Source of the DNA: an uncultured Gammaproteobacteria bacterium
Lineage (GTDB): Bacteria; Patescibacteriota; Patescibacteriia; Magasanikbacterales; UBA922
Reading direction: 5' to 3'
DNA length: 64,000 bases
NCBI GenBank assembly: GCA_964344965.1
Contig: CAYFPJ010000001.1
Span: 86,771-150,770, forward strand
Made by a program: the position numbers and the translations under genes. The number at the start of each line of letters is the position of its first letter. Within the stretch, counting starts at the first letter, position 1. The notes beneath the pieces are model-generated. The model did no database searches, was not told the origin of the DNA, and saw nothing but the letters and a program-made list of their open reading frames with translations. Shown one piece after another: positions 1 to 64,000 of this stretch.

Positions 1-1754
1 CTATAGAAGGTGTGAAAGTGGGTCCATCGCCAGACTGGCTTCAGAAAAGGCTATTTTCTGCAGGCTTGAATCCGATCAATAATATAGTTGACATCACAAA
101 TTACATTGCTTTTGATCTTGGTCAGCCCATGCATGCTTTTGATATTGAAAATCTTAATTCCGAAGATGGAGAAGTAGATATTGAAGTCAGGAGAGCAGAC
201 AAAGGTGAAGAGTTTGTCGCTCTTGATCAAAAAGAATATGAACTCACTGAAGATATGCTAGTGATATCTAGTAGAGGTAAAGCTGTGGCCCTTGCTGGTG
301 TCATAGGTGGAGAAGAAAGCGGTGTATATGAAGAGACTACGGGTATAGTATTTGAAGCTGCCAACTTCGATCCAGTCAGTGTTCGTCGGACTTCTACAGC
401 TGTCGGAGTTCGTACTGACTCTTCGGCTAGATTTGAGAAGAGTCTGGATCCAAACAATGCAGAACTTGCCCTTAGAAGGGCAGTAGAGCTCACTCTTGAG
501 ATTTGTCCAGAAGCACGAGTGGTTAGCGAAGTGGCAGACGAAAGTAATTTTGAATTGAATCAAGGGCCGATTGAATTGTCTCTAGATTTTCTTAATAAAA
601 AAATTGGAAAAGAAATTGAAAAAGAAAAAGTGATTGAAATTTTGGAAAGCCTCGGGTTTGGTGTGTCTAGTAAAAAAGATATTTTGAAAGTGACCATTCC
701 AACCTGGAGAGCAACCAAAGACATCTCTATTCCAGTAGATCTGGTAGAAGAAATTTCTCGAGTCTATGGTTATGGAAACGTAGAAACAAAAATGCCTGTT
801 TTTGAAATAGTCCCCCCAGAGAGAAATAATTTGCGTATCCTAGAAAGAAAGATAAAGCAAGTGCTGTCACAGAATTGTGGACTGGCAGAGTCTCTCAATT
901 ATTCCTATGTCTCACCACAACAGATTGCCAAGCTTGGTTTTGATCCAGGTGAATATATTGAATTAGACAATCCGATTGCCAAAGATAGACCATACCTTCG
1001 CCGTCATATCCTGACCAACTTGCTAGATAATCTAGAAAAGAATATTCATAATTATAATCAGGTTGGTTTGTTTGAGATTGGTAAGATTTTTCGATTGGAA
1101 CAAGATGGGATCAACGCTGATTTAGATAGCGATGCCTTGTTACCAAGACAAGACAGTATGCTTGGCTGTGTCTACTCTGCTAAGAAAGATGATACGCCAT
1201 TTTTTGAAGTTTCTTCCTATTTGTCAGAGATTATGAATGACCTTGGTCTTGATTATACTATTAGCTCTGGGTGCACTTCTAATTTGTCTCTAAATCATCC
1301 TGCTAGATGTGCTGATATTTTGGTTGGTAAGAAAAAAATCGGTCTGATCGCTGAACTCCATCCAATGTATCAGGACAATCTTGGCATAGATAGTAGGGTC
1401 GGATTTTTGGTGGTCAATCTTAATGAGCTTTTGGAATTTGTCAGTGAAAAAAATAATTATAATCAAGTGTCTCACTATCCAGCAGTACTACGTGATATTG
1501 CTTTTGTATTAGACAGTGGCGTTCTTCATGCAGATGTGGTAGAGGAAATACAGAAGGTTGATGATTTGATATCTTCAGTAGAATTATTCGACGTTTTTGA
1601 AAATAAGAAACTTGGTGAAAATAAAAAATCAATGGCTTATCATATTGTATATCAGTCTGGTGAAAAGACTTTGGAGGCAGAGGAGGTGGAGAAAGTTCAT
1701 GAAAGGCTGGTGAAGAATTTGAAGAAGAGGTTTGGGGTTGAGGTGAGAGATTAG
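1..1754 (+). CDS. pheT: phenylalanine--tRNA ligase beta subunit, C-terminal portion (5' end lies outside the window)
   Basis: The ORF is open from base 1 in the same frame as the listed 12..1754 ORF. Its organisation (B3/4, B5 and FDX-ACB-like C-terminus) and length fit PheT. Confidence 0.8.
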   Translation, partial: IEGVKVGPSPDWLQKRLFSAGLNPINNIVDITNYIAFDLGQPMHAFDIENLNSEDGEVDIEVRRADKGEEFVALDQKEYELTEDMLVISSRGKAVALAGVIGGEESGVYEETTGIVFEAANFDPVSVRRTSTAVGVRTDSSARFEKSLDPNNAELALRRAVELTLEICPEARVVSEVADESNFELNQGPIELSLDFLNKKIGKEIEKEKVIEILESLGFGVSSKKDILKVTIPTWRATKDISIPVDLVEEISRVYGYGNVETKMPVFEIVPPERNNLRILERKIKQVLSQNCGLAESLNYSYVSPQQIAKLGFDPGEYIELDNPIAKDRPYLRRHILTNLLDNLEKNIHNYNQVGLFEIGKIFRLEQDGINADLDSDALLPRQDSMLGCVYSAKKDDTPFFEVSSYLSEIMNDLGLDYTISSGCTSNLSLNHPARCADILVGKKKIGLIAELHPMYQDNLGIDSRVGFLVVNLNELLEFVSEKNNYNQVSHYPAVLRDIAFVLDSGVLHADVVEEIQKVDDLISSVELFDVFENKKLGENKKSMAYHIVYQSGEKTLEAEEVEKVHERLVKNLKKRFGVEVRD

Positions 1755-1765
1755 TAAATAGAATT

Positions 1766-1793
1766 TTGTTCAATAAGAAAAACATGGTATAAT
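1766..1793 (+). promoter_or_regulatory. putative sigma70 promoter (TTGTTC -16 nt- TGGTATAAT extended -10)
   Basis: ttgttc at 1766-1771 and tggtataat at 1785-1793 read directly; it lies upstream of a small ORF. Confidence 0.35.
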
Positions 1794-1867
1794 ATTGGCA
1801 CTTAATAAATTTCCCTATTTGTTAATTGTAAATTGTCAAAAGTTAACTGTTAATAAAAGCCTGTCAT

Positions 1868-2218
1868 ATGTTCAACACTTCCCAAGATTTACTCTATATT
1901 GTTCTGTCACTCTCTATCCTCTGGTTCACAGTATTTCTCTGCTGGCTGCTATACCAAGCCGCTCGAGTACTGCGTAATGCCAATGAGATTATTGAGAACC
2001 TTACTCACAAACTTGAATTGATTTCTGATGCAGTAGAATTTATCCGTGGTAAGGTAGATAGAGCGACAGATCACATGAATTCAGTCAGTAAGTTTGTTAC
2101 TGGCACGGTGGGGAAGATGGTGATGAGTAAATTTGAGAATGCGTTTGAAGATAGGATTGCCGAGAGAGAGGTAGATAAGAAGAAGCCGAGGAAGAAGGCG
2201 AAGAGGAAGAAAAAATAG
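1868..2218 (+). CDS. hypothetical small membrane protein with lysine-rich C-terminus
   Basis: 116-aa ORF with an N-terminal hydrophobic segment and a KKKPRKKAKRKKK tail, followed by a terminator. Confidence 0.35.
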   Translation: MFNTSQDLLYIVLSLSILWFTVFLCWLLYQAARVLRNANEIIENLTHKLELISDAVEFIRGKVDRATDHMNSVSKFVTGTVGKMVMSKFENAFEDRIAEREVDKKKPRKKAKRKKK

Positions 2219-2230
2219 TTTTTATAAAAA

Positions 2231-2262
2231 TCTACTCATAAAACTGAGTAGATTTTTTGTTT
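2231..2262 (+). terminator. rho-independent terminator
   Basis: atctactca taaaac tgagtagat hairpin followed by a T-run. Confidence 0.6.
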
Positions 2263-2287
2263 TATAAATATTTCGTACGCTATGTTT

Positions 2288-2427
2288 TTATATACTCGTC
2301 ATTGCGAGGAGCGACGAAGGAGCGATCCATTCGATTACGCTCAGGACAGGCTCAAGCAATCTCGATGTTTTACTTCTAAATAATGAGATTGCCACGTCGT
2401 GTGGCTTCGCCCACTCCTCGCAATGAC
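2288..2427. repeat. family A palindromic MITE-like element (TIR GTCATTGCGAGGAG / CTCCTCGCAATGAC)
   Basis: Terminal inverted repeats at 2288-2301 and 2414-2427, with an internal GAGATTGCCACGTCGT core shared by copies at 51039-51154 and 52748-52843. Confidence 0.7.
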
Positions 2428-2495
2428 GAGTAGTGTTTTCAGGCTAGACAAGAGCCTAAATTGACGGTAAGATAGATCCAGCTAACTCGATTTTT

Positions 2496-5400
2496 ATGAA
2501 TTTTGTTCACCTTCATACTCACTCTCATTATTCTCTTTTGCGTGGGTTGCCAAAAATTAAAGAGCTAGTAACCGCTGCCAAACAGAAGGGTTTTTCTGCT
2601 ATTGCACTTACAGATTATGGGGCCATGTACGGGGCAATTGAATTTTATAAAGAATGTCAAAAACAAGATATAAAGCCGATCATTGGTTTCGAGGCATACT
2701 TGGCTCCGAGAAATCATACTGACAAAGATTCACAGCATGATAAAGAATTTTCCAATTTGGTGCTACTGGCCAAAAATTATGACGGCTATCGTAACTTGAT
2801 GAAACTTTGTTCCATTTCACACCTCGATGGATTTTTTGATGGCAAGCCAAGAGTTGATAAAGATTTGTTGCGACAGTATAGCAAAGATATAATTTGTTTG
2901 TCCGGCTCTATCCTAGGAAATATTCCTCGCTTATTAAAAAATAATGATTTGGAAGGAGCAAAAAAAGAAGCTTTGGAGCTCAATGAAATTTTTGGGCCTG
3001 ATAATTTTTATCTGGAAATGCAAGATCATCCGGGAATAGAAGGTCAGCTGGATGTGAACACAAAATTGACTCAGATGTCAAAGGAAACCGGAATACCACT
3101 TGTTGTCAGTCGCAATGTTCATTATTTGGAGCCAGATCAATCTGAAGCCCAGGATGTCTTAGTCTGTATTGGTGAAGGGTGGAAGATAGGTCAGACAGAT
3201 CGTGTAGATTATCGTCACGTCGATCGGTCTCTCAATACAGGAGAGGATATTGCTTCTCGTTTTCGTCATGTGCCAGAGGCAATAGAGAACACTGTCAAGA
3301 TTGCTGACATGGTCAATATTGAAATAGAGCTAGACAAGTGGCATTTCGCGCCAGTAGATTTACCAAAAGATAAGAATGCAGATGAATTTCTTCGTGATGA
3401 GGTTTACAAATATGTAGGAAATTTTTATGATCCAGTGACAGAAGAGATAAAAGAGCGAATTGAATACGAGCTAGACATTATAAAAAACAAAGGATATTCA
3501 CCATATTTCATCTGCGTGGCAGACTATGTTCGCTATGCCAAGGATAATGGAATAGTAGAATCCACTCGTGGTTCAGCAGCAGGATCAGTAGTCTCCTATG
3601 TTCTTGGAATTACTACTGTTGATCCAATTCACTTCAAACTCCCTTTTGAACGTTTTCTAAATCCATTTCGTCCCAGTCCTCCTGATGTAGATACTGATTT
3701 TGCCGATGACCGACGAGATGAGATGATCGAGTATGTAACTAATAAATATGGTGTTGATAAAGTTGCTCAGATCATTACATTCGGATCTATGGCAGCAAGA
3801 GCTAGTGTGCGTGATGTGGGTCGGGTACTTGGTTTTTCTTATGGTTTTTGTGATCAGGTAGCTAAGCTGATTCCTATAGGAGCCCAAGGTTTTCCTATGA
3901 CAATCGAGCGTGCCCTAAAAGAAGAGCCAGATTTGAAAAAATTGTACGATACAAATGAGGACGTAAAGCGTCTCCTCGGTCTGGCCCAGCAAGTGGAAGG
4001 GTGTGCTAGACATACTTCTATTCATGCTGCTGGGGTGGTAATTTCTCCTACACCACTAACTGATTTTACCCCAGTCCAAAGAGAAACCGGGGGAGAGCGT
4101 ATTCTCACTCAGTACAGCATGTATGACGTAGAGTCTGCCGGAGTTCTGAAGAATGATTTTCTTGGGATTCGTAATCTTTCTATCCTTGGAAAGGCTGTGG
4201 AGATCGTGGAAAAAACAACAGGCGAGCGTGTCGATATTTATAACCTTCCACTCGACGATATAAAAACATATGAAATGATTTCACGCGGAGAAACAATGGG
4301 AGTATTTCAGTTTGGTAGCTCGGGGATGCAGCGGTGGATCAAAGAACTTAAGCCGACAAACATCGACGATATCATGGCTATGGTCGCACTATATCGTCCC
4401 GGGCCAATGGATTTCATTCCAGAGTATATTCGTCGCAAACACAACCCAGAAGTAATTGATTATCCGCATCCGGATATTGAAGAGATTCTTGAGAAGTCGC
4501 TCGGACTCTTGATTTATCAAGATGATATCATGCTTACGGCGATCAAGCTTGCTGGCTATGATTGGCTTGAGGCAGACAAATTTCGTAAGGCGATGGGGAA
4601 GAAAATTCCTGAGCTTATGATTGAGCAAGAGAAAAAGTTTAAGCAAGGATGTGTTGAAAATAAGATTCCAAAAGATACCGTGGAAGATTTGTGGAATCGT
4701 ATCAAACCCTTTGCATCTTACGGATTTAATAAAGCACATGCCGCAAGCTATGGCATGGTTGCATATCAGACTGCTCACATGAAGGCTCACTATCCGGTGC
4801 AGTATATGACAGCCGTCCTTCAAGCTGAGTCACATGATGCTGACAAGATTTCTGCTATTGTAGGTGAGTGTAGAAGAATAGGTATTGAAGTGCTACCACC
4901 CGATGTCAACGAAAGTTTCAAATCTTTTGCAATGATCTCAAAACCTGGCGAGAAGGGAAGAATTCGATTTGGTCTCACTGCTATCAAGAATGTGGGTGAT
5001 CATATTTGTGAAGTAATTTATCAAGAAAGAAAGAAGAATGGTCAGTACAAAAGCTTGGAAGATTTTCTTGAGAGAATAGAAGATAAAGATCTGAACAAAA
5101 AGTCAGTAGAGAGTCTAGCAAAGACTGGGGCTCTTGATTGTTTTGGAATTGATCGCGGGGTCTTGATGGCTAATAGTGAGAATATTCTCGGATTTATTCG
5201 TCAAGAAAAAGAGAGGAGACAGACAAATCAGGATTCATTATTTGCCGGGACAAGTATTGCTATTGATTCTAAAGTCAGAATTGTAGAATCAGCAGAAGCT
5301 ACAATGGATGAAAAATTGGTTTGGGAAAAAGAATTGCTTGGAATATATGTGTCTTCTCACCCGTTTGCTTATTATCAAAAGTTTTTGGGAGAAAAAATAA

Positions 5401-5969
5401 CACCCGTATTAGAGGTGGAAGGACTGAACCGAGATTCTTGGGTAGTAGTTGGTGGTGTTGTGGATGCTTTGAAAAAAAAGATTACTAAAAAAGGATCTGT
5501 AATGATGTTTGCTACTCTTCAAGATATGTCTGGTAGAATTGAAATGCTAGTATTCCCAAAAGCATATGAAGCTACTAAAGATTCATGGGAAGTAGGAAAA
5601 GTGATTTGTGTAGTAGGGAAGACTCCTCGGGAAGAAGGGGATAATAAGATTTTTGTAGAAAAAGCATATAATCTCTCTAAAGAAAGTATTGAAGAGGTCT
5701 CTCGTTATTTGTCTTTAGGAAGTGGTACTTCAAAAAAAGAAGAAAAAAAGAGTGACAATTTTGTCACTATCACACTCTCTCACGAAGAATTACAGGGTAA
5801 TGCAGAAAATTTGAAAAGTCTTTTTGAAGAATTTCCAGGAAACTACGATGTATACGTCCAAGTGGGTTCTAGTACTATCAAGGGGCAAACACAAATTGCC
5901 TGGTGTTCAGAATTGGAAAGCAGGCTAGTTGATTTGTTGGGTGATGAGAAGGTGGAGGTGAGTGGGTGA
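2496..5969 (+). CDS. dnaE: DNA polymerase III alpha subunit
   Basis: 1157 aa with an N-terminal PHP domain (HLHTHSHYSLL), a polymerase core and an OB-fold region. Confidence 0.92.
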   Translation: MNFVHLHTHSHYSLLRGLPKIKELVTAAKQKGFSAIALTDYGAMYGAIEFYKECQKQDIKPIIGFEAYLAPRNHTDKDSQHDKEFSNLVLLAKNYDGYRNLMKLCSISHLDGFFDGKPRVDKDLLRQYSKDIICLSGSILGNIPRLLKNNDLEGAKKEALELNEIFGPDNFYLEMQDHPGIEGQLDVNTKLTQMSKETGIPLVVSRNVHYLEPDQSEAQDVLVCIGEGWKIGQTDRVDYRHVDRSLNTGEDIASRFRHVPEAIENTVKIADMVNIEIELDKWHFAPVDLPKDKNADEFLRDEVYKYVGNFYDPVTEEIKERIEYELDIIKNKGYSPYFICVADYVRYAKDNGIVESTRGSAAGSVVSYVLGITTVDPIHFKLPFERFLNPFRPSPPDVDTDFADDRRDEMIEYVTNKYGVDKVAQIITFGSMAARASVRDVGRVLGFSYGFCDQVAKLIPIGAQGFPMTIERALKEEPDLKKLYDTNEDVKRLLGLAQQVEGCARHTSIHAAGVVISPTPLTDFTPVQRETGGERILTQYSMYDVESAGVLKNDFLGIRNLSILGKAVEIVEKTTGERVDIYNLPLDDIKTYEMISRGETMGVFQFGSSGMQRWIKELKPTNIDDIMAMVALYRPGPMDFIPEYIRRKHNPEVIDYPHPDIEEILEKSLGLLIYQDDIMLTAIKLAGYDWLEADKFRKAMGKKIPELMIEQEKKFKQGCVENKIPKDTVEDLWNRIKPFASYGFNKAHAASYGMVAYQTAHMKAHYPVQYMTAVLQAESHDADKISAIVGECRRIGIEVLPPDVNESFKSFAMISKPGEKGRIRFGLTAIKNVGDHICEVIYQERKKNGQYKSLEDFLERIEDKDLNKKSVESLAKTGALDCFGIDRGVLMANSENILGFIRQEKERRQTNQDSLFAGTSIAIDSKVRIVESAEATMDEKLVWEKELLGIYVSSHPFAYYQKFLGEKITPVLEVEGLNRDSWVVVGGVVDALKKKITKKGSVMMFATLQDMSGRIEMLVFPKAYEATKDSWEVGKVICVVGKTPREEGDNKIFVEKAYNLSKESIEEVSRYLSLGSGTSKKEEKKSDNFVTITLSHEELQGNAENLKSLFEEFPGNYDVYVQVGSSTIKGQTQIAWCSELESRLVDLLGDEKVEVSG

Positions 5970-5975
5970 TGGCAA

Positions 5976-6056
5976 TGTCATTCTGAGTGAAACGAAGAAT
6001 CTGTATTCAGGAAGACACCCTCTATAAGAAAGATCCTTCGCTGCGCTCAGGATGAC
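5976..6056. repeat. family B palindromic element (GTCATYCTGAGYG...AGATCCTTCGCTGCGCTCAGGATGAC)
   Basis: Imperfect inverted repeat; its arms match those at 21605-21685, 30190-30313 and 14908-14936. Confidence 0.6.
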
Positions 6057-6059
6057 AAA

Positions 6060-7001
6060 CTATAGATCATTCACCGATTTCACACTCTCATTGTTATGAA
6101 TTCTCTTGATCACTTCGGCAAATCTACTGGTGACAGATACTATCTCTGTGTCTCGCAGATTATGTCTGGCAATCGGAATGGTGTCTGTGGTGAGGAATTT
6201 TCTAATTGGTGAAGCATTCAATTTTTCTCCTGCCCCTTCACCAAGGTTGGCATGGATAAAGCAGGCATCAACACTCTTTGCTCCTGCTGTTTCTAATAAA
6301 TATTTAGCATCTTCGATTAAAGTCCCGCCACTGAGAGTCTCATCGTCTATGATGAGACATTTTTTTCCTTTCACATCACCAAGGACGCTTTTTATTTTTA
6401 CTTTTTCATCATTCCCAACTCTTCTTTTGTCCATCATGGCTATTGGTAGATGCAGGCTGTCAGCGTAGGGCTCTACTAGCTTGGCAGCTCCACTATCTCC
6501 AGCCACCAAGATATAGTTTTCCATATTACTATTTTCTTTTATATATTTCGTAATGTCTGGGGCGGCAATCAGATGGTCGCAAGGGATATTGAAGAAACCA
6601 TGGAGCTGAGGAGAATGCATCTCCATAATGATAACTCGATTGGCTCCAGCAGTCTGGAGCATGTCAGCCATTAGTTTGCCAGTGATACAGATTCTGGGCT
6701 GATCCTTCTTGTCTGATCTTGAGTAAGGGAAGTAGGGGAGGACAGCTGTGATTCTCTTGGCTGAAGCATCACGAAGCGTACGGATATAGATAAGAAGTTC
6801 CATGATATGGGCGTCGACTGGAGGAGTGTGAGATTGAATGACAAATACATCATCGCCGCGCACTGGTTCATCTACTGTGATGAATCTGTTTTCATTACTG
6901 AAGGTGAAAGATGTGGTCTTAGTTTCTTCTATGCCAAGATGCTCGCATATTTTTTTGGTGAATTGTTTGTGACTTGATCCTCCTATGATTTTGAGTGACA
7001 T
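6060..7001 (-). CDS. prs: ribose-phosphate pyrophosphokinase (PRPP synthetase)
   Basis: 313 aa with a PRTase-type fold and an N-terminus MSLKIIGGSSHKQF that matches the Prs family. Confidence 0.88.
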   Translation of the reverse strand: MSLKIIGGSSHKQFTKKICEHLGIEETKTTSFTFSNENRFITVDEPVRGDDVFVIQSHTPPVDAHIMELLIYIRTLRDASAKRITAVLPYFPYSRSDKKDQPRICITGKLMADMLQTAGANRVIIMEMHSPQLHGFFNIPCDHLIAAPDITKYIKENSNMENYILVAGDSGAAKLVEPYADSLHLPIAMMDKRRVGNDEKVKIKSVLGDVKGKKCLIIDDETLSGGTLIEDAKYLLETAGAKSVDACFIHANLGEGAGEKLNASPIRKFLTTDTIPIARHNLRDTEIVSVTSRFAEVIKRIHNNESVKSVNDL

Positions 7002-7018
7002 AAAATATCATTATGTAA

Positions 7019-8929
7019 TTAGACTTTCTTTTTTTTATTTCTTTTACGCCCGCTTTCATACCGTTCAATTATGGCTTCTTCTAGTTCTTGGTCAATCGTG
7101 ATTTGAGATCCTAGTTTTTCATGATCACCCCAAAAATGGAGGACCCATTCTGGATTTTCTTCCACCAACTCTTTCAAACACCGGCGAGGAGCTCTGGGAT
7201 CTATATTATATTTAGGACCCAAACTCCCAACAAATACTTTTTTATTTATGATTTCCTGAAAATATTCTAGATCTTCTATTAGTGTTTTGTTGATGCATAG
7301 GCGAATTCTGAAGTCACCTTTCATACGAAATTCTCTTAAGAGCGGAACATCTATTGGTAGTCCATAACCAAAATCACCTGCTCGTTCTGCTAGTATTCTC
7401 CTTTTTTTCATAATTTGCAAACAGGCTTTTTTAACACTAGGGACAGCTCTCTGTTCAGAGGTAGAGGATGTTTTCCTAACAAAATGACTTAATGGTGTAT
7501 AAGCATCTGTGATTTCAGGATAAGTCTGGTGTATGTAGGACTTTACTTCGAGGATTAGTTTTTCGGAATAGATGATAGTGTTGTGTCCGATAGTTTTTAT
7601 ATTTTCTGACCTTTTTGCCTCACTATATAATTTTGTTGCAACTTGATTTGCCAGCCTCTTGAACAGACTTCTATCTACACCAATTTCTTTTGCGGCCAAG
7701 CTCTCTTTTTGAAATCCTGGGTGTGACAGCTCTAGAGCCGACTCTACCCCATCAGGCAATTTTCTTGGAAATCTAGCTTGGATATCCTTTATTTCTTCAC
7801 CCAATGTAGATTCTGTCGGATTATTTTTATAGACATACTTTAGTAATTCATAGACACCTATATACGATATATCTAAGTGTCTACTAATTTTAAGTCGGGC
7901 AGTGTTGGTCTTGTATACTCCGTATTCGTGTAGATCCACCATCTGTTCACTTGTTTGAAGTGCTGTGTATAGATTATTACACAGTCGGAGGTCAGTTATT
8001 GGTGGCACTAAATGACTATCATATGGGATGTTGTCACCTTCTGCAAAATCAGGTATTTTTTCTTCTGTTTCAAAATTGACAGCCATCACAACAGTATTTC
8101 CTAGAGCTTCAAGAGGTGTTCTGTGACTTTTATTTGCATATATATCTTGCAGTCCATATGTCCCGCGAGCTTCTTGACGTTCTGTTTTATCTAGTTTGGC
8201 TAGATTTTTCCAATCATCCGGATGAGAGAGTCGATGGGCTACAATAGTTGCTAGCCCAACTTGATCAGATACAAAGATTGCTTTATAACGTCTTTCGTCA
8301 TGTTGGTCCGCTATGAGAAAGACAGTATACTCGTGTGTTCGCATAGTCTCACGACCAAGCTCTCGATTGAGTTCATCCACAGACTTTCCGTGCCTGTCTA
8401 CAAAGGTAATTCCGTTATCACTCAATGCTTTTTCTACGGCTTCTGTCTTTTTGAGTTCTCTGAATAACTCTTTTCCTCTTTTGCCTTCAGCTTTTGAAGA
8501 TGGGCCTGACCCGTTTTTAGTATCTGGTGGGAAGATAAAAAAATCAACATCATCAGACTCTTCTGGCGTCAATAGTTCGAACTGGTCAAGTTTTTTTTCT
8601 ACCAGGGTTTCGAAGTAAATTTTTATCTCTCGTTCATCAATTGTGGGTATCTGTTGATCTCCGTCTTCTGCAGTTTCTGACATGAATGTAGTGATATCTT
8701 GTTCTGTCACTGGGTAGATGCCATCTTCATACAGATCCATAAAATCAAAGGCGAAGCGTACTGCGTCAACAAGTGATATCTGATTACCTTGACTCCTAAT
8801 AATCAAGTGAAACTGTTCACTCATCTGGCTTGATAGTCTCCTGATTGTTTCTGTTCTTAATTTTTCTCTGTCTGCAGGACGTTTTTCATCAGGGATAGGA
8901 CGATGTGCTGCTTCTTGTCTGGTTGTCAT
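7019..8929 (-). CDS. hypothetical protein (636 aa), function unknown
   Basis: Long uninterrupted ORF with plausible codon usage and no motif I can assign with confidence. Confidence 0.5.
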   Translation of the reverse strand: MTTRQEAAHRPIPDEKRPADREKLRTETIRRLSSQMSEQFHLIIRSQGNQISLVDAVRFAFDFMDLYEDGIYPVTEQDITTFMSETAEDGDQQIPTIDEREIKIYFETLVEKKLDQFELLTPEESDDVDFFIFPPDTKNGSGPSSKAEGKRGKELFRELKKTEAVEKALSDNGITFVDRHGKSVDELNRELGRETMRTHEYTVFLIADQHDERRYKAIFVSDQVGLATIVAHRLSHPDDWKNLAKLDKTERQEARGTYGLQDIYANKSHRTPLEALGNTVVMAVNFETEEKIPDFAEGDNIPYDSHLVPPITDLRLCNNLYTALQTSEQMVDLHEYGVYKTNTARLKISRHLDISYIGVYELLKYVYKNNPTESTLGEEIKDIQARFPRKLPDGVESALELSHPGFQKESLAAKEIGVDRSLFKRLANQVATKLYSEAKRSENIKTIGHNTIIYSEKLILEVKSYIHQTYPEITDAYTPLSHFVRKTSSTSEQRAVPSVKKACLQIMKKRRILAERAGDFGYGLPIDVPLLREFRMKGDFRIRLCINKTLIEDLEYFQEIINKKVFVGSLGPKYNIDPRAPRRCLKELVEENPEWVLHFWGDHEKLGSQITIDQELEEAIIERYESGRKRNKKKKV

Positions 8930-8946
8930 ACTGTTCTTTAATGGAG

Positions 8947-10161
8947 TTAATTATAGATATGGTTGGGATTTGATAAGTTAGTCTTGATAGAACGCATAAT
9001 TAAGACATCTATTAGTATAGCAGAAGCCATGATGGCTAGTACAATCTGGAAGGCTGTGCTCGATATACTAGGCACAAAGAAAAATAATCCATAACCGACC
9101 ACTCGACTGGCAAAGACATAAATCCATTCTCTGATAACAATATATTCTACACGGTGATTTTTGTAATCTGGAATTTGGTGAAGCAAATTGTCGCGGTATG
9201 TTTTGGCTGGAATTTGAAGAAGTGGTAAGAAAATTTCTCGAGCAAATCCATAAAAGATATAAGTAAATAGAATGGGGAAGCCAACGAGAGTCATGGTAGC
9301 AATAAAAAATAATGAGCCACCAATAGTAAGAATAAATCTATACTTAGAATAAGGGACTTTTTTCCCAAGGAAAAGAACTACAATTATTCCAAAGAGAGAA
9401 AACAAGGAAAGCAGTCCTCCCAAATGTAGCTCACTATTTATAATATCAAAAATAAATACTGGCAATAGTCTTTCGATAGCACCTTTGTATCCAATGTTCC
9501 CAAAAAATCTGGCTAAGATTAGTTTTACGATATCTTTTTTTTGCCAGATTAATTTTAATGTTTTTCTATAATGGAGAGGAGGGGATTTGTGATTTTCAAC
9601 TTTTACAAATCCGATGAAGATTGAAAAAATATAAACTATGATGCTGATGATAAAAATATTACCATAACCAAGATTTAAAAAATTCAGTCCAATCGCTGCC
9701 CCTCCCAAGATAGGGGCAAAGATGGAGATACTAGTAGTGAGGGCTTGCATGGTCCCGTTGAAATTGCCACGGTTTTTGGTGTGAGTAGTTTCAAATTGAA
9801 GAAACAAGTAGCTAATCCAGTACATACCATTGAAAAATCCAATCATAGATCCTGTCAGAATAAGATGATTAGCCACATAGTCTTTTAGAATAAATAGAAT
9901 GAGATAAATAATTGAAGAACCAATAAGACTAAGTACTCTTGGGGTGTGGTGTTTGCCTTTTTTTACAACACTAGCAAAAAGGGTAAATGAAATGATGTGA
10001 GCCGTAATAAGAGCAATCGAATAAATAGCCAGAGATCTGAGTGAATTGGTTTCACCCCACAGAAAGACAACGAAAAATATATTGAAAATGGAGCGACCAA
10101 ACATTGCTAGAGAGTGCGATACAATCAGCCTTTGGACATTTTTACTGAGATTGTTATTCAT
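8947..10161 (-). CDS. polytopic membrane transporter, MFS-like
   Basis: 404 aa with about 12 hydrophobic segments. Confidence 0.5.
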   Translation of the reverse strand: MNNNLSKNVQRLIVSHSLAMFGRSIFNIFFVVFLWGETNSLRSLAIYSIALITAHIISFTLFASVVKKGKHHTPRVLSLIGSSIIYLILFILKDYVANHLILTGSMIGFFNGMYWISYLFLQFETTHTKNRGNFNGTMQALTTSISIFAPILGGAAIGLNFLNLGYGNIFIISIIVYIFSIFIGFVKVENHKSPPLHYRKTLKLIWQKKDIVKLILARFFGNIGYKGAIERLLPVFIFDIINSELHLGGLLSLFSLFGIIVVLFLGKKVPYSKYRFILTIGGSLFFIATMTLVGFPILFTYIFYGFAREIFLPLLQIPAKTYRDNLLHQIPDYKNHRVEYIVIREWIYVFASRVVGYGLFFFVPSISSTAFQIVLAIMASAILIDVLIMRSIKTNLSNPNHIYN

Positions 10162-11203
10162 AAATTTTCCAATTTGGATTGGCTTCTATATCTTGCCACT
10201 TGGTGAAATTTTTATTTTTGGCATGGTGATAAGAGGCAACGGCGATCATGGCGGCGTTGTCCATGGCATATTTTAAGTTCGGAGCCAATAGTTCATAGCC
10301 AATAGTTTTTGTTTTGTCTTCCAGACTTTGGCGAAGTTTCTTATTAGCACTGACGCCGCCGGCGAGGATGATTGTTTTGGGGCTGTATTTTTGGGCGGCT
10401 TTGGTGGTTTTCTCGACAAGGACGTCGGTGATGGCTTGCTGGAAGCTGGCGCAGAAGTCTGGCAAGTTCGGAGCCAATAGTTCATAGTCAATAGTTTTTT
10501 TCTTTGCATTGTCTTGGAGCCAATATAAAGCAGCAGTCTTTAGGCCGGAGAAGCTCATGTCGAAGTTTTTGGAATTTATCATTGGTCTTGGAAAGTTTAT
10601 TGTCTCTGGATTTCCCTCTGTGGCGAGTTTGGAAATTTTTGGACCACCGGGATATTCGAGACCAAGTAGTTTTGCCACCTTATCAAAACATTCTCCAGCA
10701 GCATCGTCACGAGTGCCACCGACCTTTTCATAATTACCTTGTTTTTTGGAGAGGATTAACTCTGTGTGTCCTCCGCTAACAATTAAAGATAGTGCAGGAT
10801 ATTCAAATTGATTTTTGATTTTTGATTTTTGATTTAGGATTTGAACAGAGTGTATATGTCCTTCAATATGATTAACTCCAATCAGAGGTACTTCCCATAG
10901 GTATGACAGTGTCTTTGCCGCCTCAACTCCCACAATCAAACCTGTGATTAGTCCAGGACCAGAAGTGACAGCGATAAGATCTGGTTTTTTTACTCCTGCC
11001 TTTGAAAGCACCTCCTCAACAAGGGGAATAATCTTCTCAGCATGTTTCCTGCCAGCAATTTCTGGTACGACACCACCATATTTTTTGTGTACTTCAATTT
11101 GACTAGCTGTCAGTTCAGCTAGGATTTCAATTTTGTCATCAGTTATTTCTACGAGAGCGACAGATGTATCGTCACAAGAACTTTCTATTCCTAGTATTTT
11201 CAT
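10154..11203 (-). CDS. tsaD: tRNA N6-adenosine threonylcarbamoyltransferase
   Basis: MKILGIESSCDDTSVALV N-terminus and a C-terminal GGVSAN...DNAAMIA motif typical of Kae1/TsaD. Confidence 0.88.
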   Translation of the reverse strand: MKILGIESSCDDTSVALVEITDDKIEILAELTASQIEVHKKYGGVVPEIAGRKHAEKIIPLVEEVLSKAGVKKPDLIAVTSGPGLITGLIVGVEAAKTLSYLWEVPLIGVNHIEGHIHSVQILNQKSKIKNQFEYPALSLIVSGGHTELILSKKQGNYEKVGGTRDDAAGECFDKVAKLLGLEYPGGPKISKLATEGNPETINFPRPMINSKNFDMSFSGLKTAALYWLQDNAKKKTIDYELLAPNLPDFCASFQQAITDVLVEKTTKAAQKYSPKTIILAGGVSANKKLRQSLEDKTKTIGYELLAPNLKYAMDNAAMIAVASYHHAKNKNFTKWQDIEANPNWKIYE

Positions 11204-11243
11204 AACACAGATTATAAAGATTTTTAAGGATTACACAGAATAT

Positions 11244-12752
11244 TTAAGATATATAATGACAACCAATACTTTTTTCTCTCTCTAGTGCAGCTTCAGTAAT
11301 AAGTATTGCTACTGTATTTAAGTTTCGGAGCTCCAGTATTTCCTGATTGATTCCATTTTTATATATTTTTTCAACTTCTTCTTTCAATTTTTTTAATTTT
11401 TCCAAACTTTTTTTCATGTCTTTTTCATTCCTAACAATCCCAACATTTTCCCACATTGTTTTTTGAATATCAATTTTTAATTTCGTAATTTGTTGAGATT
11501 GTGTAGTCTCTGAAATTTGGTGATTGGTGGTTGGAAATTTTTTGGAAATTGTATCTTGTATCTTAGTTGCATATTTTTTTGCAGAATCGACTGCTCTGGC
11601 ACTAAATACCAAGCATTCCAATAAAGAGTTCGAAGCCAAACGATTGGCTCCATGCACTCCTGTATTAGCTACTTCTCCGAAGGCGTATAGTCCATCTAAG
11701 CTTGTCTTGCCATCATAATCAGTATGAATTCCTCCACAAACATAGTGAGCTGCGGGGGCGACAGGGATCATGTCTTGATCCATTTTTATACCATGCCACC
11801 AGAGTTGTTCGTAGATATAGGGAAAACGTTTTTTTATATAATTACTTCCTTTGTGGCGGATATCTAGCAAGACATGATCGCTTTTTGTTTCAAGCATTTC
11901 TGCATAGATTGCCCTAGAGACTATGTCACGAGGAGCAAGATCTTTATCTCCATGATATTTTTGCATGAATTTTTCACCATCAATATTTTTCAAGATACCA
12001 CCTTCTCCGCGTATTGTTTCAGAAATAAGGAAAGCTGGCTTGTCTTCTAGAGCTAGGACAGTAGGGTGAAATTGAATGAACTCCATGTCACGGATTTCAG
12101 CTCCAGCTCGCGCAGCCATGGCGACTCCATCTCCAGTGGCAATTTTGGGATTACAATTTCGGGCATAAATTTGTCCTGCACCTCCAGTAGCCACGATAGT
12201 GGCTTTGGCAAAAAATTGTTGTACCACATTTTTTTCTCCATCAAAGACTAGCGCACCGATACATTTTTTATCTTCTACAATCAGTTCAAAAGCAGTGTGT
12301 GATTCGAATGTGGTGATTTTCTCACTATGTCTCACTTGATGAAGAAGAGCTCGCTCTATTTCTTTTCCTGTAGCATCGTGGACATGGGCAATCCGCTTAT
12401 TGCTATGACCTCCTTCTTGAGTCAGACAAAGCTCTCCATTTTCTCTACTAAATCCGACTCCAATATTGATCAGATGTTCGATTTGGGCTGGGGCATTTTT
12501 TACCAGCAATTCCACAGCTTTTTTATCATTGATCTGACAACCAGCTTTCATGGTATCTTCTATGTGGCTAGCAAAACTATCGTGCTTGTCAAGCACTGCA
12601 GCTATACCACCTTGGGCGTAGTTGCTGTTGCTTTCCATTAATTCTTTTTTGGTGACGATTGCTACTGTGCCATGCTTACTTATTTCCAATGCAAAATTGA
12701 GGCCAGCTATTCCAGAGCCTATTACAAGAAAGTCGAATTGAAAATTGTTCAT
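11244..12752 (-). CDS. nadB: L-aspartate oxidase
   Basis: FAD-binding GSGIAGL N-terminus and a fumarate reductase/SdhA-like flavoprotein fold; it is adjacent to nadC and nadA. Confidence 0.85.
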   Translation of the reverse strand: MNNFQFDFLVIGSGIAGLNFALEISKHGTVAIVTKKELMESNSNYAQGGIAAVLDKHDSFASHIEDTMKAGCQINDKKAVELLVKNAPAQIEHLINIGVGFSRENGELCLTQEGGHSNKRIAHVHDATGKEIERALLHQVRHSEKITTFESHTAFELIVEDKKCIGALVFDGEKNVVQQFFAKATIVATGGAGQIYARNCNPKIATGDGVAMAARAGAEIRDMEFIQFHPTVLALEDKPAFLISETIRGEGGILKNIDGEKFMQKYHGDKDLAPRDIVSRAIYAEMLETKSDHVLLDIRHKGSNYIKKRFPYIYEQLWWHGIKMDQDMIPVAPAAHYVCGGIHTDYDGKTSLDGLYAFGEVANTGVHGANRLASNSLLECLVFSARAVDSAKKYATKIQDTISKKFPTTNHQISETTQSQQITKLKIDIQKTMWENVGIVRNEKDMKKSLEKLKKLKEEVEKIYKNGINQEILELRNLNTVAILITEAALEREKSIGCHYIS

Positions 12753-12759
12753 AGTTTTT

Positions 12760-12840
12760 CATGCTGAGTAACCCCTCCGCCCTTCCACCTTCGCTAAAAC
12801 TACGGCAGACAGGGCGGGCATCTCCCCTTATAAAGGGGAG
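12760..12840. repeat. GC-rich nested hairpins (CCACCTTCGCTAAAACTACGG motif; TCCCCTT ataaa GGGGAGGA)
   Basis: Read directly. A related motif, CCACCTTCGCTAAGGCTACGGTGG, occurs at 20197-20220. Confidence 0.4.
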
Positions 12841-12845
12841 GATAG

Positions 12846-13715
12846 TCACAATATATCTAGTGAAATATCTAAAGCTTTTGTAGAATGGGTGAGGCTCCCA
12901 AGTGAGATGACATCGACACCACTCTTGGCATAGCCAGCAATATTTTTTTCATTAATTCCACCTGATGCTTCGAAAATAATATTAGTTTTGCCAATTTGCT
13001 TGAGAATTTTTCTGATATCACTTGGCTTGAAGTTGTCGAGCATGATGGCGCCGGGGTTTTGTTTTACAAATTTTAATACTTGGGATTTTGTTTTACATTC
13101 TATTTCCCAGAAAGACTTAAGACTTAAGATAGAAGATTTAAGATTTTTGTTTTTTTTGATATGATTGTCCTTTATTAAAATCCAGTCATAGAGTCCTAGT
13201 CTATGTGTTCCGCCACCACCTAAGGTTACTGCTTTTTTGTCGACTAGTCCCCATTGAGTTTTACGGGTTGGGACGATGAGGATATCTTTGCCTACTTTTT
13301 TTACTAGTTTGTTTGTTTGGGTGGTAATACCAGACATTCTTTGTAGTAAGTTTAAAATTGTCCGTTCTACTTTTAGAATATTTTTTATTCCTCCAGTTAT
13401 CTTGAGTATTTTTTCGCCTTTTTTGATCTTGCGACCATCCTTTTTGTAACTTGTAACTTGTAACTTGTAACTAGAGAGAAACCATTGTATTTCTTGGAGG
13501 CCAGCAACAATTCCATTCTCCTTGGCTTTTACAATAGCTGTCACTTTTGGATTTCCTTTTATCATTGCATCACTTGTGACGTCACCGATATTTTCAAGAT
13601 CTTCAGACAAAAAATCTGCAGTCAATCGTTTGACTTGCTCCAAGTATTTTTTATTTTTGAGAGTTAGTTTGGCTCTCTGATTAAAATACTTATATATTTT
13701 TTGTTTTTTATTCAT
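12846..13715 (-). CDS. nadC: nicotinate-nucleotide pyrophosphorylase (quinolinate phosphoribosyltransferase)
   Basis: 289-aa QPRTase family protein. It contains an in-frame (TTGTAAC)x4 tract at 13444-13471. Confidence 0.85.
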   Translation of the reverse strand: MNKKQKIYKYFNQRAKLTLKNKKYLEQVKRLTADFLSEDLENIGDVTSDAMIKGNPKVTAIVKAKENGIVAGLQEIQWFLSSYKLQVTSYKKDGRKIKKGEKILKITGGIKNILKVERTILNLLQRMSGITTQTNKLVKKVGKDILIVPTRKTQWGLVDKKAVTLGGGGTHRLGLYDWILIKDNHIKKNKNLKSSILSLKSFWEIECKTKSQVLKFVKQNPGAIMLDNFKPSDIRKILKQIGKTNIIFEASGGINEKNIAGYAKSGVDVISLGSLTHSTKALDISLDIL

Positions 13716-13729
13716 ACTGATCAGTTTTT

Positions 13730-13810
13730 ATCTGTCTAATCTGTTAGATCTGTGTTCTATTTAATTACACCATTTAGATAGAACACGGATTGAACTGATC
13801 TAACTGATTT
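13730..13810. repeat. family C palindromic element (TAGATCTGTGTTCTAT...ATAGAACACGGATT)
   Basis: Inverted repeat; related copies lie at 49760-49864 and 57841-57920. Confidence 0.6.
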
Positions 13811-13819
13811 GAACGGATT

Positions 13820-14830
13820 TTATTTACTCAGCTCCATCATGCGATCCAAAGCCAATTTTGCTTTTTGTAGAATTTCATCAGGAATATCAACAATTTGTTT
13901 TTTGTGAGGATTTTTCAGAGCCATTAGGACTTGCCCGAGATTAATCTGCTTCATGAAGGGGCAGAGCTGACAAGTGCCAACTATTTGCTTGTTTGGGAAT
14001 TCTGTCTTTACTCTATCAGTGATCCCACATTCGGTGATGAGCATGTAGTTGTCAGCTGGATTTTCTTTTACATATTTGAGCATGTCAGCTGTACTTCCGA
14101 CGAGATCTACAGCGTCAGTGACTGATGAAGTACACTCATAGTGAGCTAAGATGTGAGTTCCAGGATATTTCGTTCGTATATCATCTATGGCTTGCTTGTC
14201 AAAGCGTTCATGCACAATGCAAGTCCCATGCCAGAGGATTAATTTCTTCTTGGTTCTCTTTTGTAGATTTTCTCCCATCAGTTTGTCGGGAATGAAGATC
14301 ACTTCGTCTTCTTCAAATGATTCAATAATTTTGAGAGCATTGGAGCTGGTACAACAGACATCACTTTCAGCTTTCACTTCTGCGCTAGTGTTGACATAGG
14401 TCACTACTGGTACGCCTGGATATTTCTTTTTCAATTCTCTTACATTTTCAGCAGTAATACTCTCAGCTAGAGAACAGCCAGCGACGTCTGGGACTAGGAC
14501 TTCTTTTTCCGGACTAAGTATCTTGGCAGTTTCTCCCATGAAGTGTACCGAGCAAAAGATTATTTTTTTAGCGCTGTGTTCGGCGGCAATCTTGCTGAGA
14601 CCATAAGAATCTCCCACAAAATCAGCAATACCATACATGATATCTGGAGTTTGGTAAGAGTGGGCGAGAATGATAGCGTCTTGCTCTTTTTTGAGCTCAT
14701 TAATTTCCAGGGTCATGTGGGCTATCAAACCACAGTCTTCGAGAGACCAGTTGACGTTTTTTAGTTTTTCGTATAGTCGATTGGTTTCTGCTTTGATTTT
14801 TTCTGGTGAATATTTCATAATTTCTGTCAT
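13820..14830 (-). CDS. nadA: quinolinate synthase
   Basis: 336 aa with the cysteine-containing motifs of the NadA family. Confidence 0.88.
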   Translation of the reverse strand: MTEIMKYSPEKIKAETNRLYEKLKNVNWSLEDCGLIAHMTLEINELKKEQDAIILAHSYQTPDIMYGIADFVGDSYGLSKIAAEHSAKKIIFCSVHFMGETAKILSPEKEVLVPDVAGCSLAESITAENVRELKKKYPGVPVVTYVNTSAEVKAESDVCCTSSNALKIIESFEEDEVIFIPDKLMGENLQKRTKKKLILWHGTCIVHERFDKQAIDDIRTKYPGTHILAHYECTSSVTDAVDLVGSTADMLKYVKENPADNYMLITECGITDRVKTEFPNKQIVGTCQLCPFMKQINLGQVLMALKNPHKKQIVDIPDEILQKAKLALDRMMELSK

Positions 14831-14907
14831 TCTGAACGAAGTGAAGAATCTTTCTTAAGTTGTTTTTTATTTGTAAATAATATAGTGGTTTAAAAGGTTC
14901 TTGGTAG

Positions 14908-14936
14908 AAAAGATCCTTCGCTACGCTCAGGATGAC
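14908..14936. repeat. family B half element (AGATCCTTCGCTACGCTCAGGATGAC)
   Basis: A single arm of the family B palindrome. Confidence 0.5.
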
Positions 14937-15403
14937 AATTCTAGGCTATTCTTTTTAGTCCATGGTGCATGTTGTTGCCATAATGAGTTATTATTTTTTA
15001 TCATCTTACGCAGTTCTGTTCCAGAAATATTAATATTAATCTTAATCTTTTTTACATTATATCCTTTTTCTTCAAACAAACCCGCTACCCATTCATTACC
15101 AGTATAGACTACATCAAAACTTCCAACGATCTTCACCACATGGTCGATCCAATTTTTTTCGTCATGAATATCTGGAATGGCAAGTATTTTGTAATTTAAA
15201 TTTTGATCTTGAAGAGATTTTTCAATCATTTCTTTTCTTTCTTCAAAAGTCCAGGGATTTTCATCAGTATCGCTATACTGTGAACTACCAACTCCAATAA
15301 TTATTTCGTCTTCTGAAATTTGTTTCAAGGCATCGAGGTGGCCGAGATGGAAGGGTTGGAAGCGGCCGATGAAGAGGACTTTTTGCATAGACACAGATTG
15401 CAC
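14927..15403 (-). CDS. nicotinamide/nicotinate mononucleotide adenylyltransferase, archaeal NadM-like
   Basis: 158 aa with a FIGRFQPFHLGH nucleotidyltransferase motif; it sits inside the NAD biosynthesis operon. Confidence 0.75.
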   Translation of the reverse strand: MQSVSMQKVLFIGRFQPFHLGHLDALKQISEDEIIIGVGSSQYSDTDENPWTFEERKEMIEKSLQDQNLNYKILAIPDIHDEKNWIDHVVKIVGSFDVVYTGNEWVAGLFEEKGYNVKKIKININISGTELRKMIKNNNSLWQQHAPWTKKNSLELSS

Positions 15404-15418
15404 AGATTTTTACGGATT

Positions 15419-16159
15419 TCACAGATCACAGATTGGAGCTGTAGTATTTTTGTGAGTTGAATTTTTCATCATCTCTTTTACCTTCTCTACATCTGCACTT
15501 TCAAATCCATCCAAACTAGCATCATCCTCAATCGCTTTCAAAATTTTATCAAGCACTTCGTACGTTATTCCAATCTCTTCTTCATCAGTCTGACCTTCCC
15601 ATAGTCCTGCAGTCGGCGGTCGGTCAATTATCTCTTGAGGAACACCAATATGTTTTGCCAGTTCGCGTTCTTCTGTTTTGTAAAGATCTCCGATAGGTAA
15701 GAGGTCCACTCCACCATCACCATATTTTGTAAAGTAACCAATCATCAATTCTGTTTTATTTCCTGTACCGAGTACTATCCCGCCGATCTCATTTGCCTCA
15801 CCATAAAGGAGCGACATTCGGATCCGGGCTTTGAGGTTACCGGTTGAATATTGGGAGCTGTAGAGATTGTTGGTAGATTTTTGGAATGCCTCTAACATTG
15901 GTTCTATACTGAATACATAAGACTTAAGATTTAAGATTTTTGCCACACGTTTGGCAAGTTCGAGATCTTCCGAAGTGTTGCTGTCAGAAGGGGACATGAT
16001 AACATGGACTTTATCGGCTCCGAGGGCTTCGGTAGCAAGAAAAGCTACGACAGATGAGTCGATTCCGCCACTTAGGCCGATTACTACTGGTTTGTCACCG
16101 ACGTGGTGTTTTATAAATTGGATAATTTTGTCTTTTGTCTGATCCATAGAAATTGGCAT
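15419..16159 (-). CDS. nadE: NH3-dependent NAD+ synthetase
   Basis: VVIGLSGGIDSSVVAFLA PP-loop motif; 246 aa. Confidence 0.88.
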   Translation of the reverse strand: MPISMDQTKDKIIQFIKHHVGDKPVVIGLSGGIDSSVVAFLATEALGADKVHVIMSPSDSNTSEDLELAKRVAKILNLKSYVFSIEPMLEAFQKSTNNLYSSQYSTGNLKARIRMSLLYGEANEIGGIVLGTGNKTELMIGYFTKYGDGGVDLLPIGDLYKTEERELAKHIGVPQEIIDRPPTAGLWEGQTDEEEIGITYEVLDKILKAIEDDASLDGFESADVEKVKEMMKNSTHKNTTAPICDL

Positions 16160-16250
16160 ATATTATGATATTCTTCCTTATTCTAGCAGAATTTGAGAAT
16201 TTTTCCAGTGTTGAGGATAAATGATCAAAATATATTGACATATATATATA

Positions 16251-16279
16251 TTGACATATTCTCCAAAATGCTATATAAT
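16251..16279 (+). promoter_or_regulatory. sigma70 promoter TTGACA-17-TATAAT for tRNA-Glu
   Basis: ttgaca at 16251-16256, a 17-nt spacer and tataat at 16274-16279. A second ttgaca lies at 16235-16240. Confidence 0.6.
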
Positions 16280-16307
16280 TTTTCCGTCTTAGTCAATTAC
16301 TGACTAT

Positions 16308-16379
16308 GGCCCCATCGTCTAGTGGTTAGGACACCAGGTTTTCATCCTGGGAACAGGGGTTCGATTCCCCTTGGGGCTA
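16308..16379 (+). tRNA. tRNA-Glu (anticodon UUC)
   Basis: Cloverleaf folded by hand: acceptor GGCCCCA / TGGGGCT, anticodon stem CCAGG / CCTGG with loop TTTTCAT, T-arm GGGG TTCGATT CCCC. The 5' end resembles E. coli tRNA-Glu. Confidence 0.85.
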
Positions 16380-16496
16380 CGAAACACAAAGAGGTCTTGC
16401 CAAAACAAGATTTTTTTGTTTTCATTAAGCTAAAACTATAGAGTTCCATTTTTTGTAATGGAATTTTTTTAAAAGGGCAACATAAAACGATTCTTA

Positions 16497-16532
16497 CGCC
16501 CAACTTAGCAAAATACAGGGTTCGATTCCCCT
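16497..16532 (+). pseudogene. chimeric tRNA remnant (5' part like tRNA-Thr GCCAACTTAGC, T-arm like tRNA-Glu CAGGGTTCGATTCCCCT)
   Basis: Read directly; it cannot fold into a complete cloverleaf. Confidence 0.45.
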
Positions 16533-16545
16533 AAACTTTTTTTCT

Positions 16546-18696
16546 ATGTCTTTTCTGAATAGAGAACAACGTATTGATTTGTTTATGTCTCTTTTTACCG
16601 GACGTGAAGACGTGTATGCCTACCGTTGGGAAAGTAGGGGCGGAAAGAAAGGGTATGCTCCCGCGTACGCAGATAGTAACAAAAAACAATATATCCCTTT
16701 CACTAAAAATGTTGTAGAGCAACACCTCTTGGGGAATCAAACAATTGGGGTATACCCATTTCTCACATATAATACATCTAGATTTGTCGTAGCGGATTTT
16801 GATACACCGGACTGTCTGAATTTGCTAAAAAGACTGATAGAAGTATGTAGAGAACGTGGAATAGAGACTTACATTGAGCGATCTCAGTCAGGTAGCGGAT
16901 TTCACGCGTGGTGGTTTTTTGAACAAGCGTATCCTGCATACAAATCACGAAAGATATTTCTTACCCTTCTCAAAAATGCAGGAATCATAGATCAATTTGA
17001 TAAAACGGAAAGTTTTGATCGATTATTTCCCAACCAAGATTATCTTTCAGGTAAAGGGTTGGGTAATTTGATTGCTCTGCCATTGCAAGGTAGCTCAAGA
17101 AAAAGAGGTGCCACTGTATTTCTCGACCCTGAGAATGATTTTCGAGTAGCCAAAGATCAATGGGGATTGCTCCAAGGGATAAAACGCATATCTATGGAGA
17201 CATTGGATAAACTATTTGAGATATCCACACAAAATAGGGATTATTTCATTGAGAATGACACAACAATGTTAGACGCAGATACCGGAAGTGTCCCAATTAC
17301 AATATCGACTCATATTGTTATTCCTAAAAAAGCTGTATCAAAAAATTTTGCGAATTTTCTTTCAGATCATTTACATTTTTTCAATACAGAATACGCGGTC
17401 AAACAAAAGATGGGGCTGTCGACGCATAATACGGAACGATTCTTCAATACAATTGAAAAGTCTGATGAACATATTTTCCTCCCAAGAGGTTTCTTCTCAA
17501 AATTTACTTCTTTTCTTGGAGAAAATAATATCCCGTACACTATTCGTGATGCGAGAATAGAATTTGATTCTCCGACAAAGGTTTCATTATCGTGTCCTCT
17601 CTTTGTATATCAAGAGAAAGCAGTACATGCTTGCCTTTCACAAGATACAGGTATTCTTGTTGCCCCTCCGGGATCTGGAAAGACAATCATGGGTTTGTCT
17701 CTCGTCGCAGCCAGGAAACAACCGAGCTTGATTATCACTCACAGAAAACAAATTTATGAGCAATGGTTAGAACGTATCGAACAATTCATGGGAATATCTA
17801 AAAAGAACATTGGACAAATCACATCTACAAAGAAGGTTATACGATCTCCAATTACTGTCGCTACGATTCAGACACTTGCTCGGATGGTAGATACGATAAA
17901 AGACGAGATGGCCACACATTTTGGATGTATTATTGTTGATGAATGCCATCATATCCCTGCAAAAATGTTCAGACGTGTCATTACCCAGCTCAGCCCGAAA
18001 TATCTCTATGGACTTACCGCAACACCAATGCGCAAACATAATGACGAAAGACTAATGTTTTTGTATCTAGGAGAAAACATATATGAAGTCTCAAAGGAGG
18101 ATATAAAACAAAATAGCTCCAAAGATTCATCTGATGTGAAAATTTATGTTCAAGAAACTGAATTATCTTTTCCATTTACCGTTCACACGAGAAATTATCA
18201 GACTGTGTCAAAAATGCTTATTGCCGATACCAAGAGAAATGAACAAATCATTGCCGACGTGACTTCGGAAATTGAACAAGGTAAGAAGTGTTTGTTGCTC
18301 ACAGAACGGAAGGAACACGTAAAGATATTCCAGCTGTATCTTGGTAAAAAATATGAAACCATCACGCTCACCGGTGGAGAAAGGATTATGAAGAGAAAAC
18401 AGAAGATTGAACAGATCAAAAGTGGTCATTTTCAGGTGATTATTGCGACCGGACAGTACATAGGAGAGGGTATGCATTTTGACGATCTGGATTCGTTGTT
18501 TCTGGTATATCCGTGTTCATTTAGTGGAAAATTGACGCAATATATTGGCAGAGTATTACACAGCGATAATAGTTCAAAGAATGTATATGATTATAGAGAC
18601 AGCGACATTCCTTATTTCGAGAGGATGTTCAAAAAGAGGAAAAAATATTATGAAAAAGAGTATGGAGGTAATAGTAATATGAGAACATTGCTATGA
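16546..18696 (+). CDS. PrimPol (archaeo-eukaryotic-type primase-polymerase) domain fused to an SF2 DEAD/DEAH-box helicase
   Basis: N-terminal PrimPol motifs VVADFDTPD (DxD) and SQSGSGFHAWWFF. The helicase carries Walker A APPGSGKT, DECHH, TATPMR and a C-terminal QYIGRVLH motif VI. Confidence 0.75.
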   Translation: MSFLNREQRIDLFMSLFTGREDVYAYRWESRGGKKGYAPAYADSNKKQYIPFTKNVVEQHLLGNQTIGVYPFLTYNTSRFVVADFDTPDCLNLLKRLIEVCRERGIETYIERSQSGSGFHAWWFFEQAYPAYKSRKIFLTLLKNAGIIDQFDKTESFDRLFPNQDYLSGKGLGNLIALPLQGSSRKRGATVFLDPENDFRVAKDQWGLLQGIKRISMETLDKLFEISTQNRDYFIENDTTMLDADTGSVPITISTHIVIPKKAVSKNFANFLSDHLHFFNTEYAVKQKMGLSTHNTERFFNTIEKSDEHIFLPRGFFSKFTSFLGENNIPYTIRDARIEFDSPTKVSLSCPLFVYQEKAVHACLSQDTGILVAPPGSGKTIMGLSLVAARKQPSLIITHRKQIYEQWLERIEQFMGISKKNIGQITSTKKVIRSPITVATIQTLARMVDTIKDEMATHFGCIIVDECHHIPAKMFRRVITQLSPKYLYGLTATPMRKHNDERLMFLYLGENIYEVSKEDIKQNSSKDSSDVKIYVQETELSFPFTVHTRNYQTVSKMLIADTKRNEQIIADVTSEIEQGKKCLLLTERKEHVKIFQLYLGKKYETITLTGGERIMKRKQKIEQIKSGHFQVIIATGQYIGEGMHFDDLDSLFLVYPCSFSGKLTQYIGRVLHSDNSSKNVYDYRDSDIPYFERMFKKRKKYYEKEYGGNSNMRTLL

Positions 18697-18770
18697 TCGG
18701 CTTGTCATTTTTTTCAGATATCCACAGTGATATATCACATTTTTTTTAATTTTGTGATATATTTACAGGG

Positions 18771-19901
18771 ATGTATCATATTCTGCTATATATCAAATAT
18801 ATGCCAAAAACATTCAATCCAACAACTCCATATACACCTCCCACGCTTCCTCCCAAAGATATCAAGGCAATTGAGGCAGCATTAAGCGAACAGATCATGG
18901 AGGCGCGTATAGCCCTCGCTGAACTCAAAGGGTTTAGTGTGGCTGTGCCCAACCCATTATTACTTTTGTCTCCCGCCATCTTGCGTGAATCATTGGCCAG
19001 TTCTGAAATTGAGAATATTCACACAACGTTGATTGATGTCTTGGAAAACCAGTTGTTTCCTGAACGGGAGCAGCGAGAAAAAGACAAAGAAGTTTTGCGT
19101 TATCGTGATGCTATTCTTTGGGGCTTCGAACAAGTAGAAAAATTGGCTGTCTCAACCAGATTGATTCATGGAGTGCATCACAAATTGATGCCTACCATAC
19201 ACAGAGGTTATCGCTCACAGCAAAATACTATTGCTGATGGAGCAGGTCGAGCAATATATACCCCACCTACTGTACCCGTAATGAAAGAGTGTATGAGCGC
19301 ATGGGAAACGTTTGTGAATGATGACAAGCAATCAGTTGATCCTTTGGTAAAAGCCATTCTTGGGCATTATCAATTTGAATCAATCCATCCGTTTCCTGAT
19401 GGAAATGGCAGAACAGGACGTATTTTAATGATTTTAGAATTGATCCAAGATCGAATTCTTATCTGGCCAATTTTGTATATCAGCGGCTACATCAACACGC
19501 ATAAGAGGGAGTATTACTCGTCCCTTATCAATGTAACTAAGAAAAATGACTGGATAAGCTATATTCGTTTTATGTTGGTTGGATTTGCTGACCAAGCAAA
19601 AGAAACCAAAGATGTATTGCAATCTATTATGACGCTCTTTGATGCGTACAAAAAAGAATTAAAGGAAAAGAAAACACGGGTGTATTCCGCTGATTTGGTA
19701 GAGTCGCTATTTACATATCCAATTATCACCCCCACAAAATTGAGTGAGTCTCTCAATATCCATTATACTACTGCCACGAGACATCTTGAGGTACTCAAGA
19801 AGTTAACACTCTTGGAGGAGAAGAAAGTTGGAAAGTACCGATTTTTTATCAATGTCAAATTACTTGAGGTATTATCCCCGAAGAAAGCAAAGAAGAATTG
19901 A
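18771..19901 (+). CDS. Fic/Doc family protein (putative AMP-transferase) with N-terminal inhibitory SxxxEN motif
   Basis: Canonical Fic motif HPFPDGNGRTGR. SSEIEN matches the [ST]xxxE[GN] inhibitory helix of class II Fic proteins. The C-terminus is wHTH-like. Confidence 0.8.
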   Translation: MYHILLYIKYMPKTFNPTTPYTPPTLPPKDIKAIEAALSEQIMEARIALAELKGFSVAVPNPLLLLSPAILRESLASSEIENIHTTLIDVLENQLFPEREQREKDKEVLRYRDAILWGFEQVEKLAVSTRLIHGVHHKLMPTIHRGYRSQQNTIADGAGRAIYTPPTVPVMKECMSAWETFVNDDKQSVDPLVKAILGHYQFESIHPFPDGNGRTGRILMILELIQDRILIWPILYISGYINTHKREYYSSLINVTKKNDWISYIRFMLVGFADQAKETKDVLQSIMTLFDAYKKELKEKKTRVYSADLVESLFTYPIITPTKLSESLNIHYTTATRHLEVLKKLTLLEEKKVGKYRFFINVKLLEVLSPKKAKKN

Positions 19902-20079
19902 TATTTTTTGAAAAAACACGTACACGTATTTCCATTCCAGATCATTCATCTAACCAAACCCGGAAGATAAAAATTGGCTCCACAGCCGCATTTCTTCCAC
20001 AAAAAGGTTCCAATGGTCAGTGGAGTGGTCTACACGGTAGACACCAATGTATGATGTACTTTAAGTGTATTTGAGAACA

Positions 20080-20107
20080 GAAGGGTTCTCCGCCCAAGGC
20101 GGACCCG
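20080..20107. terminator. GC-rich hairpin CCGCCCAAGGCGG acc CGCCTTGGGCGG abutting the att-like repeat
   Basis: The arms are a perfect reverse complement. Confidence 0.4.
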
Positions 20108-20126
20108 CCTTGGGCGGGGATTCCCC
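20106..20126 (+). repeat. direct repeat of the tRNA-Glu 3' end (putative attR)
   Basis: GGGGATTCCCCTTGGGGCTAC versus tRNA 3' GGGGTTCGATTCCCCTTGGGGCTAC; it differs only by a 4-nt deletion. Confidence 0.6.
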
Positions 20127-20139
20127 TTGGGGCTACTAG

Positions 20140-20442
20140 CTTGCTTGCTTGCTTGACAAATCTATTATAGAATGGTATTATCAAGCTCACCATAGACAGC
20201 AGCCCACCTTCGCTAAGGCTACGGTGGATAAGGCTCGATCCAATCGATGCCAAGTCCCATCTAGACCGAAAGGTGATAATATACCAGACTGCCGAGGTTA
20301 TTTACTCCGAATTTTCCAAATTTTTATAATTTGGTGATCGTAGAGAGGTCGAAAATAACAAGAAGTTCTGTGGTCAAACCACAGTTTTTTATTTTATAGC
20401 AATTGTCTATGAACTATTGGCTAAGAACTAAATAAATAAATT
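20140..20442 (+). promoter_or_regulatory. probable ribosomal protein L10 (rplJ) autoregulatory leader
   Basis: A roughly 300-nt structured untranslated region directly upstream of rplJ. The position is conserved for the L10 leader, but the motif itself could not be verified. Confidence 0.35.
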
Positions 20443-20964
20443 ATGGCCAAAACAAAACAAACCAAAGAGCAGGCTGTCCAAGATTTGATCGCTCATCTCA
20501 AGGATTCCAAAGCTGCTGTGTTTGCCAATTTCCAGGGCTTGAAAGTGTCTGAATCAGAAGAGCTACGCGGCATTTGTCGTGAACAAAACGTCAAATATAT
20601 CGCCAGTAAGAAAACTCTCCTGAAAAAGGCTCTCTCAGAATTAGGAATGGAAGTGGATACTAAAGCATTTGAAGGAGCTCCAGCTGTAGTCCTCGGAGTA
20701 GAGGATGAAGTAGCTCCAGCTCAGATCATTGCCAAGTTTGCTAAGGATCACGAGATGGTCAACATCTTTGGCGGAATACTAGAAGGCAATTTGATAGATG
20801 ATGCAAAAGTAAAAGAACTATCTGCTCTACCAAGTAAGCAAGAGCTGCTAGCAAAAGTAGTTGGCTCATTGAACGCTCCAGTCTCTGGATTTGTCAATGT
20901 ACTTGCTGGAAATTTGCGTGGATTAGTTAATGTCCTTAATGCAATTAAAGAAGAAAAAGCTTAA
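20443..20964 (+). CDS. rplJ: 50S ribosomal protein L10
   Basis: 173 aa, with MAKTKQTKEQAVQDLIAHLKDSKAAVFANFQGLKV typical of L10. Confidence 0.9.
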   Translation: MAKTKQTKEQAVQDLIAHLKDSKAAVFANFQGLKVSESEELRGICREQNVKYIASKKTLLKKALSELGMEVDTKAFEGAPAVVLGVEDEVAPAQIIAKFAKDHEMVNIFGGILEGNLIDDAKVKELSALPSKQELLAKVVGSLNAPVSGFVNVLAGNLRGLVNVLNAIKEEKA

Positions 20965-21178
20965 AATGCCACAAAAGCCCGAAAGGCTTGAAAGGTTAAT
21001 GCTTATTAAAAAATTTTAATAAAAAAATATGACAGAAGAAAAAAAAGAGGAGGAAAAAAAGGAAGAAGCTGCAGCTCCGGCTGCTGAAGCAGAAAAACCT
21101 GCTGCTGAGGAAAAGGCAGAAGACAAGGAAGTGGAAGTACCAGCTAAATTTAAGTCTCTTGTAGAAGAGGTTGAAAAA

Positions 21179-21520
21179 ATGTCTGTACTTGATCTAGCTG
21201 AACTAGTGAAGATCTTGGAAGACAAATTTGGTGTATCAGCTGCTGCTCCTGCCATGATGATGGCTGGCACTGCTGCTGGTGGAGACGCTGGAGCTGGAGC
21301 AGAAGAAAAGACAGAATTCACTGTTGAGCTTACTGATGCTGGTAGCAGCAAGATCGCTGTCATCAAAGCTGTCAAAGCAGCTACCGGTCTAGGTTTGGCT
21401 GATGCCAAAGCTCTAGTAGATGGTGCTCCAAAAGCAATTAAAGAAAATGTAGCCAAAGCTGAAGCCGAGGAGCTCAAGAAGCAAATCGAAGAAGCTGGTG
21501 GTAAAGTTGAATTGAAATAA
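21179..21520 (+). CDS. rplL: 50S ribosomal protein L7/L12
   Basis: [19 protein letters not shown] dimerisation domain, an Ala-rich hinge and a conserved CTD. A GAGG SD lies 8 nt before the ATG at 21179. The longer ORF from 21029 would add a KE-rich extension with no SD. Confidence 0.8.
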
Positions 21521-21554
21521 TGCAAATAGCACGAATTTTGATACGAATCAATAC

Positions 21555-21586
21555 GAATTTAAAATCAGCCGTGAAAGCGGCTGATT
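21555..21586 (+). terminator. rho-independent terminator after rplL
   Basis: atcagccg tgaa agcggctgat hairpin followed by a T-run. Confidence 0.65.
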
Positions 21587-21604
21587 TTTGTTTTTAATAG
21601 AAAT

Positions 21605-21685
21605 TGTCATCCTGAGCGCAGCGAAGGATCTTTCTTGTAGAGGACTTCTTCCTTACTAAAGATCCTTCGCTGCGCTCAGGATGAC
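21605..21685. repeat. family B palindromic element, full copy
   Basis: GTCATCCTGAGCGCAGCGAAGGATCTTT ... AAAGATCCTTCGCTGCGCTCAGGATGAC. Confidence 0.7.
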
Positions 21686-21696
21686 ATACGATTTAT

Positions 21697-23943
21697 TTAT
21701 ATTCCAAAAGAGTATATTTTGTTACTATCTAGAATATAGATAGTACCCCCTGCTTCATCCACTATCATTCCGGTCGGATTTTGCCATTCCTCGGCAGTGT
21801 ACTGATTTAGTAGCTTTCCTTCTTTATTTAGTACTACTACACGTTTTCCAGATGGCTCAAGGATATAAATATTTTCGACATCATTGTATGTCCAGAGTAT
21901 AGTTGGGTTGGCAAGTTTTGGGTCTAGTCCTGTGATATTGAATTCTTCTTTTTCTCCACTCACAAATTTGAAAATTTCTCCATCGGCTTTCAAAACAAAG
22001 ATGTCACCATCAACCGCCAGGGAAGTGGCGTCGCTTACGTCCGCCCCTTCTGTCTTTATCCATGAGCTACCTTTGTCATAACCAGTCTTAGTTTTGTTGT
22101 GTTTATATATCTGATTGCCGTCTCTGTCTACTGCGTATAGGCGTAAATTGTACACAAATATATCAGCAATATCCACCTTTTCACTGGGATAGTTTATGTC
22201 ATTCTTTGATAATGTTTTTGTCTCTTTGTTGTAGTCAGAAACGTGTTGACTGTCTGATAAAAACACTATCTTGTCTTGTTCTTTTGGAGTGGATGCTGAT
22301 GCTATGTTTGGTATTATGTCGTGGGAGTGAACTTCACTATTTTGGGTGTCAAGATCAAAATTGTAAAATGATTTATCGTCTGGTCCATAGGCGATCAGAG
22401 TATTGTCGATTCTGGCTATTTTTTGTATGTTTGCTTCAGGGTATTGACTCTGTAGATTTGCCAACAACTTGGGGGACACCACCTCAATATTTCTAAGCTT
22501 AAGGAGGCTTTCTTCAACTAGACTAGAGAATTGTAAGGCAATTTCCTCAGTATTTTTCTTGTTGTCCGGTATTGTGTCAATTAACTTTTGTGCCTCCCTG
22601 AGTAGCGTCAAAGCCTTGCTGCTGTCATTGTATATCATGCTTGCATCAGCTGCTGATATCTTATCTTCAATGGCCTGAATATGATTGATGTAAGCTTGTT
22701 CTCTTATTTTGTTTTCTTCTTTTATTTTTATCCCAGTGATGCTGACAACAAACAGCATGGCCGCCAATATCGTACCAATTAGTAATATTTTACTAAAAAA
22801 AGGTAGATTTTTTAGGTACTGCCCAATATTGTGACCTGTGTTTTTGAATGACTGAATGGACTCCTTTCTACTATTATTTTTATTAGTAATTAGAATAAAA
22901 AGCATGATAAATATTTTTCCAATTACAATTGCTATTTTTTTTATTATATTTATCAAGCCTATACAGCTTTGTACTAAGGCTCTACCTACGCTTACTAGGA
23001 TTGTGCTTTTTAAGGACTGTATTTCTTCGTCTCGTCTTGGTCTATAATTACTTTCTTTTATATTATCTCTGACTATCCTTCTCCTTTTTTTTGAAGATTT
23101 TTTTGAAGAAGATTTTTGTTTTTTGTCTTTTTTTATTTTCTTTTTTAGACTGCCAAATAGGGGAGGGGAAAGAGTCTCAGCTGTATCTCTCTCTGATTGG
23201 AGTAGCTGATCAAGGGATTCGGCTGAGCTTTGATCTGTTCTGCTTGAAAGTGAGTTGTTGGTTGTTTGCAATCCTTCTTTTTGTGCCAAATATTTGCATA
23301 AGATACCTCCAAAAGAAGATTTGTCATGGAGATTTCTCAGGACTTTTTCTATGTGAGATACGCTTTGTTGGATATTTCTAGACCCAATTATTTTTTGGAG
23401 TCTGTCGTATGAAAAGTGGTCGGCAACCTGAGGGGTCATGAGAAATATTTTGTCCTCTGGGTTTATGTTTCCTTCAATTACAGAAGAAAATAGTGTGGCA
23501 CCATCCTCCTCATCAGTGTGCTCATCCAAAATATTGAAAGTATTTGTGTGGTTTTTTTGTTTATAAAATAATATGGCATGAGGGGTACCATGATAACTTA
23601 TTGATATGTTGTCTTTTTTTACCACTGCAACTAGACAGTGGATGGAAACTTTTTTGTCGAGAATTCCTGAATTTTTACGATTGATATACTCTAAGGTCAG
23701 CTCAAATGGACTTTTTTCTCCGTCTTGGTTTGCTGTATCATAGTACCCAGCTTCTATATCATCAATGATTTCTTGCATTTGCTCTATGTGCTCTATTGAT
23801 CCATTATTGATTTCACAAAGTGCCAAAAAATATCCCTTCTCAGACTCTTCTTCTGTCGAGGGTTCTGTAATGTGGAGGAGGACATGTGAGGATTTCTGGT
23901 CATTTCCTTCAACAAAAAATTCTCGTATATCTACGTTATGCAT
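21697..23943 (-). CDS. hypothetical membrane protein: N-terminal degenerate PP2C/SpoIIE-like domain, TM segment, KR-rich linker, C-terminal beta-propeller-like repeats
   Basis: 748-aa ORF. The N-terminus loosely resembles the PPM fold (IHCLVAVV...LMTPQV) but lacks DGHGG. There is one hydrophobic stretch near residue 380. Confidence 0.45.
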   Translation of the reverse strand: MHNVDIREFFVEGNDQKSSHVLLHITEPSTEEESEKGYFLALCEINNGSIEHIEQMQEIIDDIEAGYYDTANQDGEKSPFELTLEYINRKNSGILDKKVSIHCLVAVVKKDNISISYHGTPHAILFYKQKNHTNTFNILDEHTDEEDGATLFSSVIEGNINPEDKIFLMTPQVADHFSYDRLQKIIGSRNIQQSVSHIEKVLRNLHDKSSFGGILCKYLAQKEGLQTTNNSLSSRTDQSSAESLDQLLQSERDTAETLSPPLFGSLKKKIKKDKKQKSSSKKSSKKRRRIVRDNIKESNYRPRRDEEIQSLKSTILVSVGRALVQSCIGLINIIKKIAIVIGKIFIMLFILITNKNNSRKESIQSFKNTGHNIGQYLKNLPFFSKILLIGTILAAMLFVVSITGIKIKEENKIREQAYINHIQAIEDKISAADASMIYNDSSKALTLLREAQKLIDTIPDNKKNTEEIALQFSSLVEESLLKLRNIEVVSPKLLANLQSQYPEANIQKIARIDNTLIAYGPDDKSFYNFDLDTQNSEVHSHDIIPNIASASTPKEQDKIVFLSDSQHVSDYNKETKTLSKNDINYPSEKVDIADIFVYNLRLYAVDRDGNQIYKHNKTKTGYDKGSSWIKTEGADVSDATSLAVDGDIFVLKADGEIFKFVSGEKEEFNITGLDPKLANPTILWTYNDVENIYILEPSGKRVVVLNKEGKLLNQYTAEEWQNPTGMIVDEAGGTIYILDSNKIYSFGI

Positions 23944-24092
23944 ATGGGATATTACCTTTGACTTTTGATATTGAGGGTATTATACTATAGATTATTATCG
24001 CTTGGCAATGAGGCAATATAATTTTAGTCAACCTATTTTGCAATTTTCAATATTTAGAATTTAGAATTTAGAATTTTTGATTTATCAAACAT

Positions 24093-24689
24093 ATGCTTGA
24101 ACACTTATTTGGTTCAAAGACTCGTTTTCGAATGCTTCGTCTTTTTTTTAGAGACTCTACCCAATCTTTTTATGTCCGTGAGTTGGCGCGCATGATAGAT
24201 GTTCAGATTAATGCTGTCAGAAGGGAATTGGAACTACTTATTAGAGCTACTCTTGTCATGGAGGTGACCGCCCCAGGTAATATAAATAAGAAGAAAGCAG
24301 GAGCAGGACTACGAAAATATTATACTATCAACACGGCCTCTCTGCTTTTCCCAGAAATGCAAGCCTTGCTTGTGAAAGCTCAAATGTTGGGTGAGCAGGA
24401 GTTTATCAATACAATCAGAGAAAAGTCAGGCGATATAAAATTACTATTACTTACTGGGCAGTTTGTCGGTAACTCTGAAGTGCAGAGTGATATGCTTGTC
24501 ATTGGTAAAATAAAAGAGAGGACTTTTTCTAAATTGATTACAGAGTATGAAAAGGAGGTAGGATTTGATATTCGCTATACTACGATGACTCCAGAGGAAT
24601 TTTTTGAGCGTCGGCAGATGATGGACAAGTTTATATTTTCTTTGTTTGAATCCAAAGGTGTGGTGGTGGTGAATGAATTGGGGGTATAG
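24093..24689 (+). CDS. hypothetical protein with N-terminal winged-HTH (ArsR-like)
   Basis: LFGSKTRFRMLRLF...VRELARMIDVQINAVRRELELL. Confidence 0.45.
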   Translation: MLEHLFGSKTRFRMLRLFFRDSTQSFYVRELARMIDVQINAVRRELELLIRATLVMEVTAPGNINKKKAGAGLRKYYTINTASLLFPEMQALLVKAQMLGEQEFINTIREKSGDIKLLLLTGQFVGNSEVQSDMLVIGKIKERTFSKLITEYEKEVGFDIRYTTMTPEEFFERRQMMDKFIFSLFESKGVVVVNELGV

Positions 24690-24690
24690 G

Positions 24691-24860
24691 ATAATTTACA
24701 ATTTATAATTTTCAATTTAAAAACAATTTTTAATTTATAAATTTATAATGTTACAAATTTGTCGCTCACTTCGACGAGTTATGTTTTGTGGGTTTTATAA
24801 ATTTAAAATTGAGTCATTAGAAATTGTTTAAAAATTTCAAATTGAAAATTATAAATTTTT
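24691..24860. repeat. family F AT-rich MITE-like element (TIR AATTTACAATTTGAAATTTTTAAACAATTT / AAATTGTTTAAAAATTTCAAATTG...)
   Basis: About 30-bp terminal inverted repeats. Copies lie at 26918-27080, 32616-32776 and 46978-47260. Confidence 0.65.
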
Positions 24861-24864
24861 TACC

Positions 24865-25251
24865 ATGTATTTACTTATCAACATGTCAGAGAAGGACCAA
24901 ATTCATTTGGCTCTTTTTGATGAACAAAATAGAGAAGACAAGACCTACGAAGGTCGCAATCGAGAACTTCTAGCTTCGATTGATGATTTTTTGAGTACCA
25001 AAAATTTGAACAAAGAAAGTGTTCGAGGGATAATGGTCGTAGTGGGAGCTGGCAGTTTCACAAGTACCAGAATCGTGTGTGTGGTCGCCAATACTTTTGC
25101 ATACGTTCGGCAGATTCCACTTTTGGCTATTTCAGTGGAAGACTTTGATAATATTCAAGATTTGATTCCTAAGCTGTTACAACAGAAACCAGGTAATTAC
25201 ATTTCAGCAGAATATAGTGGGGAGCCGAATTTGGGTAATAAAAAGGAGTAA
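24865..25251 (+). CDS. tsaB: TsaB/YeaZ-like protein, N-terminal domain only (tRNA t6A biosynthesis partner)
   Basis: IMVVVGAGSFTSTRIVCVVANTFA matches the TsaB GPGSFTGLRIG region. It is 128 aa, so truncated relative to canonical TsaB. Confidence 0.6.
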   Translation: MYLLINMSEKDQIHLALFDEQNREDKTYEGRNRELLASIDDFLSTKNLNKESVRGIMVVVGAGSFTSTRIVCVVANTFAYVRQIPLLAISVEDFDNIQDLIPKLLQQKPGNYISAEYSGEPNLGNKKE

Positions 25252-25253
25252 AT

Positions 25254-26069
25254 ATGAATGATAAATTATACGCTGATCCTTGGAAAAATATTGCCGAGAA
25301 ATGGGCAAGACTTGGAGAAGGTAATCACCCCTCAGCTCATGATCTCGATCTATATGAAAAGTTTTTTCTAGAAGCAACAGCCGGAATTGTGTCACCTCAA
25401 GCTGTTGTTTTTGGTGCCACACCAGAATTGAGAGATATGCTCGCCAGAAACAATGTCCAGGTCACAGTTCTTGATATTAATGGCAATATGATCGATGCTA
25501 TGGGCTCATACATGAAAGAGAGCCATAGTACGGAAACAAAAGTGGAGGGAAATTGGCTTTCGCCTCCATTTGATGGTCAGTCATTTCATGTGGTGTTTGG
25601 AGATCAAATAAAGTGTAATGTTGCATTTGAAGATTTGGGTCAGCTTTATAGAGAGATTGCTCGTGTGCTTGTACCAGGAGGCTACCATATTACTCGTCTG
25701 ACTAGTCGTCATTCCCATACAAAAATATTTGATGTGGAAGAACTGATAGATATGTACCGTGACAAACCTCCTACAAAACAAACTATTACAGAGTTGTGGA
25801 ATTGGCTTATTTTCCAAACTCACAATAATCCTGATTCTTCGTCAGATAGAATGCTTGATATTCTGGCAAATCATGCTAGTGACCCGGTCATCAATGAATA
25901 TTATCAGCAAATACGAGATATCATTCCGAGAGGAAAGGTATGGACAGTGGGACGATCATGGGAAGAAGAAAGACAAAAGATCGAGAAGTATTTTGAGATT
26001 GAGGACCAAGTACAAGACGATACACTTTTTGCTGATTCTACTTACCTTTATAAGATGAGAAAAAAATAG
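25254..26069 (+). CDS. putative class I SAM-dependent methyltransferase-fold protein
   Basis: A weak motif I (VVFGATPE), an acidic post-I residue (VTVLDIN) and LVPGGYHI. The assignment is tentative. Confidence 0.4.
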   Translation: MNDKLYADPWKNIAEKWARLGEGNHPSAHDLDLYEKFFLEATAGIVSPQAVVFGATPELRDMLARNNVQVTVLDINGNMIDAMGSYMKESHSTETKVEGNWLSPPFDGQSFHVVFGDQIKCNVAFEDLGQLYREIARVLVPGGYHITRLTSRHSHTKIFDVEELIDMYRDKPPTKQTITELWNWLIFQTHNNPDSSSDRMLDILANHASDPVINEYYQQIRDIIPRGKVWTVGRSWEEERQKIEKYFEIEDQVQDDTLFADSTYLYKMRKK

Positions 26070-26133
26070 AGTAATTGACAAAATATGCCAACATGAGGTA
26101 TTGTATATTTATTACTAAGTAATACACTTAAAT

Positions 26134-26382
26134 ATGCGCAAAACAGCCATCATCACTACATCTTTGCCTCACAGTATGGTCAAAAAAGTCAACAAAGCCG
26201 CCAAAAAGCAGCACATGACTCGCTCTGAATTATTGCGTCAAGCACTAAGACAGTACTTTGAATGGCAAGATGTTGACGAGGCAATTCGTATCGCAGAAGA
26301 AGAGAAAGCGGCTGGAAAATTGAAAACTTTGCCAGAAGGGGGTCTGGCAACCCTAATGGAGGAAGCACATGCAACAAATTAA
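26134..26382 (+). CDS. ribbon-helix-helix (CopG/ParD-like) antitoxin
   Basis: 82 aa; MTRSELLRQALRQYFE is RHH-like. It overlaps the downstream toxin by 14 nt. Confidence 0.6.
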   Translation: MRKTAIITTSLPHSMVKKVNKAAKKQHMTRSELLRQALRQYFEWQDVDEAIRIAEEEKAAGKLKTLPEGGLATLMEEAHATN

Positions 26383-26638
26383 AAACATTCTTTATTCTTC
26401 GCACTTCAAACGTTCACTCAAAAAAATTCCTCTCAAATTAATTTCTATTGTTGAAAAAAGAGAAATTTTGTTTCGAAAAAATTGTTTTGATCATAAACTG
26501 CGAACGCACAAATTGAAAGGTAAAAAACCAGCCCTCTGGTCTTTCTCTGTTACTTCAAGTCACAGAGTTCTGTTTCAATTTATTGATAACGAAACAGTAT
26601 TGTTTATGGAGATTGGCGACCACTCCATTTACAAATAA
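26369..26638 (+). CDS. RelE/YafQ-family mRNA interferase toxin
   Basis: 89 aa, with a C-terminal WSFSVTSSHRVLFQFIDNETVLFMEIGDHSIY RelE/YafQ signature. Confidence 0.6.
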   Translation: MQQIKNILYSSHFKRSLKKIPLKLISIVEKREILFRKNCFDHKLRTHKLKGKKPALWSFSVTSSHRVLFQFIDNETVLFMEIGDHSIYK

Positions 26639-26641
26639 AAT

Positions 26642-26917
26642 ATGAACAACCTCCACCTCACTATCCACGGCCAAGTCCAAGGAGTTTTCTTTCGTCAGAC
26701 AGCTTGTGAAAAGGCAAGTGAGCTTGGCCTGACTGGCTGGGTAAAAAATAATCCAGACGGAACAGTGGAGATCGTGGCTGAAGGCAGGGAGCAAGACTTG
26801 AAAAAATTGTTGGAATGGTGTAAAGAAGGACCGGAGTATGCTCATGTTGAGAGGGTTGTGGAGGAGTGGCGAGATGTGGAGGAGAGGAAGTTTGAGGAGT
26901 TTAGAGTAATGTATTAA
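26642..26917 (+). CDS. acyP: acylphosphatase
   Basis: VQGVFFR...GWVKNNPDGTVEIVAEG signature; 91 aa. Confidence 0.85.
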   Translation: MNNLHLTIHGQVQGVFFRQTACEKASELGLTGWVKNNPDGTVEIVAEGREQDLKKLLEWCKEGPEYAHVERVVEEWRDVEERKFEEFRVMY

Positions 26918-27080
26918 TTTGAAATTTACAATTTGAAATTTTTAAACAATTTTTAATTTATAAATTTATAATGTCACAAATTCACTTTTCACTCCGAAGA
27001 GTTATGTTTTGCAGGTTTTATTAATTTAAAATTCAGTCATTAGAAATTGTTTAAAAATTAAAAATTTCAAATTAAAAATT
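26918..27080. repeat. family F MITE-like element
   Basis: Same TIRs and core (TTATAAATTTATAATGTCACAAATT ... AGTCATTAGAAATTGTTTAAAAATT) as the copy at 24691. Confidence 0.65.
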
Positions 27081-28574
27081 GTGTTAACTGATTACCAACG
27101 CTACCGTCTCTACGAAATCCTCCCCGGTCTCTCTATTTGGGGTACTTTGATATTGGCTATTTTTCTCTCATTTGTGAAGCCTTTATGGATGATTTATTTT
27201 ATCATCATCTTTGATATTTACTGGGTTTTGAAAGTAATTAATTTTTCTTTTTATTTGATAGTGGCTTGGAGCAGATTTCGACAGACCAGAAGGATTGATT
27301 GGAAAGATAAAATCAAACATGAATTAACAAACTATCAAGATAAATATCACCTAGTTTTCCTCACACTATATAATGAGGAGTGGGAAGTGGTAGAAACTGC
27401 AGTCGATAGTATTGCCAAGGCTGTCTATGATCGAGACAAGTTTGTCATCGTGGTGGCTGGCGAAGAACGGAAGAAAGAACACTATCAAAATATCTTGAGT
27501 CATATCAAGAATAAATTTTATAATAATTTCCATGATATTGTGGGAGTTTGTCACCCGAGTGACTTGCCGGACGAGATCCCAGGCAAGGGGTCCAATCTCC
27601 ACTATGCCGAACGAGAAATGAAAAAATACATTGATGAAAGAGATTGGAATTATGACAAAATAATTACCACTATTTTTGATATCGATACTGTCTGTCATCA
27701 CCAGTACTTTGCTTATCTTACTTATCTGTACTGCACTCACCCCAATCCAACCCGCAGCTCTTATCAACCAATCGCAGTCTACAACAACAACATTTGGGAT
27801 TCTCCAGCAGTACTCAGGATCATGGCTTTTGGTACCACCTTTTGGATGCTCACTTCTCTTGCCAGACAAGATGCTCTTGTCACTTTCTCTTCTCACTCTA
27901 TGAGCTTCCGAGCGATAGTCGATGCTGGATTTCATGAGAAGCGAATTGTCAGTGAAGACTCCAGAATTTTTTATCAATGCTTACTTGCTTATGATGGTAA
28001 CTATGAAGTAACACCAATGTACTTGCCAGTATCCATGGATACTGTTCGTGATGACAAGTGGAAAAAAAGTATTAAAAATCTCTACAATCAACAAAGGCGT
28101 TGGGCCTGGGGAGTAGAGCATGTTCCATATCTGCTCTGGGAATTTCGCAAAAAAGGAGAGTCTATTCCACTTTGGAAAAAGTTCAAATGGGTTTTCATCG
28201 AATGGGAAGGGAAGTGGTCTTGGTGTTTGATCGCTCTTCTCATTACTGTCCTTGGTCAATTACCGCTATGGGTGGCTCCAGAATCAGTTAGGCAGAGCGC
28301 CTTGTTTTTCAATGCTCCGCACATGTTGCAGATTCTCATGACTAGCGCCATGCTAGGGCTTGTACTTTCTGCTATACTGAGTTTACCACTTTTGCCACGA
28401 CGTCCAGAGTCACATCCTCGACACAAGTACGTGATCATGGTTTTGCAGTGGGTTCTTTTGCCAATCTCTCTAATATTTATTAGTGCTATCCCGGCAATCG
28501 ACGCTGTTACTCACATGATGAGGGGTAAGTATTTGGGATTCAATGTTTCGCAGAAGAAGCGTCTTAGGCACTGA
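27081..28574 (+). CDS. family 2 glycosyltransferase, processive type (cellulose/chitin synthase-like), membrane-bound
   Basis: QQRRW motif (NLYNQQRRWAWG), multiple TM segments and a GTG start. Confidence 0.7.
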   Translation: MLTDYQRYRLYEILPGLSIWGTLILAIFLSFVKPLWMIYFIIIFDIYWVLKVINFSFYLIVAWSRFRQTRRIDWKDKIKHELTNYQDKYHLVFLTLYNEEWEVVETAVDSIAKAVYDRDKFVIVVAGEERKKEHYQNILSHIKNKFYNNFHDIVGVCHPSDLPDEIPGKGSNLHYAEREMKKYIDERDWNYDKIITTIFDIDTVCHHQYFAYLTYLYCTHPNPTRSSYQPIAVYNNNIWDSPAVLRIMAFGTTFWMLTSLARQDALVTFSSHSMSFRAIVDAGFHEKRIVSEDSRIFYQCLLAYDGNYEVTPMYLPVSMDTVRDDKWKKSIKNLYNQQRRWAWGVEHVPYLLWEFRKKGESIPLWKKFKWVFIEWEGKWSWCLIALLITVLGQLPLWVAPESVRQSALFFNAPHMLQILMTSAMLGLVLSAILSLPLLPRRPESHPRHKYVIMVLQWVLLPISLIFISAIPAIDAVTHMMRGKYLGFNVSQKKRLRH

Positions 28575-28607
28575 ATACTTTAACACTTTAACACTTTAAC
28601 ACTTTAA
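28573..28607. repeat. tandem repeat (ACTTTAAC)x4
   Basis: Read directly. Confidence 0.8.
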
Positions 28608-28710
28608 CATCTTGATATCTTTTAATCCCCCTAATATCTTAATACTTTTTGGTTCTGTGCACGTTGTGTGTCTAGGTGTTTAAGTGCTAAGGTGTTCAAG
28701 TGAAGCCCGT

Positions 28711-30198
28711 ATGTTTTTTAGAAGAAAGAAAAAATCTAGTATTTGGAAATGGCTGTTTGGTTCTTGTTTAATTGTGGTTATTTCTTTTGCAATTTTTAGT
28801 TACTATGCCTTGCGTGATTTTGATTTGGCCACTGTGATTGATAATGATTTTGTAGAAGAGGTAATTCGGGCTGAGCTAAGTGAAGACCAAGGTGAAATTT
28901 TGGATATATTGCCGATAGTTTTGGGATTTACAGAGCCCAAGACTTACTTATTCCTTTTCCAAAACAACACAGAATTAAGACCAGGTGGAGGGTTTATTGG
29001 TGTCTATGCAGTTGTGGAAGTGGATAGAGGAAGTATGGAAATTGTTGAAGTTGAGGGGAGTGGAATTTTGGACAAAAGAGCTTCAAAAGATCTTTTACAG
29101 CCCCCACCTGAACCAGTCGGAGAATATCTGGGTGTCGACAGGTGGTATTTCCGTGACAGTAATTGGTCTCCAGACTTCGAAGAAAGTGCCAAAAAAGCTC
29201 TTGAGTTTTATAAAATTGAAGATGGGGTGAAAGCAAATGAAATTGATGTTGTGGTCGGAATTACCCCAACAGTTTTAGAAAGATTAATGAAAATTACAGG
29301 TGACTTCACTATTGAAGGTGTAGATTTTACTACTGAAAGTGTGACAGAGACTCTAGAATACGAAGTAGAATATGGTTATAAAGAAAAAGGAATTGTTTTT
29401 GAGGAGAGAAAAGCTATCATAAGACCATTTATGGAGGCACTTGTGAAAAGAGTGAAAGACACTTTGTTTGAAAATTATGAAAAATATTTTGATACCTTAC
29501 TAGATCTTGCTCATGAAAAACATTTGGTTTTCTTTTCCAAGACAGATGATCTCCAATTTTTGTTAGATCAGTTTGATTTGTCTGCAAACGTATTTGATAC
29601 AGAGGGCGATTATTTACTTTGGGTAGATGCCAATCTTGGTGCTTTAAAAACTGATCATGCTATGGACAGAACTTTGGACTATACTCTGTCCAAGCGTCCA
29701 GCTGCTCATGAGAGTGAATCAGATCGCTATCTTGCTTCGGCTACTATGGAATATGATCATCAGGGTACTTTTGATTGGCGGACTAGTCGCTATCTGACCT
29801 ATGCCAGAGTCTATGTGCCAAAAGGTTCAAAGCTGGTGTCTGTAGTTGGTAAAAAGAAAAATGGACAAGATATAAAATTGGAAGAAGTGGATAGCGGTGA
29901 AGAGCTTGGCAAACAATGGTTTGGGACTTATTTTTCAGTTGAGCCAGGTAACAAAAAATTATTATCATTTATTTATCAGTTACCATCAAATATAAAAGAA
30001 AATATTGATAGTAATAACTATAATTTAACCATTCAAAAACAACTTGGCACGGTTGATCACAGATTGACGCTCCACCTTGATTTTGGTAAGCTTATTCAGT
30101 CTGCAAATCCGGCTGAGTCAGAAGAAAAATGGGGCGATACTACTTATGAATACGAAGGTGACCTGAGGTTGGATCGGGAGTTTAATATTTCATTCTGA
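28711..30198 (+). CDS. DUF4012-like membrane-anchored protein
   Basis: N-terminal TM, then NTELRPGGGFIGVYAVVEV, which resembles the DUF4012 core. This family is often found beside glycosyltransferases. Start set at the ATG at 28711. Confidence 0.55.
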   Translation: MFFRRKKKSSIWKWLFGSCLIVVISFAIFSYYALRDFDLATVIDNDFVEEVIRAELSEDQGEILDILPIVLGFTEPKTYLFLFQNNTELRPGGGFIGVYAVVEVDRGSMEIVEVEGSGILDKRASKDLLQPPPEPVGEYLGVDRWYFRDSNWSPDFEESAKKALEFYKIEDGVKANEIDVVVGITPTVLERLMKITGDFTIEGVDFTTESVTETLEYEVEYGYKEKGIVFEERKAIIRPFMEALVKRVKDTLFENYEKYFDTLLDLAHEKHLVFFSKTDDLQFLLDQFDLSANVFDTEGDYLLWVDANLGALKTDHAMDRTLDYTLSKRPAAHESESDRYLASATMEYDHQGTFDWRTSRYLTYARVYVPKGSKLVSVVGKKKNGQDIKLEEVDSGEELGKQWFGTYFSVEPGNKKLLSFIYQLPSNIKENIDSNNYNLTIQKQLGTVDHRLTLHLDFGKLIQSANPAESEEKWGDTTYEYEGDLRLDREFNISF

Positions 30199-30313
30199 GC
30201 GCAGCGAAGAATCTTTCGGAGTCAATACACTTACATCATACAAATAATATATGTATATTGAATATTATTCACTCCGAAAGATCCTTCGTCGTCCTTTGGG
30301 ACTCCTCAGGATT
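30190..30313. repeat. family B palindromic element, degenerate
   Basis: TCATTCTGAGCGCAGCGAAGAATCTTTCGGAG ... CTCCGAAAGATCCTTCGTCGTCC. Confidence 0.55.
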
Positions 30314-30324
30314 ACAAATAATTT

Positions 30325-31332
30325 ATGTGGATAAAAAAAGTGGCAATTGATCTTGGTACTACGAACGTTTTGGTTCATATTCCGAAGCGAGGTATTGTGA
30401 TTAACGAACCTTCTGTGGTGGCGATATCAGTGAATGATAAGAAGGTGTTGGCAGTTGGTCTAGAGGCAAAAGACATGATTGGGCGTACGCCAGACACTAT
30501 AATAGCTGAAAGACCACTGAAAGATGGGGTTGTGGCTAATTATCGTACTACCGAAGCCATGCTTCGTTATTTTATCAATAAAGCTATTGGTGGCGCTCGG
30601 CTTTTTCGACCGGAAGTGATGGTGGCTGTGCCTGCTGGAATTACTTCTACAGAACGCAGGGCTGTAATTGACGCCTCAATGGCAGCAGGGGCCAAGGCGG
30701 CCTACATCATCAAGGAGCCAATTGTAGCTGCCATTGGAGCTGATATTCCGATTGGGACGGCTAGTGGGCACATGATCATAGACATTGGAGGCGGCACAGC
30801 AGAGATTGCTGTCATCTCTCTTGGTGGGATTGTCTCTTGCGGTTCGGTCAGGATTGGTGGCAATCGTTTTGACAAATCAATTGCTGAGCATATTCGTAAA
30901 AAGCATGGGTTGGCAGTAGGGGAAAGGACTGCAGAAGAGGTGAAGATCAGGGTTGGGTCAGCCATGTTTATGAATAAACCTCTTGAGATGGAGGTCAAGG
31001 GTCGAGATATGATATCTGGCTTACCTCGTATTATCAAAGTGACATCTAGTGATACTACAGAAGCTTTACAACTTGATCTAGAGGATTTGATAGATGCTGT
31101 CAAAAAAGTTCTTCATGATACTCCACCAGAATTATCTGCTGATGTAATGGAAAAGGGTATCATCATGTCTGGTGGATCAAGCCAACTTCGTAATCTTGAC
31201 GAGCTAGTCACCCAGGCCACAGGTGTTGCTTGTTATGTGGCAGAGGAACCGATGCTTTGTGTAGCCAAAGGTACTGGCATTGCACTTGAGAATCTTGATA
31301 GCTACAAGAGGAGTATTATGGCAACTAAGTAG
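30325..31332 (+). CDS. mreB: rod shape-determining protein MreB
   Basis: Actin-like ATPase; IDLGTTNVLV and the other phosphate-binding motifs are present. Confidence 0.9.
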   Translation: MWIKKVAIDLGTTNVLVHIPKRGIVINEPSVVAISVNDKKVLAVGLEAKDMIGRTPDTIIAERPLKDGVVANYRTTEAMLRYFINKAIGGARLFRPEVMVAVPAGITSTERRAVIDASMAAGAKAAYIIKEPIVAAIGADIPIGTASGHMIIDIGGGTAEIAVISLGGIVSCGSVRIGGNRFDKSIAEHIRKKHGLAVGERTAEEVKIRVGSAMFMNKPLEMEVKGRDMISGLPRIIKVTSSDTTEALQLDLEDLIDAVKKVLHDTPPELSADVMEKGIIMSGGSSQLRNLDELVTQATGVACYVAEEPMLCVAKGTGIALENLDSYKRSIMATK

Positions 31333-31403
31333 TTTCCTTCGACTTTACTCAGGGCAAGCTTTGTTCATAGTTCATAGTTCATAGTTTTTGTGGACGGTGA
31401 ATT

Positions 31404-32615
31404 ATGAAAACAAACTTTGATTCAATTGAGGATGCTGTCCGTGCTATAAAAGATGGAGAGGTGGTAATTATCGTCGATGACGAGGGTCGGGAGAATGAGG
31501 GAGACCTAGTAATGGCGGCCGAGTACGTCACAGAAGAGCAAATGGCTTTCATCATCCGTCACACTGGCGGAGTTGTTTGTCTTGCAGTGGAAAACGATCT
31601 AGCCGACAGATTGGATTTACCACCGATGGTGGTCAAAAATACTTCCAAATTAGAGACTGCTTTCACAGTCAGCATCGAGGCTAAAGAGGGGACGACCACA
31701 GGTATTTCAGCTCAGGATCGAGTAACGACCATCAAGGCTGCCATTGCTGATGACGCTAAGCCAGATGATTTGTCTCGTCCTGGCCATGTTTTTCCACTGC
31801 GAGCCCAGCATGGTGGTGTGCTTTGGCGCGGGGGGCACACCGAAGCTTCGGTTGATCTCTGCAATTTGGCTGCCGTCAAGCCGGCTGCGGTGATAAGTGA
31901 ACTTATGGATGATGATGGTAAGATGATGCGTCTACCAGAGTTGCTTAAATTCGCCGAAGAACACAATCTGGCGATTGTCTCAGTAGCTGACCTGATTGCT
32001 CACAGACACAAGAATGAATCCTTCATCGAACTGGCGGCAGAAACAGACTTGCAGACCAAGACCGGAATCTGGCAAATGAAAGTCTATAAGGACTTGCTTC
32101 ATGGTACTCTCCATACTGCTTTAGTCAAAGGAGATGTCAGTGGCGATCAATCAGTTCTAGTTCGTGTTCATTCAGAATGCTTCACTGGTGATGTGCTCGG
32201 GTCTCTTCATTGTGATTGTGGGCAGCAGTTGTCAAAAGCAATGGCTGATATCGAAAAAGAAGGTTCAGGAATTATTCTCTATATGGAGCAAGAGGGAAGA
32301 GGGATTGGATTGGTTAATAAAATAAAAGCTTATCAGCTCCAACACAAAAAAGGTCTTGATACGGTGGAAGCCAATTTGGCTCTTGGTCTACCAGAAGATC
32401 TCCGTGAATATGGAATAGGAGCGCAGATTATCAAGGATCAGGGAGTACGCAAGATTCGTCTCATGACAAATAATCCTAAGAAGATGGGGGGAATTACAGG
32501 TTATGGAATAGAAGTTGTCGAGCAAGTTCCGATTGAGATTCCAGCCAATGGAGTGGATGATAAATATTTGCAGACTAAGAAGGAGAAGATGGGGCACGTG
32601 TTGAGTAATTTTTAA
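31404..32615 (+). CDS. ribBA: bifunctional 3,4-dihydroxy-2-butanone-4-phosphate synthase / GTP cyclohydrolase II
   Basis: RibB and RibA domains are both present; the GTP cyclohydrolase half has CxCGxQL zinc ligands. Confidence 0.9.
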   Translation: MKTNFDSIEDAVRAIKDGEVVIIVDDEGRENEGDLVMAAEYVTEEQMAFIIRHTGGVVCLAVENDLADRLDLPPMVVKNTSKLETAFTVSIEAKEGTTTGISAQDRVTTIKAAIADDAKPDDLSRPGHVFPLRAQHGGVLWRGGHTEASVDLCNLAAVKPAAVISELMDDDGKMMRLPELLKFAEEHNLAIVSVADLIAHRHKNESFIELAAETDLQTKTGIWQMKVYKDLLHGTLHTALVKGDVSGDQSVLVRVHSECFTGDVLGSLHCDCGQQLSKAMADIEKEGSGIILYMEQEGRGIGLVNKIKAYQLQHKKGLDTVEANLALGLPEDLREYGIGAQIIKDQGVRKIRLMTNNPKKMGGITGYGIEVVEQVPIEIPANGVDDKYLQTKKEKMGHVLSNF

Positions 32616-32776
32616 TTTATAATTTAAAATTTTTAAACAATTTTTAATTAATAAATTTACAATGTTACAAGTTTAATACTTGCTTTGACATACTGTATTT
32701 ATAAGTTTTGTACATTAAAAATTAAATCATTGTAAATTGTTTTCAAATTAAAAATTTCAAATTGTAAATTTTCAAT
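32616..32776. repeat. family F MITE-like element
   Basis: Shared TIRs; the central part diverges. Confidence 0.6.
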
Positions 32777-33874
32777 ATGTTCATGCAACGCGCCATCGAA
32801 CTCGCTAAAAAAGGAATTGGCCATGTCTCACCCAATCCTGCTGTTGGTGCTGTCTTGGTGAAGAAAGGAAAAATCATTGGCGAAGGGTGGCATCGGAAGT
32901 ATGGTGGTCCTCATGCTGAAGTGGAAGCTGTGAAAAATGCAAGAGAGAATGTAAAAGGAGCTACTCTTTATGTTACGCTTGAGCCCTGCTGCCATTTTGG
33001 TAAGACTCCGCCTTGTACAGATTTGGTAGTTTCTTCTGGTATCAAGAAGGTGGTGATCGGAATGAAAGATCCCTTCCCAAAGGTCCATGGTAAGGGTTTT
33101 GGGATTTTGAAAAAAAATAAAATTGAGGTGGAATATCTCTCCAAAAGTTCTCCAGATTACAAAGCAATCAGAACCATGATGCAGTCCTATATCAAGTGGA
33201 TGACGACTGGACTGCCCTATATTACTCTCAAGGCGGGGATCAGTCTGGATGGTAAAGTTGCCACCAGGACTGGTCAGTCACAATGGATTACAAGTGATAG
33301 AGCTCGGAAAGATGCTCGCATGGAGAGAAGTCTATGTGATGCTGTGCTGGTAGGATCGGGGACTGTACTGGCTGATGATCCAGAGCTTGCTCCTCACGGT
33401 AGATTTCGCAACAAGAATTTACTAAGAGTAATTATTGACCCTGCCCTTGAGCTGAAAACAAGTCTAGATGTCTTTCGAGATGAGAATGTCTTTGTTGCCT
33501 GCAGTAATTTAGCCAGTGAGAAAAATAGAGAGAAGTTCAAAAAGGCTAACATTGACTTCAAATCTTTTGGAGTAAAAAAAGTCTCTTTGAAAAAGCTTCT
33601 TCAGCACTTGGGTAAAAAATATGTTCAACATCTTTATGTCGAGGGCGGTAGCGGTACTCATGGTTATTTTGTCGACGACGCTTATTATGATCCACTACTT
33701 GTTGACCGGGTTTTATTCTATATCGCTCCGAAGATTATTGGTGGGGTAGATTCTTTGCCAGCTGTTGGGGGTAGGGGATTTGCCACTTTGGAAAAAAGTC
33801 TGAAATTGGATAATGTGGAGACTAGCATGGTAGGTGATGATTTGAAATATATGGGAGTGGTTAATTTTTATTGA
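32777..33874 (+). CDS. ribD: riboflavin biosynthesis deaminase/reductase
   Basis: HAEVEA...LEPCCHFGKTPPC deaminase zinc site plus a reductase domain. Confidence 0.88.
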   Translation: MFMQRAIELAKKGIGHVSPNPAVGAVLVKKGKIIGEGWHRKYGGPHAEVEAVKNARENVKGATLYVTLEPCCHFGKTPPCTDLVVSSGIKKVVIGMKDPFPKVHGKGFGILKKNKIEVEYLSKSSPDYKAIRTMMQSYIKWMTTGLPYITLKAGISLDGKVATRTGQSQWITSDRARKDARMERSLCDAVLVGSGTVLADDPELAPHGRFRNKNLLRVIIDPALELKTSLDVFRDENVFVACSNLASEKNREKFKKANIDFKSFGVKKVSLKKLLQHLGKKYVQHLYVEGGSGTHGYFVDDAYYDPLLVDRVLFYIAPKIIGGVDSLPAVGGRGFATLEKSLKLDNVETSMVGDDLKYMGVVNFY

Positions 33875-33881
33875 CTTATAT

Positions 33882-34496
33882 ATGATAAAAGCATTTTTTT
33901 TCGACTTCGATGGTGTACTGACTACTGATCCTAGTGGTTCTTTTTCTACTTCCAAATATCTTTCAGAAAAATATCAAATTGATCAAGATCTAATTAGATC
34001 TGCTTATCACGAAGAATTTTTTGGTAGAGATAAAATAAAAGGGTTAATCAATGAGTCTGGGTGGTCAAGAGCTTGTGAGAAAATAGGATCTGATATTCCA
34101 TATCAAGAGTTGAAATACGCAATGGGACACCCTCCAAGAAATGAAAAAATGATTGCACTTCTAAAAAGTTTGAAAAAGAATTACAAGGTGGGATTAATCA
34201 CTGATAATCCAACCGAAAGAGCAGTTTTGCTTTATCAAACTTTTAATTTTGAAGATCTCTTTGATTCTCTTGTTATCTCTGCTGAGGTTGGCTCTATGAA
34301 AAATGAGCAGCCAATTTTTGAAGCTGCACTAGATTCTCTCAATATGTTACCAAATCAATGTGTATTTGTAGACAATAAAGAGAAAAATTTGATAATCCCA
34401 AAACAAATGGGATTCCAAACATACTTTCATGATCAAGAAAAAAATGATGTTGATAGCTTTGTGGAATTTTTGAAAAGTTTGCAAGTAAAAATATGA
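33882..34496 (+). CDS. HAD-superfamily hydrolase (possibly the riboflavin-pathway phosphatase)
   Basis: FFDFDGVLT motif I; the specific role is inferred from its position next to rib genes. Confidence 0.6.
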   Translation: MIKAFFFDFDGVLTTDPSGSFSTSKYLSEKYQIDQDLIRSAYHEEFFGRDKIKGLINESGWSRACEKIGSDIPYQELKYAMGHPPRNEKMIALLKSLKKNYKVGLITDNPTERAVLLYQTFNFEDLFDSLVISAEVGSMKNEQPIFEAALDSLNMLPNQCVFVDNKEKNLIIPKQMGFQTYFHDQEKNDVDSFVEFLKSLQVKI

Positions 34497-35626
34497 TCAT
34501 CGGCATCGACGCTAGTCGGGCAAATCATGAGCAGAAGACAGGTGTAGAATGGTATGCTTATTTTTTGATTAGAGAGTTCATGGTTCATAGTTCATCGCTC
34601 ATGGAGCAGGACGTTGAGTTTGTCTTGTACACAGACAAGCCTTTGCAAGGAGAATTGGCTAAGTTGCCAGAAGGGTGGAGTGAAAAAGTTTTGCATTGGC
34701 CTTTAGGTAGATTTTGGACGCAGATTCGGATGAGTTGGGAGATGTTTCGTAATCCGCCTGATGTCTTGTTCATCCCAGCTCATGTCTTCCCGATTATTCA
34801 CCCGAAGAAGACTGTGATGACAGTTCACGATGTGGCTGCTACCAGGTTTCCAGAAAGTTATAATTGGTTTGAAAGGTGGTATTCGGTGTGGTCGGCGCGG
34901 TATGCAGTGAAAAAATTGTGGAAAGTGGTAGTGCCGAGTGAGTTTACGAAAAATGAATTGACTTCAGACTTCAGACTTCAGACTTCAGGTAATATATCCG
35001 TAGTGCATCATGGATATGATGAGAAATATCGAGTGATTGAAGATAAGATAAATATTAGACAAATATTAGACAAATATTCTATTGCTAAGCCGTTTGTGAT
35101 GTCGATTGGAAGACTGGAGCATAAGAAGAATACATTGCGTATTGTTGAGGCATTTGAAAAAGTAAAAAGTCAACTGTCAACTGTCAACTGTCAACTGTTG
35201 TTGATTGGTAAATCAGGCTTTGGATATTCAAAGATCAAGTCGGTAATAGATAACTCTCAATTCAAATCAGACATAATTGCACCGGGCTGGGTAGATGAAG
35301 AAGATATCCCAATACTCATGAATGCGGCAGAAGTTTTTGTTTTCCCGAGTCTATACGAGGGGTTTGGTATCCCAGTTTTGGAAGCACTTGCCTGTCGAAC
35401 ACCTGTGGTTGCATCTCGAGGGAGTAGCTTGGAAGAAGTGGGAGGAGATTGCGCTCTGTATGTTGATCCTGAGAAGCCAGAAGAAATTGCCAATGCTATT
35501 ATTGAATTAATGCAAAATGATAAACTTAGAATGAAAAAAGTTGAATTGGGAATGGAGAGAGTGAAAGAATTTTCTTGGGAAAAATGTGCTAAAGAGACTT
35601 TGGATATTTTGTTGTCTAGGGATTAA
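34493..35626 (+). CDS. family 4 (GT-B fold) glycosyltransferase
   Basis: EVFVFPSLYEGFGIPVLEALACRTPVV motif. It contains (ACTTCAG)x4 at 34961-34988 and (CAACTGT)x4 at 35171-35198. Confidence 0.8.
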   Translation: MIIGIDASRANHEQKTGVEWYAYFLIREFMVHSSSLMEQDVEFVLYTDKPLQGELAKLPEGWSEKVLHWPLGRFWTQIRMSWEMFRNPPDVLFIPAHVFPIIHPKKTVMTVHDVAATRFPESYNWFERWYSVWSARYAVKKLWKVVVPSEFTKNELTSDFRLQTSGNISVVHHGYDEKYRVIEDKINIRQILDKYSIAKPFVMSIGRLEHKKNTLRIVEAFEKVKSQLSTVNCQLLLIGKSGFGYSKIKSVIDNSQFKSDIIAPGWVDEEDIPILMNAAEVFVFPSLYEGFGIPVLEALACRTPVVASRGSSLEEVGGDCALYVDPEKPEEIANAIIELMQNDKLRMKKVELGMERVKEFSWEKCAKETLDILLSRD

Positions 35627-35648
35627 GACTGTGCTACACTAGGCCCAT

Positions 35649-36551
35649 ATGAGAGATGAAGTTATCGGTCACAAACAAGTTTTTGATTTTTTTGATAAGG
35701 TGATTGAAAATGGCAATCTCAGTCATGCCTATTGTTTTGTTGGTCCAGACAGTGTCGGTAAGTTGACTGTGGCAAAAGAAATTAGCGCCCAGTTGCTTGA
35801 AGTTTCTTCAGATAAGCTAAATATCACACCTGATTTTTCACTGGTCCAGCAGATCCAGGATGAGAAGACTGGTAAGACCAAAAAAAATATCTCGATTGAA
35901 CAATTACAAGCTTTGAGATCTTTTTTGACTGGAAGTCCCTTTGTCAAAAAGTACAAAATTGCTGTCATTGATGAAGCCGAAAAAATGAGTATAGGAGCCT
36001 CCAATGCTCTCCTAAAAACCCTTGAGGAGCCTAGCATAAATACCATAATATTCCTCATTACCAAAGATGAGAGTTTGCTCCCAGCTACCATTCAGTCTCG
36101 TTGTCAGATGGTCTATTTCCACCCAGTATCATCTCAAGATATATTTAATTTTTTATTTCAAGATGGTGGTAAGTTTGCAGAGGAGATTGTTAAGTATTCT
36201 TATGGCCTACCAGGCAGAGCCATAGCTTGGAAAGATGATCCGGAGTCGTTTGAAAAATACAAAGCAGAACGAGACAGGTTCGCAGGCTTAATTGGTAAGC
36301 CATTTTATCAAAAGTTAAAAAATGTTGACGAGTTATTTGGTGACAAGACAGATCATGTTGCTACCAGAAATAAGTTACAGGAAGTACTCGGTATTTGGCA
36401 GACTATGTTAAGTTCTTTCGAGGATAATCTAGAAATAGATACAAATCAAAAAGTGGATATATATGACCAAATCTTGTATACTATAGAAATGTTAAATAAG
36501 AATGTTCATCCTCGGTTGTTGGTTGAACAAGTTTTGTTGAAGTTGCCTTGA
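35649..36551 (+). CDS. holB: DNA polymerase III delta-prime subunit
   Basis: AAA+ clamp-loader fold with HAYCFVGPDSVGKLTVA; 300 aa. Confidence 0.75.
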   Translation: MRDEVIGHKQVFDFFDKVIENGNLSHAYCFVGPDSVGKLTVAKEISAQLLEVSSDKLNITPDFSLVQQIQDEKTGKTKKNISIEQLQALRSFLTGSPFVKKYKIAVIDEAEKMSIGASNALLKTLEEPSINTIIFLITKDESLLPATIQSRCQMVYFHPVSSQDIFNFLFQDGGKFAEEIVKYSYGLPGRAIAWKDDPESFEKYKAERDRFAGLIGKPFYQKLKNVDELFGDKTDHVATRNKLQEVLGIWQTMLSSFEDNLEIDTNQKVDIYDQILYTIEMLNKNVHPRLLVEQVLLKLP

Positions 36552-36693
36552 ATTACAAAAATCTCTACCTCAGTATTTCTTTTTTTCTTGGACCGAAGGT
36601 GCAAAATCACATCGGCTCCAATAAAAAAAGAAATATTGGGTTGTGTCTAGAATTTTGTAGTTCAAGGAAAGTTATCATAACTTACTTAAATTT

Positions 36694-37779
36694 ATGAAAA
36701 CACCTTTTTTTAAACCTCTTTTGGCAGTAGCTATCCCATTTCTCATAGGTGCCGGCTGTATGTCACTTTCATCATCCAATGTGCCGACTACATCTGGGCC
36801 AGGAGGTATGTTTATCTCTACAAGCAAGGGTGAATCTTGGCAACAAATTTCAGCAAAACCCACCACACAAGGAGTGGAAAATATATCTAATGTCAGTGTT
36901 TATCGTCTTATCCCAGATCTGCAAGACAATAAGACACTCTACTGGCTAACGAGAACAAATGGATTGTTTTTTACATATGATGATGGCAAATCTTGGCAGC
37001 AAGCTCCAGCTCCGCTGAACAAAGGTTTTGTCTATAGTATTGCTATTCATCCAGAAGATGTCTGTACTGTATATGCTACAGACGGCAGTCATGTTTACAA
37101 AAGCATAGATTGTAATAGGACTTGGACAGAAGTGTATCGTGAATCCCGTACCAATGTTGGTATTAGAGCTTTGGCAGTCAATCCGTTCCCTCCTCATCAA
37201 GTTTTTTTGGCTGAGACCAATGGAGACTTACTCCAAAGTCACGATCTTGGGAAGAGCTGGTCTGTATCAAAAAGATTTGGTTCTCATATAGTCAGTATTG
37301 TCGGTGACCCAGCCCAAGAAGGTGTGATGTACTTGATCACCAAAACAAAGGGTCTGTATAGATCTGACGATGGGGCCGAGACTTGGAATTCTCTCTCAGA
37401 AGGATTGAATAAGTATTCTAAAGCAACAGAGTATAGGAATTTTTATATTCATCCAAATAAGTTAGATACCTTGTATTGGATTTCTACTTATGGTATTTTG
37501 ATCTCCGAAGATGGGGGTATAAATTGGAATCCTCTCAATCTCATTACTCCTCCAGGAAGTGCCCAGATTTATAGCTTTGCCATAAATCCTGAAAATGATA
37601 AAGAGATTTACTATACAGCAACCATCAACAATCGCTCTACTTTTTATCGAAGTATAGATGGTGGTAACAATTGGATCACTAGGAAAATGCCTTCTGGTCA
37701 GATTCCAACAATACTCAGAGTTCACCCAGACAGAGAAGATTTGCTTTATCTAGGGTTTACCATTCCTCCAAAACAATAA
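36694..37779 (+). CDS. secreted BNR/Asp-box repeat protein (Ycf48/sialidase-like beta-propeller)
   Basis: Signal peptide and repeated SxDxGxTW motifs (DDGKSWQQ, DLGKSWSV, DDGAETWN, EDGGINWN, DGGNNW). Confidence 0.7.
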   Translation: MKTPFFKPLLAVAIPFLIGAGCMSLSSSNVPTTSGPGGMFISTSKGESWQQISAKPTTQGVENISNVSVYRLIPDLQDNKTLYWLTRTNGLFFTYDDGKSWQQAPAPLNKGFVYSIAIHPEDVCTVYATDGSHVYKSIDCNRTWTEVYRESRTNVGIRALAVNPFPPHQVFLAETNGDLLQSHDLGKSWSVSKRFGSHIVSIVGDPAQEGVMYLITKTKGLYRSDDGAETWNSLSEGLNKYSKATEYRNFYIHPNKLDTLYWISTYGILISEDGGINWNPLNLITPPGSAQIYSFAINPENDKEIYYTATINNRSTFYRSIDGGNNWITRKMPSGQIPTILRVHPDREDLLYLGFTIPPKQ

Positions 37780-37812
37780 TTTTTAAAAATTTGTAATTTA
37801 CAATCTAAACTT

Positions 37813-38364
37813 ATGGATTTTATTACACAGTATAAAGAAAAGTTTGAAAAGACTATCGAATTTTTGAAATCAGAAATTTCATCTCTTAGGACTGGTCGGG
37901 CTACACCCGCGTTAGTTGAAGATCTAAATGTGGAGGCTTATGGATCCAAGCAACCCCTAAAAGCAATGGCCTCTATTTCTGTGGCTGATGCCAAAACTAT
38001 CAATGTTCAGCCATGGGACAAAAGCGTGCTCCAAGACATTGAGACTGCAATTCGTAATTCTGACCTTGGTCTGAATCCAGTTAACGATGGCACTTTGATT
38101 CGATTGATTTTACCTGATTTGACTACTGAACGTCGTGCTGAGCTTATCAAAGTTTTACACAACAAATTGGAGCAAGCCCGCATAGCTATTCGTAAGATTA
38201 GAGAAGAAGTACGGGATGAAATAAATAAGGGAGAAAAAGATAAAACAATCTCTGAAGATGAGAAGTATAATTACCAAGAAGAATTGGATAAAGCTGTCAA
38301 AGAATATAATGAAAAAGTGAAAGAGATTGGTGAGGATAAGGAGGAGGAGATTTTGAAAGTATAA
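37813..38364 (+). CDS. frr: ribosome recycling factor
   Basis: 183 aa with the RRF family signature. Confidence 0.9.
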   Translation: MDFITQYKEKFEKTIEFLKSEISSLRTGRATPALVEDLNVEAYGSKQPLKAMASISVADAKTINVQPWDKSVLQDIETAIRNSDLGLNPVNDGTLIRLILPDLTTERRAELIKVLHNKLEQARIAIRKIREEVRDEINKGEKDKTISEDEKYNYQEELDKAVKEYNEKVKEIGEDKEEEILKV

Positions 38365-38388
38365 AATTAACTATCCAGATTTACGGAT

Positions 38389-38826
38389 ATGAAAGTTGTA
38401 GTTCAACGTGTATCACAAGCAAGTGTGAAAGTAGATAACAAAACCATTGGTCAAATCGATCGTGGTTTTTTGGTCTTACTTGGAATTACACACAATGATA
38501 CAAAAGCGCAAGCCGAGAAATTGGCTGAAAAACTTGTTAAGCTTAGAGTATTTGAAGACTCTGAAGGTAAGATGAACAATGATATTGTCCAGGCTAGTGG
38601 AAGCATCTTAGTGGTCTCGCAGTTTACTCTCTATGGAGATTGTAAAAAAGGCAACCGACCAAGCTTTATCAAAGCCGCTAGGCCAGAAGTAGCTGAGCCA
38701 TTGTATCTGTATTTTGTGGATAAAATAAGAGAAAAAGGTTTGAAAGTAGAAACAGGAGAGTTTGGTGGGTACATGCAGGTAGAATTAGTTAATGATGGCC
38801 CTACAACCCTAATACTAGAAAACTAG
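38389..38826 (+). CDS. dtd: D-aminoacyl-tRNA deacylase
   Basis: MKVVVQRV...SQFTLYGD signature. Confidence 0.88.
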   Translation: MKVVVQRVSQASVKVDNKTIGQIDRGFLVLLGITHNDTKAQAEKLAEKLVKLRVFEDSEGKMNNDIVQASGSILVVSQFTLYGDCKKGNRPSFIKAARPEVAEPLYLYFVDKIREKGLKVETGEFGGYMQVELVNDGPTTLILEN

Positions 38827-39024
38827 GTAATTATTCTATCTCTACTATTGACAAATTGATCTATATATAGTACTCTATAGCCATCAAAAACAGTGTTGTA
38901 AAGCAAACATAGTCGAAGTTTGACCTACTCAACCAAGTTGAGGACTATGCTGGATTTTGATAAACCTGCTTACGCTCAAGGCGTACAAGTATGGCAGGTG
39001 AGTTATTCATTTGTTTTACAATTT

Positions 39025-39246
39025 ATGCAACAAGGTGTAATTGCCAGACTTACCGATAAGGGGTTTGGTTTCATTACTCGCGAAGGTGAAGAAAAAGATC
39101 TCTTTTTCCACATGAGCGAGCTTGTAGACGTAGAGTATAACGATCTTCGTGAAGGTGACAAAGTTCAATTCGAGGTTGCTGAAGGTCCAAAAGGTTTGAA
39201 CGCTATCAAGGTTAGCAGAGTTGCTGCTACTTCAGACGAAGCCTAA
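39025..39246 (+). CDS. cspA: cold-shock domain protein
   Basis: GFGFI and FFHMSEL RNP motifs. The ORF could extend to 38920, but that would add an atypical 35-aa N-terminus. Confidence 0.7.
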   Translation: MQQGVIARLTDKGFGFITREGEEKDLFFHMSELVDVEYNDLREGDKVQFEVAEGPKGLNAIKVSRVAATSDEA

Positions 39247-39265
39247 GCTTTATTACAAGTTCAAA

Positions 39266-39295
39266 AACACTCCAATAAAATTGGAGTGTTTTTTA
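39266..39295 (+). terminator. rho-independent terminator after csp
   Basis: aacactccaa taaaa ttggagtgtt hairpin followed by TTTTT. Confidence 0.7.
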
Positions 39296-39376
39296 GTTTA
39301 GTATGTTATGTCATGTAATTATTTTTTGGTATAATACATTATCATAGAACTCATACCAAGTTTTTCAAACCCACCA

Positions 39377-39454
39377 AAATATTAACTTATTTTTTAGCCC
39401 CAAAACTCGTCTTTGGGCTCACACAATTGTGTCTAAAAAATAAGTTAATATTTT
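39377..39454. repeat. 21-bp perfect inverted repeat (AAAATATTAACTTATTTTTTA / TAAAAAATAAGTTAATATTTT) enclosing two smaller hairpins
   Basis: Read directly; candidate small RNA, operator or MITE. Confidence 0.5.
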
Positions 39455-39515
39455 GTTCTACTTTGGTCAAAAATAGGTAAAACTTAATACCAGTTCACAA
39501 ATTAATTTCAATATC

Positions 39516-39893
39516 ATGGTTAAAAATTTTATTTTTGGCATCCAAGCTTTGGCAAGAGAAATTAGAATTTTTATATTACATATGTTTGGTAACACAACTA
39601 TATTGGGATTTTTTTTCGGCTTTTTTTTCACCTTACTTGTGTCTTCTCTTGTTATCACAAGAGATCCTAGGTCTATCCCACTTATTTTGCGTTATTCAGC
39701 GGCAGATGGTTTTACAAAATTTGTCAATAAAAAAAGTGGTGGAAGAGGAAAAAACGGAACTATCAATGTTTCATTTGTTAAGTTTTTAAAAATTTATTCT
39801 CAGATACGTATTTTATTTTTGATGGCTTTCATAATTTTTTGTGTGATGATTTTGACCATTGTCTTGATGGCAAATTCTTTTCAAATTGTTTAG
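39516..39893 (+). CDS. hypothetical small membrane protein
   Basis: 125-aa ORF with several hydrophobic stretches. Whether it is coding is uncertain. Confidence 0.25.
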   Translation: MVKNFIFGIQALAREIRIFILHMFGNTTILGFFFGFFFTLLVSSLVITRDPRSIPLILRYSAADGFTKFVNKKSGGRGKNGTINVSFVKFLKIYSQIRILFLMAFIIFCVMILTIVLMANSFQIV

Positions 39894-39903
39894 TATTTTT
39901 TCA

Positions 39904-39931
39904 CTTGACTTTTTTCATAATTTTGCTATAG
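39904..39931 (+). promoter_or_regulatory. putative promoter TTGACT-16-TATAGT
   Basis: ttgact at 39904-39909 and tatagt at 39926-39931. Confidence 0.45.
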
Positions 39932-39937
39932 TTTAGA

Positions 39938-40125
39938 TACCTTTGAAGAAGCAGGATGGAAACTGCGGAGAAGGTACAAATTTAAAGAGAGTCTCCCGAT
40001 TGAATCGGGGGAAACTTAGGTGGAACCGTCCTTAAAGATGCTAACATACTAATAGTACAAATGATACTAATGGTATACGAATATTATTGAGGACCCTGAG
40101 ACAGTGATAAACTGTCTTTTTTTAT
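39938..40125 (+). promoter_or_regulatory. candidate glycine T-box leader upstream of glyQS
   Basis: AAACTTAGGTGGAACCGTCC resembles the T-box consensus AAUUAGGGUGGNACCGCG with a UGGA bulge complementary to the UCCA 3' end of tRNA-Gly. There is an AGAGA element in a stem I-like region and a downstream hairpin gacagtgataaactgtc followed by T7. Confidence 0.35.
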
Positions 40126-40246
40126 TCTTTTTTAGTTGATATAATGTAGAAAAATCCTAAATCTAAAATCCGAAATCATAAATTATTTTTGTCTGTTTGG
40201 TAATTTTATTTATGATTTCAGATTTATGATTTATGATTAAATACAT

Positions 40247-41617
40247 ATGTTGAATTCTTTAGAAAAAATTGTCTCCTTTGCCAAGCAACGTGGTTTTATT
40301 TTCCAATCATCAGAAATCTACGGAGGTCTTTCATCTTGCTATGACTATGGGCCACTCGGGATGCTCCTCAAGGATAATATAAAAAAATCCTGGTGGCGTA
40401 CTATGGTCCAGACCAGAAATGAAGTGGAAGGTGTACAAACATCTATCCTTATGCATCCCAAAATTTGGGAGGCGAGTGGGCATGTTGGTGGTTTTTCTGA
40501 TCCATTGGTCGACTGTAAGGAATGCAAAAAAAGATTCCGAGCAGATCATCTCCTGGAGGCAAAGGGGATCAAGCCAGATTTTCGTCCAGGTGCATGGCTA
40601 GAGGCAAAGGTCGCTTGTCCAGAGTGTGGTGGTGAGCTGACAGATGTCAGACAATTCAATCTCATGTTTAAGACCCAGATGGGAGTGATTGAAGGAGAAG
40701 GGAATGACATTTATCTTCCCCCAGAGACAGCACAAGGCACATATGTCAATTTTTTGAATGTCCACAAATCAATGCGTAAAAAAATTCCATTTGGTATTGC
40801 GCAGATTGCCAAGGCTTTTCGTAATGAGATTACGCCAGGGCACTTCACTTTCCGAACTCGTGAGTTTGAGCAGATGGAACTCCAGTATTTTGTTCACCCA
40901 AACGATGCAGCAGATTGGTATGAAAAATGGAAAGCAATAAAGAAAGAATGGTACCTCTCTCTTGGTATGAGACAAGAGTCTATTAGATTTCGCGATCATG
41001 CTGAGAATGAGCTTGCCCATTATGCCAAAGCTGCTGTTGATATTGAATATGATTTTCCTGGCATGGGATTCCAAGAGCTCGGTGGTGTACACAATAGAGG
41101 AAACTGGGATCTGTCTCGACATCAGAAATTTAGTGGTCAGAATCATGAATATTTCGATCAAGTGACAGGAGAAAAATACATCCCACATATAGTAGAGAAC
41201 ACAGATGGAGCAGATCGAGCGACGCTTGTGTTTCTTCTCAATGCTTATGATGAAGTAGAGACCAGAAGTGGAGAAGAAGGAAAGCATGAAAAGGAAGTCG
41301 TCCTTCGATTGCACAAAGACCTGGCTCCAATCAAGATTGCAGTCTTACCATTGTCAAAGAAAGAACCATTGCAAAAGCTTTCACAAGAAATACAATCGTC
41401 ACTCTGGCACAGCCATCAAACTCAGTATGACGAGACGGGCAGCATCGGTAAGCGCTATCGTCGTCAGGATGAGATTGGTACACCGTATTGTGTGACAGTT
41501 GATTTTGATTCATTGGAAGATAAAAAGGTGACAGTAAGGGATCGGGATACGATGCAACAAGAAAGAATAGATATTATTGAATTGCACACTTACTTTGTTG
41601 AAAAGTTTGGGTGTTGA
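40247..41617 (+). CDS. glyQS: glycine--tRNA ligase (alpha2 dimeric GlyQS type)
   Basis: 456-aa class II aaRS whose N-terminus, MLNSLEKIVSFAKQRGFIFQSSEIYGG, is typical of GlyRS. Confidence 0.9.
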   Translation: MLNSLEKIVSFAKQRGFIFQSSEIYGGLSSCYDYGPLGMLLKDNIKKSWWRTMVQTRNEVEGVQTSILMHPKIWEASGHVGGFSDPLVDCKECKKRFRADHLLEAKGIKPDFRPGAWLEAKVACPECGGELTDVRQFNLMFKTQMGVIEGEGNDIYLPPETAQGTYVNFLNVHKSMRKKIPFGIAQIAKAFRNEITPGHFTFRTREFEQMELQYFVHPNDAADWYEKWKAIKKEWYLSLGMRQESIRFRDHAENELAHYAKAAVDIEYDFPGMGFQELGGVHNRGNWDLSRHQKFSGQNHEYFDQVTGEKYIPHIVENTDGADRATLVFLLNAYDEVETRSGEEGKHEKEVVLRLHKDLAPIKIAVLPLSKKEPLQKLSQEIQSSLWHSHQTQYDETGSIGKRYRRQDEIGTPYCVTVDFDSLEDKKVTVRDRDTMQQERIDIIELHTYFVEKFGC

Positions 41618-41764
41618 ATTTTTGATCGGTACTCCTTGGGTGGAGAGCAGGAGAGAGTGGAGATTGAAGAGTTGAAAAATTATTTTGTTGATAAGTTTTA
41701 TAATTCAAAGTAATTGAGTATTTTATTATAAATTTGAAATTTTTAACTTGAAATTTTATTAGCT

Positions 41765-43033
41765 ATGTTCGAACATTATAGTCTAAAAAACAACGCCAAC
41801 GTCTATCTCGTACCCCAAGCCGATGCCCAGTCAGTGACAGTCTTAGTAATGTACCCAGTCGGCTCACGTTACGAACCAAACAAAATGGCCGGAGTTTCAC
41901 ACTACATCGAGCATTTGATGTTCAAGGGTACTAAAAAAAGAAAAGATACACTTACTTTAACCCGTGAGATTGATAGACTCGGAGCACACTACAATGCTTT
42001 CACTGGCAAAGAATATACAGGTTACTATATTAAGACAGATAAAAAGTATTCTGAAATTTCTATCGACATCCTTTCCGATATGCTCCACGGGTCAAAGTTC
42101 GACCCCAAAGAAATGGAGCGGGAAAAAGGGCCAATCGTGGAAGAGATTCGCATGTATAAAGATAATCCAATGATGAATATTGATAATATTTTTGAGGATC
42201 TTATGTTTGCTGGTTGTCCACTGGGTCGGGATATTGCTGGAACAGAAAATCATGTCAGGAGTTACAAACGTCCAGATGTGTTGAAGTTTCGAGACAGATA
42301 CTATGATCCAAGTAATATGCATATCGTGGTCGCTGGAGCTGTGAATGAGGAGACAAGTAAATATATTGAAAAATATTTTGGCTCAGTAAAATCTAAGCGA
42401 GCACTTGGAGCTAGCGCCAAAAAGTTCAAGCCATTTTGTTTTGGTTCTACTGCCAAGAAAGATCGTATTTTTGTAGAAAAAAAAGATACTGATCAGGCTC
42501 AGATGATGCTCGGATTTCCAGCTTTCAAATATGGTGATAAGCGTAATATTGCTCTATCAGTACTGAACAATGTACTTGGCGGATCTATGAGTTCTAGATT
42601 ATTTATCCAGATTCGTGAACGACGTGGTCTTGCGTATCATGTTCGCAGTGGGGTAGAGAATTTTCGAGACACAGGATATAGTTATGTGCGGGCAGGACTG
42701 GAAGCCAAAAATATCAACAAGGCAATAGCTGTCATCAAAAAGGAAATTGAAAAAATTGTTGCCAAAGGTGTCACAAAAAGAGAGTTAGCTGATGCCAAAT
42801 CCAACATTCGTGGGAGTTTGACCCTATCTATGGAAAATTCAAGCACCCAGGCCAATTGGTATGCTAGCCAAGCTCTCTTTGCCAGTAAGATCAAGTCGCC
42901 GGAAGAAAAATTGGCCAGAATCGACAAGGTCACTAATGAAGATGTAATGAAAGTGGCAAACCAAGTTTTCAAATGGAATAAAATGAGAGTAGCGATTATT
43001 GGGGATGTAGATAAAGGAAGTATCAAGTTTTAG
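41765..43033 (+). CDS. M16 family zinc peptidase (insulinase-like)
   Basis: HYIEHLMFKGT inverted zinc-binding motif (HxxEH). Confidence 0.8.
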   Translation: MFEHYSLKNNANVYLVPQADAQSVTVLVMYPVGSRYEPNKMAGVSHYIEHLMFKGTKKRKDTLTLTREIDRLGAHYNAFTGKEYTGYYIKTDKKYSEISIDILSDMLHGSKFDPKEMEREKGPIVEEIRMYKDNPMMNIDNIFEDLMFAGCPLGRDIAGTENHVRSYKRPDVLKFRDRYYDPSNMHIVVAGAVNEETSKYIEKYFGSVKSKRALGASAKKFKPFCFGSTAKKDRIFVEKKDTDQAQMMLGFPAFKYGDKRNIALSVLNNVLGGSMSSRLFIQIRERRGLAYHVRSGVENFRDTGYSYVRAGLEAKNINKAIAVIKKEIEKIVAKGVTKRELADAKSNIRGSLTLSMENSSTQANWYASQALFASKIKSPEEKLARIDKVTNEDVMKVANQVFKWNKMRVAIIGDVDKGSIKF

Positions 43034-43051
43034 ATATTTATTTATAATCTT

Positions 43052-43297
43052 ATGTCAGAAAGAGACAGAAGAAGGAGAGGTAGAAGAAGGACTGGTGACC
43101 AGCCCGCATCTCCTGAACAATCAGTAGTGGAAAGACAAGAGTCTTGGTTTGATGCATTTGAAAAAAAACACAAAGAAAATATCAGACAAGCAATACTTGA
43201 AAAATACGATGTGTTTGAAGAATTTGAAAATGTGACCCCCGTTGAATCTTTAAGCGGTTTTATTCCTCGATGCTTGCATCGAAAAAGTGAAAACTAA
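43052..43297 (+). CDS. hypothetical small Arg-rich protein
   Basis: 81-aa ORF; its last 50 nt fall inside the 145-bp direct repeat. Confidence 0.3.
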   Translation: MSERDRRRRGRRRTGDQPASPEQSVVERQESWFDAFEKKHKENIRQAILEKYDVFEEFENVTPVESLSGFIPRCLHRKSEN

Positions 43298-43389
43298 CAT
43301 TGGTTGAAATAAGATTTTCTGCCAATACCCCGCAGCTTGCTGCGGGGATGGCCCGATGAAGTCTTACTTAAACCAAATTTACTTTTATT
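43245..43389 (+). repeat. 145-bp direct repeat, copy 1 (identical to 47019-47163)
   Basis: Base-by-base comparison shows identity across all 145 nt. It contains the hairpin CCCCGCAGC ttgc TGCGGGG. Confidence 0.85.
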
Positions 43390-45005
43390 TTCAAGGGGAT
43401 ATAAAAGGTCGGGTGGTTGATATTATTCTGGAGAGAGAATTAGCTTTCTGTCGTCATTTGTTTGATAGACTGGAAGACATAAATAATAGACTAAGAACTA
43501 GTCAAGAGGATTTGTCGCCAGATGATTCTGATTCACATCTGGTATTACAATTCAATACTTCCATGCTCTATGATGTAGATGAAACTTTGTATACGAAATG
43601 TTTCTCAAAAGGTGTTATTCGTCCTAGTGCCAGAATTATTTTGCAATCTCTTCACGAAGATTATGGTGTTATTAATGGTATTGTTACTACTAGAAATGAT
43701 GATGTAGTAAGAAGGCAGTTGGCAGGAGAATATAGAGAAAACAATATAGATGATATATCAGAATATATAGATAATCAATATGTGTATGGTATGCCAGGCA
43801 CTGTTTCATTTGATCTTAGCGGGCTTCGTATAGATACACTATTGGGCCAATATGACATAGAATCTCCGAGATTGGGTGTATTTTTACCAGGGACTAGATA
43901 TATTTCTCCAGAAGATGCGTGGAGAGAATCTGTTGAAGCAGTAGAGGGTGTAAGTATAGAAGGATTAGAAGAATTATTGTCCAGTCAAAGTGGACTGGAT
44001 ATGTATACCAAGTCTTTGAAAAGAGGTTTTTATGGAAAATTATTTAGAGAAAATCCCGACATGCCAATGCTAGATGATTTAGAAGAGAGATATTTGAAAT
44101 ATCTGGAAGAACAGGCACGGCACCTTCAACGTTATTTGGACGAACAAAAGGCAGAAATAGACGAAGCAGATATTGGTGAAAAATGGGATAAATTATTTCA
44201 ATTTTTTCAGTATGATAATACCATATTCACCGATGACGGCAGGGATCCTGTGTTGCCAGATTTCCTAGATGCAGAAAAATTGGGGATTCTCCGTGAATTG
44301 TTTTTAGTTTTTGGTAAGGAAGATAAAGAGCTTGTGGATTATTTTGACAGTCCAGAATTAGCTCAGGAGTTTTGGGAAACAATAGGTAAGAGACTATATA
44401 ATTATCTCCTTACTAATTATGCAGAATTCAATTTTGGAGGATCTCTTGCGCAACCAGAAAAAGTTCTAGAAGATATTAAAGATAAAATAAAGGCACGTGC
44501 CAACAAATTTTCAGAATCTGACTTTTTTGTTAAATTGGACATGATGGGTAGAATAATTGATAGAGAGGAATGGAGTCATGAGATGATAAAAGTGATAACT
44601 TCTCATCGCAAAATTGTAAAAAAATACGAGGACAATAATGTCGAAGCATACAGAGATTTGTTTGTTGGTTTGTCTAAACTATTTGGGATAAATATAAAAA
44701 AAAGAAAAAATGAAATAAATTTATCTATTGTTTTTTGGAAGCTTATCCAGGCAAAAAATGCTATTGATAACAGTGGAGATGACAATGTGGTGGTATCTAT
44801 TGCTATAGATAATGAAGAGTTGGCCGAAAAATTTTATGAGTTACTTAGCGGGAAAATAGAAGATGAAGATGGTGTGGTTGATGGCTATGCGATGTTTGGT
44901 CTAGATGATCCTAAGTATCGGGATAAGGTTTATTTGATTTCGTGTGGAAAACGAGGAGTATTTTCTGAAAAGGAAATTAAAAAGGAATTGCAACAAGCTG
45001 CCTAA
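43356..45005 (+). CDS. hypothetical 549-aa protein with N-terminal HAD-like DxDxT motif
   Basis: MLYDVDETLYT matches HAD motif I and GIVTTRN resembles motif II; the long C-terminal region is unassigned. The first 11 codons lie inside the direct repeat. Confidence 0.5.
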   Translation: MKSYLNQIYFYFQGDIKGRVVDIILERELAFCRHLFDRLEDINNRLRTSQEDLSPDDSDSHLVLQFNTSMLYDVDETLYTKCFSKGVIRPSARIILQSLHEDYGVINGIVTTRNDDVVRRQLAGEYRENNIDDISEYIDNQYVYGMPGTVSFDLSGLRIDTLLGQYDIESPRLGVFLPGTRYISPEDAWRESVEAVEGVSIEGLEELLSSQSGLDMYTKSLKRGFYGKLFRENPDMPMLDDLEERYLKYLEEQARHLQRYLDEQKAEIDEADIGEKWDKLFQFFQYDNTIFTDDGRDPVLPDFLDAEKLGILRELFLVFGKEDKELVDYFDSPELAQEFWETIGKRLYNYLLTNYAEFNFGGSLAQPEKVLEDIKDKIKARANKFSESDFFVKLDMMGRIIDREEWSHEMIKVITSHRKIVKKYEDNNVEAYRDLFVGLSKLFGINIKKRKNEINLSIVFWKLIQAKNAIDNSGDDNVVVSIAIDNEELAEKFYELLSGKIEDEDGVVDGYAMFGLDDPKYRDKVYLISCGKRGVFSEKEIKKELQQAA

Positions 45006-45032
45006 ATTTTGTTTATATAAAAATTAATCACT

Positions 45033-45776
45033 ATGAAACACATCTTCGCCAACTGGAAAATGTATCTCAATTTTGATGAGACCATGATCCTCACCAACCA
45101 ACTATTGGCAGAAAATTTTGATACAGAAAAAATTAATTTAGCAGTTTTTCCCAATGCCCTTGCGACAAGCGAAGTGCTCAAGGCGACACAAGATAGTTCA
45201 ATTAGTGTAGGTGCTCAGACTGCCAACTGGACACCACGAGGGGCCTATACTGGAGCTATTTCTGCTGATTTTTATAGCAGCCTTGGGTGCCAGTATGCTC
45301 TAGTTGGTCACTCAGAGAGACGCTATATTTTTGGAGAGACTTATGAAGATGTGAGGAAGAAGTTAGAAGCAATCATTGACGCAAAGCTAACTCCAGTCTT
45401 ATGCATTGGAGATACAAAAGGAGATCAAGATGATGGTAAGGCAGAATATAGGCTGAAAAAACAACTGATGAAAGCATTAGAGAATTTGGAACTTGATGGT
45501 AGCGAGTTGATTATTGCCTATGAGCCAGTTTGGGCTATTGGCAGCGGAGAGCCCTGCATGCCAGAAGACGCAAACAAAATGGCAAACATTATAAAAATGG
45601 AAACAAAACAATACATTGATAAAGAAATTTCCATTCTTTATGGTGGTAGTGTAAAGGCAGAAAATGTGCTATCATATTTGTCACAAGACAACATTTCTGG
45701 TGTGTTGGTGGGAGGAGCATCTGCCAAATTTGAGACCTTAATGCCTATTATTCGTGAAATAGAAAATATTTCTTAA
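45033..45776 (+). CDS. tpiA: triosephosphate isomerase
   Basis: ANWKMY, GHSERR and AYEPVWAIGSG motifs are all present. Confidence 0.92.
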   Translation: MKHIFANWKMYLNFDETMILTNQLLAENFDTEKINLAVFPNALATSEVLKATQDSSISVGAQTANWTPRGAYTGAISADFYSSLGCQYALVGHSERRYIFGETYEDVRKKLEAIIDAKLTPVLCIGDTKGDQDDGKAEYRLKKQLMKALENLELDGSELIIAYEPVWAIGSGEPCMPEDANKMANIIKMETKQYIDKEISILYGGSVKAENVLSYLSQDNISGVLVGGASAKFETLMPIIREIENIS

Positions 45777-45827
45777 CTCCGGGTTGGTCTAAATACATAA
45801 TTTATTTTTTGTTGTTCAAGTCAGATT

Positions 45828-46715
45828 ATGCTAGATATAATCCCATTTATTCTCATTATTTTATCTTTATCTTCTATCGTGATTCTTATTGTACGCAAAT
45901 TCCCTCAGTTAAGCATACTAGATGTTGACACCATACCAGAAGCAAAAGAAGAAAGGAAGAAAGACGAGATTATAATGAATCGAGTAAAGAAAAAGACAAA
46001 AGAAAAAGACAGTCTCTGGAGGCAGCGCACCTTGCCCCTGGTAAAGAAATGGGGAGATGTCCAGCTTTCATTTCGTAAGTATGTTGGTAAAATAAAAAGA
46101 GATGTAATGGAAGAAGAACAGAATAAAATTGTCAGCAACTCTTCTAGTTATTCAGGGTTTGATATCCGCAATTTACTGACTGAGGCCAAAAGTGCTGCTG
46201 AACAAAATGAATGGGAAGATGCAGAAAAGGTATATATTGCTCTTATCAAGCGTGACACAAAGAATAAAGAAGCGTATAAAGGTCTGGCTGATGTTTACTT
46301 TTCTCAAGGGCAGCTCGATGAAGCCAAAGAGACCTACAAATTTTTACTACAATTTGACTCAAAAAATGAAGCGGTATTTACAAAGCTGGCTGAAATAAGC
46401 GAAGAGCAAAACAATCTAGAAGATGCTGTCATGTACTATCAGCAAGCAGTATTAATCAAAGATAATGTCCCTGATATTTTTGTAAAAATATATGAATTAC
46501 TGCTGAGACTTAATCAGGGTGATAGTGCTCTAGAGGCAATCAGGCAAGCCGTAGAATTATCACCAAACAACCCCAAGTATCTTGACAAATTAATAGAAGC
46601 TAGTATAATGGTCGGGAATAAGAAATTGGCAGAAGAAGGATATCAGCAATTACGGATGACAGACCCAGAGAATAGGAGATTGGGAGTCTTGAAGGATAAG
46701 ATAGACAGGTTATAA
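45828..46715 (+). CDS. TPR-repeat protein with N-terminal TM anchor
   Basis: An N-terminal hydrophobic segment followed by several 34-aa TPR-like repeats. Confidence 0.6.
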   Translation: MLDIIPFILIILSLSSIVILIVRKFPQLSILDVDTIPEAKEERKKDEIIMNRVKKKTKEKDSLWRQRTLPLVKKWGDVQLSFRKYVGKIKRDVMEEEQNKIVSNSSSYSGFDIRNLLTEAKSAAEQNEWEDAEKVYIALIKRDTKNKEAYKGLADVYFSQGQLDEAKETYKFLLQFDSKNEAVFTKLAEISEEQNNLEDAVMYYQQAVLIKDNVPDIFVKIYELLLRLNQGDSALEAIRQAVELSPNNPKYLDKLIEASIMVGNKKLAEEGYQQLRMTDPENRRLGVLKDKIDRL

Positions 46716-46809
46716 CAATTGACCTTTGACAATTAACAATTAACTTTTTTGAAAAAGCTACATGACAATTAGTCAATTGTCAAAAGTTAAATGTTAATTG
46801 TAGCATTAT

Positions 46810-46830
46810 GCCAACTTAGATCAGCTGGTC
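46810..46830 (+). pseudogene. duplicated 5' fragment of tRNA-Thr (GCCAACTTAGATCAGCTGGT) followed by the GC hairpin CCGCCTACGCTGAAGCTTCGGCGG
   Basis: Matches the first 21 nt of the tRNA at 46900 with one mismatch; there is no T-arm. Confidence 0.6.
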
Positions 46831-46899
46831 CGCCTACGCTGAAGCTTCGGCGGATAAATGCCGCAATCGTTTTGTTCTTTCAATTATTATACAACACAT

Positions 46900-46975
46900 G
46901 CCAACTTAGCTCAGCTGGTAGAGCAATGGTTTTGTAAACCATCGGTCCGGGGTTCGAGTCCCCGAGTTGGCTCCA
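46900..46975 (+). tRNA. tRNA-Thr (anticodon UGU), CCA encoded
   Basis: Acceptor GCCAACT/AGTTGGC, D GCTC/GAGC, anticodon stem ATGGT/ACCAT with loop TTTGTAA, T-arm CGGGG TTCGAGT CCCCG, discriminator T, then CCA. Confidence 0.85.
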
Positions 46976-46977
46976 CG

Positions 46978-47260
46978 ATAATTTACAATTTGAAATTTTT
47001 AATTTGAAAACAATTTTAAATCTTTAAGCGGTTTTATTCCTCGATGCTTGCATCGAAAAAGTGAAAACTAACATTGGTTGAAATAAGATTTTCTGCCAAT
47101 ACCCCGCAGCTTGCTGCGGGGATGGCCCGATGAAGTCTTACTTAAACCAAATTTACTTTTATTGATTTAATTTTTTAATTTTAAAATTTGTTTAGTCCAT
47201 TGAATAATTAAAAATTAAGACATTGTTTAAAAATTTCAAATTGTAAATTATAAATTTAAC
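46978..47260. repeat. family F MITE-like element interrupted by copy 2 of the 145-bp direct repeat (47019-47163)
   Basis: Left TIR at 46978-47018 and right portion at 47164-47260. The inserted segment is identical to 43245-43389. Confidence 0.6.
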
Positions 47261-47265
47261 AATAC

Positions 47266-47333
47266 GGGTCGGTACTCAAGCGGTCAACGAGGGCAGACTG
47301 TAAACCTGCCTGCCGGCAGGTCTGCTAGAGTAC
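47266..47333 (+). pseudogene. tRNA-Tyr-like 5' fragment with a GC hairpin (CCTGCCTGCCGGCAGG) inserted after the anticodon loop; no T-arm
   Basis: GGGTCGGTACTCAAGCGGTCAACGAGGGCAGACTGTAAA parallels the 5' half of the real tRNA-Tyr at 47344. Confidence 0.55.
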
Positions 47334-47343
47334 TAACTAAAAT

Positions 47344-47426
47344 GGGTCGGTAGCGAAGCGGTCAAACGCAACAGACTGTAAATCTGTCGGTATATACCTT
47401 CGAAGGTTCGAATCCTTCCCGGCCCA
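47344..47426 (+). tRNA. tRNA-Tyr (anticodon GUA) with long variable arm
   Basis: Acceptor GGGTCGG/CCGGCCC, anticodon stem ACAGA/TCTGT with loop CTGTAAA, variable arm CGGTATATACCTTC, T-arm GAAGG TTCGAAT CCTTC, discriminator A. Confidence 0.85.
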
Positions 47427-47499
47427 CACAGGAAGACACTGCCAAATTGGTGGTGTTTTTTATATTTTTTTCTTGCAAAACAATTCAAAATGGTGTTTA

Positions 47500-47694
47500 A
47501 TATATGTGCTAAAAAGAAGATGGTGCTCGTTGTTGGTCGGTCTTATCAGATATTGGTCGATGGTCTGGTTACTACTCAACAACGTTCGTTCCCGATTAGA
47601 TCGGGACATCTATCTTCTTGGGAGGTTAAAATAAATTTTAATCAAAAAAGCTTTTCAAGCCTTTTAGGCTTTTTCAGCTTTTCAAGCTTTTTTT
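47500..47694 (+). promoter_or_regulatory. structured leader upstream of metK (candidate SAM-responsive element; class not assignable)
   Basis: Long-range helix CGTTGTTG...CAACAACG encloses CTTATCAGATATTGGTCGATGG, which echoes the CUUAUCA of SAM-I. It is followed by the hairpins CCCGAT tag ATCGGG and AAGCC tttt AGGCTT followed by a T-run. Confidence 0.3.
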
Positions 47695-48843
47695 ATGGAA
47701 AAACAATTTTTTACTTCAGAATCTGTGACCGAAGGTCATCCCGACAAAATTTGTGATCAGATTTCTGACGCAGTACTTGACGCAGTATTGAAAGATGACC
47801 CAGACGGAGCATGTTGTTGTGAAGTGTTCACAACTACTGGTCTAGTAGTGGTCGGTGGTGAGATTACTACCAAGACTTATGTTGACATCCCTGGCGTTGT
47901 TCGCAGTGTCCTTACTGACATTGGATATACAGATGATGATTATGGCATTGATGCCAAGAGTTGCGGAGTGATGGTGGCAGTAGACGAGCAGAGTGCAGAG
48001 ATTGCTCAGGGAGAGATTGAAACTGAGGGAGATCACAAAGCTCAGGGAGCAGGTGACCAAGGGATGATGTTTGGCTATGCCTGCAAAGAAACGCCAGAGC
48101 TGATGCCACTTCCAATCATGCTTGCTCATGGTCTCACTCGTAAGCTAGCAGAAGTTCGTAAAGATGGAACTTTGTCTTACCTTCGTCCAGATGGGAAGAG
48201 CCAAGTGACAGTAGAGTACGAAGATGGTAAGCCAAAGCGAGTAGACGCTGTGGTGATAGCTGCCCAACATGACGAGATAGATTTAGAAATTCTTCGCAAA
48301 GATATTAAAGAGAAGGTAATCAAGTCAGTGTGTGGAGAATTTGTCGATGACAATACCAAATATTATATCAACGAGACTGGTAAATTTGTCATCGGTGGGC
48401 CACATGGAGACACCGGCCTGACTGGACGAAAAATCATCGTTGACACATATGGGGGAGTCGGACGTCACGGTGGGGGAGCATTCTCTGGTAAGGTGCCAAA
48501 CAAGCAAGACCGTTCTGGAGCCTACATGGCGCGCTATGTGGCGAAGAACATTGTTGCGGCTGACCTAGCTGACAAGTGTGAAGTCCAGTTATCTTATGCT
48601 ATTGGCTATCCAGAACCAGTCAGTGTACTAGTAGATACTTTTGGTACTGGCAAAATAAGTAATGAAAAATTAGAGTCAGCTGTGCGAGAAGTCTTTGACC
48701 TTACTCCAGCGGGAATTATATCTACTCTTGATTTGAAGCGTCCAATCTATAGAGCTACTGCAGCTTACGGTCATTTTGGGAGAGACGAATTTCCTTGGGA
48801 GAAGGTGGATAAAGTTGAGGAGTTGACTGAGTTGGCTAAGTAG
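47695..48843 (+). CDS. metK: S-adenosylmethionine synthetase
   Basis: 382 aa with [18 protein letters not shown] and GGGAFSGK motifs. Confidence 0.93.
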
Positions 48844-48872
48844 ATAAGTTTACTAAGTTACATGATAAAAAA

Positions 48873-48902
48873 GCCACTTTTCGCTTTGGGAAGTGGTTTT
48901 TT
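48873..48902 (+). terminator. rho-independent terminator after metK
   Basis: ccactt ...loop... aagtgg hairpin followed by TTTTTT. Confidence 0.55.
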
Positions 48903-48928
48903 GTTTGTATTTTTGATAAAATATAGAC

Positions 48929-49741
48929 ATGACAATCACCCAATCAATTGTCCTTGGGATTATCCAAGGCCTGACAGAATTTCTTCCAGTATCCTCTTCT
49001 GGTCATCTTATTTTTTTGCCAGAATTTTTTGGTTGGGTTGACCAAGGTCTATCTTTCGATGTGGTTGTCCACTTGGGGAGCTTGTTTGCTGTGGTCTTTT
49101 ATTTTAGAAAAAAGTTGTGGCAGATTGTCCGGTCTTTTTTTGAGAGAGGTGTAGATTCAAAATTAAATAGAAGATTGGGATTGCTTCTAATTTTGACAAT
49201 TATCCCTGCTGGACTAGTAGGATTTTTTGGATCTGAATGGATAGGGAATACTCTTCGTTCTTCTTCTGTAGTTGCTTTTGGTCTAATATTTTGGGGACTG
49301 GTATTGCTCGGAGCTGATTATCTAAATAAGTTTTGGATGAAGAAAAAGGAGAATTTGAGTGACTTGAATAATTTGAATTGGAAGCAAATTACCTTTGTGG
49401 CTTGTAGTCAGGCCATTGCCCTCATTCCTGGTACTTCGAGGTCTGGCATTACCATGACAGCGGGATTATTTGCCAAATTTGATAAAAAAACTGCTGCAGA
49501 ATTTTCATTTTTGATGAGCGTACCAATTATTGTTTTGGCTGGTTTTCTAAAGATATTTGAACTTTTTCAAACTGGTCTAGATACTCGTAGCCTTACTCCA
49601 CTGGTATTTGGATTTTTGGCAGCGATGATTAGTGGATTTTTTGCTATTTCTATACTTATGAAGATTATTCAGAAGTGGAGTTTTAAGCCTTTTGCTATTT
49701 ATAGGATTATTGTAGGTATTTTAATACTTATATTGTTGTGA
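48929..49741 (+). CDS. uppP: undecaprenyl-diphosphatase
   Basis: 270-aa polytopic membrane protein with the SSSGHL and PGTSRSG motifs of BacA/UppP. Confidence 0.88.
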   Translation: MTITQSIVLGIIQGLTEFLPVSSSGHLIFLPEFFGWVDQGLSFDVVVHLGSLFAVVFYFRKKLWQIVRSFFERGVDSKLNRRLGLLLILTIIPAGLVGFFGSEWIGNTLRSSSVVAFGLIFWGLVLLGADYLNKFWMKKKENLSDLNNLNWKQITFVACSQAIALIPGTSRSGITMTAGLFAKFDKKTAAEFSFLMSVPIIVLAGFLKIFELFQTGLDTRSLTPLVFGFLAAMISGFFAISILMKIIQKWSFKPFAIYRIIVGILILILL

Positions 49742-49759
49742 TTATTTTGAATTAAAAAT

Positions 49760-49864
49760 TTAGGTAATAGAACACGGGCCTTCGGCACACGGATTCAACG
49801 GATATGAACGGATTTAATACGTGTCAATCCGTTGAATCCGTGTCATCCGTGTTCTATTACCTAA
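49760..49864. repeat. family C palindromic element (TTAGGTAATAGAACACGG ... CCGTGTTCTATTACCTAA)
   Basis: Nested inverted repeats with ACGGATTCAACGG / CCGTTGAATCCGT inside. Confidence 0.65.
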
Positions 49865-49951
49865 AGTTTTTACCAAACAAAATATCCGTAAATCTGAATT
49901 ATTCCTGAAGAGGAATGCCTTGTGGGTATACGTATAATCCGCATTATTCCT

Positions 49952-50965
49952 ATGCACAAAACACACCGCACAATCACCACTGTCCTCGGTGCTGGTAATA
50001 TGGGTACAGCTTTGGCCCAGGTTTTGGCTGAGAATGGCCATCGAGTTCATCTATGGAATTGGCATGATGATCTCTTGCCTTTGCAACAGATTGAAAAAAA
50101 GCGTGAAAATAAAAAATATCTTCCTGGAGTTAAGTTGTCACACCGTATTATTACAGAAGAAAAACTTGAGGATGCTCTCAGAGGTTCGTCTGTTGTATTT
50201 TTTGTTATTCCTGCCAAAACTATGAAGCATACCATTGCTTTTGCTTCTCGGAATATTGAGCACAATGCTGTTTTGGTTGATGTATCAAAAGGTGTTCATC
50301 CTCACACTCTCCAGCCAATCACTACCATCATGTCTAAGTATGTACGACCAAAATTGAAGAAAAACATTGTCACTATGTCTGGGCCAGCAGTGGCCAAACA
50401 GATGTCCCACCATCATCACACTGTCATGAACATTGCTTCCAAAAATAAGCAGGCTATTAGATTTGTCAGGAGAGTGGTGGAAAATAAATATATGCACTTG
50501 ATCCCCACTTCTGACGTTATTGGAGTAGAGGTAGCTGGTTCATTCAAAAATGTTTATTCTATTGCTATGGGAATTTGTGATGGGCTGGGACTTGGTCTCA
50601 ATACCAAGGCTTATTTGATTACTAGGTCAGTAGATGAGATTGCTGACCTGGTTCAGGCGATGGGTGGTAGACGGAAGACTGCTTACGGCTTGGCTGGACT
50701 GGGAGATCTGATTGGTACTGGTCTTGCTAAGGAGAGTCGTAATAGGCAATTCGGGGAGTGTCTGGCCGGAGGGCTGTCTACAGAGAAATCTTGTAAGAGG
50801 ATAGGACAGACTATAGAGGGGATATCTTCTTCAGAGTCACTAATGAAGTTGTCTCGTAAGTATAAGCTAGATTTGCCTTTCGCTAAGGTAATTTTTGATA
50901 TAGTTCATAAGAAATCAGGGGCTAAGAAGGCGATGTTAGATTTTTTGTCTAGGGTTGACTTTTGA
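49952..50965 (+). CDS. gpsA: NAD(P)H-dependent glycerol-3-phosphate dehydrogenase
   Basis: GAGNMGTALA Rossmann motif. The likely start is the ATG at 49952 (MHKTHRTITTVLGAG). Confidence 0.75.
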   Translation: MHKTHRTITTVLGAGNMGTALAQVLAENGHRVHLWNWHDDLLPLQQIEKKRENKKYLPGVKLSHRIITEEKLEDALRGSSVVFFVIPAKTMKHTIAFASRNIEHNAVLVDVSKGVHPHTLQPITTIMSKYVRPKLKKNIVTMSGPAVAKQMSHHHHTVMNIASKNKQAIRFVRRVVENKYMHLIPTSDVIGVEVAGSFKNVYSIAMGICDGLGLGLNTKAYLITRSVDEIADLVQAMGGRRKTAYGLAGLGDLIGTGLAKESRNRQFGECLAGGLSTEKSCKRIGQTIEGISSSESLMKLSRKYKLDLPFAKVIFDIVHKKSGAKKAMLDFLSRVDF

Positions 50966-51038
50966 GCTTTTTGTGGTTAGGATAATGACTGTCTTAAGGT
51001 TAAAACTGTCAAGCACGTCAGACTTATTTTGCAACTCT

Positions 51039-51154
51039 GTCATTGCGAGGAGAGAGTCGGAGCCAAAGCGAAGAAGAACGACGTGGCAATCTCATCGTTT
51101 TTACACAAAACCCATGAGATTGCCACGTCGTTCTTTCAGACTCCTCGCAATGAC
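51039..51154. repeat. family A MITE-like element
   Basis: TIR GTCATTGCGAGGAG / CTCCTCGCAATGAC with an internal inverted repeat ACGACGTGGCAATCTCAT / ATGAGATTGCCACGTCGT. Confidence 0.7.
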
Positions 51155-51183
51155 GAAATAGTTAGCGGATTTTATAATCTATA

Positions 51184-52708
51184 TATGGATAAAAAAGAAA
51201 TTTTCAAAAAAATTTATCATGTTTCTGATGAGACGTATACGGACGTCTATGTTGTTGGTGGGTATGTGAGGGATGAGTTGCTTGGGGTTGAAAATAAGAA
51301 AGATATTGATTTTGTTGTAGCAGGAAGTGGCCTTAAGTTTGCTACCCAGCTTTTTACCAATTTTGATGAAGAAGATACTAGGCTTGTCGAGTTTCCAGAT
51401 TTTGATACTGCTCGGATCGTTTTTTTGGTTCCTCAAGAGAAAGATAAAAAAACAAAAGTAGTAATTGGTGGACAAGGTCTGGAAGAAGTGGAGATTGATC
51501 CATCCGATGAAATAAAAAAGAAGGTTTTGTTTGAAATAGAATTTGCTGGAGCAAGAACAGAGGAGTATAACGACAAATCTCGTAAGCCAAAAGTACAATC
51601 AACAACTCTTGAGGATGATTTGAGACGCCGTGATTTCACAGTTAATGCAATGGCTCAAAAAGTTGAAAAGAATGGCAAATTGGGAAAGATTGTGGATTTA
51701 TTTGATGGTCAAAAAGATTTAAAAAATAAAATTCTCCGTACACCATTAGATCCAGACGAGACTTTTGTCGATGACCCGCTTCGTATGCTCCGAGCAACTC
51801 GTTTTGCAGCTCAGCTCGAGTTTGCTATTGAGCCGAAGACCCTCCAGGCAATCAATGAAAACAGAAAGAGACTGAAAATAGTTTCCAAAGAAAGAATTCA
51901 AGAAGAAATTATCAAATTATTCGCTTCTGTCCAGCCTTCAGTTGGTCTTTTTATTCTCTATCAAACTAAGTTGATTGACGAATTCATGCCAGAAGTATCC
52001 AAGCTTGCTGGGGTGGAAGAAGTCAAAGGGTATAGTCATAAGGATAATCTGTCTCATACTTTTGCCGTGGTCGACAATATCGCTGAGAATTCAGACAAGC
52101 CATTACTTAGGTTCGCTGGTCTAATGCACGATATTGCCAAGCCAGATACTAAGAAATTTACCAAGGGGAGAGGTTGGACCTTTGATATGCATGAGCATTT
52201 GGGTAAGAAAATGACCAGAGATATTTGTCGTCGACTGAAATTTAGCAAAAAAGACACAGAGTATCTGGCCAAGTTGGTCCGCTATCATCTCCAGCCGATT
52301 GCTCTTATGGACAGAGGAGTGACAGATAGTCCAGTTCGTCGTTTAGTCATTGATGTTGGAGAGGATTTGGATGATTTGCTTGTCCTTTGTCGGGCTGATA
52401 TTACCACTGGTAATCAAAAGAAAAAGGCCAGGAGATTAAAAAATTATGATATTCTAGAAAAGCGAATTGTCGAGCTGATAGAGAAAGACAAGCTCAAATC
52501 ATTCCAATCCCCAGTACGCGGAGAAGAAATTATGGAGCTCACAGGTCTCAAGGCTGGTCCGACTGTGGGGAAAATAAAAAAACGCATTGAAAATGCTATT
52601 CTTGATGGTGAGATTGGTAATGATTATGAGGAGGCGAAGAATTTTTTGGAAAGCATTCGAGAGGAGTATGTGAGTGAGGCGGAGGAGTGGGAGAGGGGTA
52701 GTGGTTAG
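51184..52708 (+). CDS. cca: CCA-adding tRNA nucleotidyltransferase with HD domain
   Basis: Head domain GGYVRDELLG...DIDF and the HD motif LMHDIAKP. The start is set at the ATG at 51184, because the longer ORF would begin inside the family A repeat. Confidence 0.8.
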
Positions 52709-52747
52709 ACCAAAGTTTATCTTGAACTATAGAAAACTACAACTTTC

Positions 52748-52843
52748 GTCATTGCGAGGAGCGACGAAGGAGCGATCTATCTCATTGTTTTCTCTACTAC
52801 CACTGAGATTGCCACGTCGTTCTTTCAGACTCCTCGCAATGAC
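52748..52843. repeat. family A MITE-like element
   Basis: Same TIRs and orientation as the copy at 51039-51154. Confidence 0.7.
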
Positions 52844-52860
52844 GAATTAATTTTGAAAAT

Positions 52861-52895
52861 AAAAAAGCGCTGTGAATGCAGCGTTTTTGTTTTTG
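52861..52895. terminator. bidirectional terminator hairpin (AAAAAAGCGCTG tgaa TGCAGCGTTTTTG)
   Basis: An A-run, a hairpin and a T-run between cca (+) and the minus-strand RNA gene cluster. Confidence 0.6.
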
Positions 52896-52902
52896 TGTTG
52901 TG

Positions 52903-53035
52903 TGGACCGGCCCGGTTCGCACACTCTCTTCCGGAAGGATAGGTACTCCTTCGAGGGCGCCCCTCCCCCTTGGGAGAACCTGGGTTTGAGAGTGGCGAAC
53001 CGGTCCGGTCTGGTTACCGGAGGCGGGGTCATATC
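52903..53035 (-). ncRNA. GC-rich structured element of unknown identity (candidate small RNA)
   Basis: Long-range pairing GACCGGACCGGTTCGCCACTCTC / GAGAGTGTGCGAACCGGGCCGGTC on the minus strand encloses about 60 nt containing a TTCCGGAAGGA motif. There is no ORF, and GC is far above the local average. The strand is uncertain. Confidence 0.35.
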
Positions 53036-53042
53036 TATGCTA

Positions 53043-53116
53043 TGTGTGCGACAGGATTCGAACCTGCGACCTCCCTCATACCAAGAGGGCGCTCTATCCG
53101 CTAGAGCTACGCACAC
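53043..53116 (-). tRNA. tRNA-Thr (anticodon GGU)
   Basis: Minus strand: acceptor GTGTGCG/CGCACAC, D GCTC/GAGC, anticodon stem CCCTC/GAGGG with loop TTGGTAT, T-arm GCAGG TTCGAAT CCTGT, discriminator A. Confidence 0.8.
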
Positions 53117-53147
53117 AAACATGATGACCCCGCCTCAACGGCGAGTA

Positions 53148-53254
53148 TTGCGGGGGCAGGAGTCGAACCTGCGAGCCCTTGGAGAGTCTCGGTTTTGAAT
53201 CTCCAAGGCACCGGGTCATGAACCCGGCGGCCAAACCAGCTGGCGTTCCCCGCG
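53148..53254 (-). tRNA. initiator-like tRNA-Met (anticodon CAU) with an approximately 31-nt hairpin inserted in the variable region
   Basis: Minus strand: 5' CGCGGGG ... CCCCGCA A 3' as in E. coli tRNA-fMet, including the C1xA72 mismatch. Anticodon stem CCGGG/CCCGG with three G-C pairs and loop TTCATGA. T-arm GCAGG TTCGACT CCTGC. The extra hairpin CCTTGGAGA ... TCTCCAAGG lies between the anticodon and T arms. Total length is 107 nt. Confidence 0.55.
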
Positions 53255-53303
53255 ACAACTGGCTTTTACCCTAGCGATATCTCTCATTTTTGTCAAGTAT
53301 AAT

Positions 53304-54059
53304 TTGTGGAAGTATAATGTTGTAGTCAAAAACAAAAGAATGTATAATAGGTGGTATATGATTATTGAATTTTGGAATACATTTCTCTACGAACCCCTGT
53401 TCAACTTCTTGATCTGGATGTACAACAATTGGACAGACGCCAATATGGGTTGGGCGATAATTGCCTTGACCGTTTCTTTGCGTTTGGTCTTATTACCTCT
53501 TACCATCATTACGGAACGTAATCAGGCCAAAAATGATGGTCTAGAGGACGAAATCAAGCGAGTGGCGAAGGACTATCACTATGACCCAGTACTTCAGAAA
53601 GAAGAAATACGTCGCAAATTGAAACAGCGCAAAGTAAAGCCATGGGCCAAGGCTATCAATCTTGGCATCCAAGGTCTGGTCTTACTTTTGCTTTACCAAG
53701 TGTTTGTGAATGGGATTACTGGAGAGCGGATGATCAAGACCCTCTATTCTTCTGTAGATTTTCCTGGTGTGATCAATACTATGTTCTTTGGTCTTGATCT
53801 TAGTGAACCTTATGGATTATTCCTATCTGGAGCAGTGGGAATCTGGCTCATGCTTGAGATTTATATGGGTTTCAAAGGTCACCGCAAGTCTTTATCCCGA
53901 GCTGATTTGTTTTATTTCCTCCTTCTCCCTCTGTCAGTCTTCTTGCTACTCTGGGTGTTGCCCATGGTCAAAGCTCTTTTCATCCTCACTTCATTAGCAT
54001 TCTCACTAGTCGCTCACTGGCTGATGAAACCGTTTTTTAAGAAAAAGAAAAAGGCTTAG
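53304..54059 (+). CDS. yidC: YidC/Oxa1-family membrane protein insertase (short form)
   Basis: GWAIIALTVSLRLVLLPLTI and a KPWAKAINLGIQGLVLLLLYQVF core. The exact start is uncertain. Confidence 0.7.
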   Translation: MWKYNVVVKNKRMYNRWYMIIEFWNTFLYEPLFNFLIWMYNNWTDANMGWAIIALTVSLRLVLLPLTIITERNQAKNDGLEDEIKRVAKDYHYDPVLQKEEIRRKLKQRKVKPWAKAINLGIQGLVLLLLYQVFVNGITGERMIKTLYSSVDFPGVINTMFFGLDLSEPYGLFLSGAVGIWLMLEIYMGFKGHRKSLSRADLFYFLLLPLSVFLLLWVLPMVKALFILTSLAFSLVAHWLMKPFFKKKKKA

Positions 54060-54124
54060 CTAAGGCATTTTAACGCTCTCTTTGTTTACATTTGATTGAT
54101 TTTGTGATAATCTATTGTAGATTT

Positions 54125-54230
54125 GGGTTATACAACTAACAACTAACAACTAACAATTTTTTTAGATAATGTGATGTGAATTGTTAATTGTTAATTGTTA
54201 ATTTGTAATTTCAGATTTTGTAGCTCAGCT
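54125..54230. repeat. AT-rich palindrome with (CAACTAA)x3 ... (AATTGTT)x3 arms
   Basis: Read directly; related to GTCAATTGTCAAAAGTTAAATGTTAATTG motifs at 1830-1860 and 46722-46800. Confidence 0.55.
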
Positions 54231-54270
54231 TTTTTGTTTTGAGCACAGTCTCTATATTCATTGACTAGGT

Positions 54271-54861
54271 ATGTCCCAATCTCTCGACAAACTGATGTAT
54301 TCCTTTGTGATGGAAGATGTTCTCAAGGGATTTTTTATTTACGTGCCACCAGGATATGTTGCTTGTGTCTATGATCTTGGTAGGGGAGTACTCAAAAAAG
54401 TTTTGACTCCAGGTCTTCACTTCAAAATTCCGTTTTGGCAAAAGGCCAAGCTTTTCAACACTCAAACTCTCGAATACAGCATCTCTCGTAATTTCAATCC
54501 AGAAAATGAAAAAGCAATGGGAGATATCCCAACAGCAGCGGTGACAGAAGATGGGAAGAGGATTGGAGTGGAAGGGACTATCTTGCTTCGTTTAGACATT
54601 CATCAGATCCCAGCTATTTGGCAGACCATTGGTGAGGATTTTGTAGCGAAGATTATCCGTCCCACTGTCAGAAGTAGGATTAGGATGGTTGCCAGTCGAT
54701 TTGAATTTCAGGATCTGGTCGGAGCGAAGCGAGATACTGTAGAGACAGAGCTCAAGAATGAATTAGAGCGCATATTCTATTCTCGTGGTATTTATGTCGA
54801 GAATGTCCTTCTTAGTGAGATTGCTAATGTGCAGGAGTATAAGCGGACTGCGGAAGAATGA
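54271..54861 (+). CDS. SPFH/Band 7 (stomatin-prohibitin) domain protein
   Basis: 196 aa with a Band-7 core (GLHFKIPFWQKAK...TEDGKRIGVEGTILLR). Confidence 0.65.
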   Translation: MSQSLDKLMYSFVMEDVLKGFFIYVPPGYVACVYDLGRGVLKKVLTPGLHFKIPFWQKAKLFNTQTLEYSISRNFNPENEKAMGDIPTAAVTEDGKRIGVEGTILLRLDIHQIPAIWQTIGEDFVAKIIRPTVRSRIRMVASRFEFQDLVGAKRDTVETELKNELERIFYSRGIYVENVLLSEIANVQEYKRTAEE

Positions 54862-55029
54862 TGATACTAATGACACGAATATTGAGTTGGAATAACACGA
54901 ATTTTACCACCCAAGCTGGGTGGTTTTTTGATACTACGGATTACGGATAATACGGATTTACGGATAGAAGACTGGTTGCCTTTTTTAAAAAATGGTTTAG
55001 AGTGTATACGCACTGAAGGGAGGTGCAAG

Positions 55030-55320
55030 ATGGCAGGATTCTGGGCGTCTGTGGCGGTGGCGACTGTGGTCGTTGTCGTCGTAAAGACGATCCTCTGGGT
55101 CCGAGAGGACCGCTTGCAGAAGAGGATCCTTGCGTTTCTTGAGACCGAGGAAGGGCAACTTTCCGACCTGGCAGAGATCACATCCGAGGTTATCCCGGCC
55201 GGGAAGAAGATGTACCGGGATCAGGTTCGAGTTGAGGAGTCCTTGAACACACTCCTCGACAAGAAAAAGATTTGGTACAATTGCGACTACGGGTACTCCG
55301 TCGTTAAGAAGGAGGACTGA
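55030..55320 (+). CDS. small hypothetical protein encoded in an anomalously GC-rich segment
   Basis: A GGAGG SD 7 nt upstream, an N-terminal hydrophobic stretch (VAVATVVVVVV) and a helical C-terminus. Its codon usage is GC-rich (GCG GTG GCG GTC), unlike neighbouring genes. Confidence 0.4.
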   Translation: MAGFWASVAVATVVVVVVKTILWVREDRLQKRILAFLETEEGQLSDLAEITSEVIPAGKKMYRDQVRVEESLNTLLDKKKIWYNCDYGYSVVKKED

Positions 55321-55599
55321 CATGCCCTGTCAACCCAACCTACGAATTTGCGGTTTCTCTCGTGGGTTGGCTGAGGAGGGGTCAGCATGGCATTTTCTCG
55401 ACCGATTTGGTCAGAGGAAACTGTAAATGCTTATCCGGGCCGTGGTCTGGAGGGGGTGTCGCGGCTCGGTCGAAGAACATTGGTTTTAGCCACTCTTTGC
55501 CACTTTTTGAAGTGGTTTTTGTATATTTTCTCATCGTAGGTAGAAAGTGCCTGCACTACGTAGCCCGACCGTAGGGGGGCGAAGCAGTGTGGATAAGTA

Positions 55600-55652
55600 T
55601 TGACACCTTATTTGAAAGTATGATATTATCACTCACAGTATTAGAGTGATAA
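55600..55652 (+). promoter_or_regulatory. hrcA promoter (TTGACA-17-ATATTA) with overlapping CIRCE-like operator TTATCACTC-N9-GAGTGATAA
   Basis: ttgaca at 55600-55605. The inverted repeat at 55626-55652 matches CIRCE (TTAGCACTC-N9-GAGTGCTAA) at 14 of 18 positions and sits immediately before the hrcA ATG. Confidence 0.6.
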
Positions 55653-55653
55653 T

Positions 55654-56334
55654 ATGCTAAGTCCTCGCAGAGAAAAACTTCTTCGATTGGTAATTGAGAA
55701 TTATATAGACACTGCAGAGCCAGTAGGCTCTAGTTTTTTGGCCCAAAAAGGAGGCTTGAAAGTTAGTGGTGCCACGATCAGGAATGAGATGCGTGTTCTC
55801 GAAGAATTAGGATATCTTACCCATCCTCATACTTCTTCTGGACGTATTCCGACTGAGATTGGGTATCAATATTATGTAGAGAACATCATGGAAGTGCCTT
55901 CTGTAGACAAAGATATGATTAGAAAGGTAGAGACTGTAGTAAAGGAAGAGTCAGATATGCGCACCCAAGTAAAGCAAGTAGCCAAGTTTACTGCCGAGCA
56001 TTTGCAAAATTCTATTATCGTAGCTTTTGGTCCTCACTCTGTTTATTACACTGGCATTTCATATTTGTTTGCCCAGCCAGAATTTCGAGATTCAGCCTAT
56101 ACTGTCAATATTTCAAAAATTTTTGACCACTGTGAAGACAATTTGGAAGCTATGTATGACCTCATATCTGAAGGGAAAACAGAAGTACTAATAGGGCAAA
56201 AAAATCCTTTTGGCAAATCATGTGGACTGGTGGGGACTAGAGTAGGAGATACATTGTTTACAGTCCTAGCACCGCTTCGTATGAATTATGCCAAAGCAGT
56301 CGGACTTCTTACTTATATAAATTCTGCAAAATAA
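55654..56334 (+). CDS. hrcA: heat-inducible transcription repressor HrcA (short form)
   Basis: The N-terminal wHTH LVIENYIDTAEPVGSSFLAQK...GATIRNEMRVLEELGYL is typical of HrcA. Confidence 0.85.
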   Translation: MLSPRREKLLRLVIENYIDTAEPVGSSFLAQKGGLKVSGATIRNEMRVLEELGYLTHPHTSSGRIPTEIGYQYYVENIMEVPSVDKDMIRKVETVVKEESDMRTQVKQVAKFTAEHLQNSIIVAFGPHSVYYTGISYLFAQPEFRDSAYTVNISKIFDHCEDNLEAMYDLISEGKTEVLIGQKNPFGKSCGLVGTRVGDTLFTVLAPLRMNYAKAVGLLTYINSAK

Positions 56335-56335
56335 C

Positions 56336-57235
56336 ATGACAAATGATATAGATAACAAAACACAAAAAAAGACACGGGATATTTCAATAGTTACAGGAGT
56401 TTTTGTTGAAAATGAAGATAATGAAGTATTGTTTGTAAAAATGCCAAAATGGGGAGACAGATGGGGTATTCCGGGAGGGCATCTTGATAGAGGTGAGGCA
56501 CTAGAAAAGGCTGCACTCCGTGAATTGAAAGAAGAGACAGGAGTTGATGCAGACAAGGCTGAATATATTGGATACACAGAGATGGCAGAGCCAAAAGATT
56601 TCCACAAAAGCAAACATTTTATTAGCTTTCAATTTAAAGTAAAAGTAAAAGGTAGACCGAAGCTTAAATTAGAAAAGAGAGAATTGACTGATCATCGGTG
56701 GATGACACTAGAAGATGCCCGAAAGCAAGATGATCTAAATTCCATCATGGTGAAGACTTTGGAGATGATGTCAGATCAGGTGAAAGAAGAAAACATTGAT
56801 TATAAAGATAAATGGCTTCGTGCTCAAGCAGACTATTCCAATCTACAAAAAGAAATTTCTGAAAAAAGAAGCCAATGGGCAGAGATGAGTGAGTGGCAGA
56901 TTCTCGAAGAGTTTATCCCAGTCTATGATAATTTCAAAAAAGCATTTGACAATGATCAGCGAGCAATGATCAACGATCAGAAGCTACAGAATTGGGTTAT
57001 CGGGGTAGAATATATTAAAAAACAATTTTCGGACGTACTTGCAAGTCATGGTGTTGAAGAGATAGAAACAATCGGGGAAACATTTGATCCAAATTTTCAT
57101 GAGTGCATGAGTGAAGAAAGTTCAGATGAGCATGAAGACGGAGCGATCATTCGGGAAGTAAGTTCTGGGTATAAGAAAGGGGGGCGGGTATTGAAAGTTG
57201 CGGGTGTGGTTCTCAATAAAAAAAATAAAGAATAG
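56336..57235 (+). CDS. grpE: NUDIX hydrolase domain fused to nucleotide-exchange factor GrpE
   Basis: Residues about 45-68, GGHLDRGEALEKAALRELKEETGV, form a perfect Nudix box (Gx5Ex7REUxEExGU). The C-terminal 145 aa (WLRAQADYSNLQKEISEKR, FIPVYDNFKKAF, GETFDPNFHE, GYKKGGRVLKVAGVVL) align with GrpE. It is a single continuous ORF. Confidence 0.8.
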   Translation: MTNDIDNKTQKKTRDISIVTGVFVENEDNEVLFVKMPKWGDRWGIPGGHLDRGEALEKAALRELKEETGVDADKAEYIGYTEMAEPKDFHKSKHFISFQFKVKVKGRPKLKLEKRELTDHRWMTLEDARKQDDLNSIMVKTLEMMSDQVKEENIDYKDKWLRAQADYSNLQKEISEKRSQWAEMSEWQILEEFIPVYDNFKKAFDNDQRAMINDQKLQNWVIGVEYIKKQFSDVLASHGVEEIETIGETFDPNFHECMSEESSDEHEDGAIIREVSSGYKKGGRVLKVAGVVLNKKNKE

Positions 57236-57364
57236 AACCATCCTGAACGATGGCGAAGGATTTCGTGAATTCCCTGATATCTCTTGGCTCCCTTCGGTCG
57301 CTCGAGATGGCGTACCAAATTCTACATTCTATATTCATAATTCTTAATTCTTAATTCCAAACAT

Positions 57365-57823
57365 ATGTCATTAATACGTTGGTCACCAAATTGGGACCCA
57401 TTTCGAGAGATGGAAGAGATGATGAATCGTCTTCCTGCTCTCTCTGGTTCTTCCTTGCCATCAAAAGGATTTGTGCCCGCTATGGATGTCTATGAGACAA
57501 AAGACTCTGTAGTCGCAGAAACTACACTTCCTGGAGTGCGTCCAGAGGATGTCGAAGTAAGTGTCGAGGATGGGATGATCACTATCCAAGGTGAAACAAA
57601 CAAAGAGCGAGAAGTGGAAGAGAAAAATTATTATCGCAAAGAAGTTCGTTCTGGATCATTCTTTCGTCAAGTACCTCTGCCAGTTGCTGTTCTAGAAGAA
57701 AAAGTGACAGCAGAGTTTGATGGTGGTGTGCTAAGGGTCACTTGTCCAAAGGTTGGAAAAAAGAAAGAAGTGAAAAAGATTAAGATTGCGGTGAAGAAAA
57801 AAAAAGAAGTAACTAGTAATTAG
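57365..57823 (+). CDS. Hsp20/alpha-crystallin family small heat-shock protein
   Basis: An ACD core (PAMDVYETKDSVVAETTLPGVRPEDVEVSVEDGMITIQGE) and a C-terminal IKI-like motif. Confidence 0.85.
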   Translation: MSLIRWSPNWDPFREMEEMMNRLPALSGSSLPSKGFVPAMDVYETKDSVVAETTLPGVRPEDVEVSVEDGMITIQGETNKEREVEEKNYYRKEVRSGSFFRQVPLPVAVLEEKVTAEFDGGVLRVTCPKVGKKKEVKKIKIAVKKKKEVTSN

Positions 57824-57840
57824 TAACTTGTAACCAGAGA

Positions 57841-57920
57841 ATAGAACACGGATTAAACGGATCGAACAGATAAAAACAGATCAGTTCAGATCAGTTTAAT
57901 CCGTTAGATCTGTGTTCTAT
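57841..57920. repeat. family C palindromic element (ATAGAACACGGATTAAACGG ... CCGTTAGATCTGTGTTCTAT)
   Basis: Read directly. Confidence 0.65.
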
Positions 57921-57922
57921 AA

Positions 57923-58062
57923 TTTTATAACTAACTAAAAATATGCCAAAAATATTAGGAATCTTCCTACGCTCTCCGCTGCGCTCCGAGCTTCGGAAGG
58001 ACAAGTCGACTTTAATTATAACTAACTAAAAAATATGCCAAAAATATTAGGAATTGATTTAG
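57923..58062 (+). repeat. duplication of the dnaK ribosome-binding site and first seven codons (two copies about 92 nt apart) flanking a GC-rich hairpin insert
   Basis: TTATAACTAACTAAAAATATGCCAAAAATATTAGGAAT at 57923-57962 and again at 58015-58056, with the insert CTTCCTACGCTCTCCGCTGCGCTCCGAGCTTCGGAAGG between them. The upstream copy opens a 27-codon ORF ending TAA 6 nt before the dnaK ATG. Confidence 0.7.
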
Positions 58063-59996
58063 GAACAACAAACAGTTGTATGGCCATCACAGAAGGTGGT
58101 CAACCCAAGGTCCTTGAAAATAAGGAAGGAAATAGGACTACACCATCTATGGTGGCAATAAGTAAGACTGGTGAGCGCCTGGTCGGTCAGCTAGCAAAGC
58201 GCCAAGCTGTGACCAATCCTGGAAATACACTATTCTCTATAAAACGTTTGATTGGACGCCGTTTTGAGGACAAAGAAGTGCAGGAAGTGATAAAGCACGC
58301 TCCTTACAAGATTGTCAAAGACGGTGAAAAAGTGAAGGTCACCATGGGTGACAAAGACTACACTCCTCAAGAAATCAGCGCCATGGTCTTGCAAAAGCTG
58401 ATTGCTGATGCCAAAGAAAAAACTGGTGAAAATATTGAGGAAATTGTCGTGACAGTCCCAGCTTACTTTGACGATGCTCAAAGACAGGCCACCAAAGATG
58501 CTGGGACCATTGCTGGAGTGAAAGTCAGTCGTGTCATCAATGAGCCGACTGCAGCAGCATTTGCTTATGGATTTGACAAGAAAGGTGAACAGAAGATCGT
58601 TGTCTATGATCTAGGTGGTGGCACATTTGATGTCTCAGTTCTTGAGATTTCTCACGACGCTGAGACAGACGCCGCTACAGTAGAAGTGCTCTCAACTCAC
58701 GGTGACACCCATCTTGGTGGTGATGATTTTGACAAAGCAATTATTGAGTGGATTCTCGAAGAATTCAAGAAATCAGAAGGAATTGACCTTTCCAATGATC
58801 CATTGTCTCTACAGCGAGTCAAAGATGCTGCTGAGAAGGCCAAAATTGAGCTCTCTAGCACTCCAGAGACAGAAATCAATGAACCATTCATCACCCAAGG
58901 AAACGAAGGTCCAAAGCACCTAAACATGAAAATCTCTCGTTCTAAGCTAGAGGAGATCGTTAGTGAATTGGTAGAGAAGACTATGGGTCCAGTGAGAGAA
59001 GCTCTCAAAGAAGCCAGTGTTGATAAAAATGCTATCAATGAAATCATCATGGTCGGTGGTATGACTCGTATGCCACTAGTCCAAAAGAAGGTGGAAGAAT
59101 TTTTTGGCAAAAAGCCAAATGTCAGTGTCAATCCAGATGAAGTGGTAGCGACAGGTGCTGCTATCCAAGCTGGTCAGCTCCAAGGTGATCTTGGTAAAGA
59201 TATTCTTCTTCTTGATGTCACTCCGCTTTCATTTGGTATCGAGACTCTCGGTGGTGTATCTACCAAACTGATTGAAAAAAATACTACTATCCCTACCAAC
59301 AAGACTCAGGTATTTTCTACAGCAACTGACAATCAGCCTAGTGTAGAGATCCATGTTTTGCAAGGTGAGCGTGAGATGTCTGGCGACAACAAATCTCTGG
59401 GTAGATTCATGCTCGATGGTATTCCGCCAGCACCACGTGGAGTTCCTCAGATCGAAGTGAAGTTTGACATCGATGCCAATGGAATTTTGAACGTAAGTGC
59501 CAAGGACAAGGGTACTGGTAAGGAGCAAAGTATTCGTATCGAAGCAAGCTCTGGACTTAGTGATGAAGAAATAGAAAAGATGAAAAAAGATGCAGAGCTT
59601 CATGCCGAAGAAGATAAGAAAAAACGTGAAATGATTGATGTCAAAAACACCGCAGACACCATGGTATACACTACAGAAAAAATGATGAAAGACGTGGAAG
59701 AGAAAAAAATCGACATCACAGATGAAGAAAAGAAAGCTGTAGAAGATGCACTCGCAAAAATGAAAGAATTGAAAGATGGAGAAGACATGGAAGCTATCAA
59801 AGCAGCTTCTGAAGAGCTTTCCAAAGCTGGACAAGCAGTCGGTATGAAGATGTATCAACAAGAGCAGGCCAATTCTGCTGAAGGCGGAGCTGAAGCAGGA
59901 AAGCAAGAGAGTGGCGATGCCCCAAAGGATGAAAAAAAGGATGAGGCTGTAGAAGGAGAGGTTGTGGATGAAGGAGAGCAAGAGGCTGGAAAATAG
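58035..59996 (+). CDS. dnaK: molecular chaperone DnaK (Hsp70)
   Basis: 653 aa, with [18 protein letters not shown] and the rest of the canonical Hsp70 sequence. Confidence 0.95.
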
Positions 59997-60006
59997 TGTA
60001 TACTAC

Positions 60007-60035
60007 AATCCTCCCCATATTGGGGAGGATTTATA
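60007..60035 (+). terminator. hairpin ATCCTCCCC atatt GGGGAGGAT after dnaK
   Basis: Perfect 9-bp stem followed by a T-rich tract. Confidence 0.5.
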
Positions 60036-60099
60036 TAGGAAGTAATGAGATAGGTCAATCTATCTTATTTATCTCTACCAAGAAAAATAATTTTGACAT

Positions 60100-60546
60100 A
60101 TGAACTATTTTTTTAGGATTGGAATGTTAGTTATTTGCCTGTCTTTTTTTATGGGTTGTGGTAATGCACAAAATATACCAGACACTTCTGTCACACCAGA
60201 AGATGAGGTAGAATTAGATTATCTACCTGAACAAGCCCCAATTATGATGGAAAATGATGAGGGTATCTTTTCTTTTGTGGAGGTAGTCGAGCCAGAGCAG
60301 ATTGTTGGCAATTGGCAAGCCGTGGAAGGTGCTTCCTATGAAGAAATTATTTTTGACGTTGATGGGACTTATAGTACTTTTCTAAATCAAAAACCTTTTG
60401 TAGAGGGTACTTGGCAGATAGCGAAAGGATTTTTGATAATGGCTGACTCTGTCCATGGAAATAATATTTATACTGATGTAGCAATAGAAGAAAATATGTT
60501 TGTAGTTGAAAATGATGATGATAAAATAGTTTGGCAAAAATTATAA
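60100..60546 (+). CDS. hypothetical lipoprotein
   Basis: Signal peptide with a lipobox (FFMGC); 148 aa. Confidence 0.5.
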   Translation: MNYFFRIGMLVICLSFFMGCGNAQNIPDTSVTPEDEVELDYLPEQAPIMMENDEGIFSFVEVVEPEQIVGNWQAVEGASYEEIIFDVDGTYSTFLNQKPFVEGTWQIAKGFLIMADSVHGNNIYTDVAIEENMFVVENDDDKIVWQKL

Positions 60547-60577
60547 ATCTTATAATTATTTTTTAGATTATAATCAT

Positions 60578-61273
60578 ATGTTCAAGTTGATTAAGATAGT
60601 TTTAATGGTCGGTGTTTTGGCAGTGGCTTGGTGGCTTTTGTCTCCACTTTTCATTGACAAAGAGGTGGATGATGAGCTAGATCCAAAGGTAGAGTCAGCG
60701 ATCAATTTTGCGCTTGAAAAAACTGGCGAAGGACTCCAAAAAGCTGGAGAAAAAATCAAAGATACAGATGTGGCGGAAATAAAAAAGAAAATAGCAGAGC
60801 TCAAAGAAGATGCCTCTACAAACTTAGAAGACCAGATCAAGAGTGAGGAAGAGATGGCAGAATTTGCAATAGAGATGAGCAAGATGGAAGATAAGGAAAT
60901 GAGTGAAGATGTGATGGATAGTGGAGAGCCAAAAGTTTTATCTACGGGTGAATTTGTCAGTGTAGGTCATACCGGCAGTGGTCAGGTAAAGTTGATAGAT
61001 CTTGGAGGTGACGCAGGCTCTGTTCTTAGATTTGAGAATCTTGATGTTTCCAATGGGCCTGATTTGAGGGTGTATCTATCTAAGAATGGTGATGTTACTA
61101 CCAGCAAGAATTTGGGAGATTTTGTAGAACTTGGACAATTGAAAGGGAATAAAGGAAATCAGAATTATGTTATTCCTAGCAGTATCAATGTTGATCAATA
61201 TAATTCTGTTGTGATATATTGTAAACCGTTTAAGGTGGTATTTAATACTGCTAATTTGGAAAAATCTCAGTAG
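60578..61273 (+). CDS. secreted protein with C-terminal DM13-like domain
   Basis: An N-terminal TM or signal segment and an acidic region. The C-terminal block GEFVSVGHTGSGQVKLI...NGPDLRVYLS resembles DM13. The assignment is tentative. Confidence 0.45.
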   Translation: MFKLIKIVLMVGVLAVAWWLLSPLFIDKEVDDELDPKVESAINFALEKTGEGLQKAGEKIKDTDVAEIKKKIAELKEDASTNLEDQIKSEEEMAEFAIEMSKMEDKEMSEDVMDSGEPKVLSTGEFVSVGHTGSGQVKLIDLGGDAGSVLRFENLDVSNGPDLRVYLSKNGDVTTSKNLGDFVELGQLKGNKGNQNYVIPSSINVDQYNSVVIYCKPFKVVFNTANLEKSQ

Positions 61274-61356
61274 TAGTTTGAAACAATTAGTTATTTTTAG
61301 CCAATTGTGGTAGAAAAATTAATTTATTTATAAAGTTTATTTAATAGATTTCAAAT

Positions 61357-61899
61357 ATGAAACTATTGTCAAAGTATGTAGGAATGCTCGCACTGGCATT
61401 GCTCTTGGTAGGTGGGGGTTGTGCATCACAAGGAGATGTGTCAGACTCAGCCATGGAAGCTGGTCATGATTTAGATTCTGCTATGGAGGGTGTAGAAGAG
61501 GTGGTAGATGAAAATGTAGAAGGGGGTGGTGAAGTTGTGGGAGAGGTATCTGTCGAATTGACTTCTGAGACTTTTACTCATGAGAGTGGGGCATATACAT
61601 ATACATTTGATCCAGCCAAATATGCTACTCAAATTTACGTTAGTTCAGATTCTGTAAGTCTGGATGATATATCTGGGGAATTTAGTAAGACAGCTTTGCA
61701 AGTATTTGTAAAGTCAGCAGATGATAGTAAGCTTGCTCCAGAAGTGTTGGAAAATGCAACTAGTCAAACTCCTACTTTTGCCAAAAAATTTGGTACACAG
61801 AGTATCTATGGCGCATTGGCAAGTGATGGGCAAATTTTGGAAGTAAGATGTCAGGCAAAGAGCTGTGATGATCTACTACCAATGCTTAGTGTAAATTAA
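61357..61899 (+). CDS. hypothetical lipoprotein
   Basis: Signal peptide with lipobox LLVGGGC; 180 aa. Confidence 0.5.
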   Translation: MKLLSKYVGMLALALLLVGGGCASQGDVSDSAMEAGHDLDSAMEGVEEVVDENVEGGGEVVGEVSVELTSETFTHESGAYTYTFDPAKYATQIYVSSDSVSLDDISGEFSKTALQVFVKSADDSKLAPEVLENATSQTPTFAKKFGTQSIYGALASDGQILEVRCQAKSCDDLLPMLSVN

Positions 61900-61984
61900 T
61901 CTATACTTATTAGATTGAGAATCAAAAGTGGTTGTCTCAACCACTTTTGTCCTTAATATAATATTTTCAAAATAAAATAAAACC

Positions 61985-63088
61985 ATGTCCAAAGATTACT
62001 ACAAAATTCTTGGTGTTGAAAAAAATTCTTCACAACCAGATATCAAAAAAGCATTTCGTAAGCTAGCTCATAAATATCATCCTGATAAAAAAGGAGGTGA
62101 CGAAGCAAAATTTAAAGAAGTAAATGAGGCTTACCAAGTCCTTGGTGATGAGAAGAAGCGTCAACAGTACGACCAGTTTGGATCAGATTTTGCTCAGCAA
62201 GGTGGATTTGGTGGTGGAGCTGGCTGGGAGGATTTCATGCGAGCGGCTAGGGGTCAAGGCGGTGGTAATGTCCACTTTGATTTTGGTGGAGTAGATATTG
62301 GAGATATTTTTGGTGACTTGTTTGGCTTCAGCGGTGGTCGGAGAGCTGGCGGAAGACGTAGACAGCGTGGTAATGATATCCAAGTTGATATACAACTAGA
62401 TTTTCGTGAGGCAGTATTTGGTACTGAAAAAGAAATAAATCTTACAAAACACAATGACTGTGATGTCTGTAAGGGGTCTGGAGCAGAGCCTGGAGCAGAA
62501 GTGCACAAATGTGGCAAATGTAATGGTGCTGGACAAGTTCGTGTCGTTCAACAGACTATTCTCGGGGCTATGCAAACTGCCACTACTTGTCCAGACTGTG
62601 GTGGGGCAGGGAAGAAGGCTAGTAAGATGTGTAAGCATTGTGGTGGAGATGGGGTGACTAGGAGTGAATCCAAATACAAAGTAAAAATTCCAGCCGGTAT
62701 AGATGATGGTGGTGTAATAAAGCTTTCTGGTAAAGGAGAAGCGATTGGTCTTGGTGGTCATCCTGGTGATCTTTATATCAGGGTTCGTGTTAAGTCAGAA
62801 AAATATTTTGAGCGTCGTAATTTTGATATCTATACAGAAGTGAACATAAATTTTGTTCAAGCTGTTTTGGGAGATAAAATTGAAATAGAAACTCTTGATG
62901 GTCGTAAGAAGTTGGTAATCCCAGCTGGTACACAATCACACCAACAATTTCGTCTCAAGGGGCTCGGTGTGCCAAGACTACAACGTAGTGGTAGGGGAGA
63001 TCAATTTGTAAATGTTATTGTAGATATACCGAAGAAGTTGAATAGGAAAACGAAGAAACTTTTACAAGATTTAGAAAAAGAGCTATAA
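61985..63088 (+). CDS. dnaJ: molecular chaperone DnaJ
   Basis: J domain (YYKILGV...HPDK), a G/F region and four CxxCxGxG zinc-finger repeats. Confidence 0.93.
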
Positions 63089-63110
63089 TATAGATAGCTC
63101 TTTTTTCTTA
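63079..63110 (+). terminator. hairpin AGAGCTAT aatat AGATAGCTCT followed by a T-run, after dnaJ
   Basis: Read directly. Confidence 0.5.
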
Positions 63111-63153
63111 GGTTGGTGTATGGAGGTTTTGACTTTTATTTTTATAATAATTT

Positions 63154-63666
63154 ATGGAGTATATAGTTTCTCTCTTCCCGTCTGTTGATATATTTATTTT
63201 AGTTTTATTTGGTTTTGCGTTAATAGTTCATCTTATTTTTGTCAGGAAGACGAAATTGTTTATAGATATATTGTCGGTTTATCTCAGCTTCAGTATAATT
63301 TTTCTTTTACCAATATCTCACAAACCTTGGCAGGAATGGATGATCTCACACGCTAATTTGCGCGCTTGGGTTTTTGTTGGTTTGATTATTTTATTTCACA
63401 TTCTATTTTCTTTCAGTAACTTGCGGTTTTTTTCTTCACGAGTGAGACCGCTCCATTTTTTTCAATCTCTACTGTATCGTTTTTCAATTGTTGGTTTGAT
63501 GTTTTCTGGATTTTTGTATTTTGCTCCAGAAGAAATAAAATCAAAATTAGGTGTTCTTGGTGGATCTTTGTTTACTAATTTTGGTGCTTTGGCATTTTGG
63601 TTTTTCCTCCCATTATTTTTGGCTTTTGTCTACAGGTTTCACACTAAGAGTGGGTGGACGGAATAA
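63154..63666 (+). CDS. hypothetical polytopic membrane protein
   Basis: 170 aa with five or six hydrophobic helices. Confidence 0.45.
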   Translation: MEYIVSLFPSVDIFILVLFGFALIVHLIFVRKTKLFIDILSVYLSFSIIFLLPISHKPWQEWMISHANLRAWVFVGLIILFHILFSFSNLRFFSSRVRPLHFFQSLLYRFSIVGLMFSGFLYFAPEEIKSKLGVLGGSLFTNFGALAFWFFLPLFLAFVYRFHTKSGWTE

Positions 63667-63678
63667 ATTATAAGAAAT

Positions 63679-63706
63679 AAAAACCCCTCATAACGAGGGG
63701 TTTTTA
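63679..63706. terminator. bidirectional terminator AAAAACCCCTC ataa CGAGGGGTTTTT
   Basis: Perfect stem flanked by A and T runs, between convergent genes. Confidence 0.7.
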
Positions 63707-63716
63707 TTTCTTCTTC

Positions 63717-64000
63717 TTATTTTTCTTGCCGCCAGTTGCCTTATATCCTTTTTTTGGCTTGTCAGCTACCACTAGGCCATGCTGACTGAGAATATTCTCT
63801 AGAGTGTTATAAATATTACTTCTTTCTTCCTTTTTTATTTTTTCGTGGTCCGCCTTTCTCTTTTTTGTTTTACTGTCTTGAATCAGTTCTTCCCACAGTT
63901 CAAAATCTTCGGCAGAAGCCAGTGCTATTTTTGGCTTGCCGTGCTCTGTAAGAATGTATACTACTTTTTTATTTTTTACCTCTTCAGATATCTCAAATAT
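63717..64000 (-). CDS. Phd/YefM-like antitoxin-family protein, partial (5' end beyond the window)
   Basis: Minus-strand translation ...VVYILTEHGKPKIALASAEDFELWEEL...GGKKNK* with stop at 63717-63719. The core is YefM/Phd-like. Confidence 0.4.

Follow-up and report, generated by a model that had tools for sequence, protein, structure and literature searches.

The spacer between the SPFH/Band-7 gene and hrcA in the 64-kb window, as we call the whole stretch of DNA analysed here, contains a lineage-specific insertion of DNA of foreign composition, which extends from about 55008 to 55587 and has a possible regulatory lead-in from 54933. This island reads as one self-contained expression unit, composed of a strong Shine-Dalgarno (SD) site, a gene of 96 codons (ORF96), a 3' UTR that is structured and measures about 180 nt, and an intrinsic terminator of its own. 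The capture of a small foreign islet is in itself an ordinary kind of event and the specific gene that it carries is new but uninformative; the islet is of interest as a well-documented case of a small orphan gene that differs in composition from its host, a CPR bacterium with an episymbiotic life and a reduced genome.

The island in its genomic context

The closest genome match to the window is a MAG of Candidatus Magasanikbacteria (L002), with proteins that are identical at 71% for HrcA and at 94% for SPFH, which places the window in a CPR (Patescibacteria), Magasanikbacteria-like genome with a GC content of about 39%. The genes follow the order MetK, BacA, GpsA, CCA-adding enzyme, YidC, SPFH/Band-7, HrcA, Nudix-GrpE, Hsp20 and DnaK, with the island interposed between SPFH/Band-7 and HrcA; unless another strand is named, the features of this locus given below with coordinates lie on the + strand. 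On the left side, the SPFH/Band-7 gene (54271-54861; Pfam Band_7, E 5e-24) is followed by its intrinsic terminator at 54906-54930, an 8-bp stem with five GC pairs and then a T6 run, which belongs to the native flank. On the right side, hrcA (55654-56334; Pfam HrcA, E 2e-9) encodes a short form of 226 aa and heads the cluster of hrcA, grpE (a Nudix fusion), hsp20 and dnaK. The site of the island is the spacer between the terminator of the SPFH gene and the control region of hrcA.

This control region constitutes the conserved native right flank, at 55588-55655. It begins with a DnaA-box-like site, TGTGGATAA (55588-55596), and continues with the hrcA promoter found by promoter scan, TTGACA-18-TATTAT (55600-55629), and with a CIRCE-like inverted repeat, ATATTATCACTC-N9-GAGTGATAATAT (55623-55655), which came from an inverted-repeat search. 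Homology with relatives restarts at TGTGGATAAG (55588), shortly before the -35 box. The core of the repeat, TTATCACTC-N9-GAGTGATAA at 55626-55652, is a variant of TTAGCACTC-N9-GAGTGCTAA that is conserved in the relatives, and it has the layout of a CIRCE/HrcA operon, in which the 9-bp arms of an inverted repeat, separated by 9 nt, overlap the promoter that precedes hrcA-grpE-dnaK. The initial annotation had therefore placed the island correctly, immediately upstream of the hrcA promoter and CIRCE. The promoter, the CIRCE and the DnaA-box-like site are all intact and lie downstream of the island's own terminator. Given this terminator and the conservation of the DnaA-box-like site, the -35 and -10 boxes and the CIRCE, the island probably leaves the control of the heat-shock operon by HrcA as it is; heat-shock regulation does not seem to be rewired by it, and no functional link of the insert to this operon was detected.

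In windows of 200 nt, GC content is 0.51-0.58 over 55000-55599 and 0.38-0.41 immediately outside, against a mean of 0.389 for the 64 kb (sd 0.038 for windows of 600 nt); the two most GC-rich windows of 600 nt are the island and a tRNA cluster at about 52660. Two-boundary maximum-likelihood segmentation delimits the main GC-rich block at 55008-55475, with 55.3% GC versus 40.6% outside. The switch from roughly 35% to 55-60% GC that had been described at first is real, even if its size was slightly overstated, the actual values being about 53-55% and 38-41%. A second GC-rich patch occupies 55540-55587, between the island terminator and the hrcA control region, and has about 60-62% GC in a 40-nt profile (an alternative right limit for the patch is 55599); its fold is not significant (z = -0.95) and the spacers of relatives contain nothing similar to it.

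The borders bear few marks of how the DNA arrived. They have neither an integrase or transposase nor a tRNA target, no target-site duplication there is convincing, and the neighbours are housekeeping genes. A direct repeat of 14 nt at 54920 and 55512 (12/14) was considered as a target-site duplication and discarded, being no better than many chance repeats of the region. Alignment of the spacer with those of relatives detects nothing above shuffles, save from TGTGGATAAG onward, and an apparent GTATATTTTCTCAT match between the spacers of the window and of L002 is not significant. The left edge carries a feature that had escaped the first reading of the surroundings: Four TACGGAT units spaced 7-9 nt apart (starting at 54935, 54942, 54951 and 54959) make up, at 54933-54966, a solo arm that belongs to a family of repeated palindromes.

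So abrupt a change of composition could also derive from an assembly chimera or contamination, the more so as the Logan contigs break at 54934-54963. The left contigs stop at 54963 and the right ones begin at 54934, an exact k-1 overlap of 30 nt; the contigs fork there because the 30-mer is part of the repeated palindrome arm, which accounts for the break. Moreover, the MEGAHIT contig of run ERR2281802 crosses both junctions and is 100% identical over 12,361 bp. Contigs of the three other runs join the island to its left (L035) or right (L024, L025) flank, again with 100% identity: The Logan contigs of ERR2281803 and ERR2281801 proceed from 54936 or 54934 into hrcA and past it, and the MEGAHIT contigs of ERR2281805 cover 53949-55018 and 55407-56428. 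The chimeric contig against which the initial annotation had warned is thus effectively refuted, since the island is identical in four runs (ERR2281801, ERR2281802, ERR2281803 and ERR2281805) and with two assemblers (MEGAHIT and Logan), and the probability of a chimera or contamination is negligible. The membership of the 30-mer in the repeat family also accounts for the Logan break at 54934-54963 better than an allele free of the island would, and no empty-site contig was found.

Comparison with relatives had been proposed together with the chimera check: The island and ORF96 are absent from all seven related contigs that maintain SPFH directly upstream of hrcA. The SPFH-hrcA spacer measures 792 bp in the window and 234 bp in L002, 179 bp in L031/L032, 323 bp in L033, 184 bp in a JGI contig, about 110 bp in L003 and about 160 bp in L029; it reaches about 900 bp in L027, where a RibD_C gene occupies its opposite strand. 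Even for so variable a spot the island of the window is unusual, because the other lineage-specific genes of the relatives have host-like composition. How recent the insertion may be needs to be qualified. The protein collection contains no relative with HrcA identity above 73%, and consequently 'recent' is not datable beyond roughly the genus level.

The orphan gene and its expression unit

ORF96 (55030-55320) starts with the ATG at 55030, stops with the TGA at 55318-55320 and encodes an orphan protein of 96 aa. It is preceded by the SD site AAGGGAGGTG at 55016-55025, in which GGAGG (55019-55023) lies 6 nt before the ATG. GC content by codon position is 0.57/0.32/0.74, the third value being about 6 sd away from host GC3, which is 0.356 +/- 0.065 in 40 ORFs of at least 200 aa. 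The ORF with its GGAGG and GC-rich codons was thus well described in the initial annotation, and so was the anomaly in GC and codon usage of the island (55% versus 39-41% GC). ORF96 is coding, because its three-base periodicity, the main evidence in this respect, is not attained by chance: The difference between GC3 and GC2 is 0.417, a value reached in 0 of 100,000 shuffles, with a null maximum of 0.33. The length of the ORF by itself proves nothing about coding, since stop-free runs of at least 96 codons arise in 44% of island shuffles. The 5-nt core of the SD is present in only one of the 40 long host ORFs, even when the best candidate start is picked for each; as most host genes are devoid of a recognisable SD, the strong GGAGG of ORF96 has a foreign look.

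Gene calling provides a longer version of the same gene, in which 34 upstream codons starting from TTG at 54928 give a product of 130 aa (P0001). We prefer the form of 96 aa because the extension has a host-like GC3 of 0.41 and begins inside the T-run of the upstream terminator, and is probably not part of the gene. An ORF of 108 aa on the reverse strand was rejected as a true gene, having no homologue, no SD and an atypical GC1 > GC3. For transcription, the sequence suggests a weak sigma-70-like promoter, TTGCCT-16-TAGAGT, at 54976-55003, with 8 of 12 consensus matches and hence under the threshold of 9/12 used in the scan; it is AT-rich and therefore possibly host-derived.

Could the island be native after all? 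It might be a structured-RNA locus, or a de novo gene, that is GC-rich for reasons of RNA structure, with an ORF that is fortuitous or newly born. The other strong GC peak of the genome, at 52850-53300 and about 2 kb upstream, does correspond to structured RNAs; the folds of the ORF region and of the 3' region are both somewhat more stable than those of their shuffles (z = -2.5 and -2.8, respectively); and the frequency with which ORFs of this length arise by chance, together with the lack of homologues of ORF96, would fit a new or spurious gene. The coding signature, however, does not arise in shuffles, and past the stop codon periodicity is flat. The canonical SD, correctly spaced from an ATG, and the clean division of the product into a transmembrane and a soluble part likewise speak against a fortuitous ORF, and no Rfam family matches the island, either at gathering threshold or at E <= 10. 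We consider a native origin rather unlikely.

The protein has a transmembrane helix at about residues 4-24, followed by the positive charges of REDRLQKR and then by a charged segment of about 70 aa. The hydrophobic N-terminus noted at first is confirmed by a Kyte-Doolittle mean of 2.27 over the 19 residues 4-22. Since the positive charges follow the helix, the positive-inside rule suggests an N-out/C-in topology, with the helical part of about 70 aa predicted to be cytoplasmic. A homologue search, also proposed in the initial annotation, leaves ORF96 isolated in every collection searched. Against 5.8 billion clustered proteins (word-indexed search) it retrieves only itself, and against 1.84 billion representatives (exhaustive HMMER) only itself and P0002, a spurious match with E 1e-9 that is not a homologue: It is a tandem-repeat translation of 1307 aa, in which the repeats inflate the score. 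There is no match in PHROGs, NCBIfam or PADLOC, none by tblastn in phage and plasmid collections and none in degenerate-pattern scans of IMG/VR and JGI metagenome DNA; phmmer against PDB sequences gives only an unrelated chain at E 1.3. An exact match of 19 nt in an IMG/VR contig (L037) is attributable to chance, given that similarity stops there and the contig is a phage with 67% GC. ORF96 appears, accordingly with these searches, to be a new gene and a member of no protein family.

The nearest approach to a known family is Pfam DUF4446, since residues 8-78 align weakly with the N-terminal half of the profile, which comprises a TM helix and the next helix. Membership was rejected at E 0.099 and 13 bits versus a gathering threshold of 27.4, and the match is lost once the TM segment is removed. 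The 'wHTH-like' C-terminus of the initial annotation does not find support either: No HTH family emerges in Pfam or NCBIfam at E <= 10 (for Pfam, with or without the TM segment). AlphaFold2 single-sequence models of the full protein and of its soluble part contain only helices and no wing, with pLDDT of 53 and 64, a low confidence that makes them unfit for fold search. A wHTH is thus unsupported, if formally still conceivable. The product of ORF96 is probably a single-pass membrane protein and most likely an accessory factor or a neutral passenger.

Downstream of ORF96, the region 55318-55525 folds into five hairpins, with a fold (MFE z = -2.8) that is equalled in stability by only 1 of 200 shuffles. 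The first hairpin (55331-55371) has an 11-bp stem, CCAACCTACGA / TCGTGGGTTGG, and corresponds to the inverted repeat 55335-55345/55360-55370, which is 91% complementary and present in the MFE fold. The last is the intrinsic terminator that closes the ORF96 unit (55499-55521), GCCACTT-TTTG-AAGTGGT followed by TTTTT, recovered by both terminator scan and MFE fold. Hence, the hairpins mentioned in the initial annotation, at 55335-55345/55360-55370 and at 55499-55516 before a T-run, are genuine. An ORF of 50 codons at 55387-55539, with GAGGAGG ahead of it at 55373-55379, has a flat codon-position GC of 0.46/0.50/0.46 and no family match, and is probably not coding. Along with an ORF of 70 aa in the same region, which is also flat in codon-position GC, it was discarded as a gene, the terminator lying inside both. 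Likenesses seen by eye to conserved motifs of RNase P and to attC cores did not survive the Rfam and attC checks, and no DNA similar to the non-coding part of the island occurs in phage or plasmid collections. We infer that the 3' region is the 3' UTR or intergenic DNA of the donor.

The location directly upstream of hrcA, the membrane anchor coupled to a helical cytoplasmic domain, the structured 3' region and the sequestration of the SD-like GAGGAGG in a helix with the stop region of ORF96 could also be read as parts of a regulatory or toxin module, namely a membrane-tethered wHTH regulator of hrcA or a pair of the type I toxin-antitoxin kind. The lack of any HTH match and of a winged helix in the models, albeit of low confidence, argues against the first version, as does the fact that relatives regulate the same operon without the island. 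Type I toxins are hydrophobic, under about 60 aa and overlapped by an antisense RNA; the product of ORF96 differs in being 96 aa long, with 70 polar residues, and no antisense promoter-like site was detected in the island, nor any PADLOC match. A module of either kind is, in our judgement, very unlikely.

Origin of the island and its resemblance to known systems

Competence is believed to be the main route by which CPR genomes exchange DNA, and insertions of the islet type are less documented in such streamlined hosts. How, then, did this genome obtain a gene with a foreign-looking composition and translation signal? The explanation that we favour, as reasonably probable overall, is the capture of a foreign islet by illegitimate repair at a palindrome, resulting in an insulated unit for a membrane protein. 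It would begin with the uptake of DNA from an organism, or a mobile element, having a genome of about 55-60% GC and SD-led translation. Integration at a fragile palindrome between genes would follow, through repair of the illegitimate or microhomology type, with the solo arm marking the left edge. Once established, the island would express a single-pass membrane protein with its N-terminus out and a charged, helical cytoplasmic domain of about 70 aa, and would be insulated from hrcA, having no regulatory role there.

The initial annotation had proposed a recent horizontal acquisition from a high-GC donor. Composition, codon usage, SD and absence in relatives are all consistent with an acquisition of this sort, but no donor was found: Protein clusters, IMG/VR, JGI metagenome DNA and the phage and plasmid collections contain neither a donor nor a homologue nor a related non-coding sequence. 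The adjective 'recent' derives from unameliorated composition and absence in relatives. The foreign origin itself is probable on two lines of evidence, composition and phyletic absence. A loss from the other lineages, instead of a gain in this one, would be formally compatible with the data, given that the closest relative is not very close (71% for HrcA and 94% for SPFH, as mentioned above). The GC content of the islet (about 55-60%) and its use of an SD may give a hint about the type of source organism.

Among systems that are already known, the island resembles the horizontally acquired ORFan genomic islets (compositional islands), with which it shares deviant GC and GC3, a foreign translation signal, presence or absence between relatives with conserved flanks and a single small orphan gene. 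It differs from them in being only about 0.6 kb long and in having no integrase, tRNA target, flanking direct repeats or traceable donor; of the features that define genomic islets, therefore, deviant composition and absence in relatives are found here, whereas an identifiable donor and signatures of mobility at the borders are not. Phage morons offer another parallel, for the island also is a single ORF of deviant composition, lodged between two conserved transcription units and equipped with a translation start and a factor-independent terminator of its own. Morons have their own promoter as well; the island has the terminator, and as promoter only the match of 8/12 to the consensus. Its neighbours, in contrast, are housekeeping chromosomal genes (CCA-adding enzyme, YidC, SPFH, HrcA, GrpE, Hsp20 and DnaK) and not a prophage, and neither PHROGs nor phage DNA and protein give any match that would indicate a phage context.

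Integron cassettes, too, consist of one short ORF, often orphan and often for a membrane or secreted protein, followed by an imperfect palindrome, and the island has an RYYYAAC-like ACCCAAC (55333-55339) just past the stop. Its palindrome, however, is of about 40 nt, compared with about 57-141 nt for attC, and GTTGGCT (55366-55372) is unlike GTTRRRY; moreover, no integrase or cassette array is present in the surrounding 12 kb or so covered by gene and Pfam calls. By analogy, the island may work as a 'moron' does, or as a genomic islet in miniature, and it does not qualify as an integron cassette, a prophage moron or a type I toxin-antitoxin system.

Palindromic elements of heptamer arrays

The solo arm at the left edge of the island is not an isolated occurrence. 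A profile made from arms of its subfamily matches 54933-54966 at E 6e-11, and an exact 23-mer of the arm is present in six unrelated, AT-rich JGI metagenome contigs with 33-44% GC (L038-L043). In these contigs the 23-mer is the 5' arm of hairpins of about 80-120 nt, the 3' arm of which is an inverted ATCNGTA array. The elements are intergenic and lie between genes such as RuvX, nucleotidyltransferase and SecY (as read from translated starts), often at 2-6 nt from the start codon. The 64-kb window contains four further copies of ACNGAT palindromes besides the left arm: E1 (49768-49857) and E2 (57843-57921), both with termini ATAGAACACGG...YGTGTTCTAT; E3, formed by two abutting element halves (13700-13830); and E4, a solo arm (15387-15440) that has no cargo. 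Rfam returns only generic hairpin noise on these elements, and a literature search found no published description of palindromic heptamer-array repeats in CPR. Apparently, ACNGAT heptamer-array palindromes represent an undescribed family of intergenic elements.

They are reminiscent of REP/REPIN and MITE-type repeats in being intergenic, hairpin-forming, about 80-120 nt long, present in several copies per genome, common to several genomes and situated just after stop or before start codons. Yet their arms are arrays of a unit of 6-7 nt (ACNGAT) repeated every 7-9 nt, and not the single palindrome of REP; furthermore, neither a gene for a RAYT or a transposase nor a target-site duplication was seen with them.

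The presence of a bona fide arm at the left edge, with a subfamily profile match and an exact 23-mer in six other contigs, raises the alternative that the island is the cargo of, or was captured in, a MITE-like element of this family, with arms at 54933-54966 and 55420-55446 delimiting a piece of 514 nt that is, or was, mobile or recombination-prone. The candidate for the second arm is a degenerate sequence, CTGTAAATGCTTATCCGGGCCGTGGT (55420-55446), of uncertain status, which pairs with 54933-54964 in a duplex of 23 bp in three helices (-27.4 kcal/mol). It is the best duplex partner of the left arm in the vicinity and ranks second in the 64-kb window, where only a true arm surpasses it; among 400 dinucleotide shuffles of the island, 2 do as well. 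Once the cargo is removed, the two arms fold like complete elements. Against this stands the failure of the arm profile to detect 55420-55446 even at E < 100, and the GC-rich DNA runs on past the putative right arm. Nor is there a target-site duplication or a second copy that bears cargo; solo arms devoid of cargo occur elsewhere (E4 and the E3 halves), and a membrane protein of 96 aa cannot be a transposase. A cargo-bearing element is, in sum, an unlikely, minority reading, and the conservative one is that the island adjoins a solo arm, having perhaps been inserted into a palindrome.

The palindromic family is a more original and more useful by-product of this analysis than the orphan gene, and if its elements turn out to be mobile, or hot spots of insertion, they would open a new way to approach the plasticity of CPR genomes. 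A broader proposal, which we regard as speculative and improbable as a whole, would combine these strands: The ACNGAT palindromes would be an undescribed family shared among CPR-like genomes and acting as fragile sites or vehicles for foreign DNA, the ORF96 islet would be a palindrome split by, or carrying, a cargo of 0.5 kb with higher GC, and an insert preceding dnaK would be its second example. As an observation in its own right, the insert in front of dnaK is small and GC-rich, and a duplication of 42 nt flanks it.

Genes and promoter of the hrcA region

Two adjoining genes of the hrcA neighbourhood are unevenly conserved between the window and L002, the Magasanikbacteria contig that provides the best genome match. 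The SPFH/Band-7 protein (window 54271-54861, L002 5176-5763) is 94% identical between the two, as against only 71% for HrcA, the product of the adjoining gene. Judged from sequence, this gap would reflect either very unequal constraint on neighbouring genes or exchange between lineages. Across the whole clade HrcA is a short protein of about 226 aa. In the window genome (56336-57235) and in some relatives (L031 4684-5541 and L033 4680-5567), GrpE has a Nudix hydrolase domain at its N-terminus; the GrpE proteins of L002, L027 and L028 are without this domain.

Directly upstream of the hrcA -35 box there is a DnaA-box-like nonamer, TGTGGATAA / TTATCCACA with variants, which is conserved clade-wide: it lies at 55588-55596 in the window, at about 5909-5919 in L002, and just 5' of the -35 box also in L031, L027, L003 and L004. 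Its conservation at this position suggests, on sequence grounds, that DnaA or another factor may bind beside the heat-shock promoter.

Palindromic elements and the dnaK 5' region

The window and several metagenome contigs share a family of intergenic palindromic elements of about 80-120 nt, the arms of which are arrays of three to seven ACNGAT / ATCNGT heptamer units with 7-9 nt spacing. Copies lie in the window at 13700-13830, 15387-15440, 49768-49857, 54933-54966 and 57843-57921, and in the metagenome contigs L038 (9522-9630), L039 (4039-4142), L040 (7035-7140), L042 (365-447 and 994-1026) and L043 (5718-5806 and 9975-10095). Arm identity between the copies of the window genome and those in unrelated, AT-rich metagenome contigs is 94-97%. 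The relatives' loci that we examined are without such elements, and searches of Rfam and the literature found no match to the family.

One copy, E2 (57843-57921), is immediately followed by a duplication of the dnaK 5' region, in which 42 nt, including the ATG and seven codons, are directly repeated at 57921-57962 and 58012-58054. The 49-nt insert between the two repeat copies lies right behind E2, is GC-rich, contains the hairpin UCCGA-GCU-UCGGA and gives rise to a 28-codon decoy ORF.

Structured RNAs and an exact repeat

The tRNA/RNA cluster at 52709-53303 is entirely missing at the corresponding position in relatives. It includes, on the minus strand, a tRNA-like gene (53148-53254) with the hallmarks of an initiator, namely a C1:A72 mismatch, a CAU anticodon and GGG/CCC in the anticodon stem. 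This gene scores 33.9 bits against the Rfam tRNA model and folds as a cloverleaf (z = -4.6); its variable region holds a hairpin of about 36 nt, unusual for tRNA-fMet, and ARAGORN gave no call for it. The minus strand at 52905-53010 can also form a long hairpin, about 106 nt in length and branched at its tip, which has tRNA-Thr(GGU) directly upstream and is followed by a bidirectional terminator (52863-52888). Its MFE is -72.5 kcal/mol (z = -5.1), equalled in none of 200 shuffles, and nothing was found in Rfam even among hits up to E <= 10. The hairpin is possibly a structured RNA that the annotation lacks.

Elsewhere in the window, a 122-bp exact repeat occurs at 43268-43389 and 47042-47163, and the second copy is precisely where the MEGAHIT contig from sequencing run ERR2281802 stops.

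Follow-up and report, generated by a model that had tools for sequence, protein, structure and literature searches.

In the chaperone operon described here, the gene between hrcA and hsp20-dnaK encodes a Nudix hydrolase domain and a GrpE protein in a single polypeptide. We confirmed that this gene, nudix::grpE, is a genuine fusion and not an artefact. Furthermore, Nudix-GrpE is an undescribed but recurrent arrangement in Patescibacteria with tiny genomes; we found no description of a natural Nudix-GrpE fusion in the literature that we searched.

The fusion gene and its operon

The first-pass annotation of this DNA had reported an uninterrupted ORF of 299 codons that starts 1 nt past the hrcA stop, and had placed a fusion of Nudix and GrpE inside the hrcA-grpE-dnaK operon. 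Both statements hold. The coordinates are confirmed (Table 1), with a single base, C at 56335, between the hrcA stop codon TAA (56332-56334) and the ATG of the fusion, the neighbouring genes are those named, and both domains are significant in Pfam. The NUDIX match (PF00293) spans residues 19-138 (E 1.9e-26, 93 bits vs a cutoff of 21), and the GrpE match (PF01025) spans residues 137-295 (E 2.9e-37, 128.4 bits vs a cutoff of 25.8) and covers positions 11-165 of the 165-position profile. Contigs that were assembled independently from ERR2281802 (ENA) and ERR2281803 (Logan) encode the identical protein.

The AlphaFold model of the fusion protein has a mean pLDDT of 89.5. Residues 136-205 form a single continuous helix in this model, with the pLDDT falling to 67 at residues 151-160. 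Across the fusion family, the spacer between the Nudix and GrpE parts varies between 17 and 43 aa. The methionines M144 and M145 are preceded by GGAG at a spacing of 0-3 nt; however, they are not conserved among relatives, and we thus rejected a conserved internal start that would give a separate GrpE.

Table 1. Coordinates of the operon features and of the parts of the fusion gene
Feature	Position	Strand	Basis
Putative sigma-70-like promoter: TTGACA, 18 nt, TATTAT, TG ahead of the -10	55600..55629	+	Consensus match; function inferred
CIRCE-like HrcA operator, TTATCACTC-N9-GAGTGATAA	55626..55652	.	Consensus match, predicted
hrcA, short form, 226 aa	55654..56334	+	Pfam HrcA_C 2.3e-9; TIGR00331 2.8e-46, under its cutoff
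nudix::grpE fusion gene, ATG start, 299 codons + stop	56336..57235	+	Pfam, two assemblies, AlphaFold model
Residues 1-15, N-terminal peptide MTNDIDNKTQKKTRD	56336..56380	+	Low confidence, pLDDT ~54
Residues 16-135, Nudix hydrolase domain	56381..56740	+	Pfam PF00293, AlphaFold, Foldseek, dN/dS
Nudix box G48-V70, GHLDRGEALEKAALRELKEETGV	56477..56545	+	Key residues invariant in 33 fusion proteins
Residues 136-186, last Nudix helix, spacer and long GrpE stalk helix with conserved motif DYKDKWLRAQADYSNLQKE	56741..56893	+	
Residues 187-299, helices of the GrpE four-helix bundle and C-terminal beta-domain	56894..57232	+	Pfam, invariant residues, model
hsp20, small heat-shock protein	57365..57823	+	Pfam HSP20 5.2e-20; same position in relatives
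dnaK	58035..59996	+	Pfam HSP70 3.4e-247
dnaJ, 367 aa, downstream end of the conserved chaperone cluster	61985..63088	+	ORF

The putative promoter matches the consensus at 11 of 12 positions and is the top site in a scan of 4.9 kb. The CIRCE-like repeat shares bases with the -10 hexamer and stops 1 nt short of the hrcA ATG. It is the sole match in the 64-kb window (that is, the whole stretch of DNA that was analysed), and none of 100 shuffles gave any match. The canonical CIRCE element is TTAGCACTC-N9-GAGTGCTAA, from which the repeat found here differs by a symmetric G-to-T variant. With an inverted repeat at the promoter and hrcA immediately downstream, the region has the layout of an HrcA-CIRCE regulon, and the repeat is a predicted operator.

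The gene order yidC-SPFH-hrcA-fusion-hsp20-dnaK-dnaJ is kept in relatives. The dnaJ ORF corresponds to a DnaJ/DnaJ_C/CXXCXGXG gene at positions 7050-8153 of L002, from the same genome. A second GrpE was not found within the 64-kb window, and the GC-rich intergenic segments had no family match in Rfam.

The GrpE part keeps the stalk and lacks the tail

The C-terminal part had been called GrpE from the sequence alone, and it is indeed a complete GrpE, as judged from the Pfam score and from alignments to residues 49-194 of E. coli GrpE, 77-209 of G. kaustophilus GrpE and 26-171 of T. thermophilus GrpE. In the alignment to the E. coli protein, D147 pairs with residue 49 and G223 with residue 122. 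Invariant positions in 33 relatives include stalk residues as well as residues further downstream (A163, A165, D166, Y167, N169, L170, P195, V196, F200, G223, T245, G247, E256 and G278). These positions belong to the conserved motifs of stalk and bundle through which GrpE contacts DnaK, and they align with the E. coli protein. The AlphaFold model shows the GrpE architecture, with one helix at 136-205, a second at 215-237 and strands across 240-294 (pLDDT 86-96), and Foldseek matched the GrpE chains 9a81_A and 9bls_C. The GrpE equivalog models of NCBIfam scored at most 92 bits vs cutoffs of at least 137, which we attribute to the divergence of this lineage.

In bacterial GrpE, the long stalk acts as a thermosensor (PMC12987570), whereas the disordered N-terminal tail binds the substrate-binding domain (SBD) of DnaK and promotes substrate release (PMC12915176; PMC10803776). 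The nucleotide cleft of DnaK contacts the beta-domain of GrpE (PMC10803776). It had been claimed that the fusion replaces the thermosensor and its paired helix. This is not supported: the stalk is included in the alignment to E. coli GrpE and in the profile match, and it is modelled as one continuous helix, so the thermosensor is retained. The part that the Nudix domain replaces is the disordered N-terminal tail only. A disordered tail with a hydrophobic motif that binds the DnaK SBD is not found here, as residues 1-15 are polar, without an evident IIM-like hydrophobic motif, and residues 16-135 are folded. Such a tail (17-IIM-19 in E. coli) is typical of GrpE and does not define the family.

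The comparison to canonical GrpE proteins (E. coli 1DKG; G. kaustophilus 4ANI; T. thermophilus 3A6M; the M. tuberculosis DnaK-GrpE cryo-EM structure) gives the same picture. The alignment takes in the stalk, four-helix bundle and beta-domain (residues ~147-295), the fusion protein has the conserved motifs, and its gene lies between hrcA and dnaK as the only grpE of the operon. In contrast, the acidic disordered tail of the canonical proteins (residues 1-33 with IIM in E. coli, 1-42 in M. tuberculosis) is absent and a folded enzyme domain of 120 residues is found instead.

The Nudix domain is conserved and MutT-like

The perfect Nudix box that was noticed at first, GGHLDRGEALEKAALRELKEETGV, corresponds to residues 47-70, and G48-V70 fits the pattern GX5EX7REUXEEXGU exactly. 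G48, E54, R62, E63, E66 and E67 show no variation across 33 fusion proteins with 34-65% identity to the fusion described here. The box is retained in most members of a first set of 94 two-domain proteins; about 14 of the 94 have a degenerate box and yet keep the domain, and in P0189 and P0191 the Nudix domain is no longer recognised by Pfam. In the closest pair of proteins, dN/dS is 0.097 for the Nudix part and 0.083 for the GrpE part. From the conserved catalytic residues and a dN/dS of about 0.10, we infer that the Nudix domain is a metal-dependent pyrophosphohydrolase. Invariant box residues and a dN/dS of about 0.1 are expected if catalysis itself has been selected in most lineages.

The Nudix fold is modelled with high confidence (pLDDT 95-98 over residues 21-140), and the domain matches 3grn_B (Foldseek probability 1.0, TM 0.85, rmsd 2.3 Å), 4kyx (TM 0.81) and many other Nudix structures. 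With small single-domain MutT-like Nudix proteins (3grn, 4kyx, 3r03, NudI 6dt3, Ndx1 1vc8, Aquifex Ap4A hydrolase 3i7u), the domain shares the perfect box and an alpha/beta/alpha fold of ~130 residues, with a TM of 0.74-0.85 and 22-29% identity. It differs from them in that it is never free-standing here, that its last helix runs into the GrpE stalk and that it matches no curated subfamily. The nearest free-standing proteins have at most 42% identity over 64% of the domain.

We compared several signatures of substrate classes. None of the Nudix subfamilies in NCBIfam was matched at or above its cutoff; the best curated families are of the NTP type (MutT, NudB, NudG and NudI), all under cutoff. 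The models for MutT/8-oxo-dGTP diphosphatase are far from being reached (TIGR00586, 34.8 bits vs a cutoff of 97.9; NF008044, 37.2 bits vs a cutoff of 148). The neighbours in PDB and Foldseek searches are a mixture of MutT, ADP-ribose, ApnA, NudI/NudJ and GDP-mannose enzymes. In Nudix enzymes that act on ApnA, a tyrosine of the X-loop lies ~17 residues downstream of the box (PMC5389931), and in those that act on ADP-ribose, an X-loop proline lies ~16 residues downstream. The X-loop signature is ambiguous here: most of the family shares an aromatic residue (F89, with Tyr in the majority of relatives) that lies at +19, two positions past +17, and there is no curated ApnA match. A proline is present at +16 (P86), but this column contains P, S, Q or D in relatives, which does not fit an ADP-ribose diphosphatase. 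We thus rejected the assignment to a single substrate class, as the PDB sequence search, Foldseek, NCBIfam and the X-loop rule gave no consistent answer.

Distribution and evolution of the fusion

The same fusion, which the first-pass annotation had proposed to look for in related genomes, was found widely. Approximately 40 clusters at 36-64% identity bear both domains, and an exhaustive search added 59 further clusters, defined at 50% identity. The set of two-domain proteins numbered 94 at first and later 137, from Magasanikbacteria, Moranbacteria and other Patescibacteria (including 'Patescibacteria group'). All 137 lie in the slot hrcA -> X::grpE -> (hsp20) -> dnaK. The family also includes tandem variants with the architecture Nudix-Nudix-GrpE.

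Close relatives have identical synteny but a plain GrpE. When mapped onto the DnaK tree, 13 fusion genomes require 9-12 state changes, in 100 of 100 bootstraps. The module is therefore accessory, with 9-12 gains or losses among close relatives, and it is dispensable since sister species carry a plain acidic tail; its repeated loss suggests a benefit that is weak or varies with the niche. The Nudix domains have a mean p-distance of 0.61, and the distances between them follow those between the DnaK proteins (Mantel r 0.55, p 5e-4), from which we conclude that the fusion is old. Taken together, the fusion is shown to be old and to broadly track the host phylogeny, with both halves under purifying selection.

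The first ~10 residues of the fusion protein described here are shared by the plain GrpE of a sister species (P0031, MTHNTDNKTQ) and by other members of the fusion family. In this sub-clade, the domain thus acts like an insertion into the tail rather than like an upstream gene. The first-pass annotation had also considered relatives with separate, adjacent nudix and grpE genes; in the plain-GrpE relatives examined, hrcA and grpE have no separate Nudix gene between them. The mix of fused and plain forms is not due to truncated gene calls, as L018 alone touches a contig edge. Two 'Nudix-only' proteins might have been split genes, but both are truncated fusions: P0084 reads through NVDYKDKWLRAQ and then diverges at the end of a chimeric contig, and P0050 comes from a contig of 736 bp. 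Free-standing Nudix genes are found near the chaperone genes in two loci, after dnaK (L047) and after dnaJ (L052). These genes are of an unrelated type, and we rejected them as a separate Nudix partner of grpE since they score only 26-46 bits on the family HMM and are no commoner than expected by chance for a common family.

Other domains at the same position of GrpE

Two further domains are attached to GrpE in the same slot, just ahead of the stalk motif '...W.RA.ADY.N'. Three clusters (P0183, P0296 and P0297) combine an HD domain with GrpE in the same operon slot. The HD part is closest to Lin1889 and to YpgQ of B. subtilis (5dqv) and retains the metal ligands H...HD...D. It is thus, like the Nudix domain, a predicted nucleotide pyrophosphohydrolase; YpgQ is a Mn-dependent (d)NTP pyrophosphohydrolase that prefers dGTP and dATP (PMC8177086). 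In other proteins (P0358 and others), DUF1653 occupies the same site. We know of no enzymatic function for this small domain.

The HD and DUF1653 folds are unrelated to Nudix, occur in other sub-lineages (Falkowbacteria/Kuenenbacteria-like for HD) and are far rarer than the Nudix form. The lineage of HD-GrpE is not nested within Nudix-GrpE. A clean non-orthologous displacement of Nudix by HD was rejected, as HD-GrpE belongs to another sub-lineage, where the GrpEs around it are mostly plain. The argument for convergence between Nudix and HD is based on the three HD-GrpE clusters.

An extra N-terminal domain has been described for All4144 of Anabaena sp. PCC 7120, where an N-terminal HTH can be deleted without loss of exchange activity (bioRxiv 10.1101/2025.04.14.648684). 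Both proteins have an additional folded N-terminal domain, an add-on with a second activity (predicted for the fusion), on a GrpE that is dimeric and functional in All4144 and predicted to be so here. However, the add-on of All4144 is a 67-residue HTH that binds DNA, and All4144 is a cyanobacterial paralogue, whereas here the add-on is a predicted hydrolase on the sole GrpE of the operon in a Patescibacterium.

Proposed function and alternative explanations

We favour, with moderate confidence, the interpretation that the gene encodes a bifunctional GrpE, the only one in the operon, which is under the control of HrcA/CIRCE and has a MutT-like nucleotide pyrophosphohydrolase tethered to it. The C-terminal ~155 residues would be a complete exchange factor that should dimerise and open the nucleotide-binding domain of DnaK as in other bacteria. 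In place of the acidic disordered tail, the protein would carry, on a short variable spacer, a small MutT-like Nudix pyrophosphohydrolase that is predicted to be catalytically competent. The operon would be transcribed from one HrcA/CIRCE-controlled promoter, and translation of the fusion is probably coupled to that of hrcA; with a single promoter and coupled translation, the hydrolase would match the DnaK machine in timing and in amount. In the GrpE dimer, a pair of Nudix domains may lie next to each other at the stalk tip, near the place where the SBD of DnaK docks. The enzyme would most likely clear a nucleotide linked to stress, either a (d)NTP that is damaged or non-canonical or a dinucleoside polyphosphate such as Ap4A, and ADP released by DnaK is probably not its substrate. 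Since the tail that competes substrates off DnaK is absent, the fusion probably also changes how substrates are released, be it as a by-product or as a second role.

Alternatively, the domain may be mainly non-catalytic and replace the tail as a regulator of the DnaK SBD, be it by steric hindrance, by binding a ligand as a nucleotide sensor that would tune exchange or the release of substrates, or by heat-labile unfolding, which would make it a pseudo-substrate in cis at high temperature. The domain occupies the exact place of the SBD-binding tail that is needed for substrate release, and the peptide in front of it shows no evident IIM-like motif. Furthermore, non-enzymatic Nudix domains are a recognised class (PMC5389931), and Pfam no longer recognises a Nudix domain in P0189 and P0191. 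The ~14 proteins with a degenerate box keep the domain, and DUF1653 is found at the same site; we thus conclude that catalysis is not the sole selectable trait at this position. Nevertheless, we consider a mainly non-catalytic role unlikely, as the six catalytic residues of the box are all invariant across the 33 proteins, dN/dS is about 0.1 and the HD variant retains its metal ligands.

Another explanation is that the tethered hydrolase acts directly, at the chaperone complex, on a nucleotide of the DnaK cycle (released ADP, inhibitory Ap4A or damaged ATP/ADP) and so makes exchange irreversible or protects the chaperone during stress. The first-pass annotation had proposed a version of it, with hydrolysis of ADP or nucleotides coupled to exchange. 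Consistent with such a coupling, Nudix and the YpgQ-like HD, two unrelated folds of nucleotide pyrophosphohydrolases, share one attachment position on GrpE, and the fusion has persisted for long under purifying selection. Moreover, Ap4A can be cross-linked to the chaperones DnaK, GroEL and ClpB, and apaH mutants show hypersensitivity to heat (PMC10148737). The Nudix superfamily includes ApnA hydrolases, with weak matches of our domain to Ndx1 and the Aquifex Ap4A hydrolase, and the X-loop region has a conserved aromatic residue. However, the domain is at the N-terminal tip of a stalk of ~50 residues, near the SBD and, by our estimate, ~75 Å from the cleft that touches the beta-domain, which makes a direct capture of ADP unlikely. 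A local depletion of ADP is also physically implausible, because the diffusion of free ADP should far outpace the turnover of a Nudix enzyme. In addition, the length of the spacer is not conserved, sister species have the same DnaK operon without the domain, and the preferred substrates of YpgQ, the HD relative, are dGTP and dATP rather than ADP or Ap4A. The proposal is thus not borne out by the geometry and distribution of the fusion, and we regard direct coupling as rather improbable.

The fusion might also be a neutral result of genome streamlining, where a Nudix gene situated by chance after hrcA and ahead of grpE lost its stop codon; the two halves would work on their own, and their linkage would be of no selective consequence apart from co-transcription. 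The genomes are small and tightly packed, with 1 nt between the hrcA stop and the start of the fusion, the module has been lost many times, and free-standing Nudix genes lie near dnaK or dnaJ in the relatives L047 and L052. The latter are weak matches and no commoner than chance, however, and hrcA and grpE are not separated by a stand-alone Nudix gene in any relative examined, with the 'Nudix-only' P0084 being a fusion truncated at the end of a chimeric contig. The N-terminal residues common to fused and plain forms, the persistence of the fusion over a mean Nudix p-distance of 0.61 and the independent HD and DUF1653 fusions at the same site further render a neutral origin very improbable. Finally, the concern of the first-pass annotation that an assembly error or frameshift merged two genes can be dismissed, given an identical ORF from two independently assembled runs, the ~40 two-domain clusters at 36-64% identity, more than 90 distinct two-domain proteins from NCBI, JGI, ENA and Logan assemblies, and purifying selection on the whole ORF.

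Implications

A broader reading, which we offer tentatively and consider doubtful at present, is that the N-terminus of patescibacterial GrpE is a docking site for nucleotide pyrophosphohydrolases, with an ancient single gain of Nudix and an independent gain of a YpgQ-like HD. The Hsp70 cycle of these cells, which are poor in energy and dependent on salvage, might need the docked enzymes to clear locally an adenine or guanine nucleotide that is inhibitory or damaged (Ap4A/Np4N, oxidised (d)NTP), or the hydrolase might serve as a nucleotide-gated substitute for the substrate-releasing tail. If this is true, the fusion would physically connect chaperone cycling with the turnover of alarmones or with quality control of nucleotides. 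To our knowledge, such a link has long been suspected from the binding of Ap4A to DnaK, and its mechanism has never been explained. If, on the other hand, the domain is only a co-expressed house-cleaning enzyme, the result is a modest correction of the annotation of Patescibacteria.

More than 100 database entries that are labelled just 'nucleotide exchange factor GrpE' are predicted to be bifunctional. Work from 2024-2026 makes the tail of GrpE an active part and not a passive appendage. A large natural family in which the tail is swapped for a conserved predicted enzyme, with other lineages using an unrelated enzyme of similar chemistry, amounts to an evolutionary experiment on the tail position. 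The repeated presence and absence of the module among sister species provides natural controls, and the family offers a testable handle on the old link of stress nucleotides, such as Ap4A and damaged NTPs, with Hsp70 chaperones.

A Nudix-GrpE fusion gene in the hrcA-dnaK operon

The first-pass annotation had described a Nudix-GrpE ORF within the hrcA-grpE-dnaK operon, and this description was correct for the ORF, the Nudix box, both domains and the neighbouring genes. The protein contains a NUDIX domain (Pfam, residues 19–138, E 1.9e-26) and a GrpE domain (residues 137–295, E 2.9e-37; profile positions 11–165 of 165), and superfamily membership tests assigned the two halves to Nudix and GrpE. 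All positions of the Nudix box GX5EX7REUXEEXGU are fitted by G48–V70. A single base separates the hrcA stop codon (TAA, 56332–56334) from the ATG of the fusion gene, and the upstream neighbours of the hrcA-fusion-hsp20-dnaK cluster are yidC and an SPFH gene (coordinates are listed in the table).

The −10 hexamer of the predicted hrcA promoter is overlapped by the CIRCE-like repeat TTATCACTC-N9-GAGTGATAA, which stops one base short of the hrcA ATG and had no match in 100 shuffles. We take this repeat to be the canonical CIRCE operator, that of the HrcA repressor, with a symmetric G-to-T change. No convincing candidate for a plus-strand terminator was found between hrcA and the fusion gene. From this arrangement we infer that the two genes would be co-transcribed under HrcA control, with translation of the fusion coupled to hrcA.

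Features of the window, segments of the fusion protein and GrpE proteins of relatives with other modules (P, fetched proteins of relatives; L, loci of relatives)
Feature	Position	Strand	Remark
Predicted promoter	within 55600–55652		TTGACA-18-TATTAT, TG before −10 hexamer; near-consensus, 11/12 positions
CIRCE-like inverted repeat	55626–55652		perfect repeat, unique match
hrcA	55654–56334		short form, 226 aa
nudix::grpE ORF	56336–57235	+	uninterrupted, 299 codons
hsp20	57365–57823		
dnaK	58035–59996		
dnaJ	61985–63088		
N-terminal peptide	residues 1–15		poorly ordered in AlphaFold2 model
Nudix alpha/beta/alpha domain	residues 16–135		pLDDT 95–98
Single continuous helix	residues 136–205		confidence dip at 151–160
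Second helix	residues 215–237		AlphaFold2 model
Beta-domain	residues 240–294		AlphaFold2 model
HD-GrpE (P0183, P0296, P0297)	L087 6001–6918; L088 807–1724		other Patescibacteria
DUF1653-GrpE (P0358, P0356, P0375, P0395, P0230, P0207)	L089 6001–6618 (P0358)		N-terminal DUF1653
Tandem Nudix-Nudix-GrpE (P0143, P0155, P0164)			about 450 aa

Some further features of the region were observed. The leader before hrcA is just ~15–20 nt long, with no obvious Shine-Dalgarno sequence. HrcA has 225–247 aa in the window and at four Patescibacteria loci (L003, L004, L087, L089) compared to 338 positions in TIGR00331; both ends match and the middle is absent, and the compact HrcA looks lineage-wide. Upstream of the promoter, 280 intergenic nt (55321–55600, +; GC 0.51; window mean 0.39) lie within a GC-rich stretch (~54990–55520) and fold better than 200/200 shuffles (z = −2.84); they matched no Rfam family, and no Pfam match is on record for the adjoining 130-aa ORF (54928–55320). 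Next to tRNA-Thr (53042–53117), a 107-nt tRNA-like match (53148–53254, −; RF00005, 33.9 bits, above the gathering score of 29) was found in a permissive Rfam pass only, with no ARAGORN call, and could be a tRNA carrying a long insertion. Between dnaK and dnaJ (60100–61273), a DM13-domain protein and an unannotated 148-aa protein form a conserved small-gene pair that is kept in several Magasanikbacteria loci (including L002 and L004) and replaced by DUF3467 in others.

The fusion is widespread

An assembly frameshift joining two genes had been considered possible. Independently assembled contigs from two runs (ERR2281802, ENA; ERR2281803, Logan) encode the identical fusion protein, and there are many two-domain clusters elsewhere, which leaves an artefact with practically no probability. 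In a search of 5.8 billion proteins we found ~40 clusters with both Pfam domains (278–323 aa, 36–64% identical), 59 more came from an exhaustive HMMER run over 1.84 billion cluster representatives, and 137 of the fetched proteins carry both domains. Members with names belong to Candidatus Magasanikbacteria, Candidatus Moranbacteria and 'Patescibacteria group bacterium', where their sole annotation is 'nucleotide exchange factor GrpE'. The gene order is also yidC-SPFH-hrcA-fusion-hsp20-dnaK-dnaJ around a member with 41% identity (P0025, GCA_900089805.1). Two seeming 'Nudix-only' relatives were contig-end truncations of fusion genes.

In P0231 (288 aa), an HrcA C-terminal domain is followed by GrpE in a single polypeptide, through either a read-through fusion of hrcA and grpE or a frameshift that sequencing introduced where the two genes lie 1 nt apart. 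Among TPA metagenome bins, many with the title 'uncultured Gammaproteobacteria bacterium' (L011, L017, L023, L025, L027–L030, L033, L038, L040, L043, L046 and others) have a Patescibacteria-type hrcA-grpE-hsp20-dnaK locus and fall with Magasanikbacteria in the DnaK tree; judged by these sequences, their titles look mislabelled.

The Nudix domain takes the place of the GrpE tail

The AlphaFold2 model, based on 33 members of the family, was confident (mean pLDDT 89.5). The GrpE half can be aligned to residues 49–194 of E. coli GrpE, 77–209 of G. kaustophilus and 26–171 of T. thermophilus, and the canonical motifs are invariant across the fusion family, among them the glycine G223, aligned to E. 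coli residue 122. Thus, the GrpE half has its stalk, bundle and beta-domain, and lacks the disordered acidic N-terminal tail, which is typical of GrpE though not family-defining. The fusion had been proposed to replace the thermosensor of GrpE; however, the thermosensor is the long helical stalk (PMC12987570), which is retained. As only the tail is missing, we conclude that the Nudix domain takes the place of the tail. The tail binds DnaK at the canonical substrate site of its substrate-binding domain (SBD) and promotes substrate release (PMC12915176). The Nudix domain would adjoin the SBD docking site, far from the beta-domain, by which the nucleotide cleft is opened, across a stalk of about 50 residues, a distance of probably about 75 Å.

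Across the fusion family, 17–43 residues separate the Nudix core from the stalk motif. A CxxC motif ('KKCKNCE'-like) lies just N-terminal to the stalk in 21/85 of these spacers (e.g. P0020, P0025, P0027, P0032, P0037, P0128) and in the plain GrpE P0078, and is absent from the window protein; two such motifs in one dimer could form a single metal site.

The Nudix half is very probably an active pyrophosphohydrolase, judging from sequence and fold, neither of which allows its specificity to be assigned. G48, E54, R62, E63, E66 and E67 do not vary among 33 proteins with 34–65% identity to the window protein, and most of 94 proteins keep the box (~14 have no intact one). In P0011 and P0007, the closest of the pairs that have DNA sequences, Nei-Gojobori dN/dS was 0.097 for Nudix (dS 0.81) and 0.083 for GrpE (dS 0.51). 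In Foldseek, the domain grouped with MutT-like Nudix proteins of small size (TM 0.85 to 3grn, 0.81 to 4kyx; 0.74–0.77 to NudI, Ndx1 and Aquifex Ap4A hydrolase). PDB sequence matches were weak and of several specificities, and no NCBIfam subfamily reached its cutoff, the best scores (30–39 bits) being to MutT, NudB, YtkD, NudC, RppH, NudG and NudI. In the X-loop, about 17 residues past the box, Tyr marks ApnA hydrolases and Pro ADP-ribose enzymes (PMC5389931); the window protein has P86 at +16, a position that varies in the family, and an aromatic at +19 that is conserved.

Gain and loss of the module

Close relatives of the same synteny have plain GrpE with an acidic low-complexity tail of 35–58 residues, which meets the stalk at the same point as the Nudix domain, '(E)VNVDYKDKWLRAQADY'. 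The plain GrpE P0031 and fusion members have their first ten residues in common (MTHNTDNKTQ), thus the Nudix domain behaves like an insertion/deletion within the tail in this sub-clade. In a tree of the adjacent dnaK product (74 loci, 625 columns), 13 distinct fusion-bearing genomes are interspersed with plain ones, with 9–12 state changes in 100/100 bootstraps. Truncated gene calls do not explain this scatter, since just one plain locus reaches a contig edge.

Among fusion-bearers, Nudix and DnaK distances correlate (Mantel r 0.55, p 5e-4), mean p-distances being 0.61 for Nudix, 0.46 for GrpE and 0.24 for DnaK. On the family HMM, none of the nearest free-standing Nudix proteins exceeds 73 bits, and 89/137 fusion domains reach ≥100 bits. 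We favour a single old fusion with vertical inheritance and many losses; alleles with and without the module might instead have recombined between relatives. Under either history the Nudix module is dispensable, and losses this frequent point to an accessory role. Two plain-GrpE relatives have free-standing Nudix genes of another subtype, directly after dnaK in L047 (8611–9051), the sister of a fusion-bearing genome, and after dnaJ in L052 (~11839–12270). These could be the function relocated; the frequency of such neighbours beside dnaK/dnaJ is no higher than chance.

Further modules fused to GrpE at this site

Scanning long GrpE matches with Pfam revealed HD-GrpE (three clusters, mutual identity about 52%), DUF1653-GrpE (at least five clusters) and tandem Nudix-Nudix-GrpE proteins. 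All HD- and DUF1653-GrpE genes occupy the slot hrcA -> X::grpE -> (hsp20) -> dnaK, and the P0143 gene is flanked by hrcA and hsp20-dnaK, its contigs reaching 391 kb. The HD part retains its H...HD...D ligands and is nearest to Lin1889 (3b57) and B. subtilis YpgQ (5dqv), a Mn-dependent (d)NTP pyrophosphohydrolase (PMC8177086); no description of HD-GrpE was found in the literature searched. In the GrpE tree, HD-GrpE sits in a Falkowbacteria/Kuenenbacteria-like group where most GrpEs are plain and a few are Nudix-GrpEs, which indicates that HD was acquired independently and did not simply displace Nudix. That two unrelated nucleotide-pyrophosphohydrolase folds share one attachment point is the strongest hint that chemistry, not fold, is linked to GrpE, although with three HD clusters the evidence for this convergence is thin. 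DUF1653 (PF07866, about 60 aa) has no known function, so modules without known enzymatic function can occupy the site too. DUF1653-GrpE groups with Nudix-GrpE in the GrpE tree, and P0207 combines a degenerate Nudix, DUF1653 and GrpE.

Possible function

We lean towards a bifunctional protein, in which the GrpE part would perform ordinary nucleotide exchange and the Nudix part would act as a tethered pyrophosphohydrolase, co-regulated with stress and presented by the dimer. It might clear a stress-linked nucleotide, for example a (d)NTP that is damaged or non-canonical, or an NpnN alarmone such as Ap4A, which binds DnaK, GroEL and ClpB (PMC10148737). Loss of the tail probably alters substrate release. 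The Nudix domain, placed beside the SBD docking site and intact in its box in most members, could instead be mainly a non-catalytic SBD regulator, which we consider unlikely. Direct coupling to the nucleotide cycle of DnaK, from a domain that would lie far from the cleft-opening beta-domain, seems quite unlikely. A neutral fusion through genome streamlining is improbable.

Among described GrpEs, we found an added domain in just one, Anabaena All4144, whose N-terminal HTH is dispensable for exchange activity (bioRxiv 10.1101/2025.04.14.648684); there the addition is an HTH, whereas here it is a Nudix domain. Fusions of Nudix, HD or other enzymes to GrpE were not mentioned in the literature searched, GrpE reviews included. 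The Nudix-GrpE fusion is real, widespread and unremarked, and it bears on the currently active question of the GrpE tail.

Follow-up and report, generated by a model that had tools for sequence, protein, structure and literature searches.

A small GC-rich hairpin beside a partial duplication of the dnaK start: a likely insertion scar in Candidatus Magasanikbacteria

The region upstream of dnaK in the stretch of DNA analysed here (64,000 nt, hereafter the window) is probably the insertion scar of a small, non-autonomous, GC-rich hairpin (hereafter H), at which a partial duplication has regenerated the 5′ end of the gene. H is an inserted, structured and widely dispersed sequence; in dnaK it lies after codon 7 and is followed by an intact initiation region. 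Copies of H elsewhere are associated with tRNA genes, where they accompany repeats bounded by the first nucleotide of the tRNA (+1). We infer that the duplication is coupled to the insertion of H.

The duplicated start of dnaK

The window is core chromosome of Candidatus Magasanikbacteria (CPR/Patescibacteria, GC ~38%), with the gene order hrcA - (NUDIX-)grpE - hsp20 - dnaK - ... - dnaJ at the locus. The dnaK gene itself is intact (58035..59996, + strand) and encodes a 653 aa HSP70 protein, as judged from the Pfam HSP70 match of the identical gene in L001 and from 88% identity to Magasanikbacteria DnaK. Comparison of repeats showed that its initiation region is present twice. The downstream copy (58016..58054, +) is contiguous with the intact gene, while the upstream copy (57925..57962, +) is truncated and consists of an 18 nt A/T-rich leader, the ATG and codons 1-7 (MPKILGI). 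The direct repeat thus measures 38/39 nt (dnaK -18 to +20), the sole difference being an extra A in an A-run of the downstream copy, and it contains two exact blocks, namely 57937-57962 = 58029-58054 (26 nt, 100%) and 57925-57941 = 58016-58032 (17 nt, 100%). A scan of the whole window returned only four other pairs of local direct repeats. The duplicated start described by the first-pass annotation, including the ATG and the MPKILGI codons, is therefore real. Its description of the duplicated leader as SD-like has to be dropped, since dnaK has no SD-like motif; such motifs were found at 7 of the 49 window genes.

The two copies are separated by 53 nt (57963-58015) containing a GC-rich segment that is unique in the window. 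This segment belongs to an H copy (57962..58005, +), which reads T-CTTCC-TAC-GCT-CTCCGCTGCGCTCCG-AGC-TTC-GGAAG-GA-CAAG. A 10-nt filler, TCGACTTTAA (58006..58015, +), lies between the H tail and the downstream repeat copy. By eye, the filler seems to bear a weak, non-significant likeness to dnaK nt +22..+31. A simple tandem duplication at dnaK was considered and rejected, the spacer being unrelated to either the gene body or the upstream flank.

The nearest relatives, in which DnaK is 85-88% identical and the order hrcA-grpE-hsp20-dnaK is the same, have hsp20-dnaK spacers of 51, 36 and 32 nt with a single initiation region and no GC segment. The arrangement of insert, duplication and upstream open reading frame (uORF) was absent at all four relative loci. 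In the window this spacer has grown to 211 nt, the gains being an 80-nt palindrome and the hairpin with its duplication. As the closest relatives carry neither the GC segment nor the duplication, we conclude that an insertion has taken place at dnaK. The first-pass annotation had regarded the segment as foreign and had proposed a comparison of the dnaK upstream region with related genomes. That comparison shows the duplication and the insert to be missing there, and the foreign nature of the segment is borne out both by its absence from the 32-51-nt spacers and by its membership of a dispersed hairpin family. No empty-site allele of this strain, the junction of which would read ...GTGTTCTATAATTTTATAACTAACTAAAAATATGCCAAAAATATTAGGAATTGATTTAGG, was found.

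The 80-nt palindrome (57841..57920, no strand assigned) is a separate insert from H. It was detected by an inverted-repeat scan, is A/T-rich and MITE-like, and is absent from the relatives. Related copies were observed near 13716-13810 and 49766-49858 (blastn, 20-24 nt, 91-96% identity).

A dispersed family of hairpins

The consensus of 123 copies of H is T-CCNCC-TAC-GCT-[NN or extra GC stem-loop]-AGC-TTC-GGNGG-A-CARG, about 30 nt in length. Individual copies range from 24 to 40 nt, each being a short imperfect palindrome that forms a stem-loop. At dnaK the outer stem has 5 bp and is separated by a 3x3 internal loop (UAC/UUC) from the inner stem (GCU/AGC); the apical part is enlarged, the 3′ tail is CAAG, and the sequence folds as modelled (-12.1 kcal/mol). 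The motif CCTACGCT..AGCTTCGG is found exactly twice in the window, at dnaK and after a copy of nt 1-20 of tRNA-Thr; two matches were obtained in 0/100 shuffles. The outer stems of these two copies are different yet complementary (CTTCC/GGAAG and CCGCC/GGCGG respectively). A covariance model built from 11 copies detected three H copies in the 64-kb window, at dnaK (57963-57999, 30.7 bits, E=2e-4), at tRNA-Thr (46830-46853, 39.2 bits, E=3e-6) and in the rplJ (L10) leader (25.1 bits, E=0.004), and none in 52 kb of relatives. All three fold as modelled in isolation, at -10 to -14 kcal/mol. The rplJ copy (20204..20227, +) reads CCACC-TTC-GCT-AA-GGC-TAC-GGTGG with the tail ATAAG; it lies 68 nt downstream of a 3′ fragment of tRNA-Glu, and a weak L10_leader match covers 20172-20400. 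The tRNA-Glu fragment itself (20085-20136) contains another GC hairpin in its T-loop. Fragments of tRNA-Glu flank an AEP-primase/Fic island in the window.

Conservation of H is sharply bounded, starting at position -4 and ending ~4 nt past the stem, and the flanks are unrelated. The variable N-N pair of the outer stem is Watson-Crick or G-U in 91/123 copies, where ~44 would be expected. Moreover, 55 double-sided stem changes were counted in 127 aligned copies against 15.8 +/- 2.9 after shuffling (0/500 shuffles reach the observed value) and slid controls score far lower, although the alignment was fitted to the H model and these counts therefore lean towards structure. Searches of the dnaK, Thr/Tyr and rplJ regions against Rfam returned only tRNAs at gathering thresholds, and at E<=10 no family covering H. 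A full-text literature search with the exact DNA and RNA spellings of both strands, plus keywords, yielded no published description of H. The keyword matches were general papers on REPs, MITEs and tRNA fragments.

A pattern scan of genome contigs found H at no fewer than 120 loci from many phyla, isolates included, with GC contents of 0.29-0.71 and unrelated flanks. Among the matches listed, the hosts were Pirellulales, Rikenellaceae, Gammaproteobacteria, Alphaproteobacteria, Dehalococcoidia, Elusimicrobiota, Nitrospiraceae, Bdellovibrio and ~20 CPR lineages, and the phyla, likewise among the matches listed, were Planctomycetota, Bacteroidota, Proteobacteria, Chloroflexota, Elusimicrobiota and CPR. 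Cultivable carriers include Bdellovibrio sp. HCB274, Gelidibacter gilvus IC158 and Bradyrhizobium murdochi WSM1741, and complete genomes with H include NZ_CP178623.1, OZ257253.1 and CP070737.1. The first-pass annotation had suggested a search for further copies of the hairpin with flanking duplications, and H does repeatedly stand beside partial duplicates of gene 5′ ends. A scan of viral contigs also placed H in some phage contigs; the loose pattern used there gave mostly chance matches, which were filtered by outer-stem complementarity. Among the cultured phages of INPHARED there was just a weak 30-nt match to H, in the record of an ssRNA phage. Sequestration of an SD sequence looked plausible for some of the phage copies (L050 and L127) and was rejected for this genome, given its scarcity of SD motifs and stems of the types CTTCC/GGAAG and CCGCC/GGCGG.

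The loci differ in their organisation. H copies are nested at two loci (L242, L167) and arrayed in tandem at four (L192, L211, L231, L268), and at three others (L249, L262, L248) an inverted doublet, H followed by an inverted H-like hairpin, is found next to tRNA +1. One copy lies in frame within an acidic repeat protein (L213). The presence or absence of H differs among related genomes. Clean 30-nt insertions interrupt otherwise colinear pseudo-tRNAs at L188, L255, L263/4 and L271, those at L188, L255 and L263 being free of any duplication. Across 123 copies no motif is conserved in the left flank (-5 to -16), and the preference for ...AGCT| seen locally, at tRNA position 12 and in nested copies, is not general.

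No protein neighbour of H is conserved: in an all-against-all clustering of 1375 ORFs from the matches listed, any one family was found at 6/120 loci at most. Among the ~50 window proteins there is no transposase, integrase, reverse transcriptase or HUH protein, and neither these proteins nor the neighbours at the 120 loci listed contained an autonomous partner or mobilising enzyme for H. The mobility of H is therefore read from its distribution, and it would take place in trans.

Several known systems resemble H in part. REP/REPIN elements are mobilised by RAYTs, typically flank the RAYT gene and reach high copy numbers within a genome; they share with H a length of 20-40 nt, a GC-rich imperfect palindrome, dispersal, non-autonomy, a mostly extragenic and sometimes intragenic location and frequent inverted doublets. 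REPs carry an unpaired GTAG (or CGTC) tag on the 5′ side of a 6-13-bp stem, and a REP family is as a rule confined to one species or genus, where it evolves together with its linked RAYT gene (PMC3733652). In H, by contrast, CTAC/GTAG is internal, spans the outer stem and the internal loop and has the reversed polarity, so that on the GTAG strand it lies 3′ of the inner stem-loop. Moreover, H is near-identical across phyla and is present in 3 copies per 64 kb here; no RAYT (Y1 HUH transposase) was found among the ~50 window proteins or as a recurrent neighbour at the 120 loci listed. To our knowledge, no REP family has been linked to position 12|13 of tRNA genes or to duplications that start at +1. 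Rickettsia palindromic elements, Correia/NEMIS, other bacterial MITEs and the GC clusters of yeast mitochondria are likewise small structured inserts, GC-rich against an AT-rich host and tolerated in genes and RNA genes. However, MITEs derived from DDE transposases end in inverted repeats and are flanked by a short target-site duplication of fixed length; H lacks both. PATEs of the IS200/IS605 type insert on the 3′ side of a conserved tetra- or pentanucleotide, generate no target-site duplication and carry subterminal hairpins at both ends, whereas H is a single hairpin without a conserved left flank. Origins of H from a DGR, a retron, a group II intron, an integron attC site or CRISPR were set aside, what we take to be their hallmark sequence features being absent. 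H can thus be grouped with the small palindromic mobile elements, and its link to +1-bounded 5′ duplications is possibly new. The near-identity of H across phyla counts against reading it as a mobile element, as no known REP or MITE biology explains it.

Partial tRNA genes beside the hairpin

The first-pass annotation had seen the same pattern at two tRNA genes of the window, which holds in full for one of them. At tRNA-Thr(TGT), sequence comparison identified a copy of nt 1-20 with 1 mismatch (46810..46829, +), followed by an H copy (46829..46857, +) that reads T-CCGCC-TAC-GCT-GA-AGC-TTC-GGCGG-A-TAAA and has a predicted fold of -13.6 kcal/mol (z=-2.7). The intact gene (46900..46975, +) starts 71 nt downstream of the end of the fragment and is identical to its orthologue in the relative L002. 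The fragment lies 93 nt past the stop of a TPR gene, which is the distance of the intact gene in L002. At tRNA-Tyr the architecture is the same but the hairpin is of a different sequence. Here a diverged 5′ half (nt 1-43; 47266..47325, +) sits on the ancestral upstream flank, as shown by comparison with the L002 flank, and contains a 16 nt hairpin after the anticodon loop (47305-47320, CCTGCC-TGCC-GGCAGG; -13.8 kcal/mol, z=-4.3). It is followed (47326..47427, +) by an 18-nt spacer ending in ACTAACTAAAAT and by the intact tRNA-Tyr (47344-47427). L002 has single Thr and Tyr tRNA genes and no fragments. Within the window, the 11-mer ACTAACTAAAA is confined to three places, directly 5′ of the intact tRNA-Tyr and in each of the two dnaK leader copies; this hints at a templated filler or a common right-hand end. 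The tRNA-Tyr fragment differs from the intact gene by compensatory changes in the D-stem and the anticodon stem, from which it follows that the two are different alleles. Together with the compensatory changes in the fragment at locus L164, this points to what would be distinct alleles rather than an in-situ duplication.

An association with tRNA genes is also evident outside the window. H lies within 150 nt of a tRNA gene in 24/125 copies (~20% of those sampled), where by our estimate ordinary tRNA density would predict ~1-3%. Flanking direct repeats of at least 13 nt were found at 7/113 H copies, compared with 4/430 shifted controls. More than 90% of H copies lack a long flanking repeat. Given these repeat-free copies and the clean insertions described above, duplication is not an obligatory product of H insertion. 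In the unbiased genome sample, three loci (L158, L225 and L235) carry tRNA nt 1-12, 1-9 and 1-12 respectively, then H, then 60-104 nt and an intact tRNA, and the mirror image of this architecture is found at tRNA 3′ ends at L164 and L237.

A scan of metagenomes for TAGCT directly followed by H added 27 loci, nearly all of the form [tRNA nt 1-12][H][spacer][intact tRNA]. In 16/29 TAGCT+H instances ARAGORN predicted an intact tRNA (Thr, Val, Ile, Arg or Ala) on the same strand, 28-216 nt further downstream, the first 12 nt of which match the fragment at 12/12 positions. The exact match extended upstream past tRNA +1 by 0 nt in 10/16 of these cases and by 1-4 nt in the other 6/16. The repeat starts at tRNA +1; extensions of this size are what chance would give with the boundary exactly there. 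As the spacers do not repeat the upstream flank, these loci are not simple tandem duplications. In a subset of them the tRNA resumes at position 13 right after the 4-nt tail of H, so that H appears as a simple 12|13 insertion in a decaying copy. At some loci, H lies within a longer decaying tRNA copy, with positions 13-35 after it, which fits a pre-existing spare copy as the target equally well. The repeats that flank H vary in length (9, 12, 20, 38 and 43 nt), and dnaK is the one protein-coding case of H with a 5′ duplication that was seen.

An element that duplicates its target, as put forward in the first-pass annotation, is thus borne out insofar as a dispersed element is found beside 5′ duplicates. 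A simple target-site duplication does not agree with the clean insertions at L188, L255 and L263, with the variable repeat lengths or with the start at +1. We know of no staggered-cut transposase that explains variable, +1-bounded repeats. Integration of CRISPR spacers and casposons by Cas1-type enzymes likewise produces a short insert flanked by a target duplication of tens of nt. However, these duplications are ruler-fixed in length, in contrast to the range seen at H loci, where no Cas1 is evident. Some casposons target tRNA genes.

The possibility should be weighed that two independent events are superimposed, in which a spare partial 5′ copy, left by a tandem duplication or as an att remnant, came first and H inserted into it later with a preference for sites such as the tRNA TAGCT|CAG. 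The clean 30-nt copies at 12|13 within longer pseudo-tRNAs (L255, L263/4, L271 and L188) speak for this order, and integrative elements commonly leave partial tRNA copies (bioRxiv 10.1101/2022.07.05.498093), as the tRNA-Glu fragments around the AEP-primase/Fic island of the window might also illustrate. At dnaK, however, such a history would need a rare tandem duplication of the 39-nt start and then an H insertion exactly at its end. Moreover, most TAGCT+H loci retain little or no recognisable tRNA sequence after H, their spacers of 28-216 nt are neither kb-scale elements nor copies of the upstream flank, and GC hairpins occur in 4/5 of the gene fragments of the window although GC-rich islands are rare there. 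We consider two separate events improbable.

A second alternative invokes a miniature integrative element or the rescue of the gene by a foreign allele. A small DNA carrying H and the 5′ end of the target would have recombined with the chromosome, by Campbell/integrase-type or homology-facilitated illegitimate recombination, and the resident 5′ end would have been left behind as the fragment. A repeat bounded exactly by the end of a tRNA gene is a hallmark of att duplication and is common to H loci and to the integrase-generated duplications of prophages, ICEs and islands. The compensatory substitutions between fragment and intact gene at tRNA-Tyr and L164, the spacers unrelated to the resident upstream flank, the tRNA-Tyr fragment on its ancestral flank and the tRNA-Thr fragment at the ancestral distance from the TPR stop also speak for this route. 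However, classical att duplications involve the 3′ part of the tRNA and a kb-scale, integrase-encoding element, whereas at H loci it is mostly the 5′ part that is repeated, 28-216 nt apart and with no integrase nearby, and the start of dnaK is affected too. Neither the window proteins nor the 120 loci listed include a tyrosine or serine recombinase between or near the repeats. The supposed elements would be no more than 50-250 nt long, fragment and resident tRNA usually agree at 12/12 positions, and the constant H at the junction is left unexplained. At dnaK both copies are identical, even in the 18 nt of leader outside the coding sequence, so any donor would have to be of the same strain. This route is very unlikely in our judgement.

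Translation of dnaK and origin of the duplication

The upstream copy of the dnaK start opens a uORF (57943..58029, +) in which dnaK codons 1-7 run straight on into the hairpin insert, and which is absent from the relatives. The uORF reported by the first-pass annotation therefore exists, but its counts need correcting, from 27 codons to 28 codons plus stop and from 6 nt to 5 nt between the end of its TAA (58029) and the dnaK ATG (58035). The hsp20-dnaK spacer has no sigma-70 promoter-like site on the + strand and 57300-58150 holds no terminator-like site, so a terminator or promoter role for the spacer was rejected and dnaK is probably co-transcribed with hsp20. This transcript would probably extend to the upstream operon. 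Intrinsic terminators combine a GC stem with a U-tract, whereas the tail of H is CARG, without a T-run. Since the genome is SD-poor, both of the identical A/T-rich initiation regions should be competent, and ribosomes could start at either of them. Those starting at the first would make a 28-aa junk peptide, melt the hairpin of ~-12 kcal/mol and stop 5 nt before the dnaK ATG, and DnaK would then be made by re-initiation or by independent initiation.

This geometry is compatible with termination-reinitiation, the hairpin lies inside the uORF, and dnaK, a heat-shock gene, belongs to an hrcA-grpE-hsp20-dnaK cluster. On this view the doubled initiation region might, together with the hairpin, be a selected leader-peptide, coupling or RNA-thermometer module for dnaK. 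We give this reading very little credence. The structure is absent from all close relatives, whereas regulatory uORF leaders are conserved among relatives, and the hairpin is generic, recurring beside tRNA genes, within the rplJ leader and at 120 or more unrelated loci. The thermometers of the ROSE/fourU type occlude the SD or start with a hairpin, whereas H ends 30 nt upstream of the dnaK ATG and the start region is predicted to be unpaired. The fold of the whole leader is no better than that of shuffled sequences (z=0.3), with the second initiation region unpaired and the start not sequestered. There is no match to a leader or thermometer in Rfam. The uORF resembles leader peptides and translationally coupled genes in being a short ORF whose stop lies a few nucleotides upstream of the main start codon, but it is not conserved, has no regulatory codons and was created by read-through of an inserted element. 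Its absence from the relatives marks it as a by-product of the insertion, and the occurrence of the same element at tRNA genes, where translation is irrelevant, leaves a regulatory purpose unsupported. The leader-peptide or coupling control proposed by the first-pass annotation is accordingly not upheld, and the uORF looks like a tolerated by-product rather than a regulator. Its stop 5 nt before the ATG may still permit coupling or re-initiation.

An artefact of sequencing or assembly, for instance a chimeric join or an adapter remnant, might be suspected in a metagenome-assembled genome but is almost certainly not the explanation, because contigs from three runs (ERR2281801, -802 and -803) and two assemblers (ENA/MEGAHIT and Logan) match the window with zero mismatches over the dnaK and Tyr regions, and the H family has variable loops and covarying stems in isolate genomes as well as MAGs. 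The duplication, which the first-pass annotation had flagged as a possible artefact, is thus reproduced. The GC segment has what we take to be a superficial resemblance to an Illumina adapter, with no exact match; adapter contamination was rejected on the grounds of the variable loops and the presence of H in isolate genomes.

Returning to the insertion scar as the preferred explanation, dnaK survives H because its 38/39-nt start is repeated 10 nt past the element and is contiguous with the gene body. H insertions in essential single-copy genes would be seen, or would persist, only where the 5′ end is regenerated, be it at insertion, during repair or by immediate rescue. Candidate routes are long fill-in of a staggered break, tRNA- or mRNA-templated extension to the RNA 5′ terminus and recombination with a second allele. 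Given the +1 boundary at tRNA genes, RNA templating or allele replacement is favoured over staggered cuts at random. The allelic differences at tRNA-Tyr and L164 favour replacement, and the identical copies at dnaK favour an in-situ event. A bolder version, which we put forward tentatively and think unlikely, is that H is an undescribed, pan-bacterial, sequence-conserved hairpin that uses a universal host function, and that its insertions into essential RNA or protein genes are healed by dedicated or RNA-templated rebuilding, which would set out exactly from the mature 5′ terminus of the transcript (+1 in a tRNA, or the start of the dnaK mRNA). Healing of this kind, if real, would represent a new mechanism of insertion and repair rather than another form of REP or MITE transposition.

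The effect on dnaK is modest, namely an acquired junk uORF that ends just before the start. If the insertion-scar reading holds, a near-invariant 30-nt hairpin, found from CPR to Proteobacteria, Planctomycetes and phages, would be a widespread and as yet unnamed genomic parasite or structural module, one that has interrupted tRNA genes time and again at a single position, 12|13, and in the present case the gene of an essential chaperone. The scar it leaves (truncated 5′ copy, hairpin, intact gene) would account for partial tRNA 'genes' that confuse annotation and would serve as a marker of recent insertion activity in uncultivated lineages. It would also pose a sharp mechanistic puzzle, namely why the duplications begin exactly at tRNA +1.

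A dispersed duplication and inserts at tRNA genes

A 147-nt segment occurs twice in the window at 100% identity (43246-43393 and 47019-47166). The first copy takes in the final part of a small ORF, a GC hairpin (CCCCGCAGCTTGCTGCGGGG) in the intergenic region, and ~38 nt of ORF 43356..45005 counted from its ATG; the second lies within the spacer between tRNA-Thr and tRNA-Tyr and is missing in relative L002, a locus with single intact copies of both tRNA genes. The breakpoints of independent contigs fall within this repeat, which is a further case of a duplicated gene 5′ end, here in dispersed form. At the precise 3′ boundary of tRNA-Tyr, 16 nt (ACAGGAAGACACTGCC, 47428-47443) are extra in comparison with L002 and precede the conserved flank AAATTGGT.

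A ~130-nt, GC-rich and strongly structured stretch (52905-53035) adjoins tRNA-Thr(GGT) and had no match in Rfam. In L002 the orthologous interval spans just 170 nt and contains no tRNAs. On the minus strand at 53148-53254 is a 107-nt tRNA gene with a CAT anticodon and a ~35-nt hairpin in its variable region. It was missed by ARAGORN and by the default filters of Rfam, and scored 33.9 bits against a gathering score of 29 under permissive filters. This gene may represent a hairpin insertion that is tolerated by a functional tRNA.

Downstream of the tRNA-Glu gene (region 16308-20136), its T-arm/3′ end occurs two more times, at 16518-16532 and at 20085-20136. An AEP-TOTE primase-helicase lies between these two copies together with a Fic/DOC protein, a layout that resembles a classical tRNA-linked island. 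The T-loop of the distal fragment holds a perfect GC hairpin of 30 nt (TCCGCCCAAGGCGGA/CCCGCCTTGGGCGGG), in the first half of which the outer stem of H, the ~30-nt GC-rich hairpin family, is present and the interior is missing.

Coding regions, spacers and strand

An SD-like motif is found upstream of only 7 of the 49 window genes, and the initiation regions are therefore A/T-rich. GC skew is positive across the whole window, and the plus strand carries all three H copies (3/3) as well as every large ORF from ~24 kb onwards. A second family of inserts, ~80 nt, A/T-rich, palindromic and MITE-like, is found at 57841-57920, ~13716-13810 and ~49766-49858; the first of these occupies the hsp20-dnaK spacer, and the relatives are without it. 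GrpE (56336-57235) has a NUDIX hydrolase domain at its N-terminus and is 299 aa long, compared with 180-185 aa in relatives. Within tsaD (minus strand), a 24-nt motif (AAGTTCGGAGCCAATAGTTCATAG) occurs twice in frame, 189 nt apart (10275-10298 and 10464-10487), and a related sequence lies immediately upstream of rplJ (20402-20430).

H in phage contigs and other genomes

In three viral contigs (L050, L127 and L038) the 3′ arm of H (GGAGGA) is located at the expected SD position of a downstream gene: in L127, on the same strand, and in L050, on the reverse strand, it is ~8 nt before an ATG, and in L038 it adjoins an apparent start. Judging by this placement, H may have been co-opted for SD sequestration in some phage contigs.

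Elsewhere, nested copies, inserted after ...AGCT within another H, and tandem arrays with periods of 39-101 nt are found in other genomes (among L242, L167, L192, L211, L231 and L250/L268). Moreover, H forms in-frame repeats within an acidic protein (…SSYAEASEDR…) at L213. The arrangement of tRNA-Thr nt 1-12, H, a ~100-nt spacer and the tRNA is conserved in two related lineages (L251/L259/L269/L273 versus L253), whose spacers have diverged. Since the arrangement is common to both lineages despite this divergence, the scar can persist over a long time.
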